This document shows, piece by piece, positions 1-64,000 of a stretch of 64,000 bases of DNA. Under the pieces are notes generated by a model. That model did no database searches. It was not told the origin of the DNA and saw only the letters and a list, made by a program, of their open reading frames with translations. This stretch comes from Solirubrobacterales bacterium (GTDB taxonomy: Bacteria > Actinomycetota > Thermoleophilia > Solirubrobacterales > JACPNS01). The number at the start of each line of letters is the position of its first letter. Within the stretch, counting starts at the first letter, position 1. The stretch lies in contig JBASTN010000046.1 of assembly GCA_049274915.1 (NCBI GenBank), forward strand, positions 6,519-70,518, written 5' to 3'. The translations under genes and the position numbers were made by a program.

Positions 1-477
1 TCCGGTCAACAGGAGCGACGACGCGTTCTTGAATACTCCCGGCGAAACCGAGAGACCGCCCAGATCCGCTGGAGCAGAGGCTGCCGGGATGCGTCCAGCA
101 GCGTCGTTGTACGCCGTCGTGAGATCCGCTTGCGCCTGTCCGGCGACGGCGTCGGTCGCATGCAGAGCGCCGTTTAGAACTCCCGGCGGAAAACCGGTAA
201 CCGATGTCCCGGGAAACAGCCCGAGATTGCCGTTGATCACCGACGGTCCGGTGTTGGAGACGGTCGAGCCAGCCAGAATGGCAAAGGCATTGACGGTGCC
301 CAATCCGACGGGCGGCTGCGCCGAACGTGCGTCGTTTGCGACGAATGCAAACGCCACCGTCCAGGCAATCGCCGCCAAACCGACGGCAACAGACCAGATT
401 GAAACGCGTCTCGACGCCGTTTGATGAGCTTCTCGAGTAGGCGTGTCCGCGCCGTGTCGAGCGTGTACAGAAAACAT
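1..477 (-). CDS. Secreted DUF3494 / ice-binding-like family protein, N-terminal 159 codons (3' end beyond window start)
   Basis: Absent from the ORF track because it runs off the edge. Minus-strand ATG at 477-475 has GGAGG 6 nt upstream. My translation is MFSVHARHGADTPTREAHQTASRRVSIWSVAVGLAAIAWTVAFAFVANDARSAQPPVGLGTVNAFAILAGSTVSNTGPSVINGNLGLFPGTSVTGFPPGVLNGALHATDAVAGQAQADLTTAYNDAAGR... It shows a signal/TM segment, then the FAILAGSTVSNTGPS / PGTSVTGFPPG / QAQADLTTAY pattern I associate with DUF3494. The frame is open to position 1. Confidence 0.6.
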   Translation of the reverse strand, partial: MFSVHARHGADTPTREAHQTASRRVSIWSVAVGLAAIAWTVAFAFVANDARSAQPPVGLGTVNAFAILAGSTVSNTGPSVINGNLGLFPGTSVTGFPPGVLNGALHATDAVAGQAQADLTTAYNDAAGRIPAASAPADLGGLSVSPGVFKNASSLLLTG

Positions 478-869
478 GCGGAACCTCCGTGTAGTGCCTC
501 CCGACGATCACGGAGATGTCGGGGACGTGAAATGCGTCTGGGAGGAAGCGGTCCGAGGGGACGCCGGAGATCGTTAGTCGCGCGGTGCCGGCAGGCTGAT
601 TCGCCTAGACGATGTCAAGTGGGAGCTTGACTGTTCCTACAGGCTACTCCGATTGAGGTAGTGCGGCGCTGCGGTTAGACGGTCGGGCGTTCGCCACCAC
701 CCGATCCCCACATCCTCAGGGGGCCTAAACGGCGCGCGTTCAAACCATGAGGCACTGGATGCAAGCAGTTCGCCACGCGCAGCCCGACGGTCGAGAGGGA
801 GCGACCCTCCGGTCGTGACCGATCGACCCGAGGGCGAGCATGGCGAAATGCGCCGCAGCCAGAGACTCA

Positions 870-941
870 TGGACGCGGCTGGGTTCGAACCAGCGACCCC
901 TCGCGTGTGAGGCGAGTGCTCTCCCGCTGAGCTACGCGTCC
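870..941 (-). tRNA. tRNA-Val (anticodon CAC)
   Basis: Reverse complement GGACGCGTAGCTCAGCGGGAGAGCACTCGCCTCACACGCGAGGGGTCGCTGGTTCGAACCCAGCCGCGTCCA folds as a cloverleaf. Acceptor is GGACGCG/CGCGTCC, D stem GCTC/GAGC, anticodon stem CTCGC/GCGAG with loop CTCACAC, and T arm GCTGG-TTCGAAC-CCAGC. CCA is not encoded. Confidence 0.95.
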
Positions 942-1082
942 AAATTCAGCAACCTAAGCCGCCGATGCGACGATTCTAGATGGCCTGGTTCGACTTCGCA
1001 GGTCCGGCACGAGTACCATCGCCGTCAGCCGTCCAGACGCCGCGATCAAGCCGGCGGAGCGACATGCGGGCGTCGGCGTTGA

Positions 1083-1180
1083 TCGCCGGGTCCCACGCGG
1101 CGAACACTTGTGAACCAGGTCAGGTCCGGAAGGAAGCAGCCTTAAGCGATGTCGTTCGGGCGCCGTGGGTTCTCCTGGCG
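1083..1180 (+). ncRNA. ffs: Signal recognition particle RNA (small bacterial 4.5S type); ends approximate
   Basis: Contains the conserved SRP domain IV sequence AACCAGGTCAGGTCCGGAAGGAAGCAGCC with a GGAA tetraloop at 1128-1131. The flanks pair as a long hairpin (CGCCGGG/CCTGGCG, CCCACG/CGTGGG). It lies in the intergenic gap between tRNA-Val and the 1228-2694 gene. ffs near dnaX is common synteny. Confidence 0.8.
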
Positions 1181-1227
1181 TGAGTCGGTGCCCGCTTGTG
1201 GCTCCGTCGGCGACGCGTCTGTCGTGG

Positions 1228-2694
1228 CTAATTGCGCTGAAGGCCTGACAGGTCACGACCAGCGGCGACGGCGGTGCTGCACTCGGGAGAAGCGAACAGC
1301 CGCCATGACTTGCTGACGAACACCGTCTTGAACCCTGGCGGCGGCGAGAGATCAGGGACCTCGTTGTAATACTTCTGCGCGACCGTTCGGTCACGTGGCT
1401 GCAGCATCATCTCGCCGAGTGGATGGTCCGGGTCGCGTCGGGTCTGTACCGACCCGGGCGCGCCGTCGAGCTCGTAACGCAGGTACGGCGTCGGCCGGTG
1501 GTTGTTCGTCGAGATCCGGCCGCAGTGGTTGTAGAAGGCGATGAACTTTGGATCGTCGGCGATCACCTCGAGGTCGCGCTGGATCGATCCGTAGTTCTCG
1601 ATCTTCTCGGCCTGCTCGTCGATCAGCCCGATGTGCCACGGGATGAAGACGACCGACAGCGCGAGCGAGAAGTACCCGATCGCACGCCAGCGGGTTCGGT
1701 CCTTCGATCTCTCTGGCAAGTTCTTCCAGCCGAACACACCGGCGGCATAGACGATCGCCAGCAGCACCGTCGGCGTCAGCACGTAACGAGCGATCAGCGG
1801 CAGCCCAACGATCGTCGACGCGATGAACAACACCGTCATCAAAGCGGCGACCCCCATCAGGATCGTCGCCTGTCGTCGCGCGAACAACAGCGTGAAAGCC
1901 GCGCCGATCGGAACACCGAGAATCAGCGGTTCGCGCAGCGTCCAACCCATGAACTTCGCGGTAAACCACGGTGCCTCGGCCGGGGTCCGCGGGCGGTCGA
2001 GCTGCGCGGCGAGGTCCTGTGTGCCGTGCAGCGAGTGCAAGAGGTCGCCGGTGATCGCCCAGTCGCTGATCGCCCACAAGACCGGCCCGGCAGCGGCCAG
2101 CGCCGCCAACCCGACGCGCGCACCCCACTCGCGCTTGGGCAACAGATAGAGCCAGTACAGGCCCGCTAGCGCCCAGCCCTCCGGTCGCAGCAGACCGGCG
2201 AAGGTCAACATCATCAGCACCGGCCATCCGCGCCGTGACTCGCGCACCTCCAACAGCAGTGCCCAGCAGACGAACAGCACGAAGGGAATGTCCTGGTAGG
2301 CGGCCTCGGCGTTCTTGGCGAAGGCAGGGCGGGTCAGCAATACGACCGCCGCCGTGATCCCGACCGGGGCGTTAAACAGCTCACTGCCGAGTCGGTACAC
2401 GATCCACAGAAGTCCGCCGAAGCAGAACATCACAAGCCACGCAAGGACATCCTCCGTGGCGCTGCCGAACGGCAGTGCGAGGAGGCTGAAGAAGGTCTGC
2501 AGCGGGTGCGGCGTCGGCGCTATGTAGCCGTTGTAGTCGGGCGTGAAACCGCTGGCGATGTCGTTCGCCCAAACCAGCGAATAGGCCGCGTCGTAGTTGA
2601 GGTAGGGCTGCCCGTAAACGAGCGCCATCAACAGCGGCGCCACCACGATCGCTAGGACCGGGGGCAGGATTGATCGAAGATCGGGCCGCCGCAT
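1228..2694 (-). CDS. Polytopic membrane protein, GT-C-type glycosyltransferase-like (ArnT/PMT-like)
   Basis: 488-aa ORF with many predicted TM helices. The N-terminal region has a DxD-less GT-C look (YLNYDAAYSLVWANDI...). The internal overlapping ORFs in the track are alternative-frame shadows. Confidence 0.55.
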   Translation of the reverse strand: MRRPDLRSILPPVLAIVVAPLLMALVYGQPYLNYDAAYSLVWANDIASGFTPDYNGYIAPTPHPLQTFFSLLALPFGSATEDVLAWLVMFCFGGLLWIVYRLGSELFNAPVGITAAVVLLTRPAFAKNAEAAYQDIPFVLFVCWALLLEVRESRRGWPVLMMLTFAGLLRPEGWALAGLYWLYLLPKREWGARVGLAALAAAGPVLWAISDWAITGDLLHSLHGTQDLAAQLDRPRTPAEAPWFTAKFMGWTLREPLILGVPIGAAFTLLFARRQATILMGVAALMTVLFIASTIVGLPLIARYVLTPTVLLAIVYAAGVFGWKNLPERSKDRTRWRAIGYFSLALSVVFIPWHIGLIDEQAEKIENYGSIQRDLEVIADDPKFIAFYNHCGRISTNNHRPTPYLRYELDGAPGSVQTRRDPDHPLGEMMLQPRDRTVAQKYYNEVPDLSPPPGFKTVFVSKSWRLFASPECSTAVAAGRDLSGLQRN

Positions 2695-2778
2695 TCAGTT
2701 GCGAGCGTAGTAACCGGCGGATACTGAATCCCGGCTGCACGGTGAGCGGCACGAACTGTGCCAATAACATCGGGGTGG

Positions 2779-4557
2779 ATGTCCGCCGCCGCCTCTCTCT
2801 ACAGACGCCACCGCCCGCGCACGTTTGACGACGTGATCGGCCAGGAGCACGTCGTGCGCACGCTGCGCAACGCCGTCGACGGCGACAACGTGCACCACGC
2901 CTACATGTTCGTCGGCTCACGCGGAACGGGCAAAACCAGCATGGCGAAAATCCTCGCAAGCGCGCTCAACTGCGCCGACGGACCGAAAAGCGTTTTCGCC
3001 GCCGATGATCCAGCGGTCGTTTCGATCGCAGCCGGCACCTCGATGGACGTCGTCGAGATGGACGCCGCTTCCAACAACGGTGTCGACGACATCCGCGATC
3101 TGATCGACAGCGTCTCGGTGATGCCGGTCGGCGGCGGCTGGAAGGTCTACATCCTCGACGAGGCGCACATGATCACGCCGCAGGGCTGGAACGCTTTTCT
3201 CAAGACGCTCGAGGAGCCGCCGCCACGCACTGTCTTCGTGCTGGCGACAACAGAGGCGAACAAGGTCCTGCCGACCGTCGCCGACCGTTGCCACCGCTTT
3301 GATTTCCGTCGCCCGACCGTCGAACAACTTGCGACCGCTGTACGCCGCGCCGCCGACGCCGAGGGAATCGAGATCGGTGACGATGCCGTCGCGATGATCG
3401 GCCGGGCCGCGACCGGCTCGTTCCGTGACGCGCTTGGCACGCTTGAGCAACTCGTTACCTATGGCGGCAAAAAGGTCGACAGCGACGACGTCCAAGCGGT
3501 ACTCGGCGTCGCCGACTTTGAGCTACTGCTGCGGACGGCCGACGCGCTAGTCGCCGGCGACCGGCGCGCAGTCCTCAAAGCTGTCGCCGAGCTCGCCGAC
3601 AGCGGCCGCGACATGGTCGCCTTCGCACGTGACTTCGCTGGACACATACGCAACCTCTTGGTCACGCGAACGCTCGACGAAGCACCGACCGCGCTGGGCC
3701 TGACCGCAGAACAATCGGCACGCTTGGTCGAACAGGCCGCTGGCTTCGGCCCCGAGCGAAGCACGCACACACTGGATCTACTTTCGCTGATGATCACCGC
3801 CGCGCGCGGTGGCGCCGATCCACGACTGCAGCTTGAACTGGCACTGTTCAAAGCCGCCCGACCGGAGGACGACACCGCGCCCGACGCGCTGCTGGCGAGG
3901 ATCGAAGCGTTGGAACAGCGTCCTAGCCAGCCGCTGAGCTCGGCACCCGCGCCGTCACCGACAGCGCCAGCCCCGAGCATTTCGGTCGAAGACGAAGCAG
4001 CCGCGCTCGCCGATCAACCCGAGTCGGTCACCGTCACTGCAGTCGCAACCGCCGAACCCGAGAATCCCGACGGACCAGAGAGCGCCGACGAACCGCCGCC
4101 TCCCCCCGTCGAAGATCTCGACAACGTTACTGATCTCTCGCCGTCAGCCGAGATCGGCGACGAACCAGCCGGTATTCACCCGCCGTCGCTCGAAACCGTG
4201 GTCGCCGCGTGGCCCGAGGTGGTCGCCGCAGTCCAAGAAGCGAGCCCGCGCATCGGTGTCGTCGTCGACACCGCCCGTCCACATGCGGTCGACGGCCGCA
4301 AGTTGATTCTCGCCTTTCCGCAGTCGTCCGGATTTCTGCGCAAAACCGCTGACCAAGCGGCGAGCAAGACGACGATCGCTGGGCACGTCGCCGACGCGGT
4401 CGGCTTTAGCTTCCTGATCGCCAACGAACAAATTCCCGACAGCGAGTTCAATGACGGGATCGAGCCTGCCCCCGCGAACGTCGGCATCGACGGCGAAGCG
4501 CTGGTCGAGCAACTGAAGAAAGAATTCGACGCAACCGAGATGGCCGAGTCCGACTGA
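2779..4557 (+). CDS. dnaX: DNA polymerase III subunit gamma/tau
   Basis: LYRRHRPRTFDDVIGQEHVV, Walker A GSRGTGKTS and the VYILDEAHM box are present, with a proline/acidic-rich tau-like C-terminus. The track ORF starts at GTG 2758; the ATG at 2779 (MSAAASLYRR) fits the family N-terminus better. Confidence 0.93.
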   Translation: MSAAASLYRRHRPRTFDDVIGQEHVVRTLRNAVDGDNVHHAYMFVGSRGTGKTSMAKILASALNCADGPKSVFAADDPAVVSIAAGTSMDVVEMDAASNNGVDDIRDLIDSVSVMPVGGGWKVYILDEAHMITPQGWNAFLKTLEEPPPRTVFVLATTEANKVLPTVADRCHRFDFRRPTVEQLATAVRRAADAEGIEIGDDAVAMIGRAATGSFRDALGTLEQLVTYGGKKVDSDDVQAVLGVADFELLLRTADALVAGDRRAVLKAVAELADSGRDMVAFARDFAGHIRNLLVTRTLDEAPTALGLTAEQSARLVEQAAGFGPERSTHTLDLLSLMITAARGGADPRLQLELALFKAARPEDDTAPDALLARIEALEQRPSQPLSSAPAPSPTAPAPSISVEDEAAALADQPESVTVTAVATAEPENPDGPESADEPPPPPVEDLDNVTDLSPSAEIGDEPAGIHPPSLETVVAAWPEVVAAVQEASPRIGVVVDTARPHAVDGRKLILAFPQSSGFLRKTADQAASKTTIAGHVADAVGFSFLIANEQIPDSEFNDGIEPAPANVGIDGEALVEQLKKEFDATEMAESD

Positions 4558-4585
4558 CCACCTATCGACTTATGAAAGGGAACTG

Positions 4586-4903
4586 ATGGCACAACAGCCG
4601 AACCTCAACAAGATGATGCAGCAGTTGCAAAAGGCCCAGGCCGAGATGATGGCCGAGCAGGACAAGCTGAAGGACGAGGTCGTCGAGGCTTCTGCCGGAG
4701 GTGGCATGGTGCAGGTCAAGGTCAGCGGCGATCTTCAGCTACTCGAGGTCAAGATCGACCCCGCGGCGATCGACCCCGAGGACGCCGAAATCCTTCAGGA
4801 CATGGTCACCGCAGCAGTCAACGAAGGTCTGCGCGCGTCGCAGAAACTCGCGGAGCAGCGGCTCGGTGGAATCGCCGGCGGCCTCGGCCTGCCGGGAATG
4901 TAA
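4586..4903 (+). CDS. ybaB: Nucleoid-associated protein YbaB/EbfC
   Basis: 105 aa with MMQQLQKAQAEMMAEQDKLKDEVVEASAGGGMVQVKVSGD, typical of the family. It sits in the conserved dnaX-ybaB-recR order. Confidence 0.9.
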   Translation: MAQQPNLNKMMQQLQKAQAEMMAEQDKLKDEVVEASAGGGMVQVKVSGDLQLLEVKIDPAAIDPEDAEILQDMVTAAVNEGLRASQKLAEQRLGGIAGGLGLPGM

Positions 4904-4953
4904 ACCGGGTTTAACCGGTCGCGCCGACCTCGTCCGGCCCTAAGGTCTAGACG

Positions 4954-5556
4954 ATGTTTTCACCACCCGTAGAGCGGCTGATCACCGAGCTGTCAAAGCT
5001 TCCGGGCATCGGTCGGCGCACCGCACAGCGGCTCGCCTTCCACATTCTTCGCGTCCCCGAGGACGAGGGTCTGGCGCTGGCCGAGGCGATCCGCGAGGTC
5101 AAGGAGAAAATCGGCTTCTGCGAGGTCTGCTTCAACCTCACCGACCAGCCCGTCTGTCGGATCTGCACCGATGAACGGCGCGAGAAGGCTCTGATCTGCG
5201 TGGTCGAAGAGCCGAGCGACATCATCCCGATCGAACGCACCAACGAGTATCACGGCCAGTACCACGTGCTCGGCGGCGCGCTCTCGCCGATCGATGGCGT
5301 CGAGCCCGAGGACCTAAAGATCGCTGAGTTGATTCGCCGCGCCGAAGATCCGACCGTCACCGAGATCGTGCTCGCGACGAACCCGACCACGACAGGCGAG
5401 GCGACCGCGCTCTACATCGGCGACGCAATCGCCCGCAAGCGCCCCGAGCTGACAATCACCCGACCCGCCAGCGGACTGCCCGTCGGAGCCGACCTGGAAT
5501 ACACCGACGAGGTCACGCTCGGTCGCGCCTTCACCGGCCGCCGCGCGTTCTCCTGA
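4954..5556 (+). CDS. recR: Recombination protein RecR
   Basis: 200 aa. It has an HhH N-terminus (LITELSKLPGIGRRTAQRLAFHIL), a C4 zinc finger (CEVCFNLTDQPVCRIC) and a Toprim region. Confidence 0.95.
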   Translation: MFSPPVERLITELSKLPGIGRRTAQRLAFHILRVPEDEGLALAEAIREVKEKIGFCEVCFNLTDQPVCRICTDERREKALICVVEEPSDIIPIERTNEYHGQYHVLGGALSPIDGVEPEDLKIAELIRRAEDPTVTEIVLATNPTTTGEATALYIGDAIARKRPELTITRPASGLPVGADLEYTDEVTLGRAFTGRRAFS

Positions 5557-5561
5557 CGCCG

Positions 5562-6884
5562 ATGCCTCGCGAGCTCTCGGCCACCGACGCGGCCGCACTG
5601 TTCAACCCGAAGGACTCGATGGGATTCGGTCTCGGCGCCAGCCAGCCACCCGAACTGCTGACCGCGCTGGGCGCACGTGACGACTGGACCGATCTGACAA
5701 TCAGCGGTGCGCTGCTGACGGTCTTTAGTGAACTGTTCAAACATCCCGGCGTGCTCTTCAAATCGGGATTCCTCGGACCGGTCGAGCGATTCCTGCGCGA
5801 CGAAGGCGCGAGGATCGAGTTCATCCCCGCCGATTTCCGCCGCTTCGCCCCACTGCTGGCGGCCGAAGCACCGCGCGTGATGTCGGTCGTCACCGCCCCA
5901 CCCGACGAGAATGGCTGGTGCAGCCTGTCGCTGCACGCCGGCGGGACCGTTGGTGAGCTGCATGCGGCCGGCGCCGATCCCGACCGTCTGCTGATCGTCG
6001 AGACCTCAGAGCGCTACCCGCGCACCTACGGCCTCGAGCCCGGGTATCCCCATGCCCTGCACCTCGACCAGATCGACGTTCTGATCGCCGGGGCGGGCGA
6101 ACCGATCCCGCTCCCAGTCGAATCGCCCAGCGAGACCGATCGGGCGATCGCGGGTCACGCCGACGACTACATCCCCGACGGCGCGACGCTGCAGACCGGC
6201 ATCGGATCTGTCCCACTCGCGATCGCCGAGCATCTCGCCAATGGACCAGGCGGTGACTACGGCATCCACTCAGAGATGTTCACCGACGGCATCATGCAGT
6301 TGCATAAGGCTGGCAAGGTAAGTAACAACAAGGGCTTCCACGATGGCGTCTCGATCGCGACCTTCGCGCTCGGATCGCGCGACCTCTACGACTGGCTACA
6401 CGAGAACCGTGAGATTGCGTTCCTTCCGGTCGAGTACGTCAACGACCCGCACGTGATGGCACGCAACCGCAATCTCGTGACGATCAACGGTGCTCTGGCG
6501 GTCGATATTCACGGGCAAGTTGTCGCCGACACGCGCGACGGTCGGCAGTTCAGCGGTATCGGCGGTGCGGAGGATTTTGTCTCGGGACCGGCCTACGCGC
6601 CTGAAGGACACTCGCTGCTGTGCATGCACGCAACCGCGACTGTCAACGGCGAACTAGTTTCGCGAATCGTGCCGCAACATCCGCCAGGCGCAGTGATCAC
6701 GACCCCGCGCCATCAGATCGACATTGTCGTGACCGAGTTCGGTGCCGTCGAACTCGAGGGACTGAGCGTGCGTGAGCGCGGGCAGGCCCTGGCGACGATC
6801 GCGCATCCGGACTTCCGCGACGCGATCAGCGGGGCGGCTGACGCCTACGGCTCTGACGGGAGCACCGCCCCCCAAATAGGGTGA
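5562..6884 (+). CDS. Acetyl-CoA hydrolase/transferase family protein (4-hydroxybutyrate CoA-transferase-like)
   Basis: 440 aa with LQTGIGSVPLAIAEHL, GIHSEMFTDG and INGALAVDIHGQVVADT...SGIGGAEDF motifs typical of this family. Confidence 0.8.
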   Translation: MPRELSATDAAALFNPKDSMGFGLGASQPPELLTALGARDDWTDLTISGALLTVFSELFKHPGVLFKSGFLGPVERFLRDEGARIEFIPADFRRFAPLLAAEAPRVMSVVTAPPDENGWCSLSLHAGGTVGELHAAGADPDRLLIVETSERYPRTYGLEPGYPHALHLDQIDVLIAGAGEPIPLPVESPSETDRAIAGHADDYIPDGATLQTGIGSVPLAIAEHLANGPGGDYGIHSEMFTDGIMQLHKAGKVSNNKGFHDGVSIATFALGSRDLYDWLHENREIAFLPVEYVNDPHVMARNRNLVTINGALAVDIHGQVVADTRDGRQFSGIGGAEDFVSGPAYAPEGHSLLCMHATATVNGELVSRIVPQHPPGAVITTPRHQIDIVVTEFGAVELEGLSVRERGQALATIAHPDFRDAISGAADAYGSDGSTAPQIG

Positions 6885-7051
6885 CCCGCCGCGACCATCG
6901 TCGGCAGCGGCGAGAAACTCGGCGAGGTCTACAAGCTCAGCGACGGTCGCACGGTGATCGTGCGGCCCGACGGCGCGACAAGTTCCACCGGTCGCAGACC
7001 TTACTGGCAGCCGGGTGCCCGTAACCGGACACCCAAGTAGTCTCCCGCACC

Positions 7052-8311
7052 ATGGACGAAACAGTCGTCATGAAGTTCGGGGGGACGTCGGTCGCCGACG
7101 GCGAGCGGATCAAGAATGCCGCGCGCCGAATCGTCGCCGAGCACCAGAAGGGCAACCGCGTGGTCGCCGTGCTTTCGGCACAGGGCAAGACGACCGACGA
7201 ACTCGTACGCCAAGCGCAGGAGATCAGCGACCGGCCCGAGCCACGCGAGATGGACATGCTGCTTTCAACCGGCGAGCGGATCAGCTGCGCGCTCGCCGCG
7301 ATGGCGATCCACGACATGGGCCAGCAGGCGATCAGCCTGACCGGATCGCAGGCCGGCATTCTGACCGACGAGTCCCACACAAAGGCCCGCATCATCGATG
7401 TACGCGCCGACCGCATCAGTGACGCACTTGACGACGGCAAGATCGTGCTGGTCGCCGGCTTTCAAGGCGTATCTACCTCTTCCCGAGATGTCACCACGCT
7501 CGGTCGCGGAGGCAGCGACACCACCGCCGTCGCCGTCGCAGCAGCGCTGCACGCCGACGTTTGTGAGATTTACACAGATGTCGACGGCGTCTATAACGCC
7601 GACCCGCGCATCGTGCCCACCGCCAAGAAGCTGCCGGTCGTCTCCTTCGAGGAGATGCTCGAGATGTCCGCCAGTGGCGCAGGCGTGTTGCAGTTGCGCT
7701 CGATCGAATACGCCCGTAATCATGGAATCCGCATCCACTGCCGATCCAGTTTTCACGACGGCACAGGTACGCTTGTCGTCAGCGAAGAAGAGACCATGGA
7801 ACGCCCACTTGTGACAGCCGTGACGCACGCAACCGACGAAGCTCGGGTGACCGTGCGTGGCGTTCCCGACCGCCCCGGCGTGGCCGGCGATCTGTTCACC
7901 CGCCTGGCCGACTCGAACATCAACGTCGACATGATCCTCCAGAACGAGCCCGAGGGCGGCGACAAGCCGGCCGAGATGTCGTTCACCGTGCCGAAAGACG
8001 ACCTGCTGGCAGCCCTCGACACGCTCGAGGCGATGGGCGAGTTCCAGACGATCGACAAGAACGAAGAGATTGGCAAGGTCAGCGTGATCGGCGCGGGCAT
8101 GCGTTCGCACCCGGGCGTCGCCGCAAAGGTCTTCACCGTGCTCGGCGAACAAGGGATCAACATCGAAATGATTTCCACCTCGCCAATCAAGATTTCATGC
8201 ATCATCGCCGCCGACGCGGTACCGCAGGCAGTCAAGTCACTACACGACGCGTTTGACCTCGGTGTCGCCGTCGAGCAGGCAACCGGCGATCACCGGCCCG
8301 TGGCGCCATGA
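7052..8311 (+). CDS. ask: Aspartate kinase (with probable in-frame internal start for the ACT-domain beta subunit at 7796)
   Basis: [25 protein letters not shown] and two C-terminal ACT domains. An internal in-frame ATG at 7796 follows the purine-rich GAAGAAGAG. Confidence 0.95.
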
Positions 8312-9345
8312 GTCTGCGCGTTGCAGTAGTCGGCGCGACCGGTGTGGTCGGCACCCAGATGCTCGTGACCCTCGCCGAGCGCAAATTTCCTGCGACCGAG
8401 GTCGTGGCATTCGCCTCTGAACGCTCAGCCGGCAAGAAGGTGGCGTTTGACGGTGGCGAACTGACGGTCGTCGGGCTCTCCGAAGACTCAATCCGTGACT
8501 TCGACATCGCAATCTTCAGCGCCGGTGCATCAACCAGCGCCGACTGGGCGCCTCGCTTCGGCGCGGCGGGCGCGATCGTCGTCGACAACTCGTCGTACTG
8601 GCGGATGAACGAAGACATCCCGCTCGTCGTGCCCGAGGTCAACGCCCACGCGCTCGACTGCGTCTCGGTCGCCGGCCACAGCCGGATCATCGCCAACCCA
8701 AACTGCTCGACAGCACAGATGGTCGTGGTACTCAAGCCGTTACTCGACGCCGCCGGCATCGAGCGACTCGTGATCTCCACATATCAGTCGGTAAGTGGCA
8801 CCGGTAAGGCCGCGATCGATGAGCTGCGTGCCGAGGCCGCCGCTGTCACCGCCGGTGAGGATCCCCCCGCGCCAAACAGCTATCCGCACCAGATCGCCTT
8901 CAACGTCTTGCCGCAGGCCGGGTCATTTAAGGACAACGACCTATACACAGACGAAGAGCGCAAGCTGATCAACGAATCGCGCAAGATCTTCGAACTGCCC
9001 GATCTGCGGGTCACGGCGACTTGCGCCCGCGTGCCCGTCTTCGTCGGACACTCCGAGGCGGTCAACATCGAGACATCGACATCGCTGTCCGCGCAGCGCG
9101 CCACCGAGCTGCTCGCTCACGCACCCGGCGTACGCGTCGTCGACGACCCGGCAAATGCGCTCTACCCCCAGGCGATCGACGCCGAAGGTGAAGACGACGT
9201 CCTCGTCGGTCGGATCCGTGAGGACGACTCGCGCGCCAACTGTCTCAACCTCTGGATCGTCGGCGACAACCTGCGCAAGGGCGCAGCGCTCAACGCAGTT
9301 CAGATCGCTGAAGCATTGGTCGTTCGCGGCCTCTGCGGCAGCTAA
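8308..9345 (+). CDS. asd: Aspartate-semialdehyde dehydrogenase
   Basis: [11 protein letters not shown] Rossmann motif and [14 protein letters not shown] active-site Cys motif. Its ATGA overlaps the ask stop. Confidence 0.95.
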
Positions 9346-9392
9346 CCCCTCGGCCCTACCGAGCGTGGGGTGGCCCCGGTTGGGGCGCCAAC

Positions 9393-9617
9393 CTAGCCCG
9401 CGTACGCCCGCCAGTATGCACGCCGCTGCGGGGTGAGGCGCTCGGTCTGACGAATCGCCGGCATCCGCACTCCGATGAAGGCATCCCCTTCGCCGTACTC
9501 GCCCGGTCCGGTCTTGAAGAATCGCTGCAGAAATACCGCGTCTTCTGCGTTACCCAGTTGATCGAGCTCGCGTATGAGGGCCTTCGCTCCCGCGGGGTTG
9601 CTCTTATGCTCCGCCAT
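9393..9617 (-). pseudogene. DNA alkylation repair (AlkD-like) protein, N-terminal remnant only
   Basis: The 74-aa ORF begins like AlkD-family proteins ([32 protein letters not shown]), then diverges and stops. Only 47 nt separate it from the asd stop, so there is no room for the rest of a ~220-aa protein. Confidence 0.5.
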
Positions 9618-9647
9618 CTTCGATCGCCGCCAAACGCGGCCTGCGAT

Positions 9648-10046
9648 CTACTCCGCGCGGTCGAGGTTCGCCGTCGCGCGACGCAGACGTTCACGCGCCG
9701 CACCAAGCCGGTCGGCGATGTCGTCAGCAGAGATCGCGCCGGCCCTCGCGTCGTAAGCGGTGATCTCGTCTGCAGGCATTGCATCGCGAACGCTCCGCGG
9801 GACACGATGGTCGGAAGCAACGGGGTCGGAAGCAACGGGGTCGGAAGCAACGGGATCAGCTGTGTCGCGCGTGTCGCGCACAACGATCTCGCCGGCCGCG
9901 GCTTGTGCCTCGGCGTCGCGCTGCTTCAGCGGCGACGGTGCGATCGAAGCGAAGTCAAAGCCCGGGTGGACTTTCTCGCCGTGCTCTGCGCGAGCTGCGC
10001 TGGCGGCGATTACCTCTTCAAGCGTGGGGCGTCCAAGTGGCGACAT
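9648..10046 (-). CDS. Hypothetical protein containing 3x DPVAS repeat
   Basis: I place the start at ATG 10046 (MSPLGRPTLEEV...). The longer track ORF would extend into group II intron domains V/VI. No family recognised. Confidence 0.4.
   Translation of the reverse strand: MSPLGRPTLEEVIAASAARAEHGEKVHPGFDFASIAPSPLKQRDAEAQAAAGEIVVRDTRDTADPVASDPVASDPVASDHRVPRSVRDAMPADEITAYDARAGAISADDIADRLGAARERLRRATANLDRAE
9811..9855. repeat. 15-bp tandem repeat x3 (TCGGAAGCAACGGGG), in frame, encodes DPVAS x3
   Basis: Direct reading of the sequence at 9811-9855. Confidence 0.9.
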
Positions 10047-10153
10047 CACTACACATTGAACCGCTTCCGACGGACGGCTGTCGCGCGCGCCGCCTCGCAT
10101 CAAATCGCTCACGCTGGGCCGCGCAGCACGGTCATCTACCAAGCGCGGTCCTG

Positions 10154-12034
10154 ATCGGGTAGGAGCCGGGCTCACCCCGGCTCCCCCCACACCACCTAGC
10201 ATGCGGGTCCGCACTAGGCGGTTCGCTCAACTTCCCGAAAACGTCGGTAGGGATTGACAAATCCCTTCAGTCCAAGCTGGTCCCAGTAGTCATTGGGCAG
10301 TGCCCGCTGGAGGACGGCGGTGCCTGCGATTCGCCAGTAGCCCTTGCGTGAGAGTGCCCATTGGTGAGCCTTCTCCTCGGGGATTCCCAGCGCTCGCAGG
10401 TTGCGGCGACGCGTGCGCCACCGCTTCCATTCCTTCCAGCGAACTTGCCGCAAGCGACGCCTGAGCCAGCTGTCGAGTGCGATGAACGGCGTAGGCGTAT
10501 CAGCCAACGAGAAGTAGGCCGTCCACCCAACCGTGAACTTGTTGATCTCACGAATGCGCCACCGCATCGAGACGCCCCACTTGCGAGAGGTCAGCTTGCG
10601 GATTCGAGCCTCGGCGCGCTTGCGCGCCTTGGGATCGATCCGCAGCTTGACCTCGCCCTTGCGGCGAAAGAAGCCGAACCCGAGAAAGGTTCGGCGTGTC
10701 GCCGGGGCAACCGCTGACTTGCTGCGGTTGACCTTGAGCCTCAGGCGTCCTTCGACAAACTGCGTTGTGCTGTCCATGACTCGCCCTGCCGCCCGTTTGC
10801 TGTTGACGTAAATCATCACGTCGTCGGCGTAGCGGACGAACTTGTGGCCGCGACCTTCCAGCATCCCGTCGAGGTCGTCGAGCATGATGTTGGCCAGCAG
10901 CGGCGAGAGCGGGGAGCCTTGTGGCGTGCCTTCCTCGCTTAACTGCTTGACCTCATCAACGACGACGCCTGCAATCAGGGACTGCCGGATTAGGCGCAGC
11001 ACTTGCTTGTCGGATACCCGTCTTGCAATCCGCGCCATCAGAGCGTCGTGGTTCACCCGATCAAAGAACGAATCGAGATCAAGATCGACGACCCACCCTG
11101 CGCCTTTAGCGATATGGCGACGAGCCGCCAAAACAGCGTCGTGCGCAGAGCGCCCGGGGCGAAAGCCGAAGCTTGCCGCCGAGAAGTGCGGATCGAACAC
11201 GGGAGTTAGCACTTGCAGAATGGCCTGCTGGATCAAGCGATCCAGCGCCGTTGGCACCCCGAGGCCCCGGCTTCCGCCGGCGGGTTTTGGGATCGTTACC
11301 CGCCGGACAGGTTCCGGCCTGTGGGTGCCCGCATTGAGCCGAGCACGAACGTCTGGCCAGTGCCGATGAAGCCACTGGCGCAGGTCATTGGTGCTCATCC
11401 CGTCGATGCCAGGGGCACCGGCGTTCTGCTCGACGCGTTTGAGTGCCCGCGCAAGGTTCTCGCGGGAAAGGAGTTCTTCCCACAGGTCGCTTGCATGGGC
11501 CGGGTCAGGCGTGGTCTTGCCCTGCGCCGGATTCTCGCTGTGCTCTTGGGCGGGGCGCGTTGGCTTCACCGCTGCGCCTTTCGCTCAAGGCTCCTTGCGG
11601 AGTTGGCTGCGTTGATTGCGAGATTCGCGAGCAAGGGCATCCTGTTCCTGTTGTTTTGCGTTCGGTCCTTCCCGGCTGTTGATCCCGCCGGTAATACGAC
11701 CTCTGCTGACTTCTCTGCGGCGAGCCGCGGCTTTGCAGCCACGGTTGTCATTTGACACCCGCAGAGATCTCCCGGGATAAGGCCAGACACCTTCACCGCA
11801 CTCCCGCCGCATCTACGTTGTGATCCCTTGATGGCATTGGGCTTCGTCGTGTTTGGCCGACTCGCCCGGATCACCCCGCCTTGTATGCGATTCGTGTTCC
11901 TCGGGTCGCGGATTCGCCTCGGGCTTCCTTCCCACCCCGCCTCGCGGCGACGCAGTTGCCTCTGACTTGTGGTTGGAGACATCATCCTCCACAGGGGACT
12001 TTCACCCCCGAGCGTCTGGTCATGCCCGGCGTAC
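10154..12034 (-). mobile_element. Group II intron, bacterial class C (IIC)-like, ~1.88 kb, with intron-encoded RT/maturase
   Basis: - 5' end: GUACGCCGGGCAUG at 12034, followed by GGGGGUGAAAGUCCCC, GAGGAACACGAA and AGAAGUCAGCAGAGGUC...GGGAAGGACCGAAC motifs.
- Domain V at 10222-10191: 9-bp lower helix with CGC and a G.U wobble, 4-bp upper helix, 2-nt 3' bulge.
- A GUG linker follows.
- Domain VI at 10187-10157: bulged A at 10160, 7 nt from the terminal GAU (10156-10154). Confidence 0.85.
10214..11569 (-). CDS. Group II intron reverse transcriptase/maturase (no endonuclease domain)
   Basis: 451 aa. It has RT motifs (GIDGMS, RRVTIPKPAGGSRGLGVPT, PQGSPLSPLLANI, YADDVMIYV) and a maturase/X-like C-terminus. 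It ends without an HNH region. Confidence 0.93.
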   Translation of the reverse strand: MKPTRPAQEHSENPAQGKTTPDPAHASDLWEELLSRENLARALKRVEQNAGAPGIDGMSTNDLRQWLHRHWPDVRARLNAGTHRPEPVRRVTIPKPAGGSRGLGVPTALDRLIQQAILQVLTPVFDPHFSAASFGFRPGRSAHDAVLAARRHIAKGAGWVVDLDLDSFFDRVNHDALMARIARRVSDKQVLRLIRQSLIAGVVVDEVKQLSEEGTPQGSPLSPLLANIMLDDLDGMLEGRGHKFVRYADDVMIYVNSKRAAGRVMDSTTQFVEGRLRLKVNRSKSAVAPATRRTFLGFGFFRRKGEVKLRIDPKARKRAEARIRKLTSRKWGVSMRWRIREINKFTVGWTAYFSLADTPTPFIALDSWLRRRLRQVRWKEWKRWRTRRRNLRALGIPEEKAHQWALSRKGYWRIAGTAVLQRALPNDYWDQLGLKGFVNPYRRFREVERTA

Positions 12035-12040
12035 CAATAG

Positions 12041-12073
12041 AAAGGCCGCACCCGGAGTCCGGGCACGGCCTTT
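12041..12073 (-). terminator. Intrinsic terminator hairpin of ino1
   Basis: The minus strand reads AAAGGCCGUGCCCGGACUCCGGGUGCGGCCUUU. 13 of 15 stem positions pair, with a 3-nt loop and a U-run at the 3' side. It starts 27 nt after the ino1 stop. Confidence 0.7.
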
Positions 12074-12100
12074 CCAACGCTGTTTATCCGCCGTGGCAGG

Positions 12101-13483
12101 CTACTTCTTGGCTGCGACCTTGCGCTTGGCGGGGGCGAGCTTGGCGGGGGCGCGTTTGGCGGGGGCGCGTTTGGCCGGTGCCGCCTTGCGCTTGACAGCG
12201 CTCGCGCGACCGGCGCCCGCCTTGGCTCGGGTTGCGCCGAGCTTCGGCTTGCCAGCGTTCATGGCGATGAACTTCTCGGTGTCGATGCGTGCCTGCGCGT
12301 CGGGGCGCTGGTTCTGCGGCGACTTCATCAGGTACGACGACGGTCCGTCGAGCTGACCGCTGATGCCGTTGTTGAGCGCGAGCTTGCACATACGCACTGC
12401 GTCGATCACGATGCCGGCGCTGTTGGGCGAGTCCCAGACCTCGAGCTTGAGCTCGACGTTGAGCGGCACGTCACCGAAGGCCTGGCCCTCGACGCGAATG
12501 TGCGCCCACTTGCGGTCGGTCAGCCACGGCACGTAGTCGCTCGGGCCGATGTAGACGTCGTCGGCCGGGAGCGTGTGCTCCATGATCGAGGTCACGGCAT
12601 TGGTCTTGGAGATCTTCTTGCTCTCAAGACGCTCGCGCTCGAGCATGTTGTAGAAGTCCATGTTGCCGCCGACGTTGAGCTGCGAGGTCTTGACCATCTT
12701 CACTCCGCGCTCGCCGAACAGCGTGGCCAGCTGACGATGAACGATCGTCGCGCCGACCTGGCTCTTGATGTCGTCACCGACGATCGGCAGGCCGGCCTTC
12801 TTGAAGCGCTTGTCCCAGTAGGGCTCGCGGGCGATGAACACGGGGATGCAGTTGACGAAGCCACAGCCGGCCTCGAGGATCTGCTCGACGTACCACTTGG
12901 TCGCGTCTTCGCTGCCGACCGGCAGATACGAGACGACTACGTCGGTGCGTGTGTCTTTGAGGATCTTGACGATGTCGGCAGTCTCACCGGGGGCCTTGGT
13001 GATCTTCTGCTTGAGGTACTTGCCGAGTCCGTCGTGGGTCATACCGCGCTCGACGGTTACGCCGAGCTTCTTCGGGACCTTGGCGAACTTCATCGTGTTG
13101 TTCGGGTCGGCCCAGATCGCCTCGCCGAGGTCTTTGCCGACCTTCTTGGCGTTGATGTCGATCGCGGCGGAAAACTCAATGTCGCTGATGTGGTATCCGC
13201 CGAGGTCGACGTGCATCAGGCCGGGGACATCCTGCGTAGCGTCGGCGTTCTTGTAGTACTCGACGCCCTGCACGAAGGCGCTGGCGCAGTTACCGACGCC
13301 GATGATCGCCACGCGGACTTTGTCGCTCTGGTAGCGGGCGGCGCCGTTTCCATTACGGGCGGCACCGTTACGGGCGGCGCCGTTCTTGACGGCACTTGCT
13401 GAAGTTGATTTGCGGGCGGCTGCGCTGGTGCGCGCCGCGCCATTTGACTTGTTGCTGCCGGACTTCTTGGGGGCAGGACTCAC
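12101..13483 (-). CDS. ino1: myo-Inositol-1-phosphate synthase with basic low-complexity N- and C-terminal tails
   Basis: The core [25 protein letters not shown]...[12 protein letters not shown]...[15 protein letters not shown]...[25 protein letters not shown] matches actinobacterial Ino1. The start is GTG at 13483, preceded by GGAAGGA. Confidence 0.9.
12126..12185. repeat. 15-bp tandem repeat x4 inside the ino1 3' end (encodes the APAKR-type tail)
   Basis: TTGGCGGGGGCGCGT-type units read directly from the sequence. Confidence 0.85.
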
Positions 13484-13734
13484 TGGGGATGTTCCTTCCG
13501 TCGATTACGGGTACGGGTACGGGTTGATCGCGATCAAGCGGTGTATGAAGTCGGTGTCCGCGAAGCGGGACTGCCGAGGTCTTGCGGGGGCCTTGCGCCG
13601 AAAAACGGTACAAGCGCACTCGGCCTGCGCACGGTCACGATCTTGCCGTGCGACTTGAGAGCCGAGGATAGAGGGTGAGACACCGGAATCGATGCCCGGT
13701 TACACGGCGTGCAGCGCGAAAAGTCCGTATTCCG

Positions 13735-14418
13735 TCAGGCCGCGGCGGCGCGCTGCGCGTCGATCTTCTTGCTCTCGCGATAGACATGTGCGATGCGCTG
13801 GAACATCGTAAAGAGGCTGAGGCCGGCGAGCAGGTAGACGCCCGATTTCAGCAACGATACGTCGACGAGACCGCCCAGGCCGTTGGCAAAGAACAGCGCG
13901 ATCGAGATGATCACGACGCGTACAGCGCGGTTGGCGATCCCGACCTTGCACTCGATTCCGAGGGCCTCGGCGCGGGCGCGTGTGTAAGAGACCATCAGCG
14001 ACCCAAGCACGGCGAGCACGACCGCCGCGACTGCAACCTCGTCGTTGCCGGAGTAGACGCCAGCGTGTCCGGTGACGAACTGCATCGCGATCACCGTCAA
14101 AACGATGCCCTCTTCAATGCGGTCGAGCGAGCTGTCGAGGAAGGCGCCAAACAGCGTCGCCTTGCCGCTCATCCGCGAGTACTTTCCGTCGAGCAGGTCC
14201 ATGCATGAACCGAGCACGAAGGCGACGCCGGCGAGCACGTATAGCTGCTGCGTAACCAGCGCGGCGGCGGCGATGTTGCCGACTAGGCCGGTCATCGAGA
14301 TCGCGTTCGGCGTCAGACGCGAATCGATCAAACGGTTGCGCGCGGAGTCAGAGAGAATCTGGCCGCGCTGGCGATCGGGTGCCTGGCGATCGGGTGCCTG
14401 GCGATCGGGCGAGCTCAC
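13735..14418 (-). CDS. CDP-alcohol phosphatidyltransferase (phosphatidylinositol-phosphate synthase-like)
   Basis: Has the family motif DLLDGKYSRMSGKATLFGAFLDSSLDRIEEG (DGx2ARx8Gx3Dx3D type) and multiple TM helices. I prefer GTG 14418, which forms a GTGA overlap with the upstream gene stop, over the track start 14496, which would give an 82-nt overlap. Confidence 0.8.
   Translation of the reverse strand: MSSPDRQAPDRQAPDRQRGQILSDSARNRLIDSRLTPNAISMTGLVGNIAAAALVTQQLYVLAGVAFVLGSCMDLLDGKYSRMSGKATLFGAFLDSSLDRIEEGIVLTVIAMQFVTGHAGVYSGNDEVAVAAVVLAVLGSLMVSYTRARAEALGIECKVGIANRAVRVVIISIALFFANGLGGLVDVSLLKSGVYLLAGLSLFTMFQRIAHVYRESKKIDAQRAAAA
14371..14410. repeat. 15-bp tandem repeat x2.7 (GCGATCGGGTGCCTG), encodes DRQAP repeats at the N-terminus of the CDP-alcohol transferase
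   Basis: Direct reading of the sequence. Confidence 0.9.
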
Positions 14419-16274
14419 GCGGTACCGCCACGAGACGCGGTCTCGTTGTCGCGCTTGATGTTTTCGTCGTCGTCGATCATCCAGCCTTCGGCACAACTGG
14501 GCGCGCCGCCGACGAGTCGGCCGATCGAGAAATCTGAGCTGATGGTGACCACAGGCGGACGGGACGATACCGCGTCACCCGACGGTCCGGTGGGGGCCGC
14601 AGAGCCGACCGGCGGCTTGTCGGGAAGCAAGATCTCGAGGTAGCCCTCGTCGGTCGCGCGGATACAGCCGACCGATGGCCGCAGGAAGCGCTGCCAGCGC
14701 ACGCGAGTGACGCTCGCGCCGTAACGCTCAGGCTGAATTTGAAAGCCCTGTTGCGGATCGCTGCCGAACTGCGGCTCAATACCTCCACCCCGTGGCAGCG
14801 TGACGCGATAGATGCGCCAGTCCCGCAGGGTCGCCGAGAGGTCCAAGTACGGCAGTCCTTTACGAATCAGCTCGGCTTCGAGGCGCGCCGAGTAGTCCGG
14901 CGTAGCTCGTGACAGCGCAACCCAGCGGACGTTGTTCTCGATCAGCCATTGGGCGTAGGAGTTATGGGTGAGATCGTCTTCGTAGAAGATCGCGTTGTAC
15001 TTGGTGTCGAGCTGACGTTCCCAGCCGCGCGCGATCGGTCGGCGATTAGCGACGTAGGCGGCCTCGAAGTGGTTGCGTGTGAAGACGATCTCGACGACCT
15101 CCCGACGTGACGGGTCCTGCCGGTCGAGAAACTGGTTGACGGGAGCGAAGTACTGCGGATCGGCGGTGTCGTCACGGGTCACTACCGCCCAGGCCGCGGT
15201 CGCGCCCTGCCACGCCAGCAATGGAATAACGACCGCCAGCGCGTAGCGGCCCGAGCGAGGCCACAACGCCGCCGCCGCGATCGTCGGGAAGACGATCATT
15301 CCGAGGCGAATCGCGTTGCCGCCGATCGGCGATGCGATCAGTTCGTTGCCGGTTAGAAAGATCGCGTAGAGCACGACCCCCGTGGCGACTAGTCGTCGCG
15401 GCTCGGGCGCGAGATCGTCGCGGATGAAGTACCAGAAGAACGCGGTAAAGGCCAGCGAGCCGAGGTACGAAGCCGGATGGAATGGCTGACTGCCGCCTTC
15501 GGGGAACAGCGCCGAGGCGACGATCGCCGGCAGCAGAGTCGTCACAGCAACGACCATATAGGCGTGTTGTGGAGTCGCCCAAACGGCGTTGATCGTCTGG
15601 CGCACTGTCTCGCGGACACCGCGCGCCTGCCCGCGGCGCCGGCCGTCGCGAACCCTGCGAAGTGTCTCCAATGGGTGGCCCCCAAGCCAGACCGTGAATG
15701 CGATGAAAGAAATGAACAGTGCGGCCAACGGACTGGTCAACGCGCAGTTGACGGCCAAAAATGCGGCAACCCATGGGCGATCGTGCGCGGCGGCTAGTAG
15801 CGCGGCGAGCCCGATCGCCACGCTCAATGCATACGGCAGCTGACCGATCACAAGTGTCGCGCTGAATACGAGCGCAAAGACATACGTAGCCGCGACCGCG
15901 CCGCGCCGCGGGAAAACCTGTCGCGCAAGCACGGAGAACAACAGCACGCCAAGGATGTAGGCCAGCGCCCCAGCCAATCGCACGCCGATCGTCGCGGCGA
16001 GCGTTGGGAACATCACGCCATACGAGACCAGATAGTGCCCGCCGTACCAGTTGTAGTTCCAAACGAAAAATCCGTCGTCCTTGAACAACTCGGCGCGATA
16101 GAGATGCGCGGCGAGATCTCCACCGCGAAGATCCAGCAGGAAGTACAGCGCGCTGATCGCGAAGGCCAGGCCGACCGGCCCGAGGTGAGGGCGGACGAAG
16201 TCGCGGCTGCGGCGCGCCATCGAACGCGCCCGTGAACGCGCCGCCTTGGGTGCGTCAGCTGCTGCGGACATCAC
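14415..16274 (-). CDS. Large polytopic membrane protein, GT-C-like (resembles PTPS-related/COG5617-type membrane proteins)
   Basis: 619 aa with about a dozen TM helices. The N-terminal motif GGDLAAHLYRAELFKDDGFFVWNYNWYGGHY is followed by a soluble C-terminal domain. It is translationally coupled on both sides (GTGA overlaps at 16271-16274 and 14415-14418). Confidence 0.5.
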   Translation of the reverse strand: MMSAAADAPKAARSRARSMARRSRDFVRPHLGPVGLAFAISALYFLLDLRGGDLAAHLYRAELFKDDGFFVWNYNWYGGHYLVSYGVMFPTLAATIGVRLAGALAYILGVLLFSVLARQVFPRRGAVAATYVFALVFSATLVIGQLPYALSVAIGLAALLAAAHDRPWVAAFLAVNCALTSPLAALFISFIAFTVWLGGHPLETLRRVRDGRRRGQARGVRETVRQTINAVWATPQHAYMVVAVTTLLPAIVASALFPEGGSQPFHPASYLGSLAFTAFFWYFIRDDLAPEPRRLVATGVVLYAIFLTGNELIASPIGGNAIRLGMIVFPTIAAAALWPRSGRYALAVVIPLLAWQGATAAWAVVTRDDTADPQYFAPVNQFLDRQDPSRREVVEIVFTRNHFEAAYVANRRPIARGWERQLDTKYNAIFYEDDLTHNSYAQWLIENNVRWVALSRATPDYSARLEAELIRKGLPYLDLSATLRDWRIYRVTLPRGGGIEPQFGSDPQQGFQIQPERYGASVTRVRWQRFLRPSVGCIRATDEGYLEILLPDKPPVGSAAPTGPSGDAVSSRPPVVTISSDFSIGRLVGGAPSCAEGWMIDDDENIKRDNETASRGGTA

Positions 16275-17155
16275 TCAGCAGTATGCCCGGCCGCAGCGGA
16301 CCCGGCCGCTTCGTTATCGCCGACGAACTCAGCCACGAGATCAAATATCGCCGGCTGATCAACCCATGCCCAGTGGCCGGCATCGGGGAAATACTTGACT
16401 TCGGCCCCGTGGATTCGATCGGCAAATGCCTGTGCAAACTTTGCGTCGATGTAGGGGTCGGCCTCGCCCCACAGCACGAGCGTCGGAGAGCTGAGCAGCC
16501 CGAGCCGCTCGCCGGCCTGTTCGAGCACCTCAGATGGCGCAGAGCGATAAAGCTTGAGAATTGCGCGTTGGGTTCCGTGGTCGAAGTGTTTCCAGATCGA
16601 GTCGACCATCTCTGACGGCATCAACTGGCGACCGGGGCGCGCCTCTCGCAGGATCTGACGCAGCGCGAACTTCGTGGTGATACCCATGACGAACTCGCCG
16701 AGCCCCGGCGTCCGCCACATGCGGGCCGTGCGGTGCCAGCGGTAGTCTGGCAACAGCGGTACCGAGTTGATGATCACCAGTCGTTCGAGACGGTCCGGAA
16801 GCTCCTGTGCGGTGACCAAGGCGAGAGCGCCCCAGTCATGCACGACAAGGCTGAAGCGCTCCCAGCCAAGCTGGCCGATGAACGCTTGGAGGAACGCGTT
16901 GTAGCCGCCGATCGAGTATTCGAACGACTGCGATTTCTCGGAGCGACCGAAGCCGGGCAGGTCGAGGGCCACGCCGCCCGTACGTTGCAGAAACGGGGTC
17001 CAGTCATCTGCGTTGGTCGGAACGCCGTGCACGTACAGCACGGGAGCTGTGTTTTCGGCACCAGGCGGCTGTGGAGCCGAGCGCCAAAAGGTTTGTGTTC
17101 CGGCGATCTGTTCGGAGTGTTCACTGATCGTCAGCGGGGGATCACTGGCTTGCAT
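16271..17155 (-). CDS. Alpha/beta hydrolase (haloalkane dehalogenase / epoxide hydrolase-like)
   Basis: VLYVHGVPTNADDW, DLPGFGRSEK and SLVVHDWGALAL (nucleophile elbow) are present. I place the start at ATG 17155 (MQASDPPL). The 122-codon upstream extension in the track is Arg-rich and overlaps the divergent gene. Confidence 0.8.
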   Translation of the reverse strand: MQASDPPLTISEHSEQIAGTQTFWRSAPQPPGAENTAPVLYVHGVPTNADDWTPFLQRTGGVALDLPGFGRSEKSQSFEYSIGGYNAFLQAFIGQLGWERFSLVVHDWGALALVTAQELPDRLERLVIINSVPLLPDYRWHRTARMWRTPGLGEFVMGITTKFALRQILREARPGRQLMPSEMVDSIWKHFDHGTQRAILKLYRSAPSEVLEQAGERLGLLSSPTLVLWGEADPYIDAKFAQAFADRIHGAEVKYFPDAGHWAWVDQPAIFDLVAEFVGDNEAAGSAAAGHTAE

Positions 17156-17256
17156 CACCGATGCAGCGTAGTGAGCGTGGGCGGGTGCGGGCTCGGTCGA
17201 AGGCCTGGTGTCGCCTCGCCCGATGCCCTGTGGCGCGGCGCGGTACCGTGCCGACG

Positions 17257-17994
17257 ATGCCCGCTCGCGTTGCCAAGTCCGACTGGAAACCACCGCACGG
17301 AAACCGGCTGCGATCAATTCGTGCTCGGTTGCGCGAGTACTACGGCGTGCCCCTCCCCAAGCCACATCACGACCCGGCGGCGGAACTCGTGTTGACGGTG
17401 CTCTCACAGAACACCAACGACCGCAACCGCGACGTTGCCTATTCCCGGCTCGAAGAGCGCTGGTCGACCTGGGAGGCCGTCCGCGCCGCGCCGGTCGAGG
17501 AGATCGAAGCGGCGATCGCACCGGGTGGAATTAGCAAGATCAAATCGGCTCGGATCAAACAGATTCTCGACCGCGTCGCCAACGATCCCCTGCCTGACGG
17601 CGCCGACCCCGCCGGGCAGTGGACTCGCACCCGTGAGATCGATCTCGACTGGATCGCTTCGACACCGCTCGACGTTTCGCGCGACTACCTCTGCACGCTG
17701 CCCGGCGTAGCGCGCAAAACGGCGGCCTGCGTCTTGCTGTTCGCATACGGACTGCCCGACATTCCCGTCGACACGCACGTCGGCCGGGTCGGAACGCGAC
17801 TCGGGCTGTTTCGGCCGGCGGCGTCATTTGAGGAGATGCACGACGCGATCCTGTCACTCGCGCCGCCCGAACTCGCCCACGAGATGCACGTCAACCTGAT
17901 CCGCCACGGCCGTCGTCTCTGCCACGCCCGCGCACCGCAGTGCCCGGTTTGTCCGCTACGCCAGATCTGCCCCAGCGCCGGGCAGTTCGAGTAA
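17257..17994 (+). CDS. Endonuclease III-like HhH-GPD DNA glycosylase with 4Fe-4S cluster loop
   Basis: LVLTVLSQNTNDRN, an HhH region, and the C-terminal CHARAPQCPVCPLRQIC. I place the start at ATG 17257 (MPARVAK). Confidence 0.8.
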   Translation: MPARVAKSDWKPPHGNRLRSIRARLREYYGVPLPKPHHDPAAELVLTVLSQNTNDRNRDVAYSRLEERWSTWEAVRAAPVEEIEAAIAPGGISKIKSARIKQILDRVANDPLPDGADPAGQWTRTREIDLDWIASTPLDVSRDYLCTLPGVARKTAACVLLFAYGLPDIPVDTHVGRVGTRLGLFRPAASFEEMHDAILSLAPPELAHEMHVNLIRHGRRLCHARAPQCPVCPLRQICPSAGQFE

Positions 17995-18014
17995 CCACGG
18001 CGAGCTGCAAACAG

Positions 18015-18050
18015 CAGAGGCCCCGCGGTGATCGCACCGCAGGGCCTCTG
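18015..18050. terminator. Long GC-rich hairpin after the glycosylase gene (possible bidirectional terminator)
   Basis: CAGAGGCCCCGCGGTG-ATCG-CACCGCAGGGCCTCTG forms a 16-bp stem with one mismatch. It is followed by TAAAG rather than a clean U-run. Confidence 0.45.
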
Positions 18051-18094
18051 TAAAGCAACGCGCCGGTTCGCGCAGCGACTCATCGGCCGCATAC

Positions 18095-18150
18095 CTTCAC
18101 AAATCTATAATGGAGGCACTTAGGTTTTCTGTCATACTGTGATTCAGCCC
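18095..18150 (+). promoter_or_regulatory. AT-rich putative dnaK operon promoter region (TATAAT at 18106-18111)
   Basis: A locally AT-rich patch in a GC-rich genome lies about 120 nt upstream of dnaK. It contains a perfect TATAAT hexamer. No convincing -35 and no canonical HAIR or CIRCE was seen. Confidence 0.25.
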
Positions 18151-18228
18151 AAGCTGCCTACAGAGCTTTGATGACGGCCGTACGCACCCCCGCGATGCCG
18201 CATCCCAATCCCCACAGGAGTTAGAACG

Positions 18229-20136
18229 ATGGCTAAGACAATCGGTATCGACCTCGGCACCACGAACTCGTGTATGGCCGTCCTTGAGGGCGGCGAGCCG
18301 ACGGTCATCGAAAATGCGGAGGGCGGCCGCACAACCCCGTCCGTCGTCGCTTTCACCGCTTCCGGTGAACGACTGGTCGGCACGCTGGCCAAGCGCCAAG
18401 CAGTCACCAACCCCGAGAACACCGTGTTCTCGATCAAGCGTTTCATGGGCCGCAAAGAGGCCGAAGTAAAAGAAGAAGAGTCGATCGTTCCGTACAAGGT
18501 CGAATCCGGCCCCAACGGCGACGTGCGCGTGAACATCAATGGCGCTCAGCACACGCCGCAAGAGATCAGCGCGATGATCCTGCAGAAGCTCAAGGCCGAC
18601 GCCGAGGCGTACCTCGGCGAGACCGTCGATGGCGCGGTGATCACCGTCCCCGCTTACTTCAACGACGATCAGCGCCAAGCGACCAAGGACGCCGGCAAAG
18701 TCGCCGGCCTCGACGTCAAGCGAATCATCAACGAGCCGACCGCCGCGGCATTGGCATACGGCCTCGACAAAGAAGAGGACCAGACGATCCTCGTCTTCGA
18801 CCTCGGTGGCGGCACCTTCGACGTGTCCGTGCTTGAGATCGCCGACGGCGTCTTCGAAGTCAAGAGCACCGCGGGTGACAACCACCTCGGCGGCGACAAC
18901 TTCGACAAGGCGATCGTCGACTGGATGGTCGCGGAGTTCAAGAAGGACAACGCACTCGACCTGTCGCAGGACAAGATGGCTCTCCAACGCCTCTACGAGG
19001 CCGCTGAAAAGGCCAAGATCGAACTGAGCTCCGCCCAAGAGACTCAGATCAACCTGCCGTTCGTTACCGCCGACGCCTCCGGCCCCAAGCACCTCGACAC
19101 GCGACTGACTCGCTCGAAGCTCAACGAGCTGACGAGCGAACTGGTCGACCGCACGATCGTCCCGGTGCGCCAGGCACTCGACGACGCCGGCGACTCGAAG
19201 ATCGACCACGTAGTGCTCGTCGGCGGCATGACACGCATGCCCGCCGTGCGCGAGAAGGTCAAGGAGTTGACCGGCAAAGACCCGCATCAAGGCGTCAACC
19301 CTGACGAGGTCGTCGCCGTCGGCGCCGCGATCCAGGCCGGTGTGCTCGGCGGCGAGGTCAAGGACGTGCTGCTGCTCGACGTGACCCCACTGACGCTGGG
19401 CATCGAGACCAAGGGCGGCGTGATGACCAAGCTGATCGAGCGCAACACAACGATCCCGACACGCAAGAGCGAGGTCTTCTCGACTGCCGACGACAACCAG
19501 CCGTCGGTCGAGATCCACGTGGTCCAGGGTGAGCGCGAGATGGCTTCGCACAACAAGTCGCTGGGCAAGTTCCAGCTGACCGGTATCCCGCCGGCCCCGC
19601 GTGGCATCCCGCAGATCGAGGTCGGGTTCGACATCGACGCCAACGGAATCCTCAACGTCACGGCCAAGGACCTCGGCACGGGTGCCGAGCAGAAGATCGA
19701 GATCAAGGCCGGCGGCGGGCTGAGCGACGACGACATCGAGAAGATGGTTGCCGACGCGGCCGCACACGCCGACGAGGACGCAGCCGCACGAGATCTCGCC
19801 GAGGCTCGCAACAACGGTGAGAACGCCGCCTACCAAGTCGAAAAGCAGCTCAAGGAGCTCGACGACAAGATCGACGAGGACACCAAGTCGAAGCTCGGAG
19901 AAGAAGTCAAGGAGCTGCGCGACGCCCTCACGGCGACCGACCCGGCGGAGATTAACTCCAAGACCGAGAGCCTGATGACGACGATGAATGCTGCTGCCGA
20001 GCAGATCTACGCAGCAGCCGCAGAGTCGGCTCGGGCCGAACAGACGGCATCCGAGAACGGCGCGTCAGCATCGGGTGACGAAGCTGAGTCAGAAGAGGAA
20101 GTCGTCGACGCCGAGGTCGTCGACGAAGGCAAGTAG
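18229..20136 (+). CDS. dnaK: Molecular chaperone DnaK (Hsp70)
   Basis: [24 protein letters not shown] and [10 protein letters not shown] signatures are present. Confidence 0.98.
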
Positions 20137-20184
20137 CCGGAAATTGGCTACGAGAATGCCTGGACATTCAGCGATAGGTGAAGC

Positions 20185-20877
20185 ATGACGACCTCGATCA
20201 ATGACATAATCAGCGATGGAACCGACGGCCGTGGGGAGGCCTCTGCAGGAAGCAGAACTTCTTTTGGCCGCGCCAACTCCGACCCGGCGGAAGCCGAGAC
20301 CGATTCCGGGTCGACCAGCGGATTGCCCCCGTCCTCTTCGGAGGGCGGGGGTTCCGCTACACCCGCGGCAACGAGCCCCGAGGCGAACGAGGCCGGCGGC
20401 GAAGGCGGCGACGAACCTCAGCTCGACGAGACCGAACTACTGCGTCAAGAACGCGATAAGTATCTCGACCTCGCCCGCCGCTCTCAGGCGGACTTCGAGA
20501 ATCTCAAGAAGCGATCCGCGCGCGAACTGGGCGAAGCGCGTTCGAAGGCGATCGCCAACTTCGTCCGCGAGTTACTGCCGGTTGTCGACAACGTCGACCG
20601 CGCGCTCGAAGCCGCCCGCGCCGGCGGGGCGACCGACGCCGACGCGCTGCTGCAAGGCGTCGCGCTGGTCCACGCAGAGCTGCACGGCTTTCTCGACCGC
20701 CTCGGGCTGACGCCGATCGACTCGGTCGGTGACGTCTTCGACCCGAACATTCACGAGGCACTCGCCTCGGTCCCGGCCGACGGTGCTGAACCCGGCACCG
20801 TCACCGAGGTTCATCAACGCGGATTTATGCTCGGCGACGCTGTCGTGCGCCCGGCGCGTGTGGTGGTGGCTGCCTAA
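20185..20877 (+). CDS. grpE: Nucleotide exchange factor GrpE
   Basis: RSQADFENLKKRSARE, LLPVVDNVDRAL and FDPNIHEAL motifs. The position after dnaK also fits. Confidence 0.93.
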   Translation: MTTSINDIISDGTDGRGEASAGSRTSFGRANSDPAEAETDSGSTSGLPPSSSEGGGSATPAATSPEANEAGGEGGDEPQLDETELLRQERDKYLDLARRSQADFENLKKRSARELGEARSKAIANFVRELLPVVDNVDRALEAARAGGATDADALLQGVALVHAELHGFLDRLGLTPIDSVGDVFDPNIHEALASVPADGAEPGTVTEVHQRGFMLGDAVVRPARVVVAA

Positions 20878-20898
20878 CGGCGGCGGGAGCAACAGCGG

Positions 20899-22008
20899 AT
20901 GGCGCAGAGTGATCCATACAAAGTCTTAGGCGTAGCCAAGAATGCTTCGCAGACCGAGATCAAGAAGGCATACCGCAAGCTTGCTCGCGAGTGGCACCCC
21001 GACCAGAATCCCGGTAACGAAGGCGCCGAGGAGAAGTTCAAGGGCATCCAAGAGGCCTACGACACGATCGGTGATCCCGACAAGCGCAAGGAGTACGACC
21101 GCGGCGGGGCTGGGATCTTCGGCGGCGGTGGAGCCAGTCCGTTTGGTGGAGGCAATCCATTTGGTCAAGGCGGTGCGCGCTTCGACGCCTCTGGGCTCGG
21201 CGACATGCTCGGTGGAATGTTCGGTGGTGGCCGCGGTCGCCCACGCGCCGAACGCGGTCGCGATCTCGAGGCCACGGTCTCGATCGGATTCGACCAGTCG
21301 ATCAACGGCACCGAGGTTTCGGTCACAGTGCCCCGTGCCGAGGACTGCCCGACCTGTCGAGGCAGCGGTGCTGCGCCGGGGTCTAGCCCCAAGCCCTGCG
21401 CGCGCTGTGAAGGCCGCGGCGTTGAGACGATCGGCCAGGGAATGTTCTCGATGTCGCAACCGTGCAGCGTTTGCGGCGGAAAGGGCATGATCGTCGAGAA
21501 GCCGTGCCCGACCTGCAGCGGCAACGGCAAGGTTCAGAAGCTGCGCAAGTACCGCGTGAAGATTCCTGCCGGAGTGCGTGAGGGTGCGCGAATTCGCGTC
21601 CCCGGCAAGGGCGAAGCCGGCGGCAACGGCGGACCCAACGGCGACCTCTTCGTAGTCGTTCACGTCGCATCGTCACCGGTCTTCAAGCGCAAGGGCGACA
21701 ATCTCGAAGTGACGGTCCCTGTGACCGTCGTCGAGGCGATCCGCGGCGCCACGATCGAAGTGCCGACGCTCGACTCCAGCAAGCAGATCAAGATTCCTTC
21801 CGGCACCAAGCACGGCACGATCACGCGTCTAAAGGGTGAGGGGCCGCCGCGAGCGAAGGGCTCGGGCCGCGGCGACATCCACTACCGAATCGAGATCCAG
21901 ATCCCCGACAAGCTGACCAAGGAACAACGCGAGGCGATCGACGATCTCGCCAGCGTGCTCAACGGTAACCCTCGCGAGGAACTGCTCGCAAGAGCGGCCG
22001 GGGCGTAG
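20899..22008 (+). CDS. dnaJ: Molecular chaperone DnaJ
   Basis: J domain (DPYKVLGV...HPDQNPG), a G/F-rich linker and 4x CxxCxGxG zinc-finger repeats. Confidence 0.97.
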
Positions 22009-22497
22009 ATGAATTCTCGACAGAGCAGAGCAGAAGGTCTCTACATGATCTCGGTCGCGGCGACGCTGGCTGGCGTCCATCCGCAGACGCTACGGATCTA
22101 TGAGCAGCGGCGGCTGATTGAACCGGCCCGCACACCAAAGGGCACGCGGCTCTACAGCGATGCAGACGTTCGCACGCTGCGCCGCATCCAGGAGCTGACC
22201 GAGGAAGGCATGAACCTCGCCGGAGTCGAACGGGTTTTTCGCCTCGAAGCTCAACTGGCGCGAGCGCAACGTCGGATCGCTGCGCTTGAACGGACCGTGC
22301 AGCAGACCCGCGACGAAGCACTTGCTGAGATCGAACGTGTGCGTCGCGAGCACCGTGCCGAGATCGTCCCCTACATACCGCCGCGCACCGGACTCGTCCG
22401 CCAACACTTTCGTACCAGCGCCGCGTCGGGACCGACCAGGATTCCCGTGACGCGACCAGACGACGACGCACCCACGACGCCCGAACAGGAGGCTTAA
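22009..22497 (+). CDS. hspR: MerR-family heat-shock repressor HspR
   Basis: YMISVAATLAGVHPQTLRIYEQRRLIEPARTPKGTRLYSDADVRTLRRIQELT is a MerR HTH. The position after dnaJ matches the actinobacterial dnaK operon. The start could also be the ATG at codon 13. Confidence 0.85.
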   Translation: MNSRQSRAEGLYMISVAATLAGVHPQTLRIYEQRRLIEPARTPKGTRLYSDADVRTLRRIQELTEEGMNLAGVERVFRLEAQLARAQRRIAALERTVQQTRDEALAEIERVRREHRAEIVPYIPPRTGLVRQHFRTSAASGPTRIPVTRPDDDAPTTPEQEA

Positions 22498-22500
22498 CCA

Positions 22501-25158
22501 ATGCGACCAGACCGCTTCACGATCAAGAGCCAGGAGGCCATCGAGGCCGCACAAAAGCTCGCCGAGGTGCGCCGCAATCCTCAGGCTCTGACCGCACACC
22601 TGCTCGTAGCGATCCTCGACCAGGAAGGAGGCATCGTCGCCCCAGTCCTAAGCAAGCTCGGCGCGGATCTCGCAGCCGTGCGCGAGCGCGCGCTGCGCGA
22701 TGTCGACGACGCACCGACATTCGAAGGAGACGGCAATCAGCCCACCCCGGCCGACGAACTCGTCAACGTCCTGCGCAAGGCCGAAGAGGAGGCACGGGAT
22801 CTCTCCGACGAGTACATCAGCGTCGAGCATCTGCTGTTGGCGTTGACCGCAGTGCCCGGCCAGAGCGCTCGCGAAGCGCTGCTCAGCTTCGGCGTCGATC
22901 ACGGTGCTGCGCTCGCAGCCCTCAAGGAGGTCCGCGGATCGCACCGCGTCACCGACCAGAATCCCGAAGAGAAGTATCAAGCACTCGAGAAGTACGGTCG
23001 CGATCTGACCGAGGCCGCCGAAGCCGGCAAGCTCGACCCCGTGATCGGCCGCGATGACGAGATCCGTCGGGTCATCCAGGTTCTGTCACGACGCACGAAG
23101 AACAACCCGGTGTTGATCGGCGAACCAGGTGTCGGTAAAACCGCGATCGTCGAAGGTCTGGCACAGCGAATCGTCTCGGGCGACGTGCCCGAATCGCTGC
23201 GTGACCGCCGCGTGATCGCGCTCGACATCGGAGCCCTGATCGCCGGCGCGAAGTACCGCGGCGAGTTCGAAGATCGCCTGAAGGCCGTCTTGAAGGAAGT
23301 TCAAGAGGCCGAGGGCAACGTAATTCTTTTCCTCGATGAGCTGCACACGATCGTTGGTGCCGGCGCGGCCGAGGGTGCCGTCGATGCCGCCAACCTGCTC
23401 AAGCCGATGCTCGCCCGTGGCGAGCTGCGCTGCGTCGGCGCCACCACGCTTGACGAGTACCGCATGCACATCGAGAAAGATGCTGCGCTTGAGCGCCGCT
23501 TCCAGCCGGTGTTCGTCGGCGAGCCGAGCGTCGAAGACACGATCGCGATCCTGCGCGGACTGAAAGAGAAGTACGAGATTCATCACGGCGTGCGAATTCA
23601 GGACGCCGCGATCATCGCCGCCGCGACACTCTCACACCGCTACATCGCCGACCGCTTCCTGCCAGATAAGGCAATCGATCTGATCGACGAAGCGACTTCA
23701 AAGCTGCGCATCGAGATCGACTCGCTACCGACCGAGATCGATGAGATCGAACGACGGATTCAGCAACTGATGATCGAGCAGCAGGCGCTCAAGAAGGAGA
23801 CGGACGAAGCTTCTGGTCGCCGTCTTGAGGCCCTCACCGCCGAGTTGGCCGAACTTCAAGAGCAGTCGAACGAGATGAAGGCGCACTGGCAGGGAGAGAA
23901 AGACGCGATCGCCGCGATCCGTGAAACCAAAGAGGCGATCGAGCAGGCCCATCAGGAGATTGAGCGCGCAGAGCGCGATGCGAACCTCGAGCGCGCCGCT
24001 GAACTTCGCTACGGCACGCTGCCCGAGCTAGAAGCAGACCTGGCCGACCGCGAAAAGGCCGTCGCCGAACTACAGGGCGGCACACGCTTCTTAAAGGAAG
24101 AGGTCGACGAAGAGGACATCGCCGAGGTCGTCGGAAAGTGGACCGGCATCCCGGTCAGCCGACTTGTCGAGGGCGAGGTCGAGAAGCTGCTGCAGATGGA
24201 GGCACGCCTGCACGACCGCGTGATCGGCCAAGACGAGGCCATCAGTGCGGTCGCCAACGCGCTGCGTCGATCGCGGGCCGGACTTCAAGACCCCAACCGC
24301 CCAATCGGCAGCTTCCTCTTCCTGGGTCCCACCGGAGTCGGTAAGACCGAGTTGGCGCGTGCGCTGGCCGAGTTCATGTTCGACAGCGAGCAGGCGATGA
24401 TCCGGCTCGATATGTCCGAGTACATGGAGAAGCACACAGTCGCCCGACTGGTTGGTGCTCCTCCGGGATACGTCGGATACGAGGAGGGCGGTCAACTAAC
24501 CGAAGCCGTGCGGCGGCGCCCCTACAGCGTCGTGCTGCTCGACGAGATCGAGAAGGCTCACCCCGACGTGTTCAACGTGTTGCTGCAAGTGATGGACGAT
24601 GGCCGCCTGACCGACGGACAGGGCCGCACCGTCGACTTCCGCAACACGGTCCTGATCATGACCAGCAACGTCGGAAGTCAGTACATGGTCGACACCGAGG
24701 CGCAGGCCGAGGCCGCGGGCAAGTCGGTCGAGGAGGCCGATCAGAAGGTCCGCGAGCTTGTTGAAGGTGTTTTACGAGAGACATTCAAGCCGGAGTTCCT
24801 CAACCGCATCGACGACACCGTGCTGTTTAAGCGACTGACCAAGACGCAGATCGCCGCGATCGTCGAGATCCAGGTCGAGCAACTGGTCGGACGCGTACGT
24901 GAGCACGGGATTGGCGTCGAACTGACCGATCAGGCAAAGTCACTGCTCGCCGAGCTGGGTTACGACCCAACCTACGGGGCGCGCCCACTCAAGCGTGTGA
25001 TCCAGAAGCGGCTAGTAGACAAGCTGGCGCTGGAGATGCTCGAAGGTCGATTCACCGACGGAGACACTGTCCGCGTCGAGGCAAGCGACGGCGAGTTGGT
25101 CTTGACCAAAGCGGGGGCAACCGGCGAAATCCACGACTTGACGCACAGCGTTTCCTAG
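22501..25158 (+). CDS. clpB: ATP-dependent chaperone ClpB
   Basis: 885 aa. It has two AAA+ modules ([18 protein letters not shown]), a long coiled-coil middle domain and a Clp N domain. Confidence 0.97.
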
Positions 25159-25167
25159 GCCCGCGAC

Positions 25168-26256
25168 TTAGTAACGCAGAACCGCGACGACTCCTCCGTG
25201 TTCGCCCGCGATCGCGTCAGCGTGCCCACGGTCGAGTGCGGTGACTTCGGCGCCGGTCGCGACGGCTTGACGAACGAGGTCGTTGAGCTGACCGTCGAGG
25301 TCGCCCCGACAGTCGTAGAGCAAATGTGCGACGCGCGCTTCCGCGAGCGCCTGGCGAACGTTATGCACGCCCGCCGTGCCGTGTCCTTCGCTTGCCATCA
25401 CCGCGGTAAGTGCGCGGTCGACTAAGTCCGCGCAACGACGCTCGGCGAGCTCATCTAAGTGCGTGGTCGCGATCTCAGCGATCTCGCTCGGATCATGGCG
25501 GATCAAGACGCGCGAATCGATTAGCTGCGGAGTGTCGGTCGAGAGGTGCTTGACGAACGCCCGATACGACGGCTCACTGCCGATCACGAACACCGAGTGC
25601 CATCCCTTCTCGATCTGCATCGACCGTACCTTCTCGCCAATCTCGGCCAAGTAGTGCGCGCGTTGCTCATCGAGCCGCTCCTCGTACTGGTCGCGGCCGG
25701 AGGACGAAGCGCTCGTGCCGTGCGACGCGTCGACGGCCGGAAACTTGCGTTCACGCCACCAGTCGGGCAGTTCGATCTCGGTGGTCTCGAGCGGCTTGGC
25801 CATTCCGTGATGCCACTCGTAGATCTGAATGAAGTCGGTCGAGAGTGTGACGATGCCGGCAGTCACCGGCTTTCCGATCAGCTCAAGAACCGGTGCGATG
25901 AGCGGCGACTCGTCGTGCTTGACGGCGGTCTCTATCGATGGACCGTCAAACCCGATCCACTCCTCGCGCCCGCCATCGCGGGCGACCTCGACGAACCCGA
26001 TGGCGAAGCGATCAAGGCCGTTGCGCGACGAACCCTTCGGCGGGAAGTGCGCCGCGATCCGGTCGACGGTCGCGCGAAACGCAACCTCGTCATGACCGTT
26101 ACGCGCAGCCTCAAGCCCATCTTTCAACTCGATCCGCCACGCCTCGTCACGGTCGGCGGGGTTGGTGTCGACGAAAACGGAGATCACGCCGAGCGGTGGC
26201 TTCCAGTCGATCAGCTCACGAACGGAGTCGCTGTCGGGAAAACGCATCTGACCCAT
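25168..26256 (-). CDS. eRF1-like (baeRF / Vms1-ANKZF1-like release-factor fold) protein
   Basis: ~363 aa. The N-terminus LGVISVFVDTNPAD...WRIELKDGL and the C-terminus GTAGVHNVRQALAEARVAHLL...AVATGAEVTAL...GGVVAVLRY resemble, from memory, the Rv2629-type bacterial eRF1-like family. The track ORF starts at TTG 26301; the first ATG is at 26256. Confidence 0.5.
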   Translation of the reverse strand: MGQMRFPDSDSVRELIDWKPPLGVISVFVDTNPADRDEAWRIELKDGLEAARNGHDEVAFRATVDRIAAHFPPKGSSRNGLDRFAIGFVEVARDGGREEWIGFDGPSIETAVKHDESPLIAPVLELIGKPVTAGIVTLSTDFIQIYEWHHGMAKPLETTEIELPDWWRERKFPAVDASHGTSASSSGRDQYEERLDEQRAHYLAEIGEKVRSMQIEKGWHSVFVIGSEPSYRAFVKHLSTDTPQLIDSRVLIRHDPSEIAEIATTHLDELAERRCADLVDRALTAVMASEGHGTAGVHNVRQALAEARVAHLLYDCRGDLDGQLNDLVRQAVATGAEVTALDRGHADAIAGEHGGVVAVLRY

Positions 26257-26346
26257 TGTGCCGATTACACGACTGGCGTGCGGCACCGCCGCAGTCGGCA
26301 ACCGAGGGCGGGGTGATCTGTCCGCCCCCGGGCCGACATCCTGCTT

Positions 26347-27915
26347 CTACAACGACGGGAAGGTCTGCGAAAACTTCGCGGCCGGCAGACGTGAGTTGCC
26401 CTTGAAACTCGACCGGACGTAGACCGACGCGGCCGAGACGCTGTTGCTGATTCCGTTGACGCGCAGGCTGGCGACGCACTTGGTGCCGCTGACGCGCAAC
26501 TTGGCGCGGATGCCCTTGCGCTTGGTCACGCCATCCTGGGTAACGCTGACGGTGGAGATAGTCGACCCGATGCAACGATCGGCGATGTCGCCGGGAACCG
26601 GCGGCACGACCATAAACAGCGCGACGAAGTTTGAGCGTCCGCCGCTCTTCTCGACCTTGACCTTGGTGTAGCTGGGTCCGGCGAAACGCGCGAGCGAACT
26701 CGGCTGGTTGGCATTGTCACGCGTGCCGTTGCCGAGCTGACCTTTGTCGTTGCGGCCCCAGCAGCGCAGCGTCTTGTCGACGAGTACGGCGCAGGTGTGG
26801 TACGCCCCCGTAGTGATCGAATCGACTGCGGCAGGTAGGCCAACGACGCTAACCGGGCGGGTGCTGCCGACGGCCGTGCCGTTGCCGAGCTGACCGTAGG
26901 AGTTTGCGCCCCAGCAGCGGACAGTGCCGTTGACCAGCAGCGCGCATGTGTGTGCTTGGCCAGTGGCGATCTCTTTGGCGCGACCGCCGAGGCTTTCGGT
27001 CGTCTCGGTTCCCTTGGTCGGCGTGACGCTTCCGTCGCCGAGCTGACCGTAGGAGTTTGCGCCCCAGCAGACAACGTTGTCGTTTGTGCGAATCGCGCAT
27101 GAGTGGTCGTAGCCCGAGGCGATCTGTGTGATGTCGTTGGCCATGTCAGGCACGCTGATCGACACGTTCGACGTGGGCGTCGCCGCGACTGCGGTGCCGA
27201 GCTGGCCCTGATTGTTGGCTCCCCAACAGCGCACGTTGCCGTTGGTCAGCAGCGCGCACGAGTGGTTGTTGCCGCTGACAACCTGCACAGCGGGATTTCC
27301 GAACCCGGCGACGACGACTGGTGTCGACGAGTCCGCATTGGTTGCGTTGCCCAGTTGGCCGGAACTGTTTTGGCCCTGGCACTTGACGGTGCGGTCGAGA
27401 TCGAGGAAACACATGTGGCGTTGGCCGACAGCGACGCTGCCCGGTGCTGCCCAGTTACCCGCGAGTGCCGCAGAGACCTGCTTGTTGGGCACGTTGTCAC
27501 CCTTGTTTTTCGCCCCCAGGGCGCCGTTCTCGTTGTTTCCCCAGCAGCGAACCGAACCGAAGTGCACGATCGCGCACGCCGAGTCGTAGCCGGTCGAAAC
27601 AACTTTCGGCACTCCGTTGAGCGCATTGACCGGAATCGGATTGAGCGCGTAACTGAGGTCGTTCTGGCCGATTCCGAGCTGCTTACGCACGTTCGAGCCC
27701 CAGCAGTAGACCTTGTCGCCGTTGGAATCGGCGCCGGTGGCGAAGATCGCACAGGTGTTAGCGGCTCCGGCGGAAAGTCGAGGGGTCGCGACCTGCGCAC
27801 TCGCCACAGCTGCAATCGCAGACAAACCAAGTAGCGCCGAGGCCAGGGCAAGAAGAAGGAGTCGCCCGCGCTGTTTGCGCAGGCGAGTGCGGATCGGTGA
27901 GTGACTTGTGGACAT
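26347..27915 (-). CDS. Secreted RCC1-repeat (7-bladed beta-propeller) protein with C-terminal extra domain
   Basis: Signal peptide (RLLLLALASALLGLSAIAAVASA), then seven C[WQ]GxNxxGQLG-type repeats. Confidence 0.85.
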   Translation of the reverse strand: MSTSHSPIRTRLRKQRGRLLLLALASALLGLSAIAAVASAQVATPRLSAGAANTCAIFATGADSNGDKVYCWGSNVRKQLGIGQNDLSYALNPIPVNALNGVPKVVSTGYDSACAIVHFGSVRCWGNNENGALGAKNKGDNVPNKQVSAALAGNWAAPGSVAVGQRHMCFLDLDRTVKCQGQNSSGQLGNATNADSSTPVVVAGFGNPAVQVVSGNNHSCALLTNGNVRCWGANNQGQLGTAVAATPTSNVSISVPDMANDITQIASGYDHSCAIRTNDNVVCWGANSYGQLGDGSVTPTKGTETTESLGGRAKEIATGQAHTCALLVNGTVRCWGANSYGQLGNGTAVGSTRPVSVVGLPAAVDSITTGAYHTCAVLVDKTLRCWGRNDKGQLGNGTRDNANQPSSLARFAGPSYTKVKVEKSGGRSNFVALFMVVPPVPGDIADRCIGSTISTVSVTQDGVTKRKGIRAKLRVSGTKCVASLRVNGISNSVSAASVYVRSSFKGNSRLPAAKFSQTFPSL

Positions 27916-28127
27916 GGGGGAATGCCTTTCCTGTCTATCGCGGGCTGGATGCCGTGGTTGTGCTTACCGATGGCTTTAACAACCCGATACCCAAAAGGTC
28001 GCGGTTGTAGCCGCGGCCGATCGCTATGCAACCTGCCTGCCGGGGAGCCTTCACCGATGGATCCGCGAGCGCGATACTTTTGCCTAACCACTTTTGTCCG
28101 ACAGCGAAATCGAATCGGAGGACCGCG

Positions 28128-28409
28128 ATGCCGACTTACATCATGTTCAGCAAGCTCACCACGGAGGGTGTGCGCACAATCAAGGAGAACCCTCAGCGGA
28201 TCCTCGAAGTCAATGAGGAGGTCAAGGCCCTAGGCATCGAGGTTCTCCACCAGTACGCGTCACTCGGACCACACCATTTCATCACGATCGTCGAAGCTCC
28301 CAACGAGCAGGCAATCGCACACGCGGCGATCGAACTCGGCTCACGCGGTACGGCAAGCTACGAGATCGTCCCGGCGATCACCGTCGACAAACTGATCGAA
28401 TCCTTCTAG
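28128..28409 (+). CDS. GYD domain protein
   Basis: MPTYIMFSKLTTEGVRTIKENPQRILEVNEEVKALG...YASLGPHHFITIVEAPNEQ matches the family pattern. ATG 28128 is preceded by GGAGGA. The upstream extension in the track lacks support. Confidence 0.75.
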   Translation: MPTYIMFSKLTTEGVRTIKENPQRILEVNEEVKALGIEVLHQYASLGPHHFITIVEAPNEQAIAHAAIELGSRGTASYEIVPAITVDKLIESF

Positions 28410-28446
28410 CCCGATCGACTGTTCGAGGGTCTGAAGGCACGCGTAG

Positions 28447-29715
28447 ATGAAGGTCCTGGTCGTCGGTTCCGGAGGACGCGAGCACGCGATCGTGCGCGCT
28501 CTGCGCCGGACATGGGACGGCGGGGGCGAGATCGAGGTTCTCTGCGCCCCGGGCAACCCGGGCATCGAACGCGACGCAATCTGCTTCGCCGACGTCTCCG
28601 ACGGCGATGTTGAAGCAATCGTCGCACTGGCCAAGGACCAGGCCGTCGACTTGGTGGCTGTCGGACCGGAAGTCCCGCTTGTCGCCGGACTCGTCGACGC
28701 CTGTGCCGCCGAAGGCATAACCGCGTTCGGACCTTCGGCTGCGGCCGCCGAGCTCGAGGGCTCGAAAATCTTCAGCAAGGAGATCATGAAGGCCGCGCGC
28801 GTGCCCACCGCCGCGCACTCTGTGCTGCGCTCGAAGGAAGAGGCGCTCGCTCAGGCAGCGTGCGCGTCATATCCGGCTGTTTTCAAAAGCGATGGCCTGG
28901 CTGCGGGCAAAGGCGTGATCATCTGTCCCGACGAGAAGGCCGCGCGTGCGGCGATTGAGGAGTACTTCGTCGAGCAGCGTTTCGGCGAGACCGACGTGAT
29001 CCTCGAAGAGTTCCTCGACGGCAAAGAGGTGTCGCTGATCGCGCTCTGCGACGGCGAACGCGCCTACTCGCTCACCCCGGCGCGCGACTACAAGCGGATC
29101 TTCGACAACGACGAAGGCCCCAACACCGGCGGCATGGGCGCGTTTTCGCCGGTGCCGGAGGTGCCACCCCAAGACATCGCCGCGATCTCGGCGCAGGTAC
29201 ACCAGCCGATCGTCGACGAGATGAAACGACGTGGCACGCCCTTTCACGGGGTGCTCTACGCCGGCCTGATGCTTACCGAGCGCGGAATCAAGGTGCTCGA
29301 GTACAACACACGTTTCGGCGATCCAGAGACGCAGGCGATGCTGCCCCGGCTGGAGAGCAACCTCGCCGACCTAATGGTTGCCGCCAGTAAACCTGGTGGT
29401 TTGTCGGGCACCGAACTCAAACGCAGCGAGCGTGCCTCGGTGACGATCACGCTCGCATCGGCCGGGTATCCGGAGAGCTCGAGCAAGGGCGACGTGATCA
29501 GCGGTCTCGACGACGTCCCCGACGGTGTCGAAGTAACCCACGCGGGCACGACGCGTAATCCGGAAGGACAGATCGTCACCAACGGAGGTCGAGTACTCAA
29601 CGTCACCGCGCTCGGACCGAGCGTCGCCGACGCGCGCGCGGCAGCCTACGCCGCAGCAGAGCTGATCAGTTTTCCTGGCCGGCAGTCGCGCAGCGACATC
29701 GCCGCTGGCATCTAG
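28447..29715 (+). CDS. purD: Phosphoribosylamine-glycine ligase
   Basis: [15 protein letters not shown] and an ATP-grasp core, with [12 protein letters not shown] and RFGDPETQ. Confidence 0.96.
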
Positions 29716-29791
29716 CCCCAAGCACCTAAGTCCAAACCCGCGCGTCCCTGCAGGAACGAATCCCCGTCGGGCCGAACTACCGTGGATAGCG

Positions 29792-30373
29792 ATGCGAGCG
29801 CGCCGGCGAGTTTTCAGGCAGACTAGGGACGTGCGGCCCGGCCGCGCGCGGGTGCGCAGTTCGCGCCCCCATTCTACGACTGATGCGGAGGACGAACTGC
29901 AAACGACGAGTGAACAGGCGTCGCTGACGCCCGCTACCGAAACCGACCTCAGTGGCATCGACCTCGAACCCGGCCCGCTGGTCGGGGTGATGATGGGGTC
30001 GCAGAGCGACATGGACGTGATGTCTTCCGCGATTACCGAACTGAAAGAACGGGGAATCTCGCACGAGGTGACGATTGTCAGCGCCCACCGCGATCCGGAA
30101 CAGGTTCGCGAGTACGCACACGGCGCGCGGACGCGCGGGATCAAGGTCGTCATCGCCGGAGCGGGAATGGCGGCCGCACTGCCTGGTCTCGTCGCCTCAC
30201 ACACCGACCTTCCGGTGATCGGCGTGCCGATCCGTGCCGAAGATGCCGTCAGTGGCGGACTCGACGCACTGCTGTCGATTGCCCAGGCGCCGCCGGGGGT
30301 TCCGGTCGCCTGCGTTGCGGTCAACGGAGCGCGTAATGCCGCGATCCTCGCGGCGCGAATCCTCTGGGCCTGA
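29792..30373 (+). CDS. purE: N5-carboxyaminoimidazole ribonucleotide mutase (start uncertain)
   Basis: [36 protein letters not shown] and PVIGVP are present. About 60 codons precede the conserved core, and no canonical start lies close to it. Confidence 0.88.
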
Positions 30374-30416
30374 TCCTCTGAGTCTGACCCTGGGTCTGAT
30401 CCCTGGGTCTGATCCC
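30365..30416. repeat. Non-coding ~13-nt tandem array x4 (TGGGTCTGATCCC-type) spanning the purE stop into the purE-purB spacer
   Basis: CTGGGCCTGATCCT / CTGAGTCTGACCC / TGGGTCTGATCCC / TGGGTCTGATCCC read directly from the sequence. Confidence 0.85.
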
Positions 30417-30476
30417 CATCTTGCGGCGCGAGCTGCCGAGCCCGGTGCCACCGACGGCGCCGAATAGGATCACGGC

Positions 30477-31766
30477 GTGATCGACCGTTACACACGCGAC
30501 GCCATCGGCGCGGTCTGGAGCGAACAGGCAAAGTTCGACAGCTGGCTCGACGTCGAGCTCGCCGTCTGCGACGCGCTGTTCGAAGCCGACGTGATCCCTG
30601 CCGCCGACCTGACAGCGATCAAGGACCGTGCAAAGTTCACCGTCAACGCAGTCAAAGAGCGTGAGAAGATCACGAACCACGATGTCGCGGCATTCATCGA
30701 CGTCATCAGCGAGCCGGTCGGCGAGGCCGGACGCTGGATCCACTACGGCCTGACCAGCAGCGATGTGCTCGACACAGCACTCGGCGTACAGATCAAGAAA
30801 GCCGGCGAAGTCGTTTTGGCAGGAGCGCGTGAGTACGCCGCGGCGCTGGCTCAACGCGCACGCGAATTCGAAGACGCACTCTGCCCGGGTCGCACACACG
30901 GCGTTCACGCCGAGCCGACGACCTTCGGTGTCAAGCTCGCCGGCTTTGCATTCGAAGCGCGGCGCAACGTCGACCGTCTTGAGCGCGCCTTCGCCCAGGC
31001 ATCGGTCGGCGCACTAAGCGGCGCGGTCGGCACTTACAGCGCGAACGGACCGGAGATCGAGGACGCCGTGCTCAAACGGCTCGGACTCGATCGCGAGCCG
31101 GTCTCGACGCAGGTCGTAGCGCGTGACCGTCACGCCGAACTGCTGACTGCGATCTCGCTCGCCGGTGCCGGCCTCGAACGCTTCGCCACAGAGATTCGCG
31201 CGCTGCAAAAGACTGAAGTACGCGAGGTCGAGGAACCCTTCGCCTCCGGGCAACAGAAGGGTTCGAGCGCAATGCCACACAAGCGCAACCCGATCATCTG
31301 CGAGCGGATCACCGGTCTCGCCCGCGTGCTGCGCGGCAACGCCCAGGCCGCCGTCGAAAATGTCGCTCTCTGGCACGAGCGCGACATCAGTCACAGCGGT
31401 GCCGAGCGCGTGATTCTGCCCGACTCGACAATTCTGCTCGACTACATGCAGTCGTTGGCCACCAAGGTCGTCACCGGCATGACGGTGCACACCGAACGCA
31501 TGCTCTCCAACCTCGAGGTCACCCACGGCGCATTGTTCAGTCAACGCGCACTGCTCGCGCTGGTCGACACCGGCATGACCCGCGATGAGGCCTACCGGAT
31601 CACCCAGCGCAACGCGCAACAGGCCTGGGACACCGGCACGCACTTCCGCGATCTGCTCGCCGCCGATGCCAAGGAACTCGGCATCCAGCTCGACATCGAC
31701 GCGATCTTTGATCCATCCGCCTACACCAAGCACGCCCGCGAGATCGTCGCGCGGCTCGATAGCTAG
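30477..31766 (+). CDS. purB: Adenylosuccinate lyase
   Basis: MIDRYTRD..., TSSDVLDTA and the fumarate-lyase signature GSSAMPHKRNP. The start is GTG. Confidence 0.96.
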   Translation: MIDRYTRDAIGAVWSEQAKFDSWLDVELAVCDALFEADVIPAADLTAIKDRAKFTVNAVKEREKITNHDVAAFIDVISEPVGEAGRWIHYGLTSSDVLDTALGVQIKKAGEVVLAGAREYAAALAQRAREFEDALCPGRTHGVHAEPTTFGVKLAGFAFEARRNVDRLERAFAQASVGALSGAVGTYSANGPEIEDAVLKRLGLDREPVSTQVVARDRHAELLTAISLAGAGLERFATEIRALQKTEVREVEEPFASGQQKGSSAMPHKRNPIICERITGLARVLRGNAQAAVENVALWHERDISHSGAERVILPDSTILLDYMQSLATKVVTGMTVHTERMLSNLEVTHGALFSQRALLALVDTGMTRDEAYRITQRNAQQAWDTGTHFRDLLAADAKELGIQLDIDAIFDPSAYTKHAREIVARLDS

Positions 31767-31775
31767 TTTGTAGGC

Positions 31776-31916
31776 ATGGGCAGGTTCATTAAAGACTGGG
31801 TGCCCGGCAGCGCGCCAGACGGCGGCGACCCGCCGCGCGTCACCCGCGGAGCATGGATCGCGATCGGAGTTTTGTTCCTGCTCGTCGCCGTGGCGCTCGG
31901 AATCTATTACGGCTAG
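31776..31916 (+). CDS. Possible 46-aa small membrane protein
   Basis: Below the ORF-track size cutoff. ATG 31776 to TAG 31914-31916 translates as MGRFIKDWVPGSAPDGGDPPRVTRGAWIAIGVLFLLVAVALGIYYG, with one C-terminal TM helix and GC-rich third positions. No clear RBS. Confidence 0.3.
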   Translation: MGRFIKDWVPGSAPDGGDPPRVTRGAWIAIGVLFLLVAVALGIYYG

Positions 31917-32578
31917 GCGCCGTCACCGGTATCGCTAACGGGCGCGTTGTCCAGCGACGCCCAAAGGTAAAGACACGCCAGCGTGCGGTACGGCCGCCAG
32001 GATTCGGCGAGTTGAGTGAGCGTTGTCGGATCCGGTCTTTCCGTCAGTCCGTAGGCCAACTTCACCGCGTTCCTAATCCCAAGGTCACCAGTCGAGAGGA
32101 CATCCGGGCGTTCGAGATGGAACATCAGGAACATCTGAGCAGTCCACTCGCCGAGTCCTTTTACAGCGACCAGCTCGGCGATCACTGTTTCGTCGTCAAG
32201 CTCGTCGAGTCGCTCCAGTTCGAGCTCGCCTGAGACGACGTGTTCGGCGAGCGAGCGCAAATATCCGGCCTTCGCGCGCGACAGGCCTACTGAGCGCAGT
32301 TCCTCGGGATCGTCGTCGAGGATCTGCTGCGGGGTCGGTGTCTTGCCACCGAAGCGGTCGGTCAATCTTGAAAAGATCGTCCGCGCCGCCTTTACCGAGA
32401 GCTGCTGCCCGACGATCGCGCGCAACAGGGCGCCGTAGTGATCGTCCGGCCTGCCGTCTCGCGCAGCGCCAAGCTGCTGGGGCGGGATCGAATCGATGAT
32501 GCCTTTGAGAACCGGATCAGCGGCGCGCAGATGCTTGCGTGCAGCTGCCGTGCCGAGATTCGGATTGCGCTCTGGCAT
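31913..32578 (-). CDS. DNA-3-methyladenine glycosylase II family (AlkA-like HhH-GPD)
   Basis: LLRAIVGQQLSVKAARTIFSRL, LRSVGLSRAKAGYLRSLA and VKGLGEWTAQMFLMF...TGDLGIRNA are present. Confidence 0.85.
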   Translation of the reverse strand: MPERNPNLGTAAARKHLRAADPVLKGIIDSIPPQQLGAARDGRPDDHYGALLRAIVGQQLSVKAARTIFSRLTDRFGGKTPTPQQILDDDPEELRSVGLSRAKAGYLRSLAEHVVSGELELERLDELDDETVIAELVAVKGLGEWTAQMFLMFHLERPDVLSTGDLGIRNAVKLAYGLTERPDPTTLTQLAESWRPYRTLACLYLWASLDNAPVSDTGDGA

Positions 32579-32835
32579 GCGGTCATGATGACCGACTGCC
32601 AGGTGGCTTACAGCAGTCGCGAATCCGTAAAGATCAGGATGAACGCGATAGCGAGCACCGCGACTATTACCGGCATGGCGAGCATGCCTCGTTCTGAGTA
32701 CCGAGACTTCAAGGGTGTCCTCCGTGAGTTACTTCGTGTCCCCCACCGACTCCTTGCCGGCGGCCACCACAGCTTAGGACTAGATCGACCGTTTGTCACC
32801 GTGAATTGTGGGCATTCCGGTTAGCATCCGTCTTG

Positions 32836-34392
32836 ATGTCTCGGGGAAACAGTTCAGCCCGCGCCGCGAGGCGTGCGGCAGTCATCTTGCTCGCCGACGG
32901 CGCCCGCGCCGACGTACTCGAACAGATGCTTGATGCCGGCGAGTTGCCGGAGATCGCCAGGCACGTCGTGGCACGCGGTGGATACCGGCGAGCAACCAGC
33001 ACATTTACCAGCACCACGATCCCCGCCCACCTGCCGATGCTGACCGGACGATTCGCTGGCACGGCGAACGTGCCCGGCTATCGCTGGTTCGAGCGAACCG
33101 CGTGGCGCCGCGGCCTACCGCTGGGTCCGTGGTGTCTGCGTAGCTACAACGGCCCCGAGTCGATCTTCGTCGACCACGACATCGCCGCCGACGCGCCGAC
33201 GCTGTTCGAACTGACCGACTACTCGGCCAACATCTACGGCGCGATCACCCGCGGACTCGGCCACGATCGCAATCTCGACACCGGCCGTAAGAACCGTCTC
33301 TGGCTTAAGGCTCATTATCGGCACGACTACGTCAGCGCAGACGAGGCGGCGCGTGAGACATTGATCGCGTCACTCGACGACAGGGCCGAGGTCCGTTTCG
33401 TCGTGATGCCGGGAATTGACTGGAACAGTCATTACATCTCGCCGTTCTCAGACGAAGCATTCGAGGCCTACCGCCGAGTCGACCGCACGATCGGCGCGGC
33501 CGCTCGCAAGCTGCAGCGACTGGGTCGTTACGACGAGACGCTGCTGATTATCTGCTCGGATCACGGGCACTGCGTGGTCGATCAGCATTTCGACCTGCCG
33601 GTCCGGCTCGAGCGTGATTTCGGGATGCGCGTCGCCTACCACTCGCTCAAGGCCTGGCGACCAGACGCGGAAGCCGTCGTCTGCGTCAGCGGCAACGCGA
33701 TGGCGCACGTGTACCTACGCGGGATCGGTGGCTGGAATGCTCGTCAGGTTCGACGCGACCAGATCGAGTCGCAGCGGCCGCGCATGATCGAACGGTTGCT
33801 CGCCGAGCCAGCGATCGACCTGGTCGCGACACGTATGAACGACGGCGCAGTGTTGGTCGAGAGTGCTCGCGGTCGCGCCGGGCTGCGCGAACGTAACGGC
33901 CAGATCGAGTACCGCGTCGACGGTGCGAACGATCCGTTCGGGTTTGCAGCACTGCCGAGCGAGATGAGTACTGACGACGCCCTGCGACTGACCTTCGACA
34001 GCGGGCACCCAGACGGGCTTTTGCAGACCCTGCAGATATTCCGCTCGACGCGTTGCGGCGACATCGTTGTGTCGGCGGCGCCCGGCTTCGACCTGCGTGA
34101 TCGCTTCGAGAACCCGGAGCACCTCAGCAGCCACGGTGCGCTGCACGCCCAACACATGCACGTTCCGCTCGCTGTCAGCGCACCCCTGGCCGACGGCCCG
34201 GCACGCACGGCGGACATTTTCAACACGACGATGGACTGGTTGGGTCGCGACAGCGCGACTGGCATCGACGGCCGGTCGCGCCTGGCTCACTCGCGGGTGG
34301 AGGCGGAGACCGAACCACTTTCGACGCCGTCAAGCGCAGGGTCGAGCGCAGGGTCAAGCGCAGGGTCGAGCGCCGGGTCTGCTGACGCGTAA
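32836..34392 (+). CDS. Alkaline-phosphatase superfamily protein (type I phosphodiesterase/nucleotide pyrophosphatase-like)
   Basis: ILLADGARADVL...FTSTTIPAHLPMLTG, ICSDHGH and SSHGALH metal-ligand-like motifs. The C-terminus is an SSAG x4 repeat. I prefer ATG 32836 over TTG 32806. Confidence 0.7.
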   Translation: MSRGNSSARAARRAAVILLADGARADVLEQMLDAGELPEIARHVVARGGYRRATSTFTSTTIPAHLPMLTGRFAGTANVPGYRWFERTAWRRGLPLGPWCLRSYNGPESIFVDHDIAADAPTLFELTDYSANIYGAITRGLGHDRNLDTGRKNRLWLKAHYRHDYVSADEAARETLIASLDDRAEVRFVVMPGIDWNSHYISPFSDEAFEAYRRVDRTIGAAARKLQRLGRYDETLLIICSDHGHCVVDQHFDLPVRLERDFGMRVAYHSLKAWRPDAEAVVCVSGNAMAHVYLRGIGGWNARQVRRDQIESQRPRMIERLLAEPAIDLVATRMNDGAVLVESARGRAGLRERNGQIEYRVDGANDPFGFAALPSEMSTDDALRLTFDSGHPDGLLQTLQIFRSTRCGDIVVSAAPGFDLRDRFENPEHLSSHGALHAQHMHVPLAVSAPLADGPARTADIFNTTMDWLGRDSATGIDGRSRLAHSRVEAETEPLSTPSSAGSSAGSSAGSSAGSADA

Positions 34393-35318
34393 GACATCCG
34401 CAGCAACACCGACCCGCCCCACAGCGAGTAGAGCGCCGCCGAGACCACCGCGGTCGCGACCAACACCAACCCGGCCGAACCGATCACGCCGATCGCCGCC
34501 CCACTGAACAGCGTCGCGGTAGCGGCGACCACGGATGGCCCTGGGCCGATCGGCAGCGCGCCGTAAAGCGATGTCAGCATGAATGCGATCAGCGCATCGG
34601 CTGCCGATGGATCGAGACCGAGCGCATTGAATGCGATGTAAAAGCGGATCGGCTGCACGGTCAGCACGACAATCAACAGCGCGGTCAACTGAGCGCGCTG
34701 CCGCGGCGAGCGAAGCACCTCGATCGTTTTGACGAACTCGCGATCGCGAAACCGTCGGTAGAGGTACAACACGAGCACACCGGCAGTGGCGACGATTCCC
34801 ACGAACGTGATGATCACCCAGAGCTCAATCGACGTAAAGAAGACCGCGGCCGCGATCAGACCGAGCGTGATCACTCCTTCGACCAGCAGCAGTAGACCGT
34901 CGGCGGTGAACATCTGTCCGATCGTCGGCGCGGCCGGCGGTTTGCCGGCGAACCTGCGTAGTAGAGCGATTCGGACCCAGGCGCCGACGTACGTCGGCAC
35001 CACTGTGTCGGCGAGAAACCGCAACGCGCTGGAGCTGTGCAGCAACTTGCGATCGACCGGCGCGTCGGCCGCATCCAAGCAGAGACCCCACGCCTCGGCG
35101 CGCAACACGAGCGCCAACAGATGCAGCCCGATCAATCCGGCTGCGGCTTTCACCGACAGCAACTCGGTCGTCTCGAAGACCTCATCAAAGTGCGGCCAGA
35201 GGACCGCCGTCAGGGCGATCGCAGCGGCCAGCGGGATCAAGGCCGCGCGCCAGAGTGGCGGGCGAGCCAGTCGATCGGCCTCGTCATCGACGGCAGATCT
35301 CGGCGTGGTTAGCGGCAT
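34287..35318 (-). CDS. Flippase-like membrane protein (LPG-synthase TM domain / UPF0104-like)
   Basis: 343 aa and polytopic. LHLLALVLRAEAWGLCL...LRFLADTVVPTYVGAWVRIALLRR resembles this family. The C-terminus is DPAL x4. Confidence 0.6.
   Translation of the reverse strand: MPLTTPRSAVDDEADRLARPPLWRAALIPLAAAIALTAVLWPHFDEVFETTELLSVKAAAGLIGLHLLALVLRAEAWGLCLDAADAPVDRKLLHSSSALRFLADTVVPTYVGAWVRIALLRRFAGKPPAAPTIGQMFTADGLLLLVEGVITLGLIAAAVFFTSIELWVIITFVGIVATAGVLVLYLYRRFRDREFVKTIEVLRSPRQRAQLTALLIVVLTVQPIRFYIAFNALGLDPSAADALIAFMLTSLYGALPIGPGPSVVAATATLFSGAAIGVIGSAGLVLVATAVVSAALYSLWGGSVLLRMSYASADPALDPALDPALDPALDGVESGSVSASTRE
34331..34378. repeat. 12-bp tandem repeat x4 lying in the 106-nt overlap of two convergent genes
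   Basis: CAAGCGCAGGGT / CGAGCGCAGGGT / CAAGCGCAGGGT / CGAGCGCCGGGT. It encodes SSAG on the plus strand and DPAL on the minus strand. Confidence 0.9.
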
Positions 35319-35460
35319 CGCCCATGACCGTAGCCATGAGCGGGGATAGTCAACTGCTCGTGCGAAGCCAAAGGCTGCGAGTCCGCTTTGGTTCGCAGCC
35401 GCACTGGATGCACGCTGCGGGCGGCGGTGATCGTCGATTGCCGGGGTAGCATCCGTCCCG

Positions 35461-36360
35461 ATGACCGACTACGTCAGCTCCCTTCCGCTGCTCAACTCCG
35501 GCAAAGTACGTGACACATACGAGTTGCCGGATGGATCGCTGCTGATGGTTGCCTCCGATCGCATATCGACTTACGACGCGGTCCATCCCAACCTAATTCC
35601 GGGCAAAGGCCAGGTCCTAACCGCGACCTCCGTTTTCTGGTTCGAGCAGCTCGCCGAGATCGTGTCGAATCATCTAATTTCGGCAACCGATGACGTCCCG
35701 GCGAAGCTTCGGGGCCGGGCGCTGAAGATCAAGCGTCTTGAAATGTTCCCGTTGGAATGCGTCGTTCGCGGGTATCTGGCGGGCTCTGGATGGACTGATT
35801 ACGAAGCAACCGGTCAGATCTGCGGAATCGACCTGCCGGCCGGGCTGACTGAGTCAGCCGAGCTTCCGGCCCCCATTTTCACGCCGGCGACGAAAGCAGC
35901 GATCGGCGACCATGACGAAAACGTCGACGCCGCCACGGGGGCAGAACTGGTCGGCGGTGCCGAGATCTACGCCGAACTTGAGCGGCTCTCGGTCACGATC
36001 TACGAGCACGCGCGGGCGCACGCTCTGGCCAAGGGAATCATCCTCGCCGACACCAAGTTCGAGTTCGGTGTCGACCCTGAGAGCGGTGCGATCACGCTCG
36101 GCGACGAAGTTCTCACGCCCGATTCATCGCGATACTGGCCAGCTGACGCCTACGAACCGGGGCGCCCTCAAGGGTCTTTCGACAAGCAGTTCGTCCGCGA
36201 CTGGGCGCGCAGCACCGGCTGGGACAAAACACCGCCGGCCCCGGAAGTGCCAAGCCACATCGTCTCGCAGACGCAGGAGCGTTACGTCGAGGTATACGAA
36301 CGACTAACTGGCGAGCCCTTCAGCGCGTGGCTCGAACGAGTCGACGCGCGCCCCGCTTAG
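35461..36360 (+). CDS. purC: Phosphoribosylaminoimidazole-succinocarboxamide synthase
   Basis: LLNSGKVRDTYEL, ASDRISTYD and ILADTKFEFG are present. Confidence 0.95.
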   Translation: MTDYVSSLPLLNSGKVRDTYELPDGSLLMVASDRISTYDAVHPNLIPGKGQVLTATSVFWFEQLAEIVSNHLISATDDVPAKLRGRALKIKRLEMFPLECVVRGYLAGSGWTDYEATGQICGIDLPAGLTESAELPAPIFTPATKAAIGDHDENVDAATGAELVGGAEIYAELERLSVTIYEHARAHALAKGIILADTKFEFGVDPESGAITLGDEVLTPDSSRYWPADAYEPGRPQGSFDKQFVRDWARSTGWDKTPPAPEVPSHIVSQTQERYVEVYERLTGEPFSAWLERVDARPA

Positions 36361-36391
36361 GCACGCTCAAAACGGCAGCGACCGGCCGTAG

Positions 36392-37438
36392 TCAGCAGTC
36401 GAAGATCCAGCACTTGTTCTTCTTGCCGCCGCCTCGCTGCTGATTCTTCTTGCCGCCGCCTCGCTGCTGATCGTCGCCGGAGGCTTGCTGCTGCCTATCG
36501 GCGGCCCGCTCAGCGGCAGCGCCGCCGGCCACCTTTCCGTTGGCGAACGCGTCGGAGCGCGCACGTGCCACACGGCGATCGGCCGAGGCGTCGAGTCTCG
36601 CTTTTTGTGCCTCAAGCCGGCGGGATGCCTGTGCCTGGTCGTAGCTGCGTTGCTGCGCCACGGCCTCGGCGATGCGATCGTTGACCGCAGAATCCGACGG
36701 GCGCACCAACATGCCCAACAGAAACGCTGCGGCCACGATCGGGAGAGTCGCGGCCAGAACAACTCGGACACGGCGATCTTGGTGCCACTGCTCGGCACGA
36801 CCGGTTGCGGTGGTGGCAGTTGCGGTGGCGGCAGTTGCGGTGGTGGCAGTTGCGGTGGTGGCGGTCGCGGTGGTCGATCCAGCGGCACGTGATGTGCGGG
36901 CCGACTGTCGCGACGGTTCAGCCGCCGCGGCGGCGGGCCGATCCGAAAACCGCGTGCCGCACCCGGGACACCACTGAGCATCGACCTCCCAGGCCAGCGA
37001 GCACTCCGGACAGACGCGCAGCGGCCCAATCTTGCGATCCGGGGTTTCGTGGTGACGACGCTCGACCGCCGGGTGATCCGATCGCGTCGCGTCGAGCAGT
37101 GTTTCGTCGGTTTTCTTCAAATCTCGGTCCTCAAGCGCAACATCATCCCATCTGAGGCCGGAAATCGGTCCAGTCGGCGTCAAACGCCTGGGATTCAAGG
37201 CAGCCGCCGACGTTACAGGCAGACCCGATGAAGTTACTGAGACGTAGGGACACTCTGACGACGAACGCACCAGCGGTGCGACACACCTGCACCTTCCACG
37301 CTCGCCAACGGCGATCACACGTTCCCGGCCGGCTGGTCGGCGAGCGGGCGGAACGCACCAGTATGCGACCGTGCCGACCAACGGCCATCGGCGTCCGACG
37401 GCACGAAAACCGCCGCACCCACGCTCGATACGCTGCAT
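36392..37438 (-). CDS. Hypothetical zinc-ribbon / single-TM / coiled-coil protein (start uncertain)
   Basis: CPECSLAWEVDAQWCPGCGTRF is a zinc ribbon. It is followed by a T/A repeat tract, a TM helix (VVLAATLPIVAAAFLLGML), a charged helical region, 2x QQRGGGKKN, and ends in CWIFDC. The N-terminal third of the track ORF is poorly supported. Confidence 0.5.
   Translation of the reverse strand: MQRIERGCGGFRAVGRRWPLVGTVAYWCVPPARRPAGRERVIAVGERGRCRCVAPLVRSSSECPYVSVTSSGLPVTSAAALNPRRLTPTGPISGLRWDDVALEDRDLKKTDETLLDATRSDHPAVERRHHETPDRKIGPLRVCPECSLAWEVDAQWCPGCGTRFSDRPAAAAAEPSRQSARTSRAAGSTTATATTATATTATAATATATTATGRAEQWHQDRRVRVVLAATLPIVAAAFLLGMLVRPSDSAVNDRIAEAVAQQRSYDQAQASRRLEAQKARLDASADRRVARARSDAFANGKVAGGAAAERAADRQQQASGDDQQRGGGKKNQQRGGGKKNKCWIFDC
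36427..36480. repeat. Perfect 27-bp tandem duplication (encodes QQRGGGKKN x2)
   Basis: TTCTTCTTGCCGCCGCCTCGCTGCTGA occurs twice, back to back. Confidence 0.95.
36804..36878. repeat. 15-bp tandem repeat x5 (GTTGCGGTGGTGGCA-type; encodes the Thr/Ala tract)
   Basis: Direct reading of the sequence. Confidence 0.9.
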
Positions 37439-37465
37439 ATCCGCAAGCGATTTGGAGCCGCATCG

Positions 37466-37816
37466 ATGTCATCACCGTCTAACGCGCCAGGTAACGGGCC
37501 GGTCAACGGGCCGGTAAAAGCACAAGTTCTGATCCGCCCGAAGGCTGGAATCCTTGACCCGCAGGGCCAAGCCGTAGAGAGCGCCCTTCCGGCGCTCGGT
37601 TTCAGCGGCGTGGCGCACGTTCACGTCGGTCGGCTGGTCGAGCTTGAAGTCGACGATCCCTCGCAGCTTGACCAGATGTGCCAGCAGCTGCTTTCGAATC
37701 CGCTGATCGAGGACTACGAGATTCGGATCGAATCGGCCCGGTCGGCCAGCGATGTCACGGCCGGCGATGTCACGGCCAGCGATGTCACGGCCAGCGCCGC
37801 CGGTACCGAGGGCTAA
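37466..37816 (+). CDS. purS: FGAM synthase subunit PurS with repeat-bearing termini
   Basis: The core VLIRPKAGILDPQGQAVESALPALGF...LLSNPLIEDYEIRIE is typical. An N-terminal NGPV x2 and a C-terminal SDVTA x3 are extra to the ~80-aa core. Confidence 0.9.
   Translation: MSSPSNAPGNGPVNGPVKAQVLIRPKAGILDPQGQAVESALPALGFSGVAHVHVGRLVELEVDDPSQLDQMCQQLLSNPLIEDYEIRIESARSASDVTAGDVTASDVTASAAGTEG
37746..37790. repeat. 15-bp tandem repeat x3 (CCRGCGATGTCACGG) at the purS 3' end
   Basis: Direct reading of the sequence. Confidence 0.9.
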
Positions 37817-37819
37817 CGC

Positions 37820-38518
37820 GTGGCGGCGACGCGCTTCGGCATCGTTCAGTTCCCTGGTTCTTGCGACGAGGTCGACACTCAGCTCGCGGCTTCGCGCGTC
37901 GGCAGCGCCGAACTGCTGTGGCATAAGAACACCGATCTCAACGGGGTCGACGTCGTCGTACTGCCGGGCGGTTTTTCTTACGGCGACTACCTGCGCGTCG
38001 GCGCGATCGTGCGATTTGCGCCGATCATGGAGGCCGTCGCCGATCACGCCCGTTCCGGCGGACTCGTACTCGGCATCTGCAACGGGTTTCAGGTGCTGAC
38101 CGAGGCCGGCCTGCTGCCTGGGGCGCTGCTTCCCAATAAGGAGCTGAAGTTCACCTGTCGGCAAGTCGACGTCCGAGTCGAGAACACCGAGACGCCGTTC
38201 ACGCACGAATGCACGCCCGGCGAGATTCTCTCGATTCCCGCTAAACACACGACAGGCCGCTACTTCGCGCCGCCGGAGATGCTCGCCGAACTCGAAGCCG
38301 CCGACCAGGTGATCCTGCGTTACGCCGAGGGCTACAACTTCAACGGATCGGTAAACGACATCGCCGGTGTCTGCAACGCGGACCGCAACGTCTTTGGGCT
38401 GATGCCCCACCCCGAGCACGCGGTCGATCCGCTAACTGGCTCGGATGACGCTCTGCAGCTTTTTAGTTCGCTGGCGAGTGCGGCGCCGATGGCGGTCGGC
38501 GGCGGAGACTCGACATGA
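37820..38518 (+). CDS. purQ: FGAM synthase glutaminase subunit
   Basis: FGIVQFPGS, GGFSYGDYLR, LGICNGFQVL (catalytic Cys) and MPHPE are present. Confidence 0.95.
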   Translation: MAATRFGIVQFPGSCDEVDTQLAASRVGSAELLWHKNTDLNGVDVVVLPGGFSYGDYLRVGAIVRFAPIMEAVADHARSGGLVLGICNGFQVLTEAGLLPGALLPNKELKFTCRQVDVRVENTETPFTHECTPGEILSIPAKHTTGRYFAPPEMLAELEAADQVILRYAEGYNFNGSVNDIAGVCNADRNVFGLMPHPEHAVDPLTGSDDALQLFSSLASAAPMAVGGGDST

Positions 38519-40812
38519 ACGGCGCAACCGCTGAAGCCCCCCACCGCGCGCTCGGTCTAACCGACGCCGAGTTTGATCTGATCTGCGAGAAGCTCGGCCG
38601 TGAGCCCAACGCAACGGAGCTCGCGATGTTCTCGCTGATGTGGTCCGAGCACTGTTCGTACAAACACTCGAAGAAACTGCTCGGCAAGCTGCCGACAGAA
38701 GGTCCAGCGCTGCTGATGGGGCCCGGCGAGAACGCCGGCGCAGTCACCGTCGGTGACGGTCTGGCGATCGCCTTCAAAGTCGAGTCGCACAACCACCCTT
38801 CCGCGGTAGAGCCGTTCCAAGGCGCCGCGACCGGTGTCGGCGGAATTCTGCGCGACATCTTCGCCGTCGGAGCCCGGCCGATCGCGATCCTCGACTCGCT
38901 GCGCTTCGGCGAACTTGACTCGCCACGCTCACGCTTCCTCGCCGCCCGCGCAGTCGCGGGGATCGGCCACTACGGCAACTCGATCGGTGTCGCGACGATC
39001 GGCGGAGAGATGTACTTTGAGGCGCCCTACGAGCAAAACTGCCTCGTCAACGCGATGGCATTGGGCCTCGCCCCAGCCGAGAAGCTGATCAAGAGCGCTG
39101 CCGCCGGCGTCGGCAACCACCTCGTGCTGTTCGGCGCCTCAACCGGGCGCGACGGCATCGGCGGCGCGTCGGTGCTTGCATCCGCTGAGCTCGGTGATGA
39201 CGACGACTCCAAGCGACCCACCGTCCAAGTCGGAGATCCGTTCGAAGAATCCAAACTCGTCGAGTGCTGTCTCGAACTGCTCGACGCCGACTTACTCGCG
39301 TCGCTGCAAGACCTCGGCGCCGCCGGTCTGACCAGTGCTTCATCAGAGATGGCCTCGAAGGGCGAGGTCGGCCTCGACATCGACGTCGACCTCGTTCCGC
39401 TGCGCGAACCGGGCATGGAGCCGTTCGAGATCATGGTCAGTGAATCGCAGGAGCGCATGCTCTGCGTCGCCACTCCCGACAACCTCGACGCGGTGCTTGC
39501 AGTATGCGACAAGTGGGATCTGCACCACGCGGTGATCGGCAGCGTCACAGACACCCGCCACATGCGGATCTACGCCGACGGCGAGCTAGTCGGCGACATG
39601 CCGGTGCCGGCCCTGGTCGATGACTGTCCGCTCTACACGCTTCAGCCCGAAGAACCGACCGAGCAGATCTACCCCGCCCCGCGCGCGCGGCTGGCTGGTG
39701 GAGAGAGCGCGACGGAGTTGCTCGAGTCATTGATCGGCAGCGACAACATCGCCTCGCGGCGCTCCTATTTCGAGCAGTACGACTCGATCGTCGGCTCGCG
39801 CACGGTCAAGCGGCCCGAGCAGGCTGAGGCCGCCGTGCTGCGCCTCGGTGCCAACCGTGCCGATGGCGCCGCAGCCGCCGGCGACCGTGATGGCCCGACG
39901 ATCGCGGTATCGATTGATGGATCCGGCCGCCGCGTCGCCGCCGACCCCTACCGCGGCACGATCGGCGTCGTGCTCGAGTGCGCCGCCAATCTCGCCTGCG
40001 TCGGCGCGGAGCCGTTGGGGCTGACCAACTGTCTGAACTTCGGCAATCCCGAGAAGCCGAACATCGCCTGGCAGCTCGACCGCGCCGTTACCGGAATGGC
40101 CGATTGTCTGCGCGCGTTAAACGTGCCGGTCGTCGGTGGCAACGTCTCGCTCTACAACCAGAGTGGCGACGGTCCGATCTACCCGACGCCGGTGGTCGGC
40201 ATGGTCGGCTCGATCCCCGATCCGACGGTGATCGCCGGCAACACCTTTCTCGAGGCAGGCATGAGCGTCGCCTTGATCGGCCCGTTCGAGCCCTCGCTGC
40301 CGGCGAGCGAGCTGGCGAAGCTGCGTGGCGAGTTGCTGCCTACGCGTCTGCCCGATCTCGACCTAGCCAGGCACGCCGAGGCGCTGCGGATCGTTCGCGA
40401 CGCCGTACGAGCGGGTGTGATTCGGGTAGCTCGCGACGCGTCGGAAGGCGGTGTCGCAGTCGCGCTAGCCGAGTGCACGCTCGGTGGCGTGGGAGCGCAG
40501 ATCGATGTTGGACCGTTGGTCGAGCGGATCAGCCGCGGCGCGGCGGGCTCGGAGGGCGAGCAATCTGTCGATACCGTCGAAACCGCTCTGTTTGGCGAAG
40601 GACCAGGCGGAATCGTCATCGCTGGCAGCCGCGAGGCGCTATTAGAACTATCGAGTAAGGCCAGAGGAATCGGCTTTTTGGCCCTCGGCACCACTGGTGG
40701 TGGCCGTTTGGAGATCTCCTCGACCACTGGTACTCTGGAAGCGATCTCGTTGAACGTCCTCAACATTCAGCGCGTGCACGGAAGCGCGCTGGCGGAGCGA
40801 GTTTCTTCTTGA
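38515..40812 (+). CDS. purL: FGAM synthase subunit PurL
   Basis: ELAMFSLMWSEHCSYKHS, VESHNHPSAVEPFQGAATGVGG and two AIR-synthase-like repeats. Its ATGA overlaps the purQ stop. Confidence 0.96.
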   Translation: MNGATAEAPHRALGLTDAEFDLICEKLGREPNATELAMFSLMWSEHCSYKHSKKLLGKLPTEGPALLMGPGENAGAVTVGDGLAIAFKVESHNHPSAVEPFQGAATGVGGILRDIFAVGARPIAILDSLRFGELDSPRSRFLAARAVAGIGHYGNSIGVATIGGEMYFEAPYEQNCLVNAMALGLAPAEKLIKSAAAGVGNHLVLFGASTGRDGIGGASVLASAELGDDDDSKRPTVQVGDPFEESKLVECCLELLDADLLASLQDLGAAGLTSASSEMASKGEVGLDIDVDLVPLREPGMEPFEIMVSESQERMLCVATPDNLDAVLAVCDKWDLHHAVIGSVTDTRHMRIYADGELVGDMPVPALVDDCPLYTLQPEEPTEQIYPAPRARLAGGESATELLESLIGSDNIASRRSYFEQYDSIVGSRTVKRPEQAEAAVLRLGANRADGAAAAGDRDGPTIAVSIDGSGRRVAADPYRGTIGVVLECAANLACVGAEPLGLTNCLNFGNPEKPNIAWQLDRAVTGMADCLRALNVPVVGGNVSLYNQSGDGPIYPTPVVGMVGSIPDPTVIAGNTFLEAGMSVALIGPFEPSLPASELAKLRGELLPTRLPDLDLARHAEALRIVRDAVRAGVIRVARDASEGGVAVALAECTLGGVGAQIDVGPLVERISRGAAGSEGEQSVDTVETALFGEGPGGIVIAGSREALLELSSKARGIGFLALGTTGGGRLEISSTTGTLEAISLNVLNIQRVHGSALAERVSS

Positions 40813-42374
40813 CCCACTTGCAGCGGAAGACCGGAGTATCCGGGCATTCCGCAGTCGCAGCCGCGACTGCCGCATCTGCCGCAACCTCAACGCAGGCGCT
40901 CGAGACCCCGGTATCGCCCGCGCCGGTCCACCGAGCCGACGATCGGTTCGAAGATCGCGACGGCCCGCGCGACGAGTGTGGCGTCTTCGGTATTTACGCG
41001 CCCGAGCTCGACGTTTCCCGTCTCACCTACTTCGCGCTCTACGCGCTTCAGCACCGCGGCCAAGAGTCCGCCGGCATCGCCGCCAGCGACGGCACGCACA
41101 TCATCACGTTGCGCGACACCGGCCTCGTCTCCCAGGTCTTCAACGAAGAGAAGCTCAGCGGCCTGACGGGCAACATGGCGGTCGGCCACGTGCGCTACTC
41201 GACGACCGGGTCGTCGGGCTGGGAGAACACCCAACCGATCTACCGCGCCGACAAGCACATGATCGCGCTGGCGCACAACGGCAACCTGATCAATGCCGTC
41301 GAACTGCACGCCGAGCTGCGTGACCAGGGCGTCAACTTCCGCTCGACCAGCGACTCCGAGATCATCGCCGCGATGGTCTCCAACTCGCCAGAAGAGACTT
41401 TGCAAGACGCCGTCGCCGCCGTTCTGCCCCGGCTCAAGGGCGCGTTCTCGACGGTGATCGCCAACAAGGAGATGGTCGTCGCCTTCCGCGACCCGGCCGG
41501 ACTGCGTCCGCTCGCGCTGGGCAAGCTCGGTGAGCGCTACTGCTTCGCCAGCGAGTCGAGCGCCTTCGACATCATCGGCGCCGAGTTCCTGCGCGAAGTC
41601 GAGCCCGGCGAACTGATCGCCCTGACCGAAGGCGGTATCGAGACCCAGATGGTCGTGCCCGGCGAGCGCCGTGCCTTCTGCGTCTTCGAACACATCTACT
41701 TCGCCCGCCCCGACACCAAGCTCGAAGGACAGCTCGTGCAGCAGTCCCGCGGACGGATGGGCGAGATCCTCTGGCGTGAAGCCCCGGTCGAGGCCGATCT
41801 CGTCGTCGCCGTCCCCGACAGTGGCAACCCTGCCGCCAAGGGTGTGTCGCGCGCGAGCGGGATCCCGATGGACGACGGCCTGATCAAGAACCGTTACGTG
41901 CAGCGCACGTTCATCCAGCCCGGGCAGGAGCTACGCAAGCTCGGCCTGCGGATGAAGTTCACGCCGCTGCCGGAGATCGTCGAGGGCCAGCGCCTGATCG
42001 TCGTCGACGACTCGATCGTGCGCGGCAACACGACGCGCCAGATCATCGGCATGCTGCGCGGCGCCGGCGCGGCGGAGGTGCACCTGCGTATCAGCGCGCC
42101 GCCGATCCGCCACACCTGCCACTACGGGATCGACATGTCGACGCATGAGCAGATGATCGCCCACGGACGCACGATCGAAGAGATCGCCACCGAGCTCGGC
42201 GCCGACTCGCTGGCCTACATCTCGCTCGAGGGCGTCTACGAAGCCATCCGCGGCGAACGCGGCGACCACTGCGACGCCTGCTTCACCGGCGACTACCCGC
42301 TCGCCAACACGCACCGGGCACAAGGGAAGTTCGCGCTCGAAGAACTCGCGGTCGCTCAGCCTGCCGCGACGTAG
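40809..42374 (+). CDS. purF: Amidophosphoribosyltransferase (long propeptide-like N-terminus; start uncertain)
   Basis: ECGVFGIYA (N-terminal nucleophile Cys), ALQHRGQESAGI, the PRPP loop VVDDSIVRGNT, and C-terminal Cys ligands. Confidence 0.95.
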   Translation: MTHLQRKTGVSGHSAVAAATAASAATSTQALETPVSPAPVHRADDRFEDRDGPRDECGVFGIYAPELDVSRLTYFALYALQHRGQESAGIAASDGTHIITLRDTGLVSQVFNEEKLSGLTGNMAVGHVRYSTTGSSGWENTQPIYRADKHMIALAHNGNLINAVELHAELRDQGVNFRSTSDSEIIAAMVSNSPEETLQDAVAAVLPRLKGAFSTVIANKEMVVAFRDPAGLRPLALGKLGERYCFASESSAFDIIGAEFLREVEPGELIALTEGGIETQMVVPGERRAFCVFEHIYFARPDTKLEGQLVQQSRGRMGEILWREAPVEADLVVAVPDSGNPAAKGVSRASGIPMDDGLIKNRYVQRTFIQPGQELRKLGLRMKFTPLPEIVEGQRLIVVDDSIVRGNTTRQIIGMLRGAGAAEVHLRISAPPIRHTCHYGIDMSTHEQMIAHGRTIEEIATELGADSLAYISLEGVYEAIRGERGDHCDACFTGDYPLANTHRAQGKFALEELAVAQPAAT

Positions 42375-43595
42375 TTCACGACCAGCCTTATCGCGACTCG
42401 CCGCCCTGCGTGCCCAAGCGATCGACGGTTTCTCAACCGCCAGCCAGCTGAGCGCAGCAATCGGCAGGGTTGCTGCGAACACTAGAAGCGTCGCACCAAG
42501 CGTGCTGTCGGGCAGCAGCCCATACGAGCGCGCCCAGAGAATCAGCGGGATGTGCCACAGGTAGACGCCGTACGAGACCGACCCGAGCGCGACCAGCGGT
42601 CGAGACGCGAGGACGCGATTCACGCGCGAGGTCGGCGCCAGCGTAACGGCTGCGATCAGGCATGAGAATGCTGCTGCGGCCGGCAGATCGCGGACGATCT
42701 CGGAGCTGTAAGAGTGCGGAGCGCGCTCGTAGAACGCGATGCCCGCGACTAGAAGCGCGACGCCTGAGATCGCCAAGCCGGGTGCGAGGACGCAAAGCCG
42801 ACCAGTTGTCAGGTCGTGCCGGGCAAGGCTTTCGATCAGCAGCGCGGCGAGGATTCCGCAGGCGAAGTACGGCAGCATCGCGACCAGCGAAATCCGCGTG
42901 ACCGCTTCGGCACCGATCGTCTGCGCGTTCCACCACAGACCGAGGGCGATCATCGTGGCCGCGACCGCGACCGTCGCCGCGACCGCGAGTTGAGGCGCGC
43001 GCGAGCTTCGGCCTCGCGCTTTCGGACCGCCGCCGCCGCGCGCCGCCGCGATCACTGCCGCGCCGATCAGCGGTACAAGCAGATAGAACCCGAGTTCGAT
43101 CGGTAGCGACCAGGTCGAGGGGTTGAGCTTCATCAACGTTTCAGGCTGGAGATTCTGCGCAAAGACCAGAAACAACCAGCCGTCCTCTGCCTTGGGCATG
43201 TGTGCCCCCCCGCCGTCTGCCGCCAGCCACAGCAGTGCGACTGCACCGGCCAGCGACACGTAGTAGCCGGGAGCGATGCGGGCGATCCGGTGAAGGACGA
43301 ACGGTCCGATTGCCGGGATGCCGGTGCCGGCAAGCGCCGCCCGCAGAAACGGGCGCACCAGCAGGAAGGCGGAGAGAGCGAAGAACATGTACAGGCCCAG
43401 CCGAAGAGAAGCGAAGACAGTGTCAGCCGCGCTCTCGCGCACGAGCGTCGAGTGCGCTTCGCTGAACAGCCAGACGTGAAAGGCCAGGATCGCGACCGCC
43501 GCGAGGCCACGGATGCCGTCGACGGCGGCGTTGCGGGACTGGGCTGGATTCGAGTGCTCGGCCTGTTGAATGGTGGACGAGACCATTCGGCGCAA
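41931..43595 (-). CDS. Acyltransferase family 3 membrane protein whose ORF runs 444 nt antisense into purF
   Basis: N-terminal NAAVDGIRGLAAVAILAFHVW and about 10 TM helices extend to ...LSWLAVEKPSIAW (around 42400). After that the frame stays open through purF antisense until 41931. Confidence 0.7.
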   Translation of the reverse strand: MRRMVSSTIQQAEHSNPAQSRNAAVDGIRGLAAVAILAFHVWLFSEAHSTLVRESAADTVFASLRLGLYMFFALSAFLLVRPFLRAALAGTGIPAIGPFVLHRIARIAPGYYVSLAGAVALLWLAADGGGAHMPKAEDGWLFLVFAQNLQPETLMKLNPSTWSLPIELGFYLLVPLIGAAVIAAARGGGGPKARGRSSRAPQLAVAATVAVAATMIALGLWWNAQTIGAEAVTRISLVAMLPYFACGILAALLIESLARHDLTTGRLCVLAPGLAISGVALLVAGIAFYERAPHSYSSEIVRDLPAAAAFSCLIAAVTLAPTSRVNRVLASRPLVALGSVSYGVYLWHIPLILWARSYGLLPDSTLGATLLVFAATLPIAALSWLAVEKPSIAWARRAASRDKAGRELRRGRLSDREFFERELPLCPVRVGERVVAGEAGVAVVAAFAADGFVDALERDVGQRVGAELGGDLFDRASVGDHLLMRRHVDPVVAGVADRRRADTQVHLRRAGAAQHADDLARRVAAHDRVVDDDQALALDDLRQRRELHPQAELA

Positions 43596-43661
43596 GCTAA
43601 CCGGGGTCGGTCGGGAATGCGCCGGTTGTTCATCGGGGCTTAATGTGCGCCCTCGCGCGAC

Positions 43662-44267
43662 CTAGCCGCGGGAAGCCGAGGCCGGGCTCCACATCGCGCT
43701 GATCTCCCGACTGATTTGCTTTCGCTTTCGTTCGGCGAATCGCATGTGTCGGACATACCCCTCGACGGATCCAAATATCTCGCAGGGGAGATCAGGATCA
43801 AACCAATCGGATGATCGCCCTCCCGCGAAGAGGCGATGCGACGAGAATTCGTAGTCCTCAAACCGGTTCACGTGCCGAAGATCGAGAGGATTCAGATGCA
43901 CGTAAGCGATGGCGGTGCGGAGATAGTTCGCGTCGTCAATCCGGGCGGCCTTGAACCGGCCCTGAAAAAGTGTTCCGTACCGATCGTGTCGAGCGTTGAA
44001 TCTCCGGACGTACGACGTCAAAGCACTGTGCATCAGGCGCGCGATCGCATCCGATGACGTCTGACTCAGGATCAGGTGAAAGTGGTTTCCCATCAGGCAA
44101 TACGCGACGATCCGTGCGTCGATCCGATTGACGCGACAAGCGAACGAATCGAGAAACAGGTTCCGGTCATGGTCGTCCACGAAGATCCGCTCGCCATTTA
44201 CTCCGCGGTTGTACGCGTGGAACGTCGATCGCGGCAGATATTGCTTGACCGTGTTCGGACTCGGCAT
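43662..44267 (-). CDS. REP-associated tyrosine transposase-like (RAYT / IS200-type Y1 HUH transposase)
   Basis: YHxxNRG-like FHAYNRGVNGERIF, the HUH motif AYCLMGNHFHLIL, GTLFQGRFKAARI and the catalytic-Tyr region AIAYVHLNPL. Confidence 0.8.
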   Translation of the reverse strand: MPSPNTVKQYLPRSTFHAYNRGVNGERIFVDDHDRNLFLDSFACRVNRIDARIVAYCLMGNHFHLILSQTSSDAIARLMHSALTSYVRRFNARHDRYGTLFQGRFKAARIDDANYLRTAIAYVHLNPLDLRHVNRFEDYEFSSHRLFAGGRSSDWFDPDLPCEIFGSVEGYVRHMRFAERKRKQISREISAMWSPASASRG

Positions 44268-44363
44268 GCCTCTGTACTACACGACCGGAGCTCAACTCAA
44301 TCACCGATTCCACCAGTTTTCACGCTCTCGTAACGCTTTTGGCACAACCCCACAACTACCGCG

Positions 44364-44483
44364 CCTGTTTCGCATCTCAAGCCGCTCCCCAAGCCGCTCC
44401 TTAGGTCCGACCTTCGGAGCGGCTTGGGGAGCGGCTTTGTTTCACGGTGGGAGCGGCTTGGGGAGCGGCTTTGTTTCACGGTG
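44364..44483. repeat. Composite repeat: perfect 22-bp inverted repeat (15-nt spacer) plus 34-bp direct repeat x2, built from six GGAGCGGCTT 10-mers
   Basis: The left arm AAGCCGCTCCCCAAGCCGCTCC is at 44379-44400. The right arm GGAGCGGCTTGGGGAGCGGCTT is at 44416-44437. The unit GGAGCGGCTTGGGGAGCGGCTTTGTTTCACGGTG occurs at 44416-44449 and 44450-44483. Confidence 0.95.
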
Positions 44484-44604
44484 TGGAATCGCGGGGACGG
44501 TAGGCGGTGCGGGCATCTCCCGGCGCGGGGTCTCCCCGGCGGGGCGTCGAGGTCCGATCTGCGTGGGGCCATTCCGCCGGTGCGGGTCTTCTAGCTTCTT
44601 CCCC

Positions 44605-45276
44605 GTGAGAATCACCAGCGACAGCAGTCCCGGCGCGCAACCGACAATCCTCCGTGTCGCGATCCTCGCCTCCGGCGAAGGGTCGAACCTGCAGGCGATC
44701 ATCGACAGCGTGCATGGTCGCTACGGCGTCGAGATCGTCAGCGTCGTTTCGGACAAGCCGGAGGCGAAGGCCCTCGACCGCGCCGCGGCCGTCGGCATTC
44801 CAACCGCGACGTTCGCAAAGACCGACTACGAGTCGCGCGCAGCGCGGGACGACGCGATGGTCGACCACCTCAAGGCCGTCAACGCCAACCTTGTCGTCCT
44901 AGCCGGCTACATGCAGCTGCTCAGCCCCAACTTCATCGGCGCGTTTTTCGGGCGGATCATCAACGTGCATCCGTCGCTCCTGCCGGCGTTTCCCGGCCTT
45001 AACGCGATCCAGCAGGCACTCGACGCGGGCGACGACCACACCGGCGTTACGGTTCACTACGTCGACGAAGGCATCGACACCGGACCGCCGATCGCGCAGG
45101 AGATCGTCGAGATCGAGGCGAGCGACACGCACGACTCGCTCGCGGCGCGGATTCACGCGGTTGAGCATCGTCTGCTGCCCGAGGTGATTGCGCAGATCGC
45201 TATGGAGCGCGCGACCGCCACGGCCGCGGCCGCCTCCGCGCCTGCTCCACCGACCACTGAACGCGGGATCTCGTAG
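44605..45276 (+). CDS. purN: Phosphoribosylglycinamide formyltransferase
   Basis: VAILASGEGSNLQAII, VLAGYMQLL, INVHPSLLPAFPG and TGVTVHYVDEGIDTGP are present. I place the start at in-frame GTG 44605. The track ORF from 44128 overlaps the RAYT gene and the repeat array. Confidence 0.9.
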   Translation: MRITSDSSPGAQPTILRVAILASGEGSNLQAIIDSVHGRYGVEIVSVVSDKPEAKALDRAAAVGIPTATFAKTDYESRAARDDAMVDHLKAVNANLVVLAGYMQLLSPNFIGAFFGRIINVHPSLLPAFPGLNAIQQALDAGDDHTGVTVHYVDEGIDTGPPIAQEIVEIEASDTHDSLAARIHAVEHRLLPEVIAQIAMERATATAAAASAPAPPTTERGIS

Positions 45277-45373
45277 TGGCTAGCCGATATCGCGTATCCT
45301 GCCCGCTACTTGACCCCACCGCGCCCCGCGCTCTGAGTTCAACAATTTAAGCCTTCAGATATAAGCCTTCAGG

Positions 45374-45440
45374 CCTACCATTCGGACGTACCATCCCAGG
45401 CGTACCATTCCAGGCGTACCATTCCAGGCGTACCATTCAG
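45374..45440. repeat. Non-coding 14-nt tandem array (CGTACCATTCCAGG) of about 4.5 copies, ending at the purH start codon
   Basis: The units are a degenerate copy at 45374-45386, then 45387-45400, 45401-45414, 45415-45428, and a partial copy at 45429-45440. An 11-nt direct repeat TAAGCCTTCAG x2 precedes them at 45347-45372. Confidence 0.9.
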
Positions 45441-47065
45441 TGAGCGAATCCCAGCCACCATCAGCGCAGTCCCCGTCGCCAAAGGCCAACGGCCGAGCGG
45501 TCGAGGTCACCAACCCTGGGGCGGTACGTATCCGCCGGGCGCTGATCAGTGTTTCGGACAAGCGTGGCCTGGTCGATTTCGCGAAAGGCCTGCAGGAGCT
45601 CGGCATCGAGATCGTTTCGACGGGCGGCACCGCCAAGGAGCTTGCCGACAACGGCGTCAAGGTCACCGGAATCTCCGACTACACCGGTTCGCCCGAGATC
45701 CTCGACGGGCGCGTCAAGACCTTGCACCCCAGCGTCCACGCGGGACTGCTCGCCGTGCGAGACGATCCGGCCCACGTCAGCCAACTCAACGAGCACGGCA
45801 TCTCACCGATCGACCTCGTCGTTGTCAATCTTTATCCGTTTCAGCGGTACGCAAACCGCCGCGGCGCGACCGACGAGGAGATCCTCGAACAGATCGACGT
45901 CGGCGGACCGACGATGGTGCGTGCCAGCGCGAAGAACTGGAAGTTCACCGGCATCGTCGTCAACCCCGAGAGTTACGACGCTGTAATCGAGGAGCTCAGC
46001 GAGGACGACTGCATGCTCGGCTTGCAGACCCGCGAATCGCTCGCCGTCGACGCCTTTAACTACACGGCGCAGTACGAAGCCGCGATCAGCCAGTGGTTCA
46101 ACGAGCGCACCGGCAACGTGCCCGACCAGTTCGTGCGTGTCTACGAGAAGGCGATCGACCTGCCCTACGGCGAGAACCCGCATCAGCGCGCCGCCTACTA
46201 CGCCGAGGTCGGCTCGCGCACCGACCTGCTGGCGATGGTCGGTCAGGAGCAGGGCAAGGACCTCTCCTACAACAACTTGCTCGACCTCGACAGTGGCCGC
46301 CGCCTGATCGAGGAATTCGAACTGCCCTGCTGCGCGATCCTCAAGCACAACAACCCGTGCGGCATTGCGGTCAGCAACTCTGTCGAAGACGCCTACGACA
46401 AGGCGATCGCGACCGACCCGCTGAGCGCCTTCGGCGGCATCTACGTTTTTAACCGCGAAGTCGACGGCCAGCTCGCCGCGAAGCTGGTCGAGCACTTCGT
46501 CGAGATGGTCTTCGCGCCGTCTTACACCGGCGACGCTCGCCGCATCTTTAGCCAGAAGGAGAACCTCCGCGTGCTCGAGAACAACGAGCGCCGCCTCTGG
46601 CCGGTCAGCGACCCGGACCTGCGCGGCGTGCGCGGCGGCCTCTTGCTGCAGGACCGCGACGTCGACATCGATCCGCGCGACGCGATGCAGATCGTCACCG
46701 ACTCGCACCCGTCAGAGAAGCAGTGGGGCGACTTGTTGTTCGCGTGGCGCGTCTGCAAGCACGTGCGCTCCAACGCAATCGTGCTCGGCCGCGATCTCGC
46801 GACGCTTGGCGTCGGTGCCGGTCAGATGAGCCGAGTCGACAGCGTCAAGCTTGCGGTCAAGAAGGCGCGCGTTTCACTCGACGGCGCCGTGATGGCGAGC
46901 GACGCATTCTTCCCGTTCGCCGACGGCGTCGAGTTCGCGATCAAGGAAGGTGTCACGGCGATCATCCAGCCGGGCGGCTCCAAGCGCGACCCCGAGGTCG
47001 TAAAGGCCTGCAACGACGCCGGTATCTCGATGGTCTTCACCGGCCGTCGCCACTTCCGCCACTAG
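45440..47065 (+). CDS. purH: Bifunctional AICAR transformylase / IMP cyclohydrolase
   Basis: RRALISVSDKRGL, VSTGGTAK, GRVKTLHP, VVVNLYPF and the C-terminal IIQPGGSKRD are present. The only start codon after the upstream stop is GTG 45440. Confidence 0.95.
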   Translation: MSESQPPSAQSPSPKANGRAVEVTNPGAVRIRRALISVSDKRGLVDFAKGLQELGIEIVSTGGTAKELADNGVKVTGISDYTGSPEILDGRVKTLHPSVHAGLLAVRDDPAHVSQLNEHGISPIDLVVVNLYPFQRYANRRGATDEEILEQIDVGGPTMVRASAKNWKFTGIVVNPESYDAVIEELSEDDCMLGLQTRESLAVDAFNYTAQYEAAISQWFNERTGNVPDQFVRVYEKAIDLPYGENPHQRAAYYAEVGSRTDLLAMVGQEQGKDLSYNNLLDLDSGRRLIEEFELPCCAILKHNNPCGIAVSNSVEDAYDKAIATDPLSAFGGIYVFNREVDGQLAAKLVEHFVEMVFAPSYTGDARRIFSQKENLRVLENNERRLWPVSDPDLRGVRGGLLLQDRDVDIDPRDAMQIVTDSHPSEKQWGDLLFAWRVCKHVRSNAIVLGRDLATLGVGAGQMSRVDSVKLAVKKARVSLDGAVMASDAFFPFADGVEFAIKEGVTAIIQPGGSKRDPEVVKACNDAGISMVFTGRRHFRH

Positions 47066-47114
47066 ACGGATCGGCGCTAGGCGGATCGGCCGGCTCGATG
47101 CTGGCCCGATCGCG

Positions 47115-48062
47115 TTACCGCGACGATGAGCGCCGGCCGCTGCGCTTGCGGCTCGACGACGAACTGCGAGAGGACGAATCCTTCGACGATCGGCCGTGGG
47201 ACGATCGTCCCTGGCTCGGCTCCGCGCCGTTCTCAGCTGGCTGCGGCTTGATGTTCTCTTTGGCGATGCGGTTGAGGATCTTGCCGAAGGCGTCTTCGGC
47301 GGCCCCATCCATATTCACCTTGAAGCCGGCGAGCATGACCTCGGCGGCGAGCGGACGCAACGCGGTGATCGCGGCGACGACCTGCGGAAAGCTCTCGGGC
47401 GGGAAGCCATCTTTCTCGAACGGGCGAACGATGCCGACGTCGACCATCTTCGTAAATGCGTCCGCGATCGCGCGCGAGTGGCTGTGGACCATCGAGAGCA
47501 CGTCGAGCAAAGTCTCCAGCGAGATCCCGAGCTCGACGCACTGAACGCCGGCACGCATAATCGTCGGGCTGAGCACCTCGAAACGCTGTCCGTCGAGCGG
47601 AACGACGAACCCGAGGTCGATCGCCTTGCGCAAAATCTTGCTGTCGACCTCCACCCCGAGCTGTTGGGCCAGCTCGTACAGATCGACGACCTCGCTCTGT
47701 TCTTCGGCGAACGGAGTCAGCACGAGGCTGCGCAGGTTGCCGATGTCGTCACCGGTCTGTTCGGCGCGCTCGACGAGTCGCTGGATCGCCGTCAGGTTGA
47801 AGCCGCCCGACTGAAGCTGCTGAATCAGTTCGAGACGGGCGACGTGACGGCCGTTGTAATAACCGATCCGACCCTTGACGTCAGGCGCCGGCAGCAGGCC
47901 ACGCGACTGATGCGCGCGGATGTTGCGGACGGTCATTCCGGTGTGCTGCGCGAGTTCGTCAATCGTCATCTCGCCGACCGGCACCCCTTCAATCGGCGCG
48001 ATCGACTGGACGTTTTGGCTGGAATCTGCGGGGTTCATGATCGCCACAAGCTTATCGGTCAA
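47115..48062 (-). CDS. MerR-family transcriptional regulator with large C-terminal domain and Ser/Arg-rich tail (start uncertain)
   Basis: MTIDELAQHTGMTVRNIRAHQSRGLLPAP is a MerR HTH. The tail is SSKDSSSRSSSSSRKRSGRRSSSR. Possible starts are TTG 48062, ATG 48038 and ATG 47969. Confidence 0.8.
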   Translation of the reverse strand: MTDKLVAIMNPADSSQNVQSIAPIEGVPVGEMTIDELAQHTGMTVRNIRAHQSRGLLPAPDVKGRIGYYNGRHVARLELIQQLQSGGFNLTAIQRLVERAEQTGDDIGNLRSLVLTPFAEEQSEVVDLYELAQQLGVEVDSKILRKAIDLGFVVPLDGQRFEVLSPTIMRAGVQCVELGISLETLLDVLSMVHSHSRAIADAFTKMVDVGIVRPFEKDGFPPESFPQVVAAITALRPLAAEVMLAGFKVNMDGAAEDAFGKILNRIAKENIKPQPAENGAEPSQGRSSHGRSSKDSSSRSSSSSRKRSGRRSSSR

Positions 48063-48064
48063 AG

Positions 48065-48106
48065 CGTGTGTCTATGTAACATAGTTTTGTGTAACATGAA
48101 CACATG
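48065..48106. promoter_or_regulatory. AT-rich imperfect 42-bp dyad, candidate MerR operator / divergent promoter
   Basis: CGTGTGTCTATGTAACATAGTTTTGTGTAACATGAACACATG. It contains the perfect palindrome CTATGTAACATAG (48072-48084), TGTAACAT twice, and TGTGT...ACACA arms. It lies between two divergent genes. Confidence 0.5.
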
Positions 48107-50017
48107 CAATCAATAACCCCGCTTTTCGCTGCAGCTGAAGCAGCCCCCGCCGGCGGAGCAGAGACCAAAGAGGTCTTGATCGCGTCGGTCATGGTCGGTG
48201 CAATCTTCAGCCTGCTGGTACTCACCGCGCTCGCGCACCGCGCCGGCCGGATCAAGATTCTCGACCGGCTCGGCTACTTCGCCGGGCGCCAACTCAGCCT
48301 CCCCAATTGGGTCGCACTGCCCAGCGCGATCCTCGTCGGCTCATTGTTTTCAGCGGTCTTCGGCCTCTACTGGGACATTTCGCTACACCTCAGCCAAGGC
48401 CGCGACGCAGGTCCGCTGGCAAATCCCTCTCACTACTTCATCCTTGTTGGCCTGCTCGGCTGCTTCAGCGCCGGCGTCTTGGCAATCACTATGCCGAAGC
48501 CAGGCACTCGTCCCAGTCCATACTCGATTCGTCTAACCGACCAGTGGTACGCACCGCTGGGAGGCGTCCTGATCGCTGCTTCTGCGGCCTTCGGACTCAC
48601 AGGCTTTCCGCTCGACGACCTCTGGCACCGCATGTTTGGCCAGGACGTCACGCTCTGGGGACCGACACACCTGTTGATGCTCGCCGGCGCGTCTCTGACT
48701 CTAATCGGCCAGGCGATTCTGCTGGTCGAGGGAGTCCGCGCGGGCGAATCAGAAGACTTCAAGCCTCGCTTCGGCGAGCGCGGCAACGCGATCGCCAACA
48801 AGATCCGTAAAGGCTGTGCCGGCGGTGGCATCCTCGTCGCACTCTCGATCTACCAGGGCGAGTTCGACTTCGGTATCCCGCAGTTCCAGCTCGTCTTTCA
48901 CCCGATCATGATCTTGGCCGCGGCCGGGACTGCGCTGGTCTTCGCTCGTTCGTGGGCGGGGCGTGGTGGCGCGCTGATCGCAGTGACTCTGTATCTGATT
49001 GTGCGTTCGGTGCTGGCGCTGCTCGTGGCGGGAGTGTTCGATCGCCCGACTCCCCACTTCCCTCTGTACATCGGTGCCGCACTCGCCGTCGAGGCAGCAG
49101 CGCTGCTGACGGCTTCCTCAGGCAAGTCCAACCCGATGAAGTTCGCGGCCGTCGCCGGGCTCGGAGTCGGCACGTTCGGCTTGGCGGCCGAGTGGGGCTG
49201 GTCTCACGTCTGGATGATCTTCCCGTGGCCGTCGAGCCTCTGGCCCGAGGGCGCGATCGCCGGCTTCATCGCCGCGATCGCCGGCGCCTCGGTCGGCGCC
49301 TGGATGGCCAACTCCCTCTCGATGCGACCACGCCTAGTCGGAGCAACGCGCTTCGCGCCCGTGCTCGGCGTGATCGCGGTCTTCGCGCTGGTCGGCTACG
49401 GCCTCAGCGAGGATCGGCGCCACGATGTCACGGCCTCGGTCACGACGCAGACCGTCGACACCGGTAAGCCCGGCCGATGGATCACCGCGACCGTCAAGCT
49501 CAACACGACCGATTTTGACGACACCCCGAAGTGGGCCCAGGGACTCGCGTGGCAAGGGCCGGGCTTCGTCAACGCCGATCTGGTTCACACCGGACCGGGA
49601 TCTTTCGCGCTCAACACTCCCCTACCGGCGTCGGGGAAGTGGAAGACGGTTTTACGCTTCCACTCAGGAAACGCGATCATCGGCATGCCGCTCTTTGAGC
49701 CGCGTGACGACGCTATTCCTGCCCCAGAAACCCCGGCGCCGGCCAACTTCACGCGCGCGCTGCAGCCCGACCGCGAAATTCTCCAACGCGAGAGCACGGT
49801 CGACGGCGGCACGACGGCGATGGCCGGCTACTTCACGATGCTGGCGATCGCCCTCAGTCTGCTCGGTGCGCTCGGCTGGGGCATCGCCCGCGTCGGCAAA
49901 CCCGACGACGTCGACAGCGGCACGAGCAGTGGGGCAGGAGCCGGCGGCATCCCTGAAGGAGACGCACCGTCAGGCCCGTCGCGTGGGGCTAAGCCCCTGA
50001 CTCCGCACGCTGCTTGA
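48104..50017 (+). CDS. Large polytopic membrane protein of unknown function with extracytoplasmic C-terminal domain
   Basis: 637 aa with more than 10 TM helices. The motif PLDDLWHRMFGQDVTLWGPTHLLML is followed by a beta-rich segment and a final TM helix. No family recognised. Confidence 0.6.
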   Translation: MQSITPLFAAAEAAPAGGAETKEVLIASVMVGAIFSLLVLTALAHRAGRIKILDRLGYFAGRQLSLPNWVALPSAILVGSLFSAVFGLYWDISLHLSQGRDAGPLANPSHYFILVGLLGCFSAGVLAITMPKPGTRPSPYSIRLTDQWYAPLGGVLIAASAAFGLTGFPLDDLWHRMFGQDVTLWGPTHLLMLAGASLTLIGQAILLVEGVRAGESEDFKPRFGERGNAIANKIRKGCAGGGILVALSIYQGEFDFGIPQFQLVFHPIMILAAAGTALVFARSWAGRGGALIAVTLYLIVRSVLALLVAGVFDRPTPHFPLYIGAALAVEAAALLTASSGKSNPMKFAAVAGLGVGTFGLAAEWGWSHVWMIFPWPSSLWPEGAIAGFIAAIAGASVGAWMANSLSMRPRLVGATRFAPVLGVIAVFALVGYGLSEDRRHDVTASVTTQTVDTGKPGRWITATVKLNTTDFDDTPKWAQGLAWQGPGFVNADLVHTGPGSFALNTPLPASGKWKTVLRFHSGNAIIGMPLFEPRDDAIPAPETPAPANFTRALQPDREILQRESTVDGGTTAMAGYFTMLAIALSLLGALGWGIARVGKPDDVDSGTSSGAGAGGIPEGDAPSGPSRGAKPLTPHAA

Positions 50018-50420
50018 TCGCAGCGTTGAAGCGCCAGTGAATCTGATTTGCGAGCCTGGTCGTCAGCCCTTTCGAGGCGCTGGGGACCAGGCCCGTGAAC
50101 TCCTCGCGATGGCGAAACAGCGACCGGCCTGAAGGCAGCGGCTCGATGATGAAACTGTGGTCGGCGATCAGCACGCCGGGCACGCCGCCGACCCAGCGAA
50201 ATGTCGAGTTCGGCTCGACCACAGCCATCTTCGGGAAGAACGGCAGCTTGATCTTCGGGCCGAGTGACAGCGTGCCGCGCAGCGTCTTGCCGGCCTTCAG
50301 CTTGCCCTTCATCCGCGGCGAGAGCGGGTTCCACTCGGGGTACGAGTCGAAATCCGCGAGGATCGCCCAGAGTTGCTGCGGCGTGGCGTCGATCTCGACT
50401 TCATTGCTGACGGTGAGCAT
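49989..50420 (-). CDS. SRPBCC (START/polyketide cyclase-like) family protein
   Basis: MLTVSNEVEIDATPQQLWAILADFDSYPEWNP is a typical N-terminus, and the size is 143 aa. Confidence 0.8.
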   Translation of the reverse strand: MLTVSNEVEIDATPQQLWAILADFDSYPEWNPLSPRMKGKLKAGKTLRGTLSLGPKIKLPFFPKMAVVEPNSTFRWVGGVPGVLIADHSFIIEPLPSGRSLFRHREEFTGLVPSASKGLTTRLANQIHWRFNAAIKQRAESGA

Positions 50421-50536
50421 CTGAATCCTTTGCTGAGCTTGGCGATTGCAGGCGGCGCCGTTGCGAGCCAGCGATTGAACACGGTGAATGTTAGACAGAT
50501 CGCGTCGCAGCGCTCGGAGTCTCCTAGGATTCCCCC

Positions 50537-50608
50537 GGGTCCTTAGCTCAACTGGTAGAGCATCGGGCTTTTAACCCGGCGGACAGGGTTCGAGTCCCTG
50601 AGGACCCA
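50537..50608 (+). tRNA. tRNA-Lys (anticodon TTT)
   Basis: GGGTCCTTAGCTCAACTGGTAGAGCATCGGGCTTTTAACCCGGCGGACAGGGTTCGAGTCCCTGAGGACCCA. Acceptor is GGGTCCT/AGGACCC, the anticodon loop is CTTTTAA, and the T arm is CAGGG-TTCGAGT-CCCTG. Confidence 0.95.
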
Positions 50609-50674
50609 TTCAACTCGATTCGCCGGTTTATGCCTACCCCCAAGTAGCCAAACCCCCCGGCTACAGTCGGCGCG

Positions 50675-52273
50675 ATGGGGCGGCCGCAACGCGATCTCGT
50701 CATCTGCTGTGACGGCACCTGGATCTCCCAGGGGCGGGGTCAGCTGTCGAGTATCGGCCGCATCGCGCAGCTTGCCGCGCTGTCGAACAATGCCAGCGCA
50801 GAGACCGAGCACAACCTCGTGTTCTACTCGCGCGGAGTCGGTACGAACAACTTTGCGGATGGGCTCGTGGGTGGCGGGATCGGCGACGGGATGGAGTCGC
50901 ACATCGTCGACGCGTACCACTTCCTGGTCCACAACTACGTCGCCGGCGACCGGATCTTTCTGTTCGGGTTCTCGCGCGGCGCGTTCACCGTTCGTTGCCT
51001 CGCCGGCATGCTCGACGAGATCGGACTGCTCAAGCGCGAGCACGCAATTCAGATCCATCACGCATACCGACGCTTCCGCCGGAGGATGATCGACAAGGAC
51101 TATCCGATCGCCTTTGTCGAGAATCAGCTGCACCGCCCAGAGATTCAGTTCCTCGGTGTCTTCGACACAGTCGGTGCGGCCGGCGTACCGATTCGCGGAC
51201 TCGACACGACGCGCCGCTTCCGCAACCATCTCCTGCCTGCGAAGGTCCGCTTCGCCCGGCACGCGCTGGCGATCAACGAGCCGCGCTCATTGTTCTTACC
51301 GACGGTATGGGAAGGACTGGAGGACGAGGATGATTCGCAGCAGCCGATCGGCGACACCCGGGTCGTCGAGCCCGAGACCGCCTCAGCCGACGAAGTTCTG
51401 CCGCGTGTCAAGCAGGTTTGGTTCGCGGGAGTGCACGGCGACGTCGGCGGCGCCTACGCCCGTGCCGACTTGCTGGAGCACGGGCACCTCGGACGCTTTC
51501 CATTCGAGTGGATGCTGCAAGAGGCGAAGGCTTGCGGATTCACTTATGACCCGGCCACCGCACACGAGATGATCAGCGCACTTAAGCCCGTGCCCGAGGA
51601 TCTCGGGACCTATGTGATGCATGACTCGATGGCGCATTTCTATTGGATCTTCGACAAGTTCCGTTACCTGTCACGCGTGATCACGCAAGGCGATACACGG
51701 TTCTTCCGGCGCTACATCGAGGCATCTAAAGCAGTCGACCAGTCGATCCACGAGTCTGCTTTGAACATGTATTTGCTCGACCGAGACCACACCCCTGGCG
51801 GCACCGAGAAGCGGCGGCTTGTCATCGAGCGCAGGACTGCGTGGCTGTGGCGCGGACCGCGACACTTCCGGTTCTCGCGCAATCGGGAGATGCAATCGCT
51901 AGAAGCGGCGATCCGAGAACAACTCGAGGCCTCGCCGTCGACGGCCGACATCGACTTCGTCGGGCATACGCCGATTACCGCGGGTGCAGTCGAGGGCGTA
52001 GCGTTCCAGCCTCGGATCCGATGGGTGAATCGCGTGGCCCGGGTCGCCATTTGGATCGCCGCGATCGCGGCCGCCTTGTATTACGGAGTGATCCTCGGCG
52101 GGAAGTGGCTGTTCGGCACTGCCCTACCGGATCTCTGGGATGCAATCGTCGATGTACTCCCAAGCGATCTCAAGACCTGGCTGATCGCGATCGCGGCGAT
52201 CGCGATCGGCGGCGTGGCGTACTCGTTCTATCTCACACGCAAACGGCTCTACGGCTTCAAGTACTTGCGGTGA
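50675..52273 (+). CDS. DUF2235 (Tle1-like alpha/beta hydrolase/phospholipase domain) protein with C-terminal double TM anchor
   Basis: LVICCDGTW, VFYSRGVGT, the DRIFLFGFSRGAFTVRCLAGML (GxSxG) motif and LGVFDTVGAAG are present. The last ~70 residues contain two hydrophobic helices. Confidence 0.75.
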   Translation: MGRPQRDLVICCDGTWISQGRGQLSSIGRIAQLAALSNNASAETEHNLVFYSRGVGTNNFADGLVGGGIGDGMESHIVDAYHFLVHNYVAGDRIFLFGFSRGAFTVRCLAGMLDEIGLLKREHAIQIHHAYRRFRRRMIDKDYPIAFVENQLHRPEIQFLGVFDTVGAAGVPIRGLDTTRRFRNHLLPAKVRFARHALAINEPRSLFLPTVWEGLEDEDDSQQPIGDTRVVEPETASADEVLPRVKQVWFAGVHGDVGGAYARADLLEHGHLGRFPFEWMLQEAKACGFTYDPATAHEMISALKPVPEDLGTYVMHDSMAHFYWIFDKFRYLSRVITQGDTRFFRRYIEASKAVDQSIHESALNMYLLDRDHTPGGTEKRRLVIERRTAWLWRGPRHFRFSRNREMQSLEAAIREQLEASPSTADIDFVGHTPITAGAVEGVAFQPRIRWVNRVARVAIWIAAIAAALYYGVILGGKWLFGTALPDLWDAIVDVLPSDLKTWLIAIAAIAIGGVAYSFYLTRKRLYGFKYLR

Positions 52274-52434
52274 CGAGGGCGTTGCCCTCGGCGGGTGCGC
52301 CGACTACGCCGCAGAGCTGGCGGCAGCGATCGCCGCGATGTGGCGATGCTCGCCATAGTCGGGCCAACTGAAGCAGATTGGCGGAGGGCGGGCGCCCGGG
52401 GCGAGCGACAGTAGTATCGCCTCTACTGATCCGC

Positions 52435-53025
52435 ATGAGTACCGAGTCAAGTCCTTCACCAGCACCTACCCTCGCCGCCGAGCTGCCGGACGGCGTTCGT
52501 CTGATCGAGCTCACGACCCACGCCGATGATCGGGGATCATTCACCGAGCTGTTTCGGAGCGAGTGGGACACCGGGTTTACGCCGGTGCAGTGGAACCTCG
52601 TGCACACCGGCGCCGGAGTCATGCGCGGAGTCCACGTGCACGTCAAGCACACTGACTACTTGCTGATCGTCGATGGCGAGATGACGTTGGCGCTGAGCGA
52701 TCTGCGCGATGGGTCACCGACCAAGGGGCTGACCACCACTGTGCTGCTGAGCGCTGACTCGATGCGGACGGCAGTGATTCCGCCGGGAGTGGCTCACGGC
52801 TTCCTCTTTGAGCGGCCCGGGGTGCTCGTCTACGGCGTCGACCGCGTATGGGACATCGACGACGAACTCGGCGTGCGGTGGGACGATCCAGATCTCGGAA
52901 TCGAGTGGCCGGCGGAGCCGTCGATCGTCAACGACCGAGATCGTGAACTGCAGTCGCTCGATCAACTGCTGGCAGAACTGGCCCCGTTGCAACCCGGGCT
53001 TTGGCCTCCGCCACCGGCAACCTGA
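52435..53025 (+). CDS. dTDP-4-dehydrorhamnose 3,5-epimerase-like cupin (RmlC family), copy 1
   Basis: DDRGSFTELFR, QWNLVHTGAGVMRGVHVH, DLRDGSPTKG and IPPGVAHGF are present. I place the start at ATG 52435. Confidence 0.8.
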   Translation: MSTESSPSPAPTLAAELPDGVRLIELTTHADDRGSFTELFRSEWDTGFTPVQWNLVHTGAGVMRGVHVHVKHTDYLLIVDGEMTLALSDLRDGSPTKGLTTTVLLSADSMRTAVIPPGVAHGFLFERPGVLVYGVDRVWDIDDELGVRWDDPDLGIEWPAEPSIVNDRDRELQSLDQLLAELAPLQPGLWPPPPAT

Positions 53026-53039
53026 CCGACGACGCAAGG

Positions 53040-53612
53040 ATGCGCATACAAGAACTACCGCACGGTGTCGAACTGATCGATCTCGATCAACGCGCCGACG
53101 AGCGCGGGTCATTCACTGAGATCTTTCGCGACAGCTGGTCGACCGGCGTCACGCCGATCCAGTGGAATGCCGTGCACTCAAACCCAGGAGTCTTACGCGG
53201 CGTCCACGTCCATCTCAAGCACGCCGACTACCTGCTGATGGCTTCGGGCTCGATGGCGCTGGCGCTACGCGACATGCGCGAGGCATCGCCATCCGCAGGC
53301 ACGGCGATGACCGTCGAACTCGCCACTGAGCAGCGGCGAGCCGTCGCAATCCCGCCCGGTGTCGCTCACGGATTTCTCTTCAGCGAGCCCTCGATCCACG
53401 TTTACGCTGTCAGCGAGTACTGGGACCTCGCCGATGAGCTCGGCTGTCGCTTCGACGACCCGGCGCTCGAGCTCGACTGGCCGATCACACCGACACTGGT
53501 CAGCCGGCGAGATCTCGAGCTTCCGTCATTTGACGATCTAGTCGAAACGCTGAAACCTCACCAAGCGAGGTTTGCCGAGGAGCTGCCAACCGCGCAGAGC
53601 GTCAGCGCTTGA
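53040..53612 (+). CDS. dTDP-4-dehydrorhamnose 3,5-epimerase-like cupin (RmlC family), copy 2
   Basis: DERGSFTEIFR, QWNAVHSNPGVLRGVHVH and IPPGVAHGF are present. ATG 53040 is preceded by AAGGA. Confidence 0.8.
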   Translation: MRIQELPHGVELIDLDQRADERGSFTEIFRDSWSTGVTPIQWNAVHSNPGVLRGVHVHLKHADYLLMASGSMALALRDMREASPSAGTAMTVELATEQRRAVAIPPGVAHGFLFSEPSIHVYAVSEYWDLADELGCRFDDPALELDWPITPTLVSRRDLELPSFDDLVETLKPHQARFAEELPTAQSVSA

Positions 53613-54492
53613 GCCAACGCTTGATCGCCCGCAACCCTGAGGGCCTGCGTTCGAGCTCAGCGTGTGCCTGATCCAATCGTTCTTCGAGCTGTTCCGAGAG
53701 CTCGCGGTAGTAGATCGAGTCTGCCTGCCGCGCGGCGGCGTGGCGATACAGATCGTCGGTGATCTGCTGCCGCAGTTCGGCCGACTGCGCCGGGTCGCGC
53801 AACCGCGCCATCAAGGCTTCTAGCTGTGCGCATCTGGCCTCATCTGAGTCTTCGCGCTCGGGATCGCCGGCCGGCACGTGCAGCGACGTCACCGTTCCGC
53901 CGCAGCCGTAGCGCAAACCATCGATTCGCAGAAACTGCTGCCAACAAGTCAGATCGCCAAACCCGCCCGGCGGGACGTCCGGCGTCCAGCCGGTCCCGAG
54001 CCTGTTGTACGACTCACGTGTGTGAGCCAACGCGCACGGCGACATGTCGTTGAGACCGGCGAGCATCCGCTCGCGATACGTCGGCGTGGACATGTCCGTG
54101 TAATAGAGATTGATCGTGCCGTTGGCGAACGCGCAGACGCTCAACGTGTGGACGAAGTCGTGGCCGGGGATCAGCCGCATCATCGTCTCGAGGTGATCGT
54201 CGAACCAGAGATCGTCGTCGGATAGGTAACAAATGACATCACCGGCGGCGTGCTGCAGGGCGTCGTGTCGCCAGTTCTCACCGTGCCTGGGGCCCTTTGG
54301 GTTGTCGAAGAATCGGGCACGCGAATCCTCGGCGGCGTAGCGCTCTGCGATTGCCCGGCCGGTGTCGATGATTCCGTCGCCGACGATGAAGTGCTCGTAC
54401 TCGGTGAAGGTCTGCCGCTGGGCCGACTCGATCGCGTACTCGAGCGTCGGGCCGTTATTGAACGAAGGCGTGATGATCGTGATCGCCGGCAT
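53602..54492 (-). CDS. Glycosyltransferase family 2
   Basis: ITIITPSFNNGPTLEYAIESAQRQTF...HFIVGDG and the DDD acceptor region CYLSDDDLW. Confidence 0.85.
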   Translation of the reverse strand: MPAITIITPSFNNGPTLEYAIESAQRQTFTEYEHFIVGDGIIDTGRAIAERYAAEDSRARFFDNPKGPRHGENWRHDALQHAAGDVICYLSDDDLWFDDHLETMMRLIPGHDFVHTLSVCAFANGTINLYYTDMSTPTYRERMLAGLNDMSPCALAHTRESYNRLGTGWTPDVPPGGFGDLTCWQQFLRIDGLRYGCGGTVTSLHVPAGDPEREDSDEARCAQLEALMARLRDPAQSAELRQQITDDLYRHAAARQADSIYYRELSEQLEERLDQAHAELERRPSGLRAIKRWLKR

Positions 54493-54501
54493 CGAGCGAG
54501 G

Positions 54502-55416
54502 TTAAAGCGCCGGACGGCCCGCCGCAACCGGTACTCCGGCAAGCTCGCGTAGCCGCTCGACTACCTCGACTGTTCGAAGGCCTTCGGCCGCCGAGCTGAC
54601 CGGCGCTGGGCCACCGCCGATGTATTCGACGAACGCTTTTAGCTCAAGCAACAGCGGCATCTCGGTGGAAACCGGAACTTCTTCTGGCTCGTCGCCGAAC
54701 TCACGGACGATGATGTGGTCGGCAAGCGGATCGACCATGAAGACCACCCCGCGCTCGCAGACCACCGAAATCTCGCGTCCCCTAGTCAGCGCCGATGAGG
54801 ATGTCTCGGCGGTGTGCCATGGAGCCGTGCCCATCTGCGCCTGCATGTGCGTGACGCCCGTGTCATCGAGCGCGGCGACGGCCGTGACCGGCTCGAGCAC
54901 ATCGCCGAAGACCTCAACTGCAATCGACAGTTCGTGCGGCATCAGAATCCACGCCGAGTCGACGTCACGACGCTGAATCTGGGCATCGGTCCGGCGCGTA
55001 CGCAACCCGACGATCTCACCAAGTCGACCAGAACGTGCGATCTCCGCGATCTTCAACACACCGTCGTGGTAGCGCCACTTGTCCATCACAAACAGGCGAT
55101 CGCCGAGTCGTTCTGCGAGATCACGTGCGTGTTCGACGTGGCAAGTCATCGGCTTCTCGACGAAGATCGGCACGTCTAAGGGAGCGACCGCGTCGATCAT
55201 CGCCGCGTGCGTCCCGGTCGGCGTGCAGATAACGACACCGTCGACATCGGCGAGCTCGGTTACGTCCTCGACGATCTTGGTGACGCCAGACGCCGAGGCA
55301 TTTGCCTTCGATTCCTCGGAGCGACAGACGGCCGTAACGTCCACGCCGAGTGAGACGAGATCACGAGCGGCGTGACGCCCCCAGTGCCCGACCCCGATGA
55401 TCCCGACCGTGCTCAA
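54502..55416 (-). CDS. Gfo/Idh/MocA-family oxidoreductase
   Basis: VGIIGVGHWGRHAARDL is an N-terminal Rossmann motif. FVEKPMT also matches the family pattern. Confidence 0.8.
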   Translation of the reverse strand: MSTVGIIGVGHWGRHAARDLVSLGVDVTAVCRSEESKANASASGVTKIVEDVTELADVDGVVICTPTGTHAAMIDAVAPLDVPIFVEKPMTCHVEHARDLAERLGDRLFVMDKWRYHDGVLKIAEIARSGRLGEIVGLRTRRTDAQIQRRDVDSAWILMPHELSIAVEVFGDVLEPVTAVAALDDTGVTHMQAQMGTAPWHTAETSSSALTRGREISVVCERGVVFMVDPLADHIIVREFGDEPEEVPVSTEMPLLLELKAFVEYIGGGPAPVSSAAEGLRTVEVVERLRELAGVPVAAGRPAL

Positions 55417-55425
55417 ACCGCGAAC

Positions 55426-55812
55426 TCAGGCCGTTTGCTGCGTTGCGCGCCGGACCAGCCGGATCACGAGATACTGCAACGGCAGCCGAGCCCACAACGA
55501 CCATGCCGGAAACTGTTTGAAGCGCTCGGCATTGACCGCCATATTGATGTTCGCTGGGAAGACGGCCAGTAGCAACGCAGTCAATCCCTTACCGGCAAGC
55601 CTGCGCGTCTGCGGGATCAGCACACCGAGCGCGCCTGCTAATTCGGCTACACCCGAGATATAGACCAGCAGTTTCGGATTCGGCAGGCTCTTCGGGACGA
55701 TCGCCGTGTAAAAGCGCTCGTGCGTGAAGTGCATGACGCCGGACCCTGCAAATCCAGCAGCAACGGCGAACTGCTTAAGACCGGGGCGACGACGCGGCGT
55801 GGTTGAACTCAT
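55426..55812 (-). CDS. DoxX-like small membrane protein
   Basis: FAVAAGFAGSGVMHF...ISGVAELAGALGVLIP...LLAVFPANI, with 3-4 TM helices. I place the start at ATG 55812. Confidence 0.6.
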   Translation of the reverse strand: MSSTTPRRRPGLKQFAVAAGFAGSGVMHFTHERFYTAIVPKSLPNPKLLVYISGVAELAGALGVLIPQTRRLAGKGLTALLLAVFPANINMAVNAERFKQFPAWSLWARLPLQYLVIRLVRRATQQTA

Positions 55813-55867
55813 GGTGGCGGATCGTAGCCGGATTACGCGGGGCCGCTGGTAATCTGGCGTCACTCAC

Positions 55868-55939
55868 GGCCCGATCGTCTAATGGTTAGGACGTCGGCTT
55901 TTCAAGCCGAAAACCGGGGTTCGACTCCCCGTCGGGCTA
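55868..55939 (+). tRNA. tRNA-Glu (anticodon TTC)
   Basis: GGCCCGATCGTCTAATGGTTAGGACGTCGGCTTTTCAAGCCGAAAACCGGGGTTCGACTCCCCGTCGGGCTA. The anticodon loop is TTTTCAA, the T arm is CGGGG-TTCGACT-CCCCG, and G1.U72 is a wobble pair. Confidence 0.92.
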
Positions 55940-55973
55940 CTTTGGGTCACCGCGACGTGAACGTGACAAATTA

Positions 55974-55993
55974 ACCCGCATAACCATGCGGGT
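55974..55993 (+). terminator. Hairpin + TT after tRNA-Glu
   Basis: ACCCGCAT-AACC-ATGCGGGT followed by TT. Confidence 0.45.
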
Positions 55994-56203
55994 TTGCCGT
56001 GGTCAATGAACGTGACCAATTAAGTACGGCGACCGGCCGTAGCGACCGAGAAGTCTGCAAAATAGCTGCCGATGGAGCTGCACCACAGCTTCTATCGCTA
56101 GCGACGGTGGAAGGGGTCCGTTCTTGGCGAACAAAACGCGAACGTCAACTCGCAGACCGAGTCAAATCGAGACAATCGTGACAAACAAAAACCGCATACC
56201 TAA

Positions 56204-56290
56204 GCCCTCCGCCTGACTCAAAGAGACCCATTTAGACACCTCAGCGCGATGGTAAGGAAGGGGTCTCCGGTTCGAGTCCGGAAGAGGGCT
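56204..56290 (+). other. tRNA-like remnant (intact T arm + acceptor 3' strand; no valid D/anticodon arms)
   Basis: TCCGG-TTCGAGT-CCGGA then AGAGGGC at 56266-56289. This pairs with GCCCTCC at 56204-56210, but the intervening 53 nt cannot be folded into D and anticodon arms. Confidence 0.35.
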
Positions 56291-56312
56291 TACTGCCAGA
56301 TCAATCGCCCGG

Positions 56313-56855
56313 TCACGCGTTGGCGATTCGGATCGCGATTCCTTCGAGCATCCGTTTCACGCGCTGCCTCTCGCGGTCGGCGATCGGCAGCAGCTCGACT
56401 CGTGACTGCATCAGCTCAAGTTCGACGAGTCCTTCCTCCGCGGCGCATTGAACGAATTCCCAGTCGCGCTCTCTGCCGGCGACGCACTTGGAAAGCGCGA
56501 GGTCGTTCGGTTCGAGGCATTCGGCGGTGATGGTTTTGCCGCCGTCGGTGAATTCCAATGGAATGAGGCGGTCCTCCCAGCCCGCGGGGCACTTTGCCGT
56601 TTCCGGGCCGACGCCGTGTCCGTATACGCCGTGGGTGCTCTGAAACATTGAGCCCTCGCCGATGCCGCCATCGATCTCGATTGCTTTCTCTGGACTCTCG
56701 CGCGGATAAATATCCGCCTCCATCGAAAAGACCAGAGGATCGGGAAGATCCTCACGAGTGGCAAGAATCAATTGACTGCCGACTACGACGAACCGTGTCT
56801 CGTCGGTGATTCGCGCCGATGCGCGCACGATGTGGATGAGCTGGTCTCGATTCAT
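56313..56855 (-). CDS. Nucleotidyltransferase-fold protein (DUF6036-like), putative toxin/effector of a two-gene module
   Basis: 180 aa. FVVVGSQLIL...SMEADIYP fits the minimal NTase hG[GS]...[DE]x[DE] pattern. GEGSMFQSTHGVYGHGV and DLALSKCVAGRERDWEF resemble DUF6036 from memory. Confidence 0.55.
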   Translation of the reverse strand: MNRDQLIHIVRASARITDETRFVVVGSQLILATREDLPDPLVFSMEADIYPRESPEKAIEIDGGIGEGSMFQSTHGVYGHGVGPETAKCPAGWEDRLIPLEFTDGGKTITAECLEPNDLALSKCVAGRERDWEFVQCAAEEGLVELELMQSRVELLPIADRERQRVKRMLEGIAIRIANA

Positions 56856-57559
56856 CCGACGACCTGCGCGAGAATCTCCCTGCGCTCGGGTTCGCTCAGT
56901 GTTCCGGCGAACGGCGAGTTCTGCCGCAGGTCGAATCCGGCTTCGGATTCATCCACCAGCGCCGACTTGATCTCCACGATCGATCCCGCGAGGATCCGCT
57001 CCCACTGGTCGGCATATCGGTCGTGCATCCGGCCCTCGTCCCGTAGGCGCCAAACGGTGCGCAGTGCGTCGTCGGCCTGCGCGCGCGAAAGATTTCGCGC
57101 GACTTCGCGGTGGTAGGCGAGCGCAAGCCGGTTTGCTCGGTCGTGCGGGGCCCCGTCGCGCGGGCCGGCGTAAGCTGCTCCGCGCGCGCGCAGGCGCTCG
57201 GCCTTTTGGCGATTTTCCCGCATCACCGGCTCGAGTGAGTGCGCGTGACCGTTTGGTCCGCGCGTCCGGTCGACGGCGATTGCCAGATCGACCAGATAGC
57301 GGGTCGGGATTTCTTCGCGCCCCTGCGCGTTGAGCACGAGGGGCAGATCACCGGTCTTGGTCCAGCGGCCCAGCGCGGTGTGACTCACACCAAGGAGCTC
57401 AGCGGCGAGTCGTTGCGAGACCGTCGGGCCGATCCTGCGCTCGAGGTTTGCGCCCACCGTGACGAGGTCTCGGTTGGGTGGAAGTTCGCGTTGGACGCGG
57501 CGAAGGCGGATCAGGTCTTCGAGATCGGCGGCTTTGCGTTCGTTCGCTGACATATTCAC
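56852..57559 (-). CDS. HTH DNA-binding protein, putative antitoxin/regulator partner
   Basis: QRLAAELLGVSHTALGRWTKTGDLP is an HTH, followed by a ~150-aa helical C-terminal domain. A 4-nt ATGA overlap links it to the downstream NTase gene. The start is GTG 57559 or ATG 57553. Confidence 0.55.
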   Translation of the reverse strand: MNMSANERKAADLEDLIRLRRVQRELPPNRDLVTVGANLERRIGPTVSQRLAAELLGVSHTALGRWTKTGDLPLVLNAQGREEIPTRYLVDLAIAVDRTRGPNGHAHSLEPVMRENRQKAERLRARGAAYAGPRDGAPHDRANRLALAYHREVARNLSRAQADDALRTVWRLRDEGRMHDRYADQWERILAGSIVEIKSALVDESEAGFDLRQNSPFAGTLSEPERREILAQVVG

Positions 57560-57593
57560 AGTCTACCGAAAGATGCCACACATTACAAATAAT

Positions 57594-57615
57594 GACAACT
57601 TTAACCTAAGTTGTC
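57594..57615. promoter_or_regulatory. Perfect 8-bp inverted repeat (GACAACTT-N6-AAGTTGTC) in the AT-rich leader of the HTH/NTase operon; candidate operator
   Basis: Read directly from the sequence. It lies 35-56 nt upstream of the HTH gene start, within the sequence ATTACAAATAATGACAACTTTAACCTAAGTTGTC. Confidence 0.4.
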
Positions 57616-57744
57616 TGCCGCCGGCGGCATCGGACGCCGCAAGATCTCGAATGTGTCCTGCCCCTGGCATGATCAGGTCGACATCGCGCTGATCGCGATC
57701 GCGATACAGCCGAATCGGGTCGTCCAGCGCGTTGCTCTGACGCA

Positions 57745-57965
57745 ATAGCTCGACCGCCGCGACCGTCGCTTTTCGACGAACGGATCAACCGCGTGGCCGA
57801 GACTGCCAGCGATCAGTCATCGTTCAGCCTCTTCTACATCGACCTCGACGAGTTCAAGTCCGTCAATGACGATCTCGGTCACGATGTCGGCGACGAACTG
57901 TCGCGTCAGGTCGCCGGTCGCTTTCGTGGCCGCCTGCGCGACTTCGATCTAGTTGCACGAAGAAC
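57745..57965 (+). pseudogene. GGDEF (diguanylate cyclase) domain fragment lacking start, upstream sensor and the GGDEF motif itself
   Basis: LFDERINRVAETASDQSSFSLFYIDLDEFKSVNDDLGHDVGDELSRQVAGRFRGRLRDFDLVAR matches the first half of a GGDEF domain. It then diverges (RTGTSELEG) and stops. Confidence 0.6.
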
Positions 57966-58120
57966 CGGCACGTCGGAGCTAGAAGGTGCTGCGCAGGCGG
58001 GTTGAGCTCAAGCCGTTCTGAAGCTCATGCGCCGACCAGCGCAAAGACCCTTCGCTCATCCCGTAACCCTTCCGATTCGAGCCGGCGAGTGTTCGTCCTC
58101 GCACAGCCAATGGCACACGT

Positions 58121-58360
58121 TCAGTTTAGAAATATGTCCGGCAATCGATTCTTGCCAGCGCATGCACGCGCCTTGCTGTTTTTTGACGGTGGCCACGTCT
58201 CGATCGGATCGGCATAGAAATACTGCGGCTCAGTCTTCTGCAGACATTCGTGATATTGGTGCCGACCCGTGAACACTGCAGTCGCGATGAGCGTGAAGAT
58301 GATCACCACTACTCCTGCGCCTTGAAGCAATCTCCTTGATGGGGCACCTCGCTGTTTCAT
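58121..58360 (-). CDS. Possible small single-TM protein
   Basis: ATG 58360 is preceded by GAGGGGA. The product MKQRGAPSRRLLQGAGVVVIIFTLIATAVFTG... has one TM helix. GC is lower than the surroundings. No family recognised. Confidence 0.3.
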   Translation of the reverse strand: MKQRGAPSRRLLQGAGVVVIIFTLIATAVFTGRHQYHECLQKTEPQYFYADPIETWPPSKNSKARACAGKNRLPDIFLN

Positions 58361-58445
58361 TCTCAATATCCCCTCACTTCATGTCCCCAGTGCAGGTATC
58401 CTGCCGGAACTCGGCACGCAATATTGCTGTCCATTCTCGCCTCTA

Positions 58446-58817
58446 ATGGACGAACTCTTGGCGGGCGATCTGCCCGTGTGGCAGCGTGAACGTGCAATGG
58501 GGGTTCGCCTGATGGCGCTTGGCCGTCCAAACCAAGACGTGGCAGAGATAGTCGGTAGACACGAAAACACAGTCGGCGTGTGGCGCAGGGAATACGCGCA
58601 GCGAGGCATCGAGTCGATCACCGAACCTCGCGGCGGCCGTCGCAATCAGGTGATGGATGAGGCCGCAGAACAGGCCTTCGTTGAAGGGTTCGCCAAGGCG
58701 GCAGAGCGAGGCGAACCGGTGACCGCGAACATCATCCACGAGGCGCTCATCAAGCAGACCGGTCAAGAGGTCTGGCCGTCGACCGTATACCGGACGCTGG
58801 AGCGAAATGGCTGGCGC
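58446..58817 (+). pseudogene. IS630-family transposase N-terminal HTH portion, truncated (no DDE domain)
   Basis: RERAMGVRLMALGRPNQDVAEIVGRHENTVGVWRREY...PRGGRRNQVMDEA...IIHEALIKQTGQEVWPSTVYRTLERNGWRR is typical of IS630 ORF1. The reading frame then runs into the duplicated fragment at 58818. Confidence 0.55.
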
Positions 58818-58949
58818 CGGTCGGCGATCGGCAGCAGCTCGACTCGTGACTGCATTAGCTCAAGTTCGACGAGTCCTTCCTCCGCGGCGCATTGAACGAA
58901 CGACCTCGCGCTTTCCAAGTGCGTCGCCGGCAGAGAGCGCGACTGGGAG
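58818..58949. repeat. Second copy of part of the NTase gene 3' region: 83 bp direct (82/83) + adjacent 49 bp inverted (48/49)
   Basis: 58818-58900 matches 56374-56456 with one C/T difference. 58901-58949 is the reverse complement of 56457-56505 with one difference. Both copies continue with TTCG. Confidence 0.9.
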
Positions 58950-59103
58950 TTCGCTCAATACTGTCCAGTCTGGATTACGGTCGCCGTAACACTGGCGACC
59001 GGGGTGGACTACTTCGTGAATGTGGGCAAGCGGCTGGATGAGCTATTGCAGCCACCGGAGGAGCCGCGCGGCATGGCCAATATGCGCTTGAGCCGTCCGC
59101 GCG

Positions 59104-59841
59104 TCAGCGCGGCTTTGTCACAACTGCACAAGACGTGATCGGAAAGAATGGATCGTCGATCGCGAGGTCGCGCTCGTCAAGTTCTTCCGCGGCAAGTCCC
59201 ATGAAAAACGAAATCCCGCTGAGCACGTTTCCGTGGCCCTCCACAACGATTTTCGCCTCTGCAGGCAGCGACAGCGTCAGCCGCTGTTCGAATCCGCGGG
59301 GCGTGTAGCGCCAAAAATCGATGTCGGAGATCTCATGATCGACACGCCCCAAGCACGGCGCCGTGATGAGCAGGTTGCCACCGGGTTTCAATGCACGCCA
59401 CAGGTTCTTCAGAGCCGCGTCTTCGTCACCCAGCAGGTGAAACGTCTGCGTCAGCACGATGCTGTCGTATGCCTCTGCCGGCAGTGATTTCGGCACGCAG
59501 AGGTCTGCGATCAGATCGGCTTTTGAGTTGTCCGGATCGATGTCCACCACATGCGCCCGCGTCACGCGGTCGCCGCCGAAACGGCGCACGTAGTCAGCGT
59601 CACGCACCTCCATCGCGTTCCCGAGAATGAGTTTCTTCGACCGTTCGAGAAAGCGCTCGATGTACCAGCGGTCCACCGGCAGCCCGCGATCCCATCCGTA
59701 GCAGTCGCTGAACGGCTTCGTTCGCTTCAGTGAACCCCAGCGCACCCGGCGTCCGGGCGCGCGGCGAATTGCCCACCGCGCCTTCGGTTTGAGCCGTTTT
59801 GCGAGCCTTTCGTTCTGCGCGATTCGGTCTTTCGGAGTCAC
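59104..59841 (-). CDS. Class I SAM-dependent methyltransferase (polysaccharide-cluster type)
   Basis: GWDRGLPVDRWYIERFL, AMEVRDADYVRRFGG, SIVLTQTFHLL and LKPGGNLLITAP are present. I prefer GTG 59841, which forms a GTGA overlap with the flippase stop. Confidence 0.8.
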   Translation of the reverse strand: MTPKDRIAQNERLAKRLKPKARWAIRRAPGRRVRWGSLKRTKPFSDCYGWDRGLPVDRWYIERFLERSKKLILGNAMEVRDADYVRRFGGDRVTRAHVVDIDPDNSKADLIADLCVPKSLPAEAYDSIVLTQTFHLLGDEDAALKNLWRALKPGGNLLITAPCLGRVDHEISDIDFWRYTPRGFEQRLTLSLPAEAKIVVEGHGNVLSGISFFMGLAAEELDERDLAIDDPFFPITSCAVVTKPR

Positions 59842-61133
59842 TCTGTAGGGCCTTTCGGTGAAAGCAATGTCATCACCGATGGTAGGAGTGCGATCGCCAC
59901 GACGGCATTCGCAATCGTCCAACCGAGGGCAATTCCGTTTATCCCCAAGGGCGAAGCCAGAATGGCTGACGTGGGAATCAAAAGAAGCATGATCGATGTC
60001 TCGACGATCAGGATTCGTCTTCCGCGGCCGGCCACTCGCTCTAGCGCAACGAAGAGCATGATGATTACGCGGAAAACCGAAGCGCAGGCGAGGATCCTCA
60101 GCACTGAGTCGCCGGCGGCGGCATAGTCCGAGCCGAAGGGGAGCAGCGCGACGTGAGCCAAAACGATCAGCCCAAACAATGCGGCGATCAGGGGAGCCGC
60201 GAACCGCCGGACGACGGTGCGCGCCAGTTGACGGGTCTGCGATTCGTCAAAAGCGCCCTCCACGACAAGTGATGTGGCGACGCCGTAAGACAGCAGATCG
60301 AACGCGATGATCATCGTGAATGGAATGAAGAAGTATGCGTTTTGAACGCTCCCGAGAATGCCAACGACTAGCAACGGCAAAAAGGTCGTGGTGGCTCGGG
60401 CGAGGACGGAGGCAAAGTAATCCTGAGTGTGGAAGAAGATCAGCTCGCGGCGCTTCATCTGACGCACAGTAGAGAACTCGACGGCAGGCAATTGCGAGTG
60501 GGCAGTTGCGAGGCGTGTGAACAGGATGAAGCTAATCGGAATGAGCAACGGCAGCACCGGGATGACCCATGCCAGAAAGACGCCGTTGGTCAGCGTCGTC
60601 GCCGCGAGCACGGGCAAGGCGGCGATCTTGAGCACGCCGAACGAAATATTCTCGGCCGGCACCCACGGCGCGCGACGCAAGCCGACTAGCGCCGAATCCT
60701 GCAACGTGAACCAGCCCCAGATGATCAGCGCAAGCACGAATCCCGGAGCGATCAGGCCGGATCGGAGAAAGCCGAATTCGTCGGACACGGCGGGCGCAAG
60801 CATTACGAAAACGGTCCCCAGCACAAGCGCCGCGAGCCCGCTGATCGCGAACGCGCCGGCGAGCACCCGCCGGACGTTTTCGCGCAGCGCTGGTAGAAAA
60901 CGCGGCAGAGCGTTGTCGAGGTTCAGCTGGCAGACGGTGGAGAGTTCGACGAGCGCCGCGAGCAGGGCGCCGTCGCGCCCGATCTGATCAGCGCTGAATG
61001 TTCGCGCGGCGATCGCCCAGAAGGCGATTCCCAGGAGCGCGGTGGCGCCGGAGTTGACGATCAAGCTGTTGGCGCCGCGCATGAGGTGGCGAGAGTCGGC
61101 ACCTTCCACGTTCGCGTCAGCGTGGGCTTGCAT
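59838..61133 (-). CDS. Wzx/MOP-type polysaccharide flippase
   Basis: 431 aa with about 12 TM helices. The N-terminus GANSLIVNSGATALLGIAFWAIAARTFSADQIG is typical of polysaccharide-biosynthesis transporters. Confidence 0.75.
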   Translation of the reverse strand: MQAHADANVEGADSRHLMRGANSLIVNSGATALLGIAFWAIAARTFSADQIGRDGALLAALVELSTVCQLNLDNALPRFLPALRENVRRVLAGAFAISGLAALVLGTVFVMLAPAVSDEFGFLRSGLIAPGFVLALIIWGWFTLQDSALVGLRRAPWVPAENISFGVLKIAALPVLAATTLTNGVFLAWVIPVLPLLIPISFILFTRLATAHSQLPAVEFSTVRQMKRRELIFFHTQDYFASVLARATTTFLPLLVVGILGSVQNAYFFIPFTMIIAFDLLSYGVATSLVVEGAFDESQTRQLARTVVRRFAAPLIAALFGLIVLAHVALLPFGSDYAAAGDSVLRILACASVFRVIIMLFVALERVAGRGRRILIVETSIMLLLIPTSAILASPLGINGIALGWTIANAVVAIALLPSVMTLLSPKGPTE

Positions 61134-61508
61134 GGCGGGATCATCGCATAGCGGTCAGTGGGGCAGGCTCGGCCTCATTCAGCGCACCGGCCCGTCGTCA
61201 AGAGGTGGAATGCGCATCGAACTGGATTGCGGTGCTGGCTACAACATGGGCCACCACGCGCTGCTTGCGGGATCTGTTCGGGCCGGTAAACGCGACGGGT
61301 TTCATCGCCGACAAAGTGCGCTGCTCGGAAAACGCAGCTACGGTGTCGTGTATTCCGGACGCTGCGGATGTCGGACGCTCTCGGTCAGGCGGAATGCAAT
61401 GAGCGGCATCGGGTACGCGATCCTTTCGCATGGTCGCGTCGCGCTCAGCCGCAATCGGATATCCAAGGGCCGGGTTTGGCTAGGGCGGTAATTGTTGCGA
61501 CTTGAGGT

Positions 61509-62222
61509 TCAGATCTTGTTGCGTTCCAGCCGACCTACCAAAATTCCGGCGCCCTTCCGCCAGGGTTTCCCTTCCTCAACGCTGAGGTAGACGTTGTGGT
61601 CCTTGCGGATCGCACAGCGCTGTTGCTCCACGACGCTCCAACCTTCGAACGAGTCAAATAGGTCCCACTCGAAACGATGGGGCTCGGCGGGCGTCGGATC
61701 ATGGTTCACCTCGACGATCACCAGCGCGGTGCCTCCAGGCCTTGTCACTCGCGTCACTTCAGCGATCGCTTTTGCCGCGTCGTCGACGTGGTCGAGTGAG
61801 TTGAACAGCGCGACGATGTCGAAGTGACCGTCCTCGAAGGGCATGCTTTCGGCGCCGGAAGCGACGTAATCCATCTCGTGTTGGTCGATGCCCAGCTCTC
61901 GGTAATCCTCGACGAGTGGGTCCAGGCCGACGCGTTCGGCCGCTTCGGTGGCCCATTCCAAACTGCCGCGCGGTCCGCAGCCAATGTCGAGCACCCGCTT
62001 GCCCTTGTATGAATCGTGGGTGAGGCCGAGTTGCGCGGTGTAGAATTGTTCGTACCAGTAGTTCTCCAACTCGGTGTCCTCGCGTTTATAGGCACGCTTC
62101 CAGTAGCCGAGCTCTTCGCGCTCCTTGGTGTGGCCCAGTTTGAAGCGCACCCAGATGTAGGTCCTTTGCAGCCAGGCGCGAGCCTTGGTTGGGGCATCAG
62201 AAAGTGCGTTGTTAGCGGCCAT
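61509..62222 (-). CDS. Class I SAM-dependent methyltransferase
   Basis: The SAM motif I is VLDIGCGPRGSL. FDIVALFNSLDHV and RPGGTALVIV are also present. Confidence 0.85.
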   Translation of the reverse strand: MAANNALSDAPTKARAWLQRTYIWVRFKLGHTKEREELGYWKRAYKREDTELENYWYEQFYTAQLGLTHDSYKGKRVLDIGCGPRGSLEWATEAAERVGLDPLVEDYRELGIDQHEMDYVASGAESMPFEDGHFDIVALFNSLDHVDDAAKAIAEVTRVTRPGGTALVIVEVNHDPTPAEPHRFEWDLFDSFEGWSVVEQQRCAIRKDHNVYLSVEEGKPWRKGAGILVGRLERNKI

Positions 62223-63507
62223 TTATGACTTCTCCTAGGTTGAGTTGACGCGACCATCGCTTGCTGCGCACGTAGTAAATGGGCCCGCACGCCAGGCCTT
62301 TCGCAAATGCGTGTCTCAGCGGCTTCCGCCTGTCGGCCACGCGCTCGGCGGACGCCTGGCTAAGCCGCGCGCGGCCGACGAGCGCGCGCGCCACGGTCTT
62401 CGCGAACGCGGTCAGAAATCTCATGTCGGTGGACAAGTACTTTGTGCAGATCGCGCCGCATCCGACGCCGTAGTTGAATATCTGACGCTCGAGCGACCCG
62501 CCGTCCCGCCGATGTTCGTGCCAGCAGATCGAGCGCGGTTCATAGACCAGCGCGCCGCCGTCGAGAATCGCAGCGCTCATCGCCTCCACGTCGGAGCCGG
62601 CCAAGGCAACGCTTCCGGCGCCCAGCGAGGGATCGAATCCTTGGCGGCGGACGAGCCCAGTTCGCCTGAAGGCCATGCTGTTGCCTGAACCGAACACGGC
62701 ACCCCAGAAGGGGAAGAACGGTGCATCGTGATCATCCTCCGCCGACAGTGAATATTCACGGCGCTCCAAACCTTTCGAGAATCCCGCGAATCGTTCGAAG
62801 TTCTTTTGCGCGCCGGTGATCAGCTCCAGCGGCAACACCATGCCGGTCGTTGCCTGAACCGCGGGGTCATCGAACGGATCGAGCAGCCAATCCAGCCATT
62901 CGCCGTCAACGACGACGTCGTCATCCGTGAACGCCACAAGGTCTCCGGACGCTTCGGCGAGTCCGCGATTGCGCGCGACCGAGCTTCCCGGCCGGGACTC
63001 CTCGAAATAGCGGAAGCGCGGATCGCGATCGGCAATGCGTTTGACGACTTCGCGCGTGCCGGTGTCGCCGGGGGAGTTGTTGACGACGATGAATTCCAAG
63101 TCTGCCCGCGGAATCGCCGCAAGGGATTCGAGGCAGCGCTGGAGCTGGCTCGATCTTCCTCGGGTCGGAACGATCACGGTGACAGGCGCATCCACCCGCC
63201 GGGGGCGCCGGTCGTTGGACTCGACAGTCGATGCGCCGCCAAGAGCTTCGCGAGCGAATTCAGATACCTCGCCCGGCTGCAGGCTCGTGATGTTCAGGGG
63301 CGCATGGAGGAAGCCGATCGGCGTTGCGCCTGCGCGCACCGCCAACACCGTGGCCGCGGTCGCCTCAGCGGTCACCTCGCCTCCCGGCAACTGAACAGCA
63401 GGCTCCGCACCCAATTGCAGCAAGCCGACGCTGGTCGGCAGATCACCTTCCAGCGCGATCGCTGGGATCTCGGTGGCGGCGATCAAAACTGTGGCGACGA
63501 CGGTCAT
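62212..63507 (-). CDS. Glycosyltransferase family 2 with ~110-aa N-terminal extension
   Basis: VTVIVPTRGRSSQLQRCLESL, FIVVNNSPGD and LVAFTDDDVVVDGEWL (DxD) are present. Confidence 0.85.
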   Translation of the reverse strand: MTVVATVLIAATEIPAIALEGDLPTSVGLLQLGAEPAVQLPGGEVTAEATAATVLAVRAGATPIGFLHAPLNITSLQPGEVSEFAREALGGASTVESNDRRPRRVDAPVTVIVPTRGRSSQLQRCLESLAAIPRADLEFIVVNNSPGDTGTREVVKRIADRDPRFRYFEESRPGSSVARNRGLAEASGDLVAFTDDDVVVDGEWLDWLLDPFDDPAVQATTGMVLPLELITGAQKNFERFAGFSKGLERREYSLSAEDDHDAPFFPFWGAVFGSGNSMAFRRTGLVRRQGFDPSLGAGSVALAGSDVEAMSAAILDGGALVYEPRSICWHEHRRDGGSLERQIFNYGVGCGAICTKYLSTDMRFLTAFAKTVARALVGRARLSQASAERVADRRKPLRHAFAKGLACGPIYYVRSKRWSRQLNLGEVINGR

Positions 63508-64000
63508 AGGCGAACCCAGCTGTCGGGAATCAGGTCACGTGTGTCGTTCTCGGAACCGGCGAACCATGCACTGGGCGCAACCACGATCCGGCCGCTGCCT
63601 TTGCCAAGCCACGCACCCCACCAACTGAAGCTGCTGTTGGCGATGATGTTGTGACTGCAGAGCGACATCAAATGGATCTCTTCGTGCGCTGCACCGCTTT
63701 CGGCGGACACGATCACAGCGTTTTCCGGCAGCGGCAGATTCTCGGCGCTCCATGCGGGATCATCCGAAAAGACGAACGGCGTTGCATCGGGCACGCGTTC
63801 GAGGACATGGCCAAGCGCGCGCTCGTAGTAATCAACCGAACACACCCCATGCCGCTTCGCCGCGATCGGGTCATTAACGTAGTCGCCGCGCCGGGCATGT
63901 ACCGAGACGGATGGCCGCTCGGCAATCCGCCGCGCGAACGCAGCGGCAGGCTCGGAGAGCCGCTGCGGCTTGAACTCGCCGCGAAGCACACCGGCAACAT
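63504..64000 (-). CDS. Alpha-1,2-fucosyltransferase-like (GT11), C-terminal part; 5' end beyond window
   Basis: VSVHARRGDYV (HxRRGDY motif) and IIANSSFSWWGAWL are GT11 hallmarks. About 150 N-terminal residues expected for the family are missing, and the frame stays open to the window edge. Confidence 0.75.
   Translation of the reverse strand, partial: VAGVLRGEFKPQRLSEPAAAFARRIAERPSVSVHARRGDYVNDPIAAKRHGVCSVDYYERALGHVLERVPDATPFVFSDDPAWSAENLPLPENAVIVSAESGAAHEEIHLMSLCSHNIIANSSFSWWGAWLGKGSGRIVVAPSAWFAGSENDTRDLIPDSWVRL

Follow-up and report, generated by a model that had tools for sequence, protein, structure and literature searches.

Class C (IIC) group II introns are characterised by a CGC triad and a distal stem shortened by 2 bp in domain V (D5), an AGGAA motif, an EBS1 of 3 – 4 bp, the lack of EBS2, the use of EBS3, and a stem-loop in place of IBS2 (PMC1702495). 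The AGGAA motif, named as IIC-specific, is located in an unpaired stretch of 11 nt in domain I (D1) (PMC1702495), and most IIC introns have their branch A at a distance of 6 nt from the 3' splice site (PMC4748821). Class C RTs go together with IIC RNA, lack an En domain, and target terminators (PMC4424553). The traits assumed in a preliminary description of the locus studied here (CGC triad, no En, homing after terminators) agree with the literature (PMC1702495, PMC4424553). The reference intron B.h.I1 of Bacillus halodurans has the CGC triad, the short D5, AGGAA, the 3 – 4 bp EBS1-IBS1 pairing, the absence of EBS2, the EBS3-IBS3 pairing, and the terminator stem-loop replacing IBS2 in common with the present intron (PMC1702495). 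That of Oceanobacillus iheyensis (O.i.I1) has no ORF, whereas the present intron does. The IIC-attC introns (e.g., S.ma.I2) likewise combine a class C RT with a stem-loop target (PMC4424553), but they insert at integron attC sites, whereas the present intron targets a hairpin downstream of a housekeeping gene. The best solved relative is the RT of GsI-IIC from Geobacillus stearothermophilus (PDB 6AR1).

Identity of the element

The stretch of DNA analysed (the window; 64 kb) contained one copy of an element of 1881 nt on the minus strand (12034..10154) that is almost certainly a full-length IIC intron and an intact retroelement, "intact" being read from sequence features and mobility being expected from the established behaviour of IIC introns. 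A search for relatives in genomes yielded 593 of them, the best 79 of which were kept; the closest among these were 69 – 70% identical and came from Solirubrobacterales MAGs, and intron lengths in the relatives ranged from 1804 to 1982 nt. Conservation with the relatives started at 12034 and stopped at 10154; across the 61 distinct relatives that other genomes provided, it ran from exactly GU(A/G)YG to ...CGAU, and both intron ends were thus defined by conservation limits at unrelated insertion sites. The GUACG 5' end (12034 – 12030) placed at 12034 in the preliminary description was thereby retained, and the 3' end (AU) fits the group II AY boundary. Exact-sequence look-ups retrieved no record identical to either the RT or the flanking ino1 gene.

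Rfam models of D1, the D2-D3 region, and D5/D6 matched in the correct order on one strand. The D1 core (11782..11951) was covered by group-II-D1D4-3 (RF02001; 136.6 bits, E 4e-28, model positions 1 – 170 of 170), the region 11665..11747 by group-II-D1D4-1 (RF01998; 58 bits, E 8e-08, model positions 1 – 84 of 84), and 10223 – 10154 by RF00029 (41 bits versus a threshold of 40). The second of these regions, which contains GAAGUCAGCAGAGG, is taken here to represent D2, J2-3, and D3, as presumed from the general layout of IIC introns. Subtraction of the 1356-nt ORF left about 525 nt of RNA outside the ORF, in line with the compact ribozyme (about 0.4 – 0.5 kb of RNA outside the ORF) expected of IIC introns.

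The ORF itself (11569..10214, minus strand; ORF list, Pfam, and phmmer) is located in D4 and encodes an RT/maturase of 451 amino acids, with a GTG start and a UAG stop. It comprises an RVT_1 domain (11293 – 10673; Pfam, 5.7e-40) with a YADD motif (10831 – 10820) and a GIIM domain (10621 – 10391; Pfam, 1.8e-19), and an HNH/En domain was absent from the Pfam matches of this protein, as the first reading of the ORF had suggested. Its C-terminus is level with that of the En-less GsI-IIC RT. A phmmer comparison with PDB chains, which served for the class assignment instead of a multi-class tree, gave GsI-IIC RT as the best match over its full length (query residues 29 – 446 aligned with chain residues 3 – 419; E 3e-148), followed by the IIC maturases of E. 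rectale and R. intestinalis (8e-104 to 5e-82), LtrA (IIA; 9e-35), and T.el4h (IIB; 1e-31). The RT thus groups with class C, and the initial label "IIC-like" can be upgraded to IIC. Every IIC feature listed in PMC1702495 was present.

Insertion site downstream of ino1

The host gene upstream of the intron was ino1 (12101..13483, minus strand), an ORF coding for myo-inositol-1-phosphate / inositol-3-phosphate synthase (Pfam Inos-1-P_synth, 1.2e-35), whose orthologues in Solirubrobacterales MAGs are 88 – 93% identical; the intron is sense-oriented, on the same strand as ino1. Between them, a hairpin (12040..12074, minus strand) was read from the sequence, with a stem of 16 bp, including two G.U pairs, and a 3-nt loop (ACU). 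It starts 26 nt past the ino1 stop and is followed by five unpaired nt (UAUUG) and then the intron, and the 50 nt preceding the intron fold at -33.8 kcal/mol. A hairpin had been proposed here before, and its existence stands, but its length (35 nt instead of 33 nt), its distance from the ino1 stop (26 nt instead of 27 nt), and its distance from the intron (5 nt instead of 6 nt) had to be corrected.

This hairpin is presumably the terminator stem-loop of ino1 as well as the target motif of the intron. Its location on the ino1 strand is consistent with the earlier proposal that the intron follows the ino1 terminator, the terminator activity itself being putative, as a consensus terminator scan did not flag the ino1 hairpin. 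It was missed because of its weak T tail, which reads UAUUG and then CAGG once the intron is left out. In almost all relatives, a strong hairpin with T-rich tail precedes the intron at a distance of 0 – 9 nt. The 45 nt before the relatives had a median folding energy of -20.9 kcal/mol versus -10.4 kcal/mol in controls (p 2e-23), and the T fraction of the tail was 0.58 versus 0.22. The four closest relatives (L001 – L004; unannotated, from Solirubrobacterales MAGs), with an RT identity of 69 – 70% and a ribozyme that aligns throughout, were all located a few nt after GC-rich hairpins, at genomic sites other than that of the window.

Alternatively, the hairpin may not be a working ino1 terminator, the intron having simply selected an inverted repeat, in the manner of those IIC introns that use attC sites or other stem-loops. 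This is doubtful. The negative consensus scan and the reconstructed tail UAUUGCAGG, which is poor in U, speak for it, but terminators with poor U tracts are common in high-GC Actinobacteria, and a GC-rich stem of this length, so close to the ino1 stop and on the same strand, points to a terminator. Similarly, IIC introns are known to follow "other inverted repeats" too (PMC1702495), but the relatives overwhelmingly follow hairpins with a T tail. An integron attC insertion, as in the IIC-attC subclass, was not encountered, since the target directly follows ino1; the neighbours at orthologous ino1 loci were housekeeping genes.

The ino1 loci of the four closest genomes (88 – 91% identity) were intron-free, with the next gene 41 – 128 nt after ino1, and these four orthologous loci provided no empty site at base level, the intergenic DNA being too diverged. 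Two metagenome matches (L080 and L081) to the 21-mer junction GCCTTTCTATTG^CAGGACCGC were considered as empty sites and rejected as chance matches, because the flanking sequences diverge at once and the composition differs.

Ribozyme structure, exon recognition, and proposed life cycle

D5 was located at 10222..10191 (minus strand) by Rfam, covariation, and a clade-specific D5/D6 model. It consists of a lower helix of 9 bp that contains the CGC triad (10220 – 10218), with its G in a G.U wobble, an upper helix of 4 bp (UGCG/CGCA), a GACC loop, and a UG bulge (10201 – 10200) on the 3' strand, the triad, wobble, upper helix, and bulge being as described initially. In the RF00029 alignment, CGC stands opposite the consensus AGC and the distal stem displays a gap of 4 nt. 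The CGC triad was invariant in 20 relatives, across which the D5/D6 structure was 99% paired, with compensatory changes in seven pairs. Neither the pairing nor the covariation score was attained by any of 500 shuffles, and pairing dropped to only 36 – 47% in slid registers. The clade-specific model, built from 20 sequences among which the window intron itself, scored 84 bits on the window; both this model and RF00029 thus place D5/D6 where they had been drawn initially.

Domain VI (D6; 10189..10156, minus strand) was delineated by the Rfam alignment and by covariation of 10187 with 10158 (G-C in 11 and A-U in nine of the 20 relatives) and of 10182 with 10164. Its basal helix pairs 10189 – 10186 with 10159 – 10156 (U.G plus three G-C pairs), whereas most IIC introns are described with 3 bp, a G lies opposite the UA bulge (10161 – 10160), and the linker between D5 and D6 is 1 nt. 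The register 10187 – 10157 with a GUG linker, as proposed first, was one pair off and was rejected, since covariation supports 10189 – 10156. The bulged A10160 was kept; this seventh nt from the intron 3' end, 6 nt before the 3' splice site, is the predicted branch point.

With respect to D1, the 11-nt unpaired stretch GUGGGAAGGAA (11935..11925, minus strand), which carries AGGAA, emerged from the RF02001 alignment, the alignment of the relatives, and the pair tables. Helix I(i) is formed by intron positions 6 – 10 (12029..12025) and 259 – 263 (11776..11772), positions 7 – 10 covarying with 262 – 259 with 100% standard pairs. The 5' exon ends with the 3-nt IBS1 (UUG; 12037..12035), which pairs with EBS1 (CAA; 11855..11853) in a terminal loop of D1: in 59 – 60 relatives, positions -1, -2, and -3 of the exon show covariation with 180, 181, and 182 of the intron, respectively (mutual information (MI) 1.0 – 1.3 bits; 93 – 97% standard pairs). 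EBS2 was absent, exon positions -4 to -7 having no covarying partner among the same 59 – 60 relatives. Exon position +1 (IBS3, C10153) covaried best with intron position 222 (EBS3, G11813), with an MI of 0.55 and 89% standard pairs in 56 relatives. The recovery of these exon-binding sites purely by covariation indicates that the set of about 60 relatives suffices for finer structural inference.

By analogy with established IIC behaviour, the intron would be transcribed by read-through from ino1 and its RNA would fold into a six-domain ribozyme. The 5' exon would be found via the three base pairs between EBS1 and IBS1 only, plus the preceding stem-loop, and the 3' exon via the single pair between EBS3 and C10153. 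Self-excision would follow, either through branching at A10160 or through hydrolysis. With its own En-less RT/maturase, the intron might then reverse-splice into DNA directly downstream of further terminator-like hairpins, and copying into DNA would be primed at replication forks.

It is unlikely that the element is instead a structurally intact but immobile, possibly non-splicing, single-copy relic that persists downstream of ino1. Only one copy was found in the window, and the GC content of the intron (62.8%) is close to that of the window (63.8%), suggesting long residence, but signs of decay were absent: the ORF is uninterrupted, retains YADD, and aligns over the full GsI-IIC RT, and all ribozyme pairings tested are intact, including EBS1-IBS1 and EBS3-IBS3 at the present site. 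Protein identity to the nearest relative reaches only 70%, so that any recent activity is conjectural, and IIC introns without their protein splice poorly in vitro (PMC4748821).

Position 3 and the RT stop codon

The A at position 3 of GUACG had been regarded as unusual, which turned out not to be the case. The 5' ends of 67 relatives read GUGUG (31), GUACG (16), GUGCG (15), GUGGG (four), and GUAUG (one), and the A found here replaces the G of the references B.h.I1 and O.i.I1. Position 3 covaried with position 258, which adjoins helix I(i) in an internal loop (A257-U258; 11778..11777, minus strand). The combination was G-C in 45 and A-U in 16 of the 61 distinct relatives, with no exception, so that each of the 16 relatives with GUACG has U258; the MI was 0.83 bits versus 0.43 bits for the next best column, and the RT tree indicated at least five independent switches. 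A257 was invariant in the relatives. Among the closest relatives, L001 – L003 have GUGCG with C258, whereas L004 has GUACG with U258, as in the window; L001 and L002 differ from the window by a 32-nt insertion in D1. A3 is a compensated variant, always accompanied by U258, just as G3 introns have C258. Since the GUACG start is frequent in this family and goes together with a matching change at another site of the RNA, the element is an ordinary member of the known IIC type, which behaves like textbook IIC introns. Its value lies in being a clearly bounded and seemingly intact IIC intron of a high-GC actinobacterial order (Solirubrobacterales-like) that has received little study; beyond that, it opens no new question. 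For annotators who call boundaries by GUGYG, it is of use that GUACG represents a recurrent compensated state and not a defect. A literature search on GUACG in group II introns returned nothing relevant.

The covariation suggests that positions 3 and 258 form a tertiary Watson-Crick pair of the epsilon-epsilon' type, a name chosen tentatively, as the reviews give no epsilon' coordinates. In the literature of 2006, epsilon' is assigned to the AGGAA stretch. In that stretch, G100-U101 can pair with C4-A3, including an A-U pair between A3 and U101. Pairing of positions 3 and 4 with 101 and 100 appears much weaker than that of 3 with 258, position 3 being compatible with 101 in 57 and position 4 with 100 in 42 of the 61 relatives, mostly through G.U and with little covariation. 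Given the 2006 labelling, the covariation of 3 with 258, in the internal loop by helix I(i), may mark a separate 5'-end contact, undescribed from comparative data, in the form of a relocated epsilon' or a base triple.

A second feature that had been pointed out, the location of the RT stop UAG (10216 – 10214) inside the D5 helix, was confirmed from the sequence, in the 5' strand of D5, but it is one end of a continuum in the clade, ORF ends at, within, or past D5 being routine. Of 78 relatives, 12 had the stop in or beyond D5, and in most of the remainder it was 3 – 19 nt before D5. The RT ORFs of L001 – L003 extend into D6, whereas that of the window ends in D5 and that of L009, a relative from Geobacillus zalihae, stops 7 nt before D5. 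With almost no 3' spacer in D4, termination requires that the ribosome covers or opens D5. Clade-wide, the RT ORF ends no farther than a ribosome footprint from D5, and here inside it, and this may constitute a built-in switch by which RT translation and ribozyme catalysis are mutually exclusive on one RNA molecule. Both readings, such a switch and an undescribed 5'-end contact, are improbable.

Alternative splice site and class

The GUGCG present in the hairpin stem (12051 – 12047) had been noted as a decoy, correctly as to its presence, but its relevance was contradicted by the relatives and the EBS1 pairing. Although GUGCG fits the textbook consensus, it is hardly conceivable that the true 5' splice site is at 12051, with GUACG at 12034 being internal, as relatives at unrelated sites lack any similarity upstream of the equivalent of 12034, the CGG before 12051 cannot pair with EBS1 CAA whereas the UUG before 12034 can, and 16 relatives begin with GUACG, each with the matching U258. 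This candidate was rejected on the basis of the alignment limits and the EBS1 pairing, and the site 12035|12034, at which the three preceding exon nt covary with EBS1 in register, was upheld.

Equally, membership of another En-less bacterial class (A, D, E, or F; with IIA/IIB-like RNA) that merely resembles IIC can practically be dismissed, the class having been assigned by pairwise RT matches, as the E-values of IIC RT and IIA/IIB RTs are about 110 orders of magnitude apart, the RNA has the CGC triad, the shortened D5, AGGAA, a 3-bp EBS1, and no EBS2, and Geobacillus introns of the GsI-IIC type occur among the relatives. Compared with GsI-IIC, the host is a high-GC Solirubrobacterales-like actinobacterium and the RT is longer by about 27 residues at its N-terminus. 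The Geobacillus zalihae relative (L009) is 55% identical; the contig stops short of its 5' end, which falls outside the comparison with GUACG and U258. Its D5/D6 architecture is the same as in the window, with AACCGCC...GGUGGU, the CGC triad, and a CUAC(Y)CGAU 3' end.

Intron class and boundaries

A genuine group II intron of class C (IIC), to all appearances intact, occupies a typical target in the window (12034..10154, minus strand, as are all intron features below); its splicing, branching and mobility are inferred. Rfam searches at curated thresholds retrieved D1 (group-II-D1D4-3; 11951-11782; 136.6 bits) and a group-II-D1D4-1 match (11747-11665; 58 bits), and with relaxed filters the Intron_gpII model placed D5/D6 at 10223-10154 (41 bits versus a threshold of 40), as had been described from the sequence. 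The reverse transcriptase (RT)/maturase ORF (451 amino acids; 11569..10214) lies between these matches and contains RVT_1 and GIIM as its only Pfam domains. Among all PDB chains, it matched the GsI-IIC RT over its full length (3e-148), followed by the E. rectale IIC maturase (8e-104) and the R. intestinalis and E. rectale RT domains (about 1e-82), whereas LtrA (IIA) and T.el4h (IIB) reached only 9e-35 and 1e-31, respectively. Searching a single genome of each species yielded 593 relatives, of which the best 79 loci were retained; the closest of these were from Solirubrobacterales MAGs (69-70% identity), while Geobacillus, Bacillus, Alicyclobacillus, Acidobacteriota and others were found at about 50-55%. 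The ino1 orthologues likewise point to a place in the Solirubrobacterales.

Alignment of the window with six relatives at unrelated insertion sites showed similarity starting exactly at GU(A/G)CG (12034) and ending exactly at CCUACCCGAU (10154), with unrelated flanks outside these limits. Profile and covariance-model searches retrieved 67 5' ends and 84 D5/D6 matches. Relatives with both ends found measured 1804-1982 nt, the intron of the window being 1881 nt long, and 55 of 59 such 3' ends terminated in GAU. Within the 64-kb window, the RT, the 5' end and D5/D6 each occur only once. Other RNA genes, unrelated to the intron, were a bacterial large SRP RNA (102 bits) and three tRNAs (1019-1213, 870-941, 50537-50608 and 55868-55939).

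Target site and exon recognition

The intron follows the inositol-phosphate synthase gene (ino1; 13483..12101, minus strand; Pfam Inos-1-P_synth, 1.2e-35). A hairpin of 16 bp with a 3-nt loop (12074-12040, minus strand) starts 26 nt past this ORF and is followed by UAUUG, directly after which the intron begins with GUACGCCGGGCAUG (12034). In the relatives, the 45 nt upstream of the intron had a median folding energy of -20.9 kcal/mol versus -10.4 kcal/mol in control windows from their own loci, 76% of these stretches versus 18% of the controls folding at -15 kcal/mol or below (Mann-Whitney p 2e-23); T made up 58% versus 22% of the last 8 nt, and the distance from hairpin end to intron start was mostly 0-9 nt. 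The window matches this hairpin pattern, with a U-poor tail. Hence, of the ino1 terminator described earlier, the hairpin stands, but a simple terminator consensus scan did not call it, and a terminator role is suggested by its position and the known habit of the family (PMC4424553). Within the RT ORF, the scan did flag a hairpin that resembles a terminator and has a T-rich tail (10673-10695, minus strand), probably by chance, as the region gave two matches versus a shuffle mean of 2.6.

The synteny upstream of ino1 (abhydrolase, membrane protein of about 600 amino acids, CDP-alcohol phosphatidyltransferase, ino1) is kept in the four closest loci (88-91% identity), all of which lack the intron, with 41-128 nt from ino1 to the next gene; the genes 3' of ino1 vary among the closest relatives. 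A base-level empty site was not found at these four loci, the intergenic DNA being too diverged. Exact matches to the 21-mer spanning the predicted ligated exons, on two metagenome contigs (L080:242-262; L081:2056-2076), have unrelated flanks and a lower GC content and were rejected as chance matches. In collections of such size, 21-mers do recur by chance.

In an alignment of 61 distinct relatives over their first 420 nt, covariation linked exon positions -1, -2 and -3 to intron positions 180, 181 and 182, antiparallel (mutual information (MI) 1.0-1.3 bits; 93-97% standard pairs), and positions -4 to -7 had no covarying partner in this alignment. EBS1 is therefore 3 nt long (CAA, 11855-11853) and pairs with UUG (12037-12035), and there is no EBS2; this pins the 5' splice site to 12035|12034 without recourse to the boundary alignment. 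The first 3'-exon base covaried best with position 222 (89% standard pairs), the EBS3-IBS3 pair of the window being G11813 with C10153. These pairs agree with the IIC rules of Toor et al. 2006, namely an IBS1-EBS1 of 3-4 bp, no EBS2, an EBS3 like that of IIB introns and a stem-loop in place of IBS2 (PMC1702495).

The nucleotide at intron position 3

The A at position 3 of GUACG had been considered unusual, which the relatives contradict. The 67 5' ends, a count that includes tandem copies, begin with GUGUG (31), GUACG (16), GUGCG (15), GUGGG (4) or GUAUG (1). Position 3 was matched without exception by position 258 (U11777 in the window), 45 of the 61 relatives having G-C and the other 16 A-U (MI 0.83 versus 0.43 bits for the next-best column). 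On a neighbour-joining RT tree, this state changed at least five times, on both sides each time, including a reversal to G-C within the Solirubrobacterales clade of the window (L001-L003, unannotated MAG introns). Position 258 lies in an internal loop, where it directly precedes the 3' strand of helix I(i) (6-10 with 259-263), a helix proven by covariation in the alignment. The adjoining A257, which never varies, would find its partner in U4 of the GUGUG introns, so that 3-258 plus 4-257 would have the form of the epsilon-epsilon' pairing, which comprises 2 bp (PMC4424553). Alternatively, Toor et al. 2006 apparently called an AGGAA stretch the epsilon' region (PMC1702495), and A3-C4 of the window could form two Watson-Crick pairs with its G100-U101. 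Among the relatives, 3 with 101 was compatible in 57/61, mostly as G.U, and 4 with 100 in 42/61, making this a merely compatible pairing. Under either pairing, the A at position 3 would be accommodated and is not aberrant; the features singled out as unusual are normal in this part of the IIC family.

Domains V and VI and the RT stop codon

D5 (10222-10191) consists of a 9-bp lower helix, a UG bulge, a 4-bp upper helix and a GACC loop, its CGC (10220-10218) having the G in a G.U pair. In the Rfam alignment, CGC lies opposite the AGC triad and the distal stem lacks two base pairs of the general consensus, both being IIC hallmarks (PMC1702495). Over 20 relatives, the D5/D6 structure was 99.3% paired, with both sides changed in seven pairs; in 500 shuffles, neither the pairing nor the covariation score of the real alignment was attained, and sliding the register lowered pairing to 36-47%. 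The D5 of the preliminary description is thereby confirmed, and so is the IIC-like assignment of the intron, given the nearest RTs, the CGC triad, the shortened D5, the 3-nt EBS1 and the lack of EBS2. For D6, the bulged A10160 is unchanged, but the register was off by one pair: covariation of 10187 with 10158 (G-C in 11, A-U in nine) and of 10182 with 10164 supports a basal helix of 10189-10186 with 10159-10156, a UA bulge facing a G. The predicted branch point, A10160, lies 6 nt upstream of the 3' splice site. According to Monachello et al., most group II subclasses have this spacer fixed at 6 or 7 nt, and a 3-bp D6 basal helix occurs in the majority of IIC introns (PMC4748821).

The RT stop codon indeed falls within D5. 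Among 78 introns with a long ORF (more than 350 codons; window counted), the stop lay 3-19 nt upstream of the first D5 pair in 65 and 74 nt upstream in one more (L041), within D5 in four, including the window and L022 with an identical UAG, and in or past D6 in eight, including L001-L003. These positions make the window one point on a continuum with almost no 3' spacer in D4. A ribosome terminating on any such ORF would cover D5.

Additional features of relatives and flanking DNA

Two Solirubrobacterales introns (L001:2650-2700 and L002; columns 248-279 of the alignment with the window) carry a 32-nt D1 insertion (GGUGCAGCGAGGCUGUUCGGGCUUCGUUGUGC), absent from the window and other close relatives, that looks like an extra hairpin. 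Head-to-tail tandem IIC introns occur in some relatives (L019:2494-6370; L026:2376-2454; L033:4308-4386). In Alicyclobacillus sp. ALC3 (L019), the last intron bases 4375 and 6257 abut the next first bases 4376 and 6258, a third 5' end being at 2494; L026 and L033 are organised in this way too. In two of these introns, EBS1 (AUU in L019, AUC in L026) pairs with the GAU that ends the same intron, so a target site seems to be mimicked by the D6 hairpin together with this GAU.

Around the intron of the window, four tandem repeats with a 15-nt period (9809-9854, 12122-12175, 13353-13384 and 14368-14409; 2-3.6 copies, 92-100% matches) lie within or adjoin coding DNA. Two of them fall in ino1, one encoding its Lys/Ala/Pro-rich C-terminal tail and the other part of its N-terminal NGAAR extension, and a third belongs to the CDP-alcohol phosphatidyltransferase gene. 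The 9809-9854 array encodes three DPVAS units in an ORF on the 3'-exon side (9648-10060, minus strand), which had no Pfam match; if it is a gene, its start would be downstream (perhaps at about 10055), as the listed start falls within the intron.

Follow-up and report, generated by a model that had tools for sequence, protein, structure and literature searches.

A class 2 Y1 endonuclease gene beside purN and its upstream palindrome: a probable long-resident cognate pair in a Solirubrobacterales bacterium

The Y1/HUH endonuclease gene located beside purN in a 64 kb stretch of Solirubrobacterales DNA (the window) and the palindrome found upstream of it probably form a long-resident cognate pair, in which the hairpin of the gene's family has been kept on the upstream side only. 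The gene product is a predicted class 2 Y1/HUH single-strand DNA endonuclease, and the gene itself is long-resident and vertically inherited. The upstream repeat array is most likely the cognate hairpin of this enzyme, present on one side only; the assignment was made by co-occurrence, since the palindrome type recurs around homologous genes in close and distant relatives. The locus is a variant of a known system, the family's typical hairpin having been lengthened by 12-base repeats.

The Y1 gene is on the minus strand and purN is on the plus strand, in the divergent orientation given in the original prediction. That prediction also placed the Y1 gene and the array between purF and purN. The Y1 gene does lie there, but the interval holds two genes, the other being an Acyl_transf_3 gene. 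The start of purN, taken at first to be at or before position 44604, is likely a GTG at 44605 as read from the sequence. The array was measured at 112 to 216 nt upstream of the Y1 ATG, close to the 110 to 215 nt predicted. The features of the region are as follows.

43662 to 44267, minus strand: Y1/HUH endonuclease gene, 201 aa (open reading frame; Pfam Y1_Tnp; AlphaFold2 model; invariant residues; dN/dS)
44274 to 44279, minus strand: putative -10-like hexamer TAGTAC, 6 nt before the Y1 ATG (read from the sequence)
44316 to 44334, minus strand: GTTACGAGAGCGTGAAAAC, the window version of the GTGACG(A)/CGTGAAAAC motifs (motif density, 8 loci)
44379 to 44400, no strand: Y1-side arm, two units of 12-nt period with AAGCCGCTCC (repeat analysis)
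44403 to 44413, no strand: conserved core palindrome AGGTCCGACCT at the hairpin tip, centre base 44408 (recurs in relatives)
44416 to 44437, no strand: purN-side arm, two units of GGAGCGGCTT, 100% complementary to 44379 to 44400 (repeat pairs; compensatory changes)
44438 to 44449, no strand: 12-nt tail TGTTTCACGGTG, which on the Y1 sense strand is CACCGTGAAACA (repeat analysis)
44450 to 44483, no strand: second exact copy of the 34-nt unit of arm and tail (period 34, 2.0 copies, 100% matches)
44550 to 44560, no strand: degenerate second core AGGTCCGATCT with a single mismatch, a possible relic 45 nt ahead of the purN start (repeat and core search)
44592 to 44597, plus strand: -10-like TAGCTT of purN (read from the sequence)
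44605 to 45276, plus strand: purN, GAR formyltransferase, GTG start (Pfam Formyl_trans_N, E = 1.4e-61; synteny)

The array is built from GGAGCGGCTT, which is present in six exact copies, two of them inverted (44379 and 44391, minus strand) and four direct (44416, 44428, 44450 and 44462, plus strand), exactly as predicted. Dinucleotide shuffles gave a mean of 0.24 copies and none of 100 shuffles reached six, while the 22-mer was found in three copies where none was expected. The 22-nt arms are 100% complementary, which upholds the perfect 22-bp inverted repeat of the original prediction, but the structure is better described as one 59-nt near-palindrome (44379 to 44437) centred on base 44408. 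Two further details of the earlier description also stood: the 15-nt spacer between the arms, TTAGGTCCGACCTTC, folds into a mini-hairpin, and the right arm and its tail are duplicated as a direct repeat, the 34-nt unit GGAGCGGCTTGGGGAGCGGCTTTGTTTCACGGTG occurring at 44416 to 44449 and at 44450 to 44483 with 100% identity. The second copy is a tandem duplicate on the far side of the palindrome from Y1, and relatives carry direct-repeat arrays larger than these two 34-nt copies. Folded as single-stranded DNA, the region gave -43.2 kcal/mol; the z score was -7.5 for one strand and -7.05 for the other.

In the close clade of the Y1 gene, each locus with enough sequence before Y1 was seen to have an exact AGGTC[CG]GACCT there, at -139 to -165 (L001, -139; L006 and L092, both -141; L088, -162; it is also present in L007). 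The core columns are invariant in both alignments of the close-clade palindromes, and AGGTCCGACCT is the sole exact copy of the core within the window. The arms are built from units that vary by lineage (GGAGCGGCTT, GGCGGGGCTT, GGCGGGACTT, GGAAGGACTT, GGAAGGGCTT and GGAAGGGGTT). Across the six sequences available, 85.7% of the arm cells are paired and 10 of 28 pairs are compensatory; the covariation score of the same six is 0.376, as against 0.172 for shuffled arms (0 of 500 shuffles reach the observed score) and 0.03 to 0.13 for slid arms. Two of six close-clade palindromes are imperfect (L001 and L007), and a perfect DNA palindrome can also persist through gene conversion rather than selection. 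The element that ties the array to the protein is the 11-nt "loop" palindrome AGGTC-S-GACCT, with the 10-mers as lineage-specific arm units. The repeat structure had been supposed to belong with the gene as an unusual substrate; its architecture is indeed atypical and substrate-like, but what is conserved is the loop palindrome and not the 10-mer.

Between the palindrome and the Y1 promoter, GTGACG is present in 7 of 8 loci, at a density of 12.4 per kb (8 loci) compared with 0.48 per kb in the window. The positions of a CGTGAAA motif were also mapped. No cleavage or guide motif could be defined in the window clade; the CGTGAAAC tail and the GTGACG repeats are candidate cleavage or guide sites.

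A wider set of 60 non-redundant distant loci from other phyla was scanned for the palindrome type AGG-N5-CCT (AAGG-N5-CCTT). It was found within 150 nt upstream of the Y1 homologue in 47 of the 60 and within 100 nt after the stop codon in 40 of 58, and its density was 3.5 per kb upstream compared with 0.18 per kb elsewhere. In approximately 17 of the 60 the palindrome is also present in frame inside the Y1 ORF, and locus-specific 21-mers were identical upstream, inside and downstream of the gene (L059, L071, L072 and L086, for example). Because the distant loci were fetched with a peptide pattern that included an MPSRN N-terminus, found in 20 of the 147 best cluster representatives, the statement that the palindrome is family-wide is limited to the MPSRN sub-clade. 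The description of the repeats as one-sided holds for the window, where they are upstream only and nothing related follows the Y1 stop codon, but this is special to a small clade, the window clade having no downstream palindrome whereas the wider family is bracketed on both sides.

The Y1 ORF encodes a 201-aa protein with the motifs HFHLIL and YVHLNP, and it scored 34.1 bits with Pfam Y1_Tnp (PF01797), for which the curated cut-off is 23 (E = 3.4e-8), as expected from the original prediction of an HUH/Y1 protein. The HUH motif H62-F-H64 and the catalytic Y122 of YVHLNP are invariant in 12 clade members and 52 wider homologues. N126 (Y122-V-H-L-N126-P127) is likewise invariant, giving the tyrosine context Y---NP by which class 2 TnpA-Y1 proteins are defined (PMC6006769). 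A 99% identical protein was also found (P0001). An AlphaFold2 model of the protein (pLDDT 93.1) was used in a fold search of solved structures, and the best match was 4ER8, the E. coli TnpA-REP with its REP hairpin (E = 1.3e-7, TM 0.69), followed by the ISDra2 and IS608 TnpA proteins at about 1e-4; the top 17 matches were all Y1 transposases. Kinship with TnpA-REP was seen by fold search only, since a PDB sequence profile search gave ISDra2 TnpA as its best match at a marginal E = 0.04 and did not return 4ER8. The RAYT-like identity first proposed is upheld, the predicted fold being closest to TnpA-REP. The motifs are those of subclass 2.1, which in the literature is not associated with REPs (PMC6006769), and the 58.9 bits obtained with the NCBIfam equivalog REP_Tyr_transpos (NF047646) are below the cut-off of 80. 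A search of PHROGs gave nothing useful.

To our knowledge, neither a DNA partner nor a function is known for the proteins of subclass 2.1 (RAYT Group 1). Subclass 2.1 (Quentin et al. 2018, PMC6006769) corresponds to RAYT Group 1 (Bertels et al. 2017, PMC5581495); it is the second largest of the family, found in approximately 15% of the strains surveyed, and is marked by NH[YF]H, by FQ instead of W-Q, by Y[IV]HLNP and by a serine motif after the tyrosine helix (PMC6006769). By its sequence motifs the window protein fits this subclass, with NHFH, LFQG, YVHLNP and YEFSSH (the SS motif), and it resembles it further in its low copy number and in its closest kin beyond the clade, which end in the Bac_DnaA_C or HTH_28-like domains typical of 2.1. 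Unlike those proteins, it is only 201 aa long, and a helix-turn-helix (Bac_DnaA_C, HTH_23 or HTH_28) could not be detected at its C-terminus; residues 140 to 201 gave no Pfam match even at E = 1, whereas the relatives P0049 and P0036 have C-terminal HTH-type domains. It differs also in being accompanied by a conserved palindrome, automatic and manual searches having found no REP-like sequences near subclass 2.1 genes (PMC6006769).

Two other described systems share features with the locus. The TIRYT genes of TIRtrons encode RAYT-like tyrosine transposases and are flanked by non-GTAG inverted or self-complementary repeats that are mostly confined to the flanks (Di Nocera et al. 2013, PMC3733652); most TIRYTs have been equated with subclass 2.1 by Quentin et al. 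(PMC6006769). The wider clade is similar to these in having the palindrome before and after the gene, but the TIRYT motif GGGGWSAS is matched at 7 of 8 positions by GGGGAGCG of the window and not by the relatives, the window clade is one-sided, and the AAGG-N5-CCTT core, the ORF-internal copies and the stems of 12-nt units are absent from PMC3733652. Subclass 2.4 RAYTs have REPs in frame in their own gene (PMC6006769), as do the approximately 17 distant relatives with their own flanking palindrome inside the Y1 ORF; the subclass 2.4 motifs (WQ and YIxNNP) are different, however, and the window protein has no such in-frame insertion.

The gene order of purF, a variable gene, and Y1 divergent from purN-purH was also found in L001/L002, L003/L007 and L088. 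The Y1 orthologues in these three other lineages are 48 to 57% identical to the window protein, with purH at 87 to 90% and purF at 89%. The gene had been described as inserted between purF and purN; since orthologues of only about 50% identity hold the same purN-side position in three other lineages, the gene did not arrive recently. Loci of the close clade fall into only two contexts, the other being glyA (L006 and L092), including rpiB-glyA. Both contexts are folate/purine genes (purN-purH and glyA), which hints at a regulatory role outside the best explanation offered here. Clustering of all flanking ORFs of 80 distant loci revealed no conserved neighbour genes.

TnpA-REP binds REP sequences, and IS608 TnpA binds its end hairpins. 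Relatives from other phyla have the palindrome type in the spacer of their own promoter and again right behind the stop codon, and the Solirubrobacterales-like lineage has kept only the upstream copy, approximately 140 nt before the start codon, with a stem lengthened to 22 to 27 bp by 12-nt units evolving together on both arms. In the reading we favour, the palindrome would extrude as a hairpin or cruciform, the single-stranded state being supplied by replication or by negative supercoiling where the Y1 and purN promoters diverge, and a dimer of the Y1 protein would bind the extruded hairpin. The enzyme may also nick and rejoin the DNA beside the hairpin, and the extra direct copies on the purN side could be by-products of slippage or of enzyme-mediated strand transfer.

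An alternative with some, if small, likelihood is that the palindrome is a transcriptional control element for folate/purine genes, bound by a transcription factor or by a domesticated Y1 protein without any cleavage. A co-opted regulatory array for purN had been the second option of the original prediction. The palindrome does lie in the shared region of the divergent Y1 and purN genes, and both close-clade contexts encode folate-dependent enzymes. In L006 a second copy of the palindrome, with approximately 150 nt, is located directly before rpiB-glyA, and the AT-rich relatives have it in the classic operator position, in the spacer that separates the -35 from the -10 of the Y1 promoter. In the window, however, the distance from its centre is 141 nt to the start codon of Y1 and 197 nt to that of purN, which puts it outside both likely core promoters. 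A TAnnnn hexamer is found 7 to 8 nt before the start codon in 8 of 8 close-clade loci, and the -10-like TAGTAC suggests that the Y1 transcript is leaderless; these promoter statements rest on hexamers read by eye, since a strict consensus sigma-70 and terminator scan of 43500 to 44750 gave no match. The palindrome type also accompanies Y1 homologues in unrelated genomes whose neighbouring genes have no common theme, and an operator would not explain the copies after the stop codon or in frame inside the gene. Pure DNA binding, moreover, would not need the strictly conserved HUH and tyrosine residues. Searches of Rfam are also against a control element of the RNA type: with the whole window at gathering thresholds and with 43500 to 45600 at permissive E-values, the intergenic region matched neither a riboswitch nor any other known RNA, and the palindrome gave only chance-level matches.

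It is unlikely that the locus is a classical RAYT/REP (REPIN) system, in which the GGAGCGGCTT palindrome would belong to a repeat family scattered over the whole genome and mobilised by this enzyme, and the copy beside the gene would be the usual REPtron. The resemblance to the E. coli TnpA-REP (RAYT, YafM; the REP/BIME REPtron of 4ER8) is considerable: it is the best structural match, it shares Y---NP, and it too is a single-copy resident gene with a cognate palindrome, presumed to act on hairpins in single-stranded DNA. Homologues of the window gene are annotated RayT in the sources, and in its low copy number and vertical inheritance the gene is like RAYTs (PMC5581495). The two palindrome copies of L006 are 2.3 kb apart, and in a few distant relatives (L014, L019, L021 and L074) extra matching copies were found 0.4 to 2.2 kb from the gene. 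Against this, sequence identity with TnpA-REP is only 19%, the stem in the window is much longer, perfect and made of 12-nt repeats, and the motifs are those of the subclass in which no REPs were found (PMC6006769), with a REP_Tyr_transpos score below the cut-off. The GTAG-type head was correctly reported as missing: neither GTAG nor GTGG is present at the foot of the 44379 to 44437 palindrome, and a GT[AG]G head is likewise absent at the palindrome foot in its relatives. The flanking of a REPtron, with REPs on both sides, is absent in the window, where the palindrome is one-sided; the wider clade does have palindromes on both sides. In the sequence available the palindrome does not form a dispersed REP population, though dispersal at low copy number in the rest of the genome is conceivable. 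Neither the 10-mer nor the 22-mer nor the core has any further copy in the 64 kb window, and no true extra copy was found in 20.6 kb of L001 or in 20.6 kb around the distant relative L093. A scan of 185,579 species genomes for the core-plus-two-units pattern returned one locus only, itself adjoining an orthologue. A full-text literature search for the core sequence gave no relevant paper.

We also doubt that the locus is an immobilised IS200/IS605-like remnant, with the palindrome a former left-end hairpin that has lost its right end and has no present function. An active insertion sequence was rejected as a candidate, the tyrosine context being Y---NP and not Y---Q, the position syntenic, and identical copies absent. 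The protein shares the HUH/Y1 fold with IS608 and ISDra2, and as in those elements a hairpin lies upstream, overlapping or adjoining the promoter, with another after the gene in the wider clade. There the cassette is compact and IS-like, approximately 0.75 kb long, with matching palindromes at both ends and the promoter in the left one; the window clade has no downstream copy. The L006 gene has an in-frame TAG, and the GC3 of the window Y1 gene is 0.70 compared with 0.79 to 0.88 in its neighbours. A remnant without function is at odds, however, with a dN/dS of 0.10 to 0.33 among Y1 orthologues, which indicates purifying selection, and with catalytic residues that are invariant across orthologues about 50% identical. 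Conservation of the core and its spacing and the compensatory changes in the arms argue against it as well. The signature is that of class 2, not the Y---Q of IS200 (PMC6006769); neither tnpB nor, in the clade, a right-end hairpin was found; and two Y1 paralogues on one 848-kb contig are not IS copies, since they are only 84% identical.

That replication slippage in a repeat-prone genome produced the repeats, with no relation to Y1, is very improbable: the window does contain many short tandem arrays of period 12 to 15, among them five copies of a 14-nt unit immediately ahead of purH, but for most of its arrays the period is a multiple of three and the location is within an ORF, none of the others is palindromic, and conservation of the core beside Y1 between lineages and phyla already largely refutes the idea. 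Membership of the array in a genome-wide class of 12-15-nt intergenic tandem arrays was rejected on the same comparison, the others being mostly ORF-internal, of period divisible by three, and non-palindromic.

If the cognate-pair reading is true, the AAGG-N5-CCTT hairpin would be a concrete candidate substrate for one sub-clade of subclass 2.1, and the palindrome would be one that copies itself into and around its own gene. A gene that has stayed in place until its orthologues are only about 50% identical, and yet has kept its hairpin, would be what is expected of a domesticated enzyme. That it recurs beside folate-dependent purine genes offers a lead on its role in the cell. It is conceivable, if improbable, that Y1 and its single palindrome are a domesticated device acting on folate/purine genes, in which a cruciform extruded by supercoiling, once bound or nicked, would set the expression of purN-purH or the local repeat copy number, and likewise act on rpiB-glyA in sister lineages; a subclass 2.1 Y1 protein would then have a physiological role for the first time.

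The 201-aa open reading frame at 43662-44267 (minus strand) matched the Pfam family Y1_Tnp above its cut-off, and residues H62-F-H64 (the HUH motif), the catalytic Y122 and N126-P127 were invariant across the clade and in 52 wider homologues. The Y---NP context is the defining mark of TnpA-Y1 class 2 (PMC6006769), and comparison with the same paper showed that the NHFH, FQ, YVHLNP and SS motifs of the window protein make up the list for subclass 2.1 (Group 1 in Bertels' scheme), a subclass reported to be without REP-like partners. Among the nearest relatives beyond the clade are proteins of approximately 290-320 aa whose tails are DnaA_C-like or HTH_28-like, as is typical of subclass 2.1; no such C-terminal tail was found in the window protein. 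Its score against the NCBI REP_Tyr_transpos equivalog was 58.9 bits, under the cut-off of 80, and a Protein Data Bank search with the sequence alone gave only a marginal match. An AlphaFold2 model was confident (pLDDT 93.1), and its top match among solved structures was 4ER8, E. coli TnpA-REP with a REP hairpin (E = 1.3e-7, TM 0.69), followed by the ISDra2 and IS608 transposases at approximately 1e-4. With a Pfam match above cut-off and a fold nearest TnpA-REP, the original prediction of a RAYT-like Y1/HUH protein was borne out. A search with the clade profile returned 38,360 clusters at E <= 1e-3, only four of which reached approximately 1e-60 or better, which makes the immediate clade a rare one.

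A Solirubrobacterales MAG is the annotated source of the closest protein (99% identity). Orthologues with 48-57% identity were found in the same arrangement at the homologous loci L001/L002, L003-L005 with L007, and L088, in the shared order purS-purQ-purL-purF, one variable gene, and the Y1 gene divergent from purN-purH. At these loci the neighbours showed identities of 87-90% (purH), 89% (purF) and 77-79% (purL). In a second syntenic class (loci L006 and L092) the Y1 gene lies directly after glyA. The dN/dS ratio among orthologues was 0.10-0.33, with dS saturated, and GC3 was 0.70 in the Y1 gene versus 0.79-0.88 in its neighbours, an offset repeated in the orthologues. Given this synteny, the dN/dS values and the recurrent GC3 offset, the Y1 gene is old at its present position and under purifying selection. 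It had been described as inserted between purF and purN; the location was right, except that an Acyl_transf_3 gene also sits there, but the orthologues in the same arrangement make the gene a long-term resident. In L006 the Y1 gene carries an in-frame TAG at 2913-2915, beyond which the conserved C-terminal peptide ERNRKRLTREVSALW resumes in frame, as would be seen in a pseudogene, with read-through or after a sequencing error.

The intergenic region contains the following features.

Features between the Y1 gene and purN
44274-44279: TAGTAC, hexamer of the Y1 gene, identified by eye
44316-44334, 44438-44449 and 44472-44483: GTGACG(A)/CGTGAAA(A)C motifs
44379-44483: repeat array
44379-44400 and 44416-44437: arms of the inverted repeat, fully complementary
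44403-44413: core palindrome
44550-44560: degenerate second core, AGGTCCGATCT, 45 nt ahead of the purN start codon
44592-44597: TAGCTT, hexamer of purN, identified by eye
44605: GTG, the most likely purN start, correcting the earlier assignment

Within the array, GGAGCGGCTT occurs in six exact copies versus 0.24 expected (none of 100 shuffles reached six), a 22-mer of two units based on it occurs three times versus none expected, and the 34-nt unit GGAGCGGCTTGGGGAGCGGCTTTGTTTCACGGTG has two copies with zero mismatches. The copy counts, complementarity and 34-nt duplicate all agree with the first description of the repeats. In the fold of 44365-44495 as single-stranded DNA, a 22-bp stem leads through a 2x2 internal loop to a 4-bp stem capped by a 3-nt loop, with an energy of -43.2 kcal/mol (z = -7.5; z = -7.05 for the opposite strand). 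What had been called a loop does fold as a mini-hairpin, but it is the conserved core of the element, and the arms are the lineage-specific part.

The 11-nt core AGGTC[CG]GACCT was found upstream of the Y1 gene in every close relative with sufficiently long sequence. The arms are built of units with a 12-nt period whose sequence depends on the lineage, and wherever extra direct copies occur, the palindrome separates them from the Y1 gene.

Arm units, core centre relative to the Y1 start, and extra direct copies in the close clade
Window: GGAGCGGCTT; -141; 34 nt twice
L001: GGCGGGACTT; -139; tandem array with 83/84-nt period (approximately 7 x 12), 9396-9731
L006: GGAAGGACTT; -141; 59-nt unit three times, 2086-2261
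L088: GGCGGGGCTT; -162; long run of 12-nt units, approximately 1515-1675
L092: GGAAGGGCTT; -141
L089: GGAAGGGGTT
L007: copies of the core itself; approximately -165

Six lineages aligned without gaps, with 85.7% of cells paired and two-sided changes in 10 of 28 pairs. Covariation scored 0.376, compared with 0.172 for shuffled alignments (0/500 reached the observed value) and 0.03-0.13 with the partner slid; at the foot of the core stem, a single position was mismatched in four of the six lineages. The independent assemblies of L003 and L089 both end at position 1 inside the core palindrome, which points to a failure of short-read assembly at the inverted repeat; the element may therefore be under-represented in MAGs. 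In L006 the palindrome plus approximately 150 nt of following sequence occurs twice in direct orientation (20-190 and 2284-2460), bracketing rpiB-glyA, and the first copy runs straight into rpiB.

A TAnnnn hexamer was seen by eye 7-8 nt ahead of the start codon in all eight close-clade Y1 genes. Judged from the hexamer positions, both the Y1 gene and purN are probably leaderless, with the palindrome outside both core promoters; a strict promoter scan of the Y1-purN region found no promoter. In the clade, the stretch from the palindrome to the Y1 promoter is rich in repeated GTGACG(A) motifs (12.4 versus 0.48 per kb, approximately 25-fold), and these or CGTGAAA(A)C motifs are present in the matching regions of L001, L006, L007 and L088-L092. 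In the window, the 34-nt unit has a 12-nt tail, CACCGTGAAACA on the Y1 sense strand, that is related to GTGACG(A).

Other repeats were noted in the window. The purN-purH spacer (45370-45438) holds five copies of the 14-nt unit CAGGCGTACCATTC, the last of which stops two bases short of the purH GTG (45440); this repeat is absent from the orthologous spacer of L007. Near-perfect period-15 tandem arrays of 3-5 copies (9809-9854, 12122-12175, 14368-14409, 36804-36874 and 37743-37796) overlap listed ORFs, often near gene ends, as right before the stop preceding purQ, and this genome seems prone to short in-frame duplications. Group II intron domains were located at 11665-11951 on the minus strand (Rfam RF02001, 136.6 bits; RF01998, 58 bits), and the 451-aa ORF directly downstream on the same strand (10214-11569) presumably codes for the intron's protein.

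Scanning metagenome contigs with the alignment of the clade yielded 80 further loci with 30-42% identity and 32-63% G+C. Since the scan pattern included the N-terminal MPSRN, present in 20 of the 147 best cluster representatives, these loci represent one sub-clade. AGG-N5-CCT, usually as (C)AAGG-N5-CCTT(G), was found within 150 nt upstream in 47 of 60 non-redundant loci and within 100 nt past the stop codon in 40 of 58; AAGG-N5-CCTT reached a density of 3.5 per kb over the 200 nt ahead of the gene versus 0.18 per kb elsewhere. Inner bases and outer arms vary among loci, yet agree between the two sides of each locus. In 24 of 59 loci the palindrome centre lies 18-30 nt ahead of the ATG, and a TTGACA-/TTGCAA-like hexamer fused to the left arm is followed by the palindrome, a TAnAAT-like hexamer and, 6-9 nt on, the ATG, which places the palindrome in the spacer of a leaderless-transcript promoter. 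Approximately 17 of 60 loci (L012, L014, L028, L032, L033, L034, L042, L044, L054, L055, L059, L061, L066, L071, L072, L078 and L086) carry in-frame copies of their own flanking palindrome within the Y1 gene. The copies frequently share 21 identical nt with it and fall in two hot spots, one at nt +162 to +196 and the other at +446 to +488; they encode short loops such as TLQGSTFKG and KNRSDLSKK, with a dimer in L014. A few distant loci have additional matching copies 0.4-2.2 kb from the gene; the 20.6 kb around the gene in L093 held two flanking copies and no others. Two paralogues sharing one 848-kb contig are only 84% identical, and so are not insertion-sequence copies. Neighbour families recurred in at most 4-6 of the 80 loci. 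Five loci (L008, L019, L023, L065 and L070) adjoin genes resembling RuvB, RuvA, TopA, UvrA and UvrB, with N-termini judged by eye, and some repair/topology-gene loci come from the same organism. Outside the sub-clade, L095 (Candidatus Berkelbacteria, without MPSRN) has a different palindrome containing GTGTAGG on both flanks (8030-8150 and 8815-8880), and flanking palindromes appear to be clade-specific.

The simplest account of these sequences is that the array would be the cognate palindrome of the Y1 enzyme and homologous to those that flank its relatives' genes and have invaded them. A host operator for purN or glyA would fit the folate-related setting of both close-clade contexts and the second copy ahead of rpiB-glyA in L006, but the palindrome accompanies the Y1 gene in unrelated genomes without common neighbours and also lies past its stop and within it. 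As for membership in a dispersed REP family, approximately 116 kb of close-clade sequence showed no further copies, the L006 duplicate excepted, and a scan of a genome collection returned one orthologous locus only. A functionless insertion-sequence relic is disfavoured by the purifying selection on the Y1 gene and by the conservation of the core, its spacing and arm complementarity. Slippage alone would leave the conserved core without explanation.

If the palindrome is cognate to the enzyme, the window lineage would have retained it on one side only of a gene that no longer moves, and 12-nt units would have extended its stem. As TnpA-REP does with REP, and IS608 TnpA with the hairpins at its ends, the enzyme probably binds its hairpin once this is extruded; it may also nick adjacent DNA and rejoin it. 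The one-sided tandem duplications would be by-products. A genuine connection with purine and one-carbon metabolism has a low probability.

TIRtrons are RAYT-like genes flanked by non-GTAG inverted or self-complementary repeats (PMC3733652), and subclass 2.4 enzymes are known to have REPs inserted in frame within their own genes (PMC6006769). A full-text literature search for the core sequence gave nothing relevant. New relative to these two accounts are the AAGG-N5-CCTT palindrome itself, its placement in a promoter spacer, stem extension by 12-nt units with compensatory change, the long-term residence of a Y1 gene beside purN-purH, and the tie between this palindrome and a sub-clade with the motifs of subclass 2.1, for which no REP-like partners were reported.

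Follow-up and report, generated by a model that had tools for sequence, protein, structure and literature searches.

A 142-bp, partly inverted copy of a nucleotidyltransferase gene segment in a Solirubrobacterales genome: most likely an inert scar left by error-prone repair or replication

When a gene segment recurs nearby with half of it inverted, is the second copy a switch or gene cassette, or is it a scar of DNA rearrangement? This question is raised by one contig of a metagenome-assembled Solirubrobacterales genome (NCBI MAG), of which a 64-kb stretch, here called the window, was analysed. At positions 58818-58959 of the window lies a 142-bp patch, in which a piece from the C-terminal part of a nucleotidyltransferase (NTase) gene has been copied part forwards and part as its reverse complement. 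The features of the locus are listed in Table 1.

Table 1. Features of the patch, its donor gene and the surrounding interval (window coordinates)
Feature	Position	Strand	Basis
tRNA-Glu (UUC), left bound of the debris-rich interval	55868-55940	+	ARAGORN; Rfam, 68 bits
DUF6036-family NTase gene (donor of the patch), intact, 180 aa	56313-56855	-	Pfam PF19502
Source tract of patch part A (NTase codons 134-161, antisense)	56374-56456	+	sequence comparison
Source tract of patch part B (NTase codons 116-137, antisense; contains motif NDLALSKCVAGRERDWE)	56447-56509	+	
Weak quasi-palindrome in the donor: outer 6-bp GAACGA/TCGTTC, inner 7-bp TCGCGCT/AGCGCGA	56450-56508	.	DNA fold
HTH partner gene, 235 aa, 4-bp overlap with the NTase start	56852-57559	-	weak HTH_17 match
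GGDEF-domain fragment, truncated at both ends	57673-58002	+	Pfam PF00990, positions 14-81 of 161
IS630-family transposase gene, N-terminal third (codons 1-124), cut at the patch	58446-58817	+	NCBIfam NF033545
Patch part A, direct copy of 56374-56456 (82/83)	58818-58900	+	
Strand-switch junction, microhomology CGAA where A ends and B starts (4 nt, or 7 nt allowing a 1-nt bulge)	58897-58900	.	sequence
Patch part B, reverse-complement copy of 56447-56509 (61/63); the + strand reads NTase sense PNDLALSKCVAGRERDWEFAQ	58897-58959	+	
Putative pgsA-like (CDP-alcohol phosphatidyltransferase) 3' remnant: last ~25 conserved codons, tail and stop	58968-59138	+	
Methyltransferase gene, right bound of the interval; a polysaccharide-type gene cluster resumes here	59104-59922	-	Pfam methyltransferase domains, ORF context

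The direct repeat reported by the first-pass annotation was borne out, with one mismatch in 83 nt. The adjoining 49 bp (58901-58949) had been described as precisely inverted, and they are the reverse complement of 56457-56505 at 48 of 49 positions. However, this figure falls short of the whole event: the inverted tract measures 63 nt and re-copies donor sequence already present in the direct tract. Parts A and B share 4 nt (CGAA) in the copy, and their donor tracts share 10 nt. The two copies had also been said to share TTCG and then diverge. TTCG is shared, but the copy beyond it (TTCGCTCAAT) is still the reverse complement of the donor, matching ATTGAACGAA, the end of the direct tract, at nine of 10 positions. 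Re-copying is told apart from an in-place flip between short inverted repeats by the last three nucleotides only (AAT, 58957-58959): AAT after TTCGCTC fits re-copying, whereas the donor downstream reads GGT. As for the inverted sequences said to bound the block (AACGAA and TTCGGTT), a short inverted repeat exists, but that pairing needs a 1-nt bulge, and the perfect repeat is the 6-bp GAACGA (56450-56455) and TCGTTC (56503-56508), which is not distinguishable from chance. The fold of the donor quasi-palindrome is no more stable than those of shuffled sequences (z = +1.1) and so gives no sign of a selected structure; the quasi-palindrome supplies the microhomology for the strand switch.

Probes for each part of the patch gave exactly two matches in the window, with none expected from shuffles, and the further copies that had been thought worth searching for were not present there. 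Whole-window self-BLAST detected no other dispersed high-identity repeat. Similarity to the donor ends abruptly at both patch edges; a family HMM built from 120 members recognised nothing past these edges, and no NTase or HTH-partner debris other than the patch in 57560-59200. Patch and donor differ at three positions (C>T, A>G and T>C in patch orientation), of which the single one in part A is synonymous in the NTase frame, as are two of the three overall. Polarising the mismatches with the closest homologue (L012) was ambiguous: the donor agrees with L012, and at 58949 and 58954 the patch carries the base of more distant homologues instead of the donor's. These two bases could be due to chance (about 1 in 9) or to a slightly different allele that served as template. 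The NTase-like open frames within the patch are not genes.

The two flanks of the patch were not neighbours originally, and it sits at their breakpoint: on one side is the IS630 gene, cut at codon 124, on the other the 3' end of the pgsA-like gene (its last ~25 codons). On the left, residues 1-124 match positions 2-110 of the 299 in NF033545 (E = 6.7e-15, 55 bits versus a cutoff of 100) and the Pfam families HTH_29, HTH_23, HTH_32 and HTH_33, the last of which is cut at 37 of 60 positions. Where IS630 homologues run on as GWRK-LAPRPSHP, the window reads GWRR and then departs from them; at the protein level, the nearest IS homologues are 64-67% identical. The IS630 piece is a fragment and not a full-length, functional transposase with a DDE catalytic domain. 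The ORF at 58446-58895 encodes 149 aa, and its residues 125-149 come from reading the NTase sequence antisense; the in-frame fusion to a truncated IS630-type ORF had been correctly described. P0121, annotated as a 149-aa "helix-turn-helix domain-containing protein", is a chimeric pseudogene.

On the right, the remnant shares 84% identity over 25 aa with the C-termini of P0124 and P0125. P0125 in turn matches the C-terminal end of PF01066 (positions 108-151 of 152, E = 3e-4), TIGR00560 pgsA (115-178 of 183, E = 1.9e-5) and PgsA of PDB 7drj. This two-step inference suggests, with moderate strength, that the right flank is a pgsA-like remnant. Positions 58960-59135 were also considered as the C-terminus of a diverged DUF6036 paralogue in frame with part B, and this candidate was rejected since the 120-member HMM aligns to the patch alone. 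The GGDEF fragment in the same interval marks it as a zone of gene decay. Besides the tRNA-Glu, no RNA element was detected by Rfam in 55.5-59.5 kb, and no promoter-like site was found.

The donor gene product matches PF19502 with 38.2 bits (gathering cutoff 23.6), aligns to the family over its full length, without indels at residues 116-161, and is 100% identical to the NCBI MAG protein P0001. A homologue search with it found 424 proteins, and PF19502 is present in all but one of the 120 homologues listed. DNA similarity to loci L001 and L007 extends across the HTH partner gene, and the same upstream gene, of about 201-241 aa, is also found in L012-L015; the NTase and its HTH partner form a conserved two-gene module. 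No significant PADLOC match assigned the module to a defence system, and our search found no literature on DUF6036. The inverted block encodes NDLALSKCVAGRERDWE, the most conserved motif of the family, with seven invariant residues from D118 to D131. The first-pass annotation had asked whether the inverted version would encode a sensible alternative C-terminus. Flipping the 49 bp in place leaves the NTase frame open, but NDLALSKCVAGRERDWE is replaced by the unrelated residues SQSRSLPATHLESARS, and such a flip would destroy the conserved motif of the family. As for relatives, scans of genome and metagenome contigs for NTase relatives found no same-species genome, only distant loci of at most 71% DNA identity, and look-ups of the exact NTase, HTH partner, DoxX gene and methyltransferase sequences had no sister strain on record. 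The first-pass annotation had proposed a comparison of the locus in related strains; none of the 15 related loci contains a partial duplicate of its own NTase module.

Template switching, fold-back repair and debris of an IS-associated rearrangement, three of the origins first proposed, each fit this anatomy, because the patch is placed between truncated IS630 and pgsA-like genes, the donor is intact and the switch occurred at a 4-nt inverted microhomology. We consider it probable that the patch is non-functional filler made by serial template switching (copy-choice, MMBIR or FoSTeS) at an illegitimate deletion junction; most likely, it is an inert scar left when DNA was repaired or replicated with errors, and not a switch or gene cassette. 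The following course of events may be envisaged: A break or stalled synthesis would have occurred within an IS630-family element in or next to the pgsA-like gene, and the repairing or replicating 3' end would have jumped 2.4 kb to the DUF6036 NTase gene, where 83 nt of one strand were copied (56374 to 56456). The terminal CGAA would then have re-annealed to TTCG (56506-56509) on the complementary template, inside the weak quasi-palindrome, and 63 nt would have been copied back along the other strand (56509 to 56447), before a second jump led back to the chromosome, within the 3' end of the pgsA-like gene. In this course the donor would only be read, which is why the NTase gene remained intact. 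The CGAA microhomology belongs to the inner, strand-switch junction; the outer junctions are 58817/58818 and 58959/58960. Direct observation underlies what the scheme says of the anatomy of the patch and its sequence identities, the places of the junctions, the CGAA microhomology, the two truncated flanks and the intact donor; we infer the enzymology, the direction in which synthesis ran and the assignment of all switches to a single event. Neither tract holds the template for the other, so self-primed snap-back alone would be insufficient and the complementary strand of the donor would be needed.

Both fold-back priming and the switching of synthesis to an alternate template nearby are established mutational mechanisms (PMC7954356, PMC10622511). 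The patch resembles short-range template-switch and MMBIR/FoSTeS insertions in that a short tract was taken from a nearby donor that was left intact, part of it is reverse-complemented, the switch lies at a few-nt microhomology within a quasi-palindrome, and the patch sits at a breakpoint joining unrelated sequences. Unlike classical quasi-palindrome switches, which occur in place and keep the flanking homology, it lies 2.4 kb from its donor and bridges a deletion.

The leading alternative, which we nevertheless regard as unlikely, is an inverted duplication by fold-back (snap-back) with a subsequent deletion. In a duplicated or nascent NTase copy, a 3' end in TTCG would fold onto CGAA and prime synthesis, so that arm A, beyond a spacer of 49 nt, would be followed by its reverse complement; all but 10 nt of one arm would then be lost in a further deletion, which would join the rest to the pgsA-like remnant. 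Bacterial palindromes are unstable, which suits such a loss, and the copy does have the form of A, the reverse complement of the spacer and the first 10 nt of the reverse complement of A (ATTGAACGAA to TTCGCTCAAT, 9/10). Inverted duplications arising by fold-back priming are documented (PMC10622511, PMC3907307), and the patch shares with them the inverted microhomology CGAA/TTCG, the spacer of ~49 nt and a direct arm that continues inverted. However, in contrast to fold-back duplications at double-strand breaks, the arms seen here are 83 nt and only 10 nt (9/10), the donor is unbroken and the product lies away from it. This explanation needs at least one extra event, a deletion ending no more than 10 nt from the spacer, and the intact resident NTase gene means that the break was in another copy, of which there is no other trace. 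Another possibility, which we hold improbable, is that a second NTase module was once complete here and survives only as the patch; its 49-bp block would have been inverted in place by a short template switch or through inverted repeats, and the module then eroded from both sides. The 6-bp repeats flanking the block in the donor, the abundance of eroded genes in the interval and the three differences, two of which match other family members and two of which are synonymous, as might suit a once-functional paralogue, are in line with this. However, both deletion end-points would have to coincide with the ends of the rearranged tract, the family HMM found no further debris of the module, and the AAT end speaks for re-copying. 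We give slightly less credence still to a chimeric join in the MAG as an assembly or sequencing artefact. Amplification chemistry can yield inverted chimeras, the source is a single contig of 80.5 kb and no independent assembly of the locus was found, but the artefact would require three joins within 142 bp with overlaps of at most 4 nt, whereas graph and overlap assemblers need long exact overlaps, and the three differences from the donor mean that the same reads were not used twice.

Site-specific inversion producing a cassette-like C-terminus, the remaining origin proposed in the first-pass annotation, found no support. Pfam scans of the ORFs from 40.8 kb to 61.1 kb, and the ORF listing alone for 61.1-64 kb, revealed no serine or tyrosine recombinase; the only related match near the patch was an IS200-like Y1_Tnp ORF 12 kb away. 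The patch is like Hin/Gin/Cin segments, shufflons and fim-type switches in that a segment is opposite to the adjoining sequence and bounded by short inverted repeats. It is unlike them in lacking a recombinase (none within ~15 kb) and specific crossover sites, in having repeats of just 6 bp, in involving two loci and not one that alternates, and in losing the motif when inverted. A diversity-generating retroelement was also rejected, as there is no reverse transcriptase among the scanned ORFs, the copies differ at only three positions (C>T, A>G, T>C) with no adenine-specific pattern, and one half of the repeat runs in reverse; a recurrent cassette was rejected on the lack of duplicates in the related loci. 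It is highly improbable that the patch is a programmed element, whether an invertible segment or silent cassette for the NTase C-terminal region or the source of a trans-antisense RNA regulating the NTase. The open frame after the flip would permit the former, and, as read from the sequence, a read-through transcript of the IS630 fragment would hold 83 nt complementary to the NTase mRNA; but antisense open frames are common at 60% GC, and neither the absence of a promoter-like site nor the ordinary fold stability favours the latter. It would be equally surprising if the patch were not inert, such that the IS630 read-through RNA, with 83 nt of antisense and the sense motif block, modulated a putative toxin-like NTase in trans, or the block were the substrate of a recombinase encoded elsewhere in the genome.

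In conclusion, the kind of event recorded by the patch is already known and ordinary, and the patch has no evident biological function. Its annotation is affected nonetheless: P0121 should be read as a chimeric pseudogene and the open frames of the patch as non-genes. In the Solirubrobacterales, an uncultured actinobacterial lineage, the patch would offer a clean natural case of a scar left by several template-switch steps, one of them between strands, and indicates that filler DNA at a deletion junction can imitate an invertible cassette.

The copied segment of the NTase gene (the patch) is composed of two tracts. The first-pass annotation had described a direct repeat identical at 82 of 83 positions and an adjoining inverted block of 49 bp (48/49), and these counts were upheld in base-by-base registers. 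It had also stated that both copies share TTCG and then diverge. TTCG is shared, but in the copy it is followed by TTCGCTCAAT, which at 9 of 10 positions is the reverse complement of ATTGAACGAA, the final 10 nt of the direct tract. Since the reverse-complement match runs on beyond TTCG, the copy consists of two abutting tracts, A and B. The repeat finder returned both as pairs with the donor (direct, 83 nt, 99% identity; inverted, 63 nt, 97% complementarity). CGAA (58897-58900) is common to both tracts in the copy, their donor sources overlap by 10 nt, and donor similarity ends sharply at 58817/58818 and 58959/58960. Each half of the patch, used as a probe, had exactly two matches in the window against none expected from shuffles, and in self-BLAST the donor and patch were the only dispersed high-identity repeat in all 64 kb; the further copies proposed as a check were not found there. 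The repeat is genuine and far exceeds chance.

Features of the interval that holds the patch and its donor
Feature	Position	Strand	Remarks
tRNA-Glu	55868-55940		left bound of the interval
Donor NTase gene	56313-56855	-	180 aa, intact; its 3' part is the source of the patch
HTH partner gene	upstream of NTase, 4 bp overlap (both genes, 56313-57559)	-	235 aa
GGDEF diguanylate-cyclase domain fragment	57673-58002	+	profile positions 14-81 of 161, both ends cut
Chimeric ORF	58446-58895		149 aa; HTH protein (P0121) in the source record
Patch	58818-58959		142 bp
Tract A	58818-58900		direct copy of donor 56374-56456 (base-by-base registers)
Tract B	58897-58959		reverse complement of donor 56447-56509 (base-by-base registers)
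Mismatch	58856		synonymous in the NTase frame
Mismatch	58949		synonymous
Mismatch	58954		V135A; Ala is the family-consensus residue
Methyltransferase gene	59104-59922		right bound of the interval

On the left of the patch, residues 1-124 of the chimeric ORF match positions 2-110 of the 299-position IS630-family transposase model and the corresponding Pfam HTH domains, of which HTH_33 is cut at 37/60. The two available homologues of this fragment run ...GWRK-LAPRPSHPKADP; the window departs from them straight after GWRR, at codon 124, and the final 25 residues of the ORF are tract A read antisense. On the right, the frame running on from tract B had no Pfam match and was not recognized by an HMM of 120 DUF6036 proteins, so the right flank was rejected as DUF6036 sequence. 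An exhaustive HMMER search and a word-indexed search gave one related protein each, P0124 and P0125, both 84% identical to the flank over VWITVAVTLATGVDYFVNVGKRLDE. P0125 matches the Pfam model for CDP-alcohol phosphatidyltransferase at the model's C-terminal end (positions 108-151 of 152) and TIGR00560 pgsA (115-178 of 183), and weakly the solved PgsA structure 7drj. By this two-step argument of moderate strength, the pgsA-like right flank most likely represents the final ~25 codons of a gene that has lost its 5' part. The patch joins two truncated unrelated genes, which places it at an illegitimate deletion junction.

The donor protein matches above threshold Pfam DUF6036, a nucleotidyltransferase of unknown function. 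It has 424 homologues, among them a 100% identical protein from an NCBI metagenome-assembled Solirubrobacterales genome (contig of 80.5 kb). Its pairing with a HTH protein of ~201-241 aa through a 4-bp overlap is conserved and recurs in unrelated neighborhoods, so the two genes form a mobile module. These neighborhoods are varied and often rich in defence or TA genes; at one homologous locus (L013) the module adjoins HipBA, Fic and helicase genes. The pair is possibly an uncharacterised candidate toxin-antitoxin-like system. It had no match in PADLOC and no NCBIfam assignment, and no literature on DUF6036 was found. Just 3' of the NTase gene end, at 56201-56292, a 22-nt inverted repeat (82%) surrounds T-arm-like GGTTCGAGTCC. 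Possible readings are a fragment derived from a tRNA and a hairpin of the terminator type; neither ARAGORN nor Rfam (E<=1) called a tRNA.

According to the family alignment, residues 117-133, NDLALSKCVAGRERDWE, which the 49-bp block encodes, form the densest invariant run of the protein (D118, L119, L121, K123, A126, R128 and D131); the block therefore stands in its ancestral, functional orientation in the intact gene. If the block were flipped in place the frame would stay open, but the conserved motif would be destroyed and become SQSRSLPATHLESARS, so that no sensible alternative C-terminus would result. This speaks against the proposal of site-specific inversion producing a cassette-like C-terminus, as do the inverted repeats of 6 bp only, the absence of a partial module duplicate within 6-8 kb at all 15 homologous loci (0/15), and the lack of a serine/tyrosine recombinase among the ORFs of 40.8-64 kb (Pfam scan to 61.1 kb, then ORF listing). 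The sole transposase-type gene among those ORFs is an IS200-like Y1 ORF 12 kb away. Neither a promoter-like site nor a significant structure was detected, which also speaks against the proposal.

The donor is intact, so its sequence was copied, not moved. Tract A passes into tract B by a strand switch at CGAA/TTCG, within a weak quasi-palindrome of the donor (outer repeat GAACGA/TCGTTC, inner repeat TCGCGCT/AGCGCGA), whose stability does not exceed that of shuffled sequence. Simple self-primed snap-back cannot yield the product because neither tract holds the template of the other; we infer that the template has to have been the complementary strand of the donor duplex. A single episode of serial template switching accounts for this most economically; template switching was among the origins that the first-pass annotation had listed. 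Synthesis would have left the broken IS for donor position 56374, copied along the donor to 56456, crossed to the opposite strand at 56509, returned along it to 56447 and exited to the pgsA-like remnant. Such serial switching is seen at MMBIR/FoSTeS junctions. Short-range template switches also show it (PMC7954356). A fold-back palindrome (PMC10622511, PMC3907307) that was trimmed later is an unlikely origin, and a once-complete second NTase module that was inverted in place and then eroded is less likely still; each requires additional events that would have to end where the rearranged tract ends.

Because the locus comes from a single MAG contig and no independent assembly of it was found, a pure assembly artefact has to be considered. 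It is unlikely, since no assembler can make, inside 142 bp, three joins that each overlap by <=4 nt, and since three positions of the patch do not match the donor. At 58949 and 58954 the donor has the base of L012, its closest homologue, whereas the patch agrees with the more distant L001, L013 and L014. Chance could account for this (about 1 in 9), and so could error-prone synthesis close to the last junction, because the sites lie 5 nt apart and <=11 nt from it; a slightly different template allele is a further possibility.

The interval from tRNA-Glu to the methyltransferase gene, a zone marked by insertion and decay, breaks into a polysaccharide-type gene cluster; within it the GGDEF fragment separates the HTH gene from the IS630 fragment. 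Directly 3' of tRNA-Glu, a 17-nt direct repeat, TGAACGTGAC(A/C)AATTAA, occurs twice (55958-55974 and 56007-56023; 49-nt spacing); at this border of the inserted interval it may be what is left of an att site, or a repeat to which a protein binds. A second gene beside a tRNA, possibly an acquired one, is at 50537-52273, where tRNA-Lys directly precedes a 532-aa ORF whose product has a T6SS Tle1-like phospholipase catalytic domain. The segment 44379-44480, in which a near-perfect palindrome of 59 nt (AAGCCGCTCCCCAAGCCGCTCC ... GGAGCGGCTTGGGGAGCGGCTT) is followed by an extra direct copy of the 22-mer and TGTTTCAC, lies ~110 nt from the start of an IS200-like / REP-associated tyrosine transposase-like Y1_Tnp ORF (43662-44267, minus strand), and the arrangement looks like a REP/RAYT type. 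ORF 26347-27915 (minus strand) contains diverged tandem repeats of ~153 nt (26722-27273; 68-77% identity) and probably encodes a repeat-containing protein.

The patch is a genuine mutational scar, a one-off whose mechanistic class is known, and it has no evident function; it is neither a cassette nor a switch. In practice, this mainly means that the 149-aa HTH protein of the annotation is a chimeric pseudogene.
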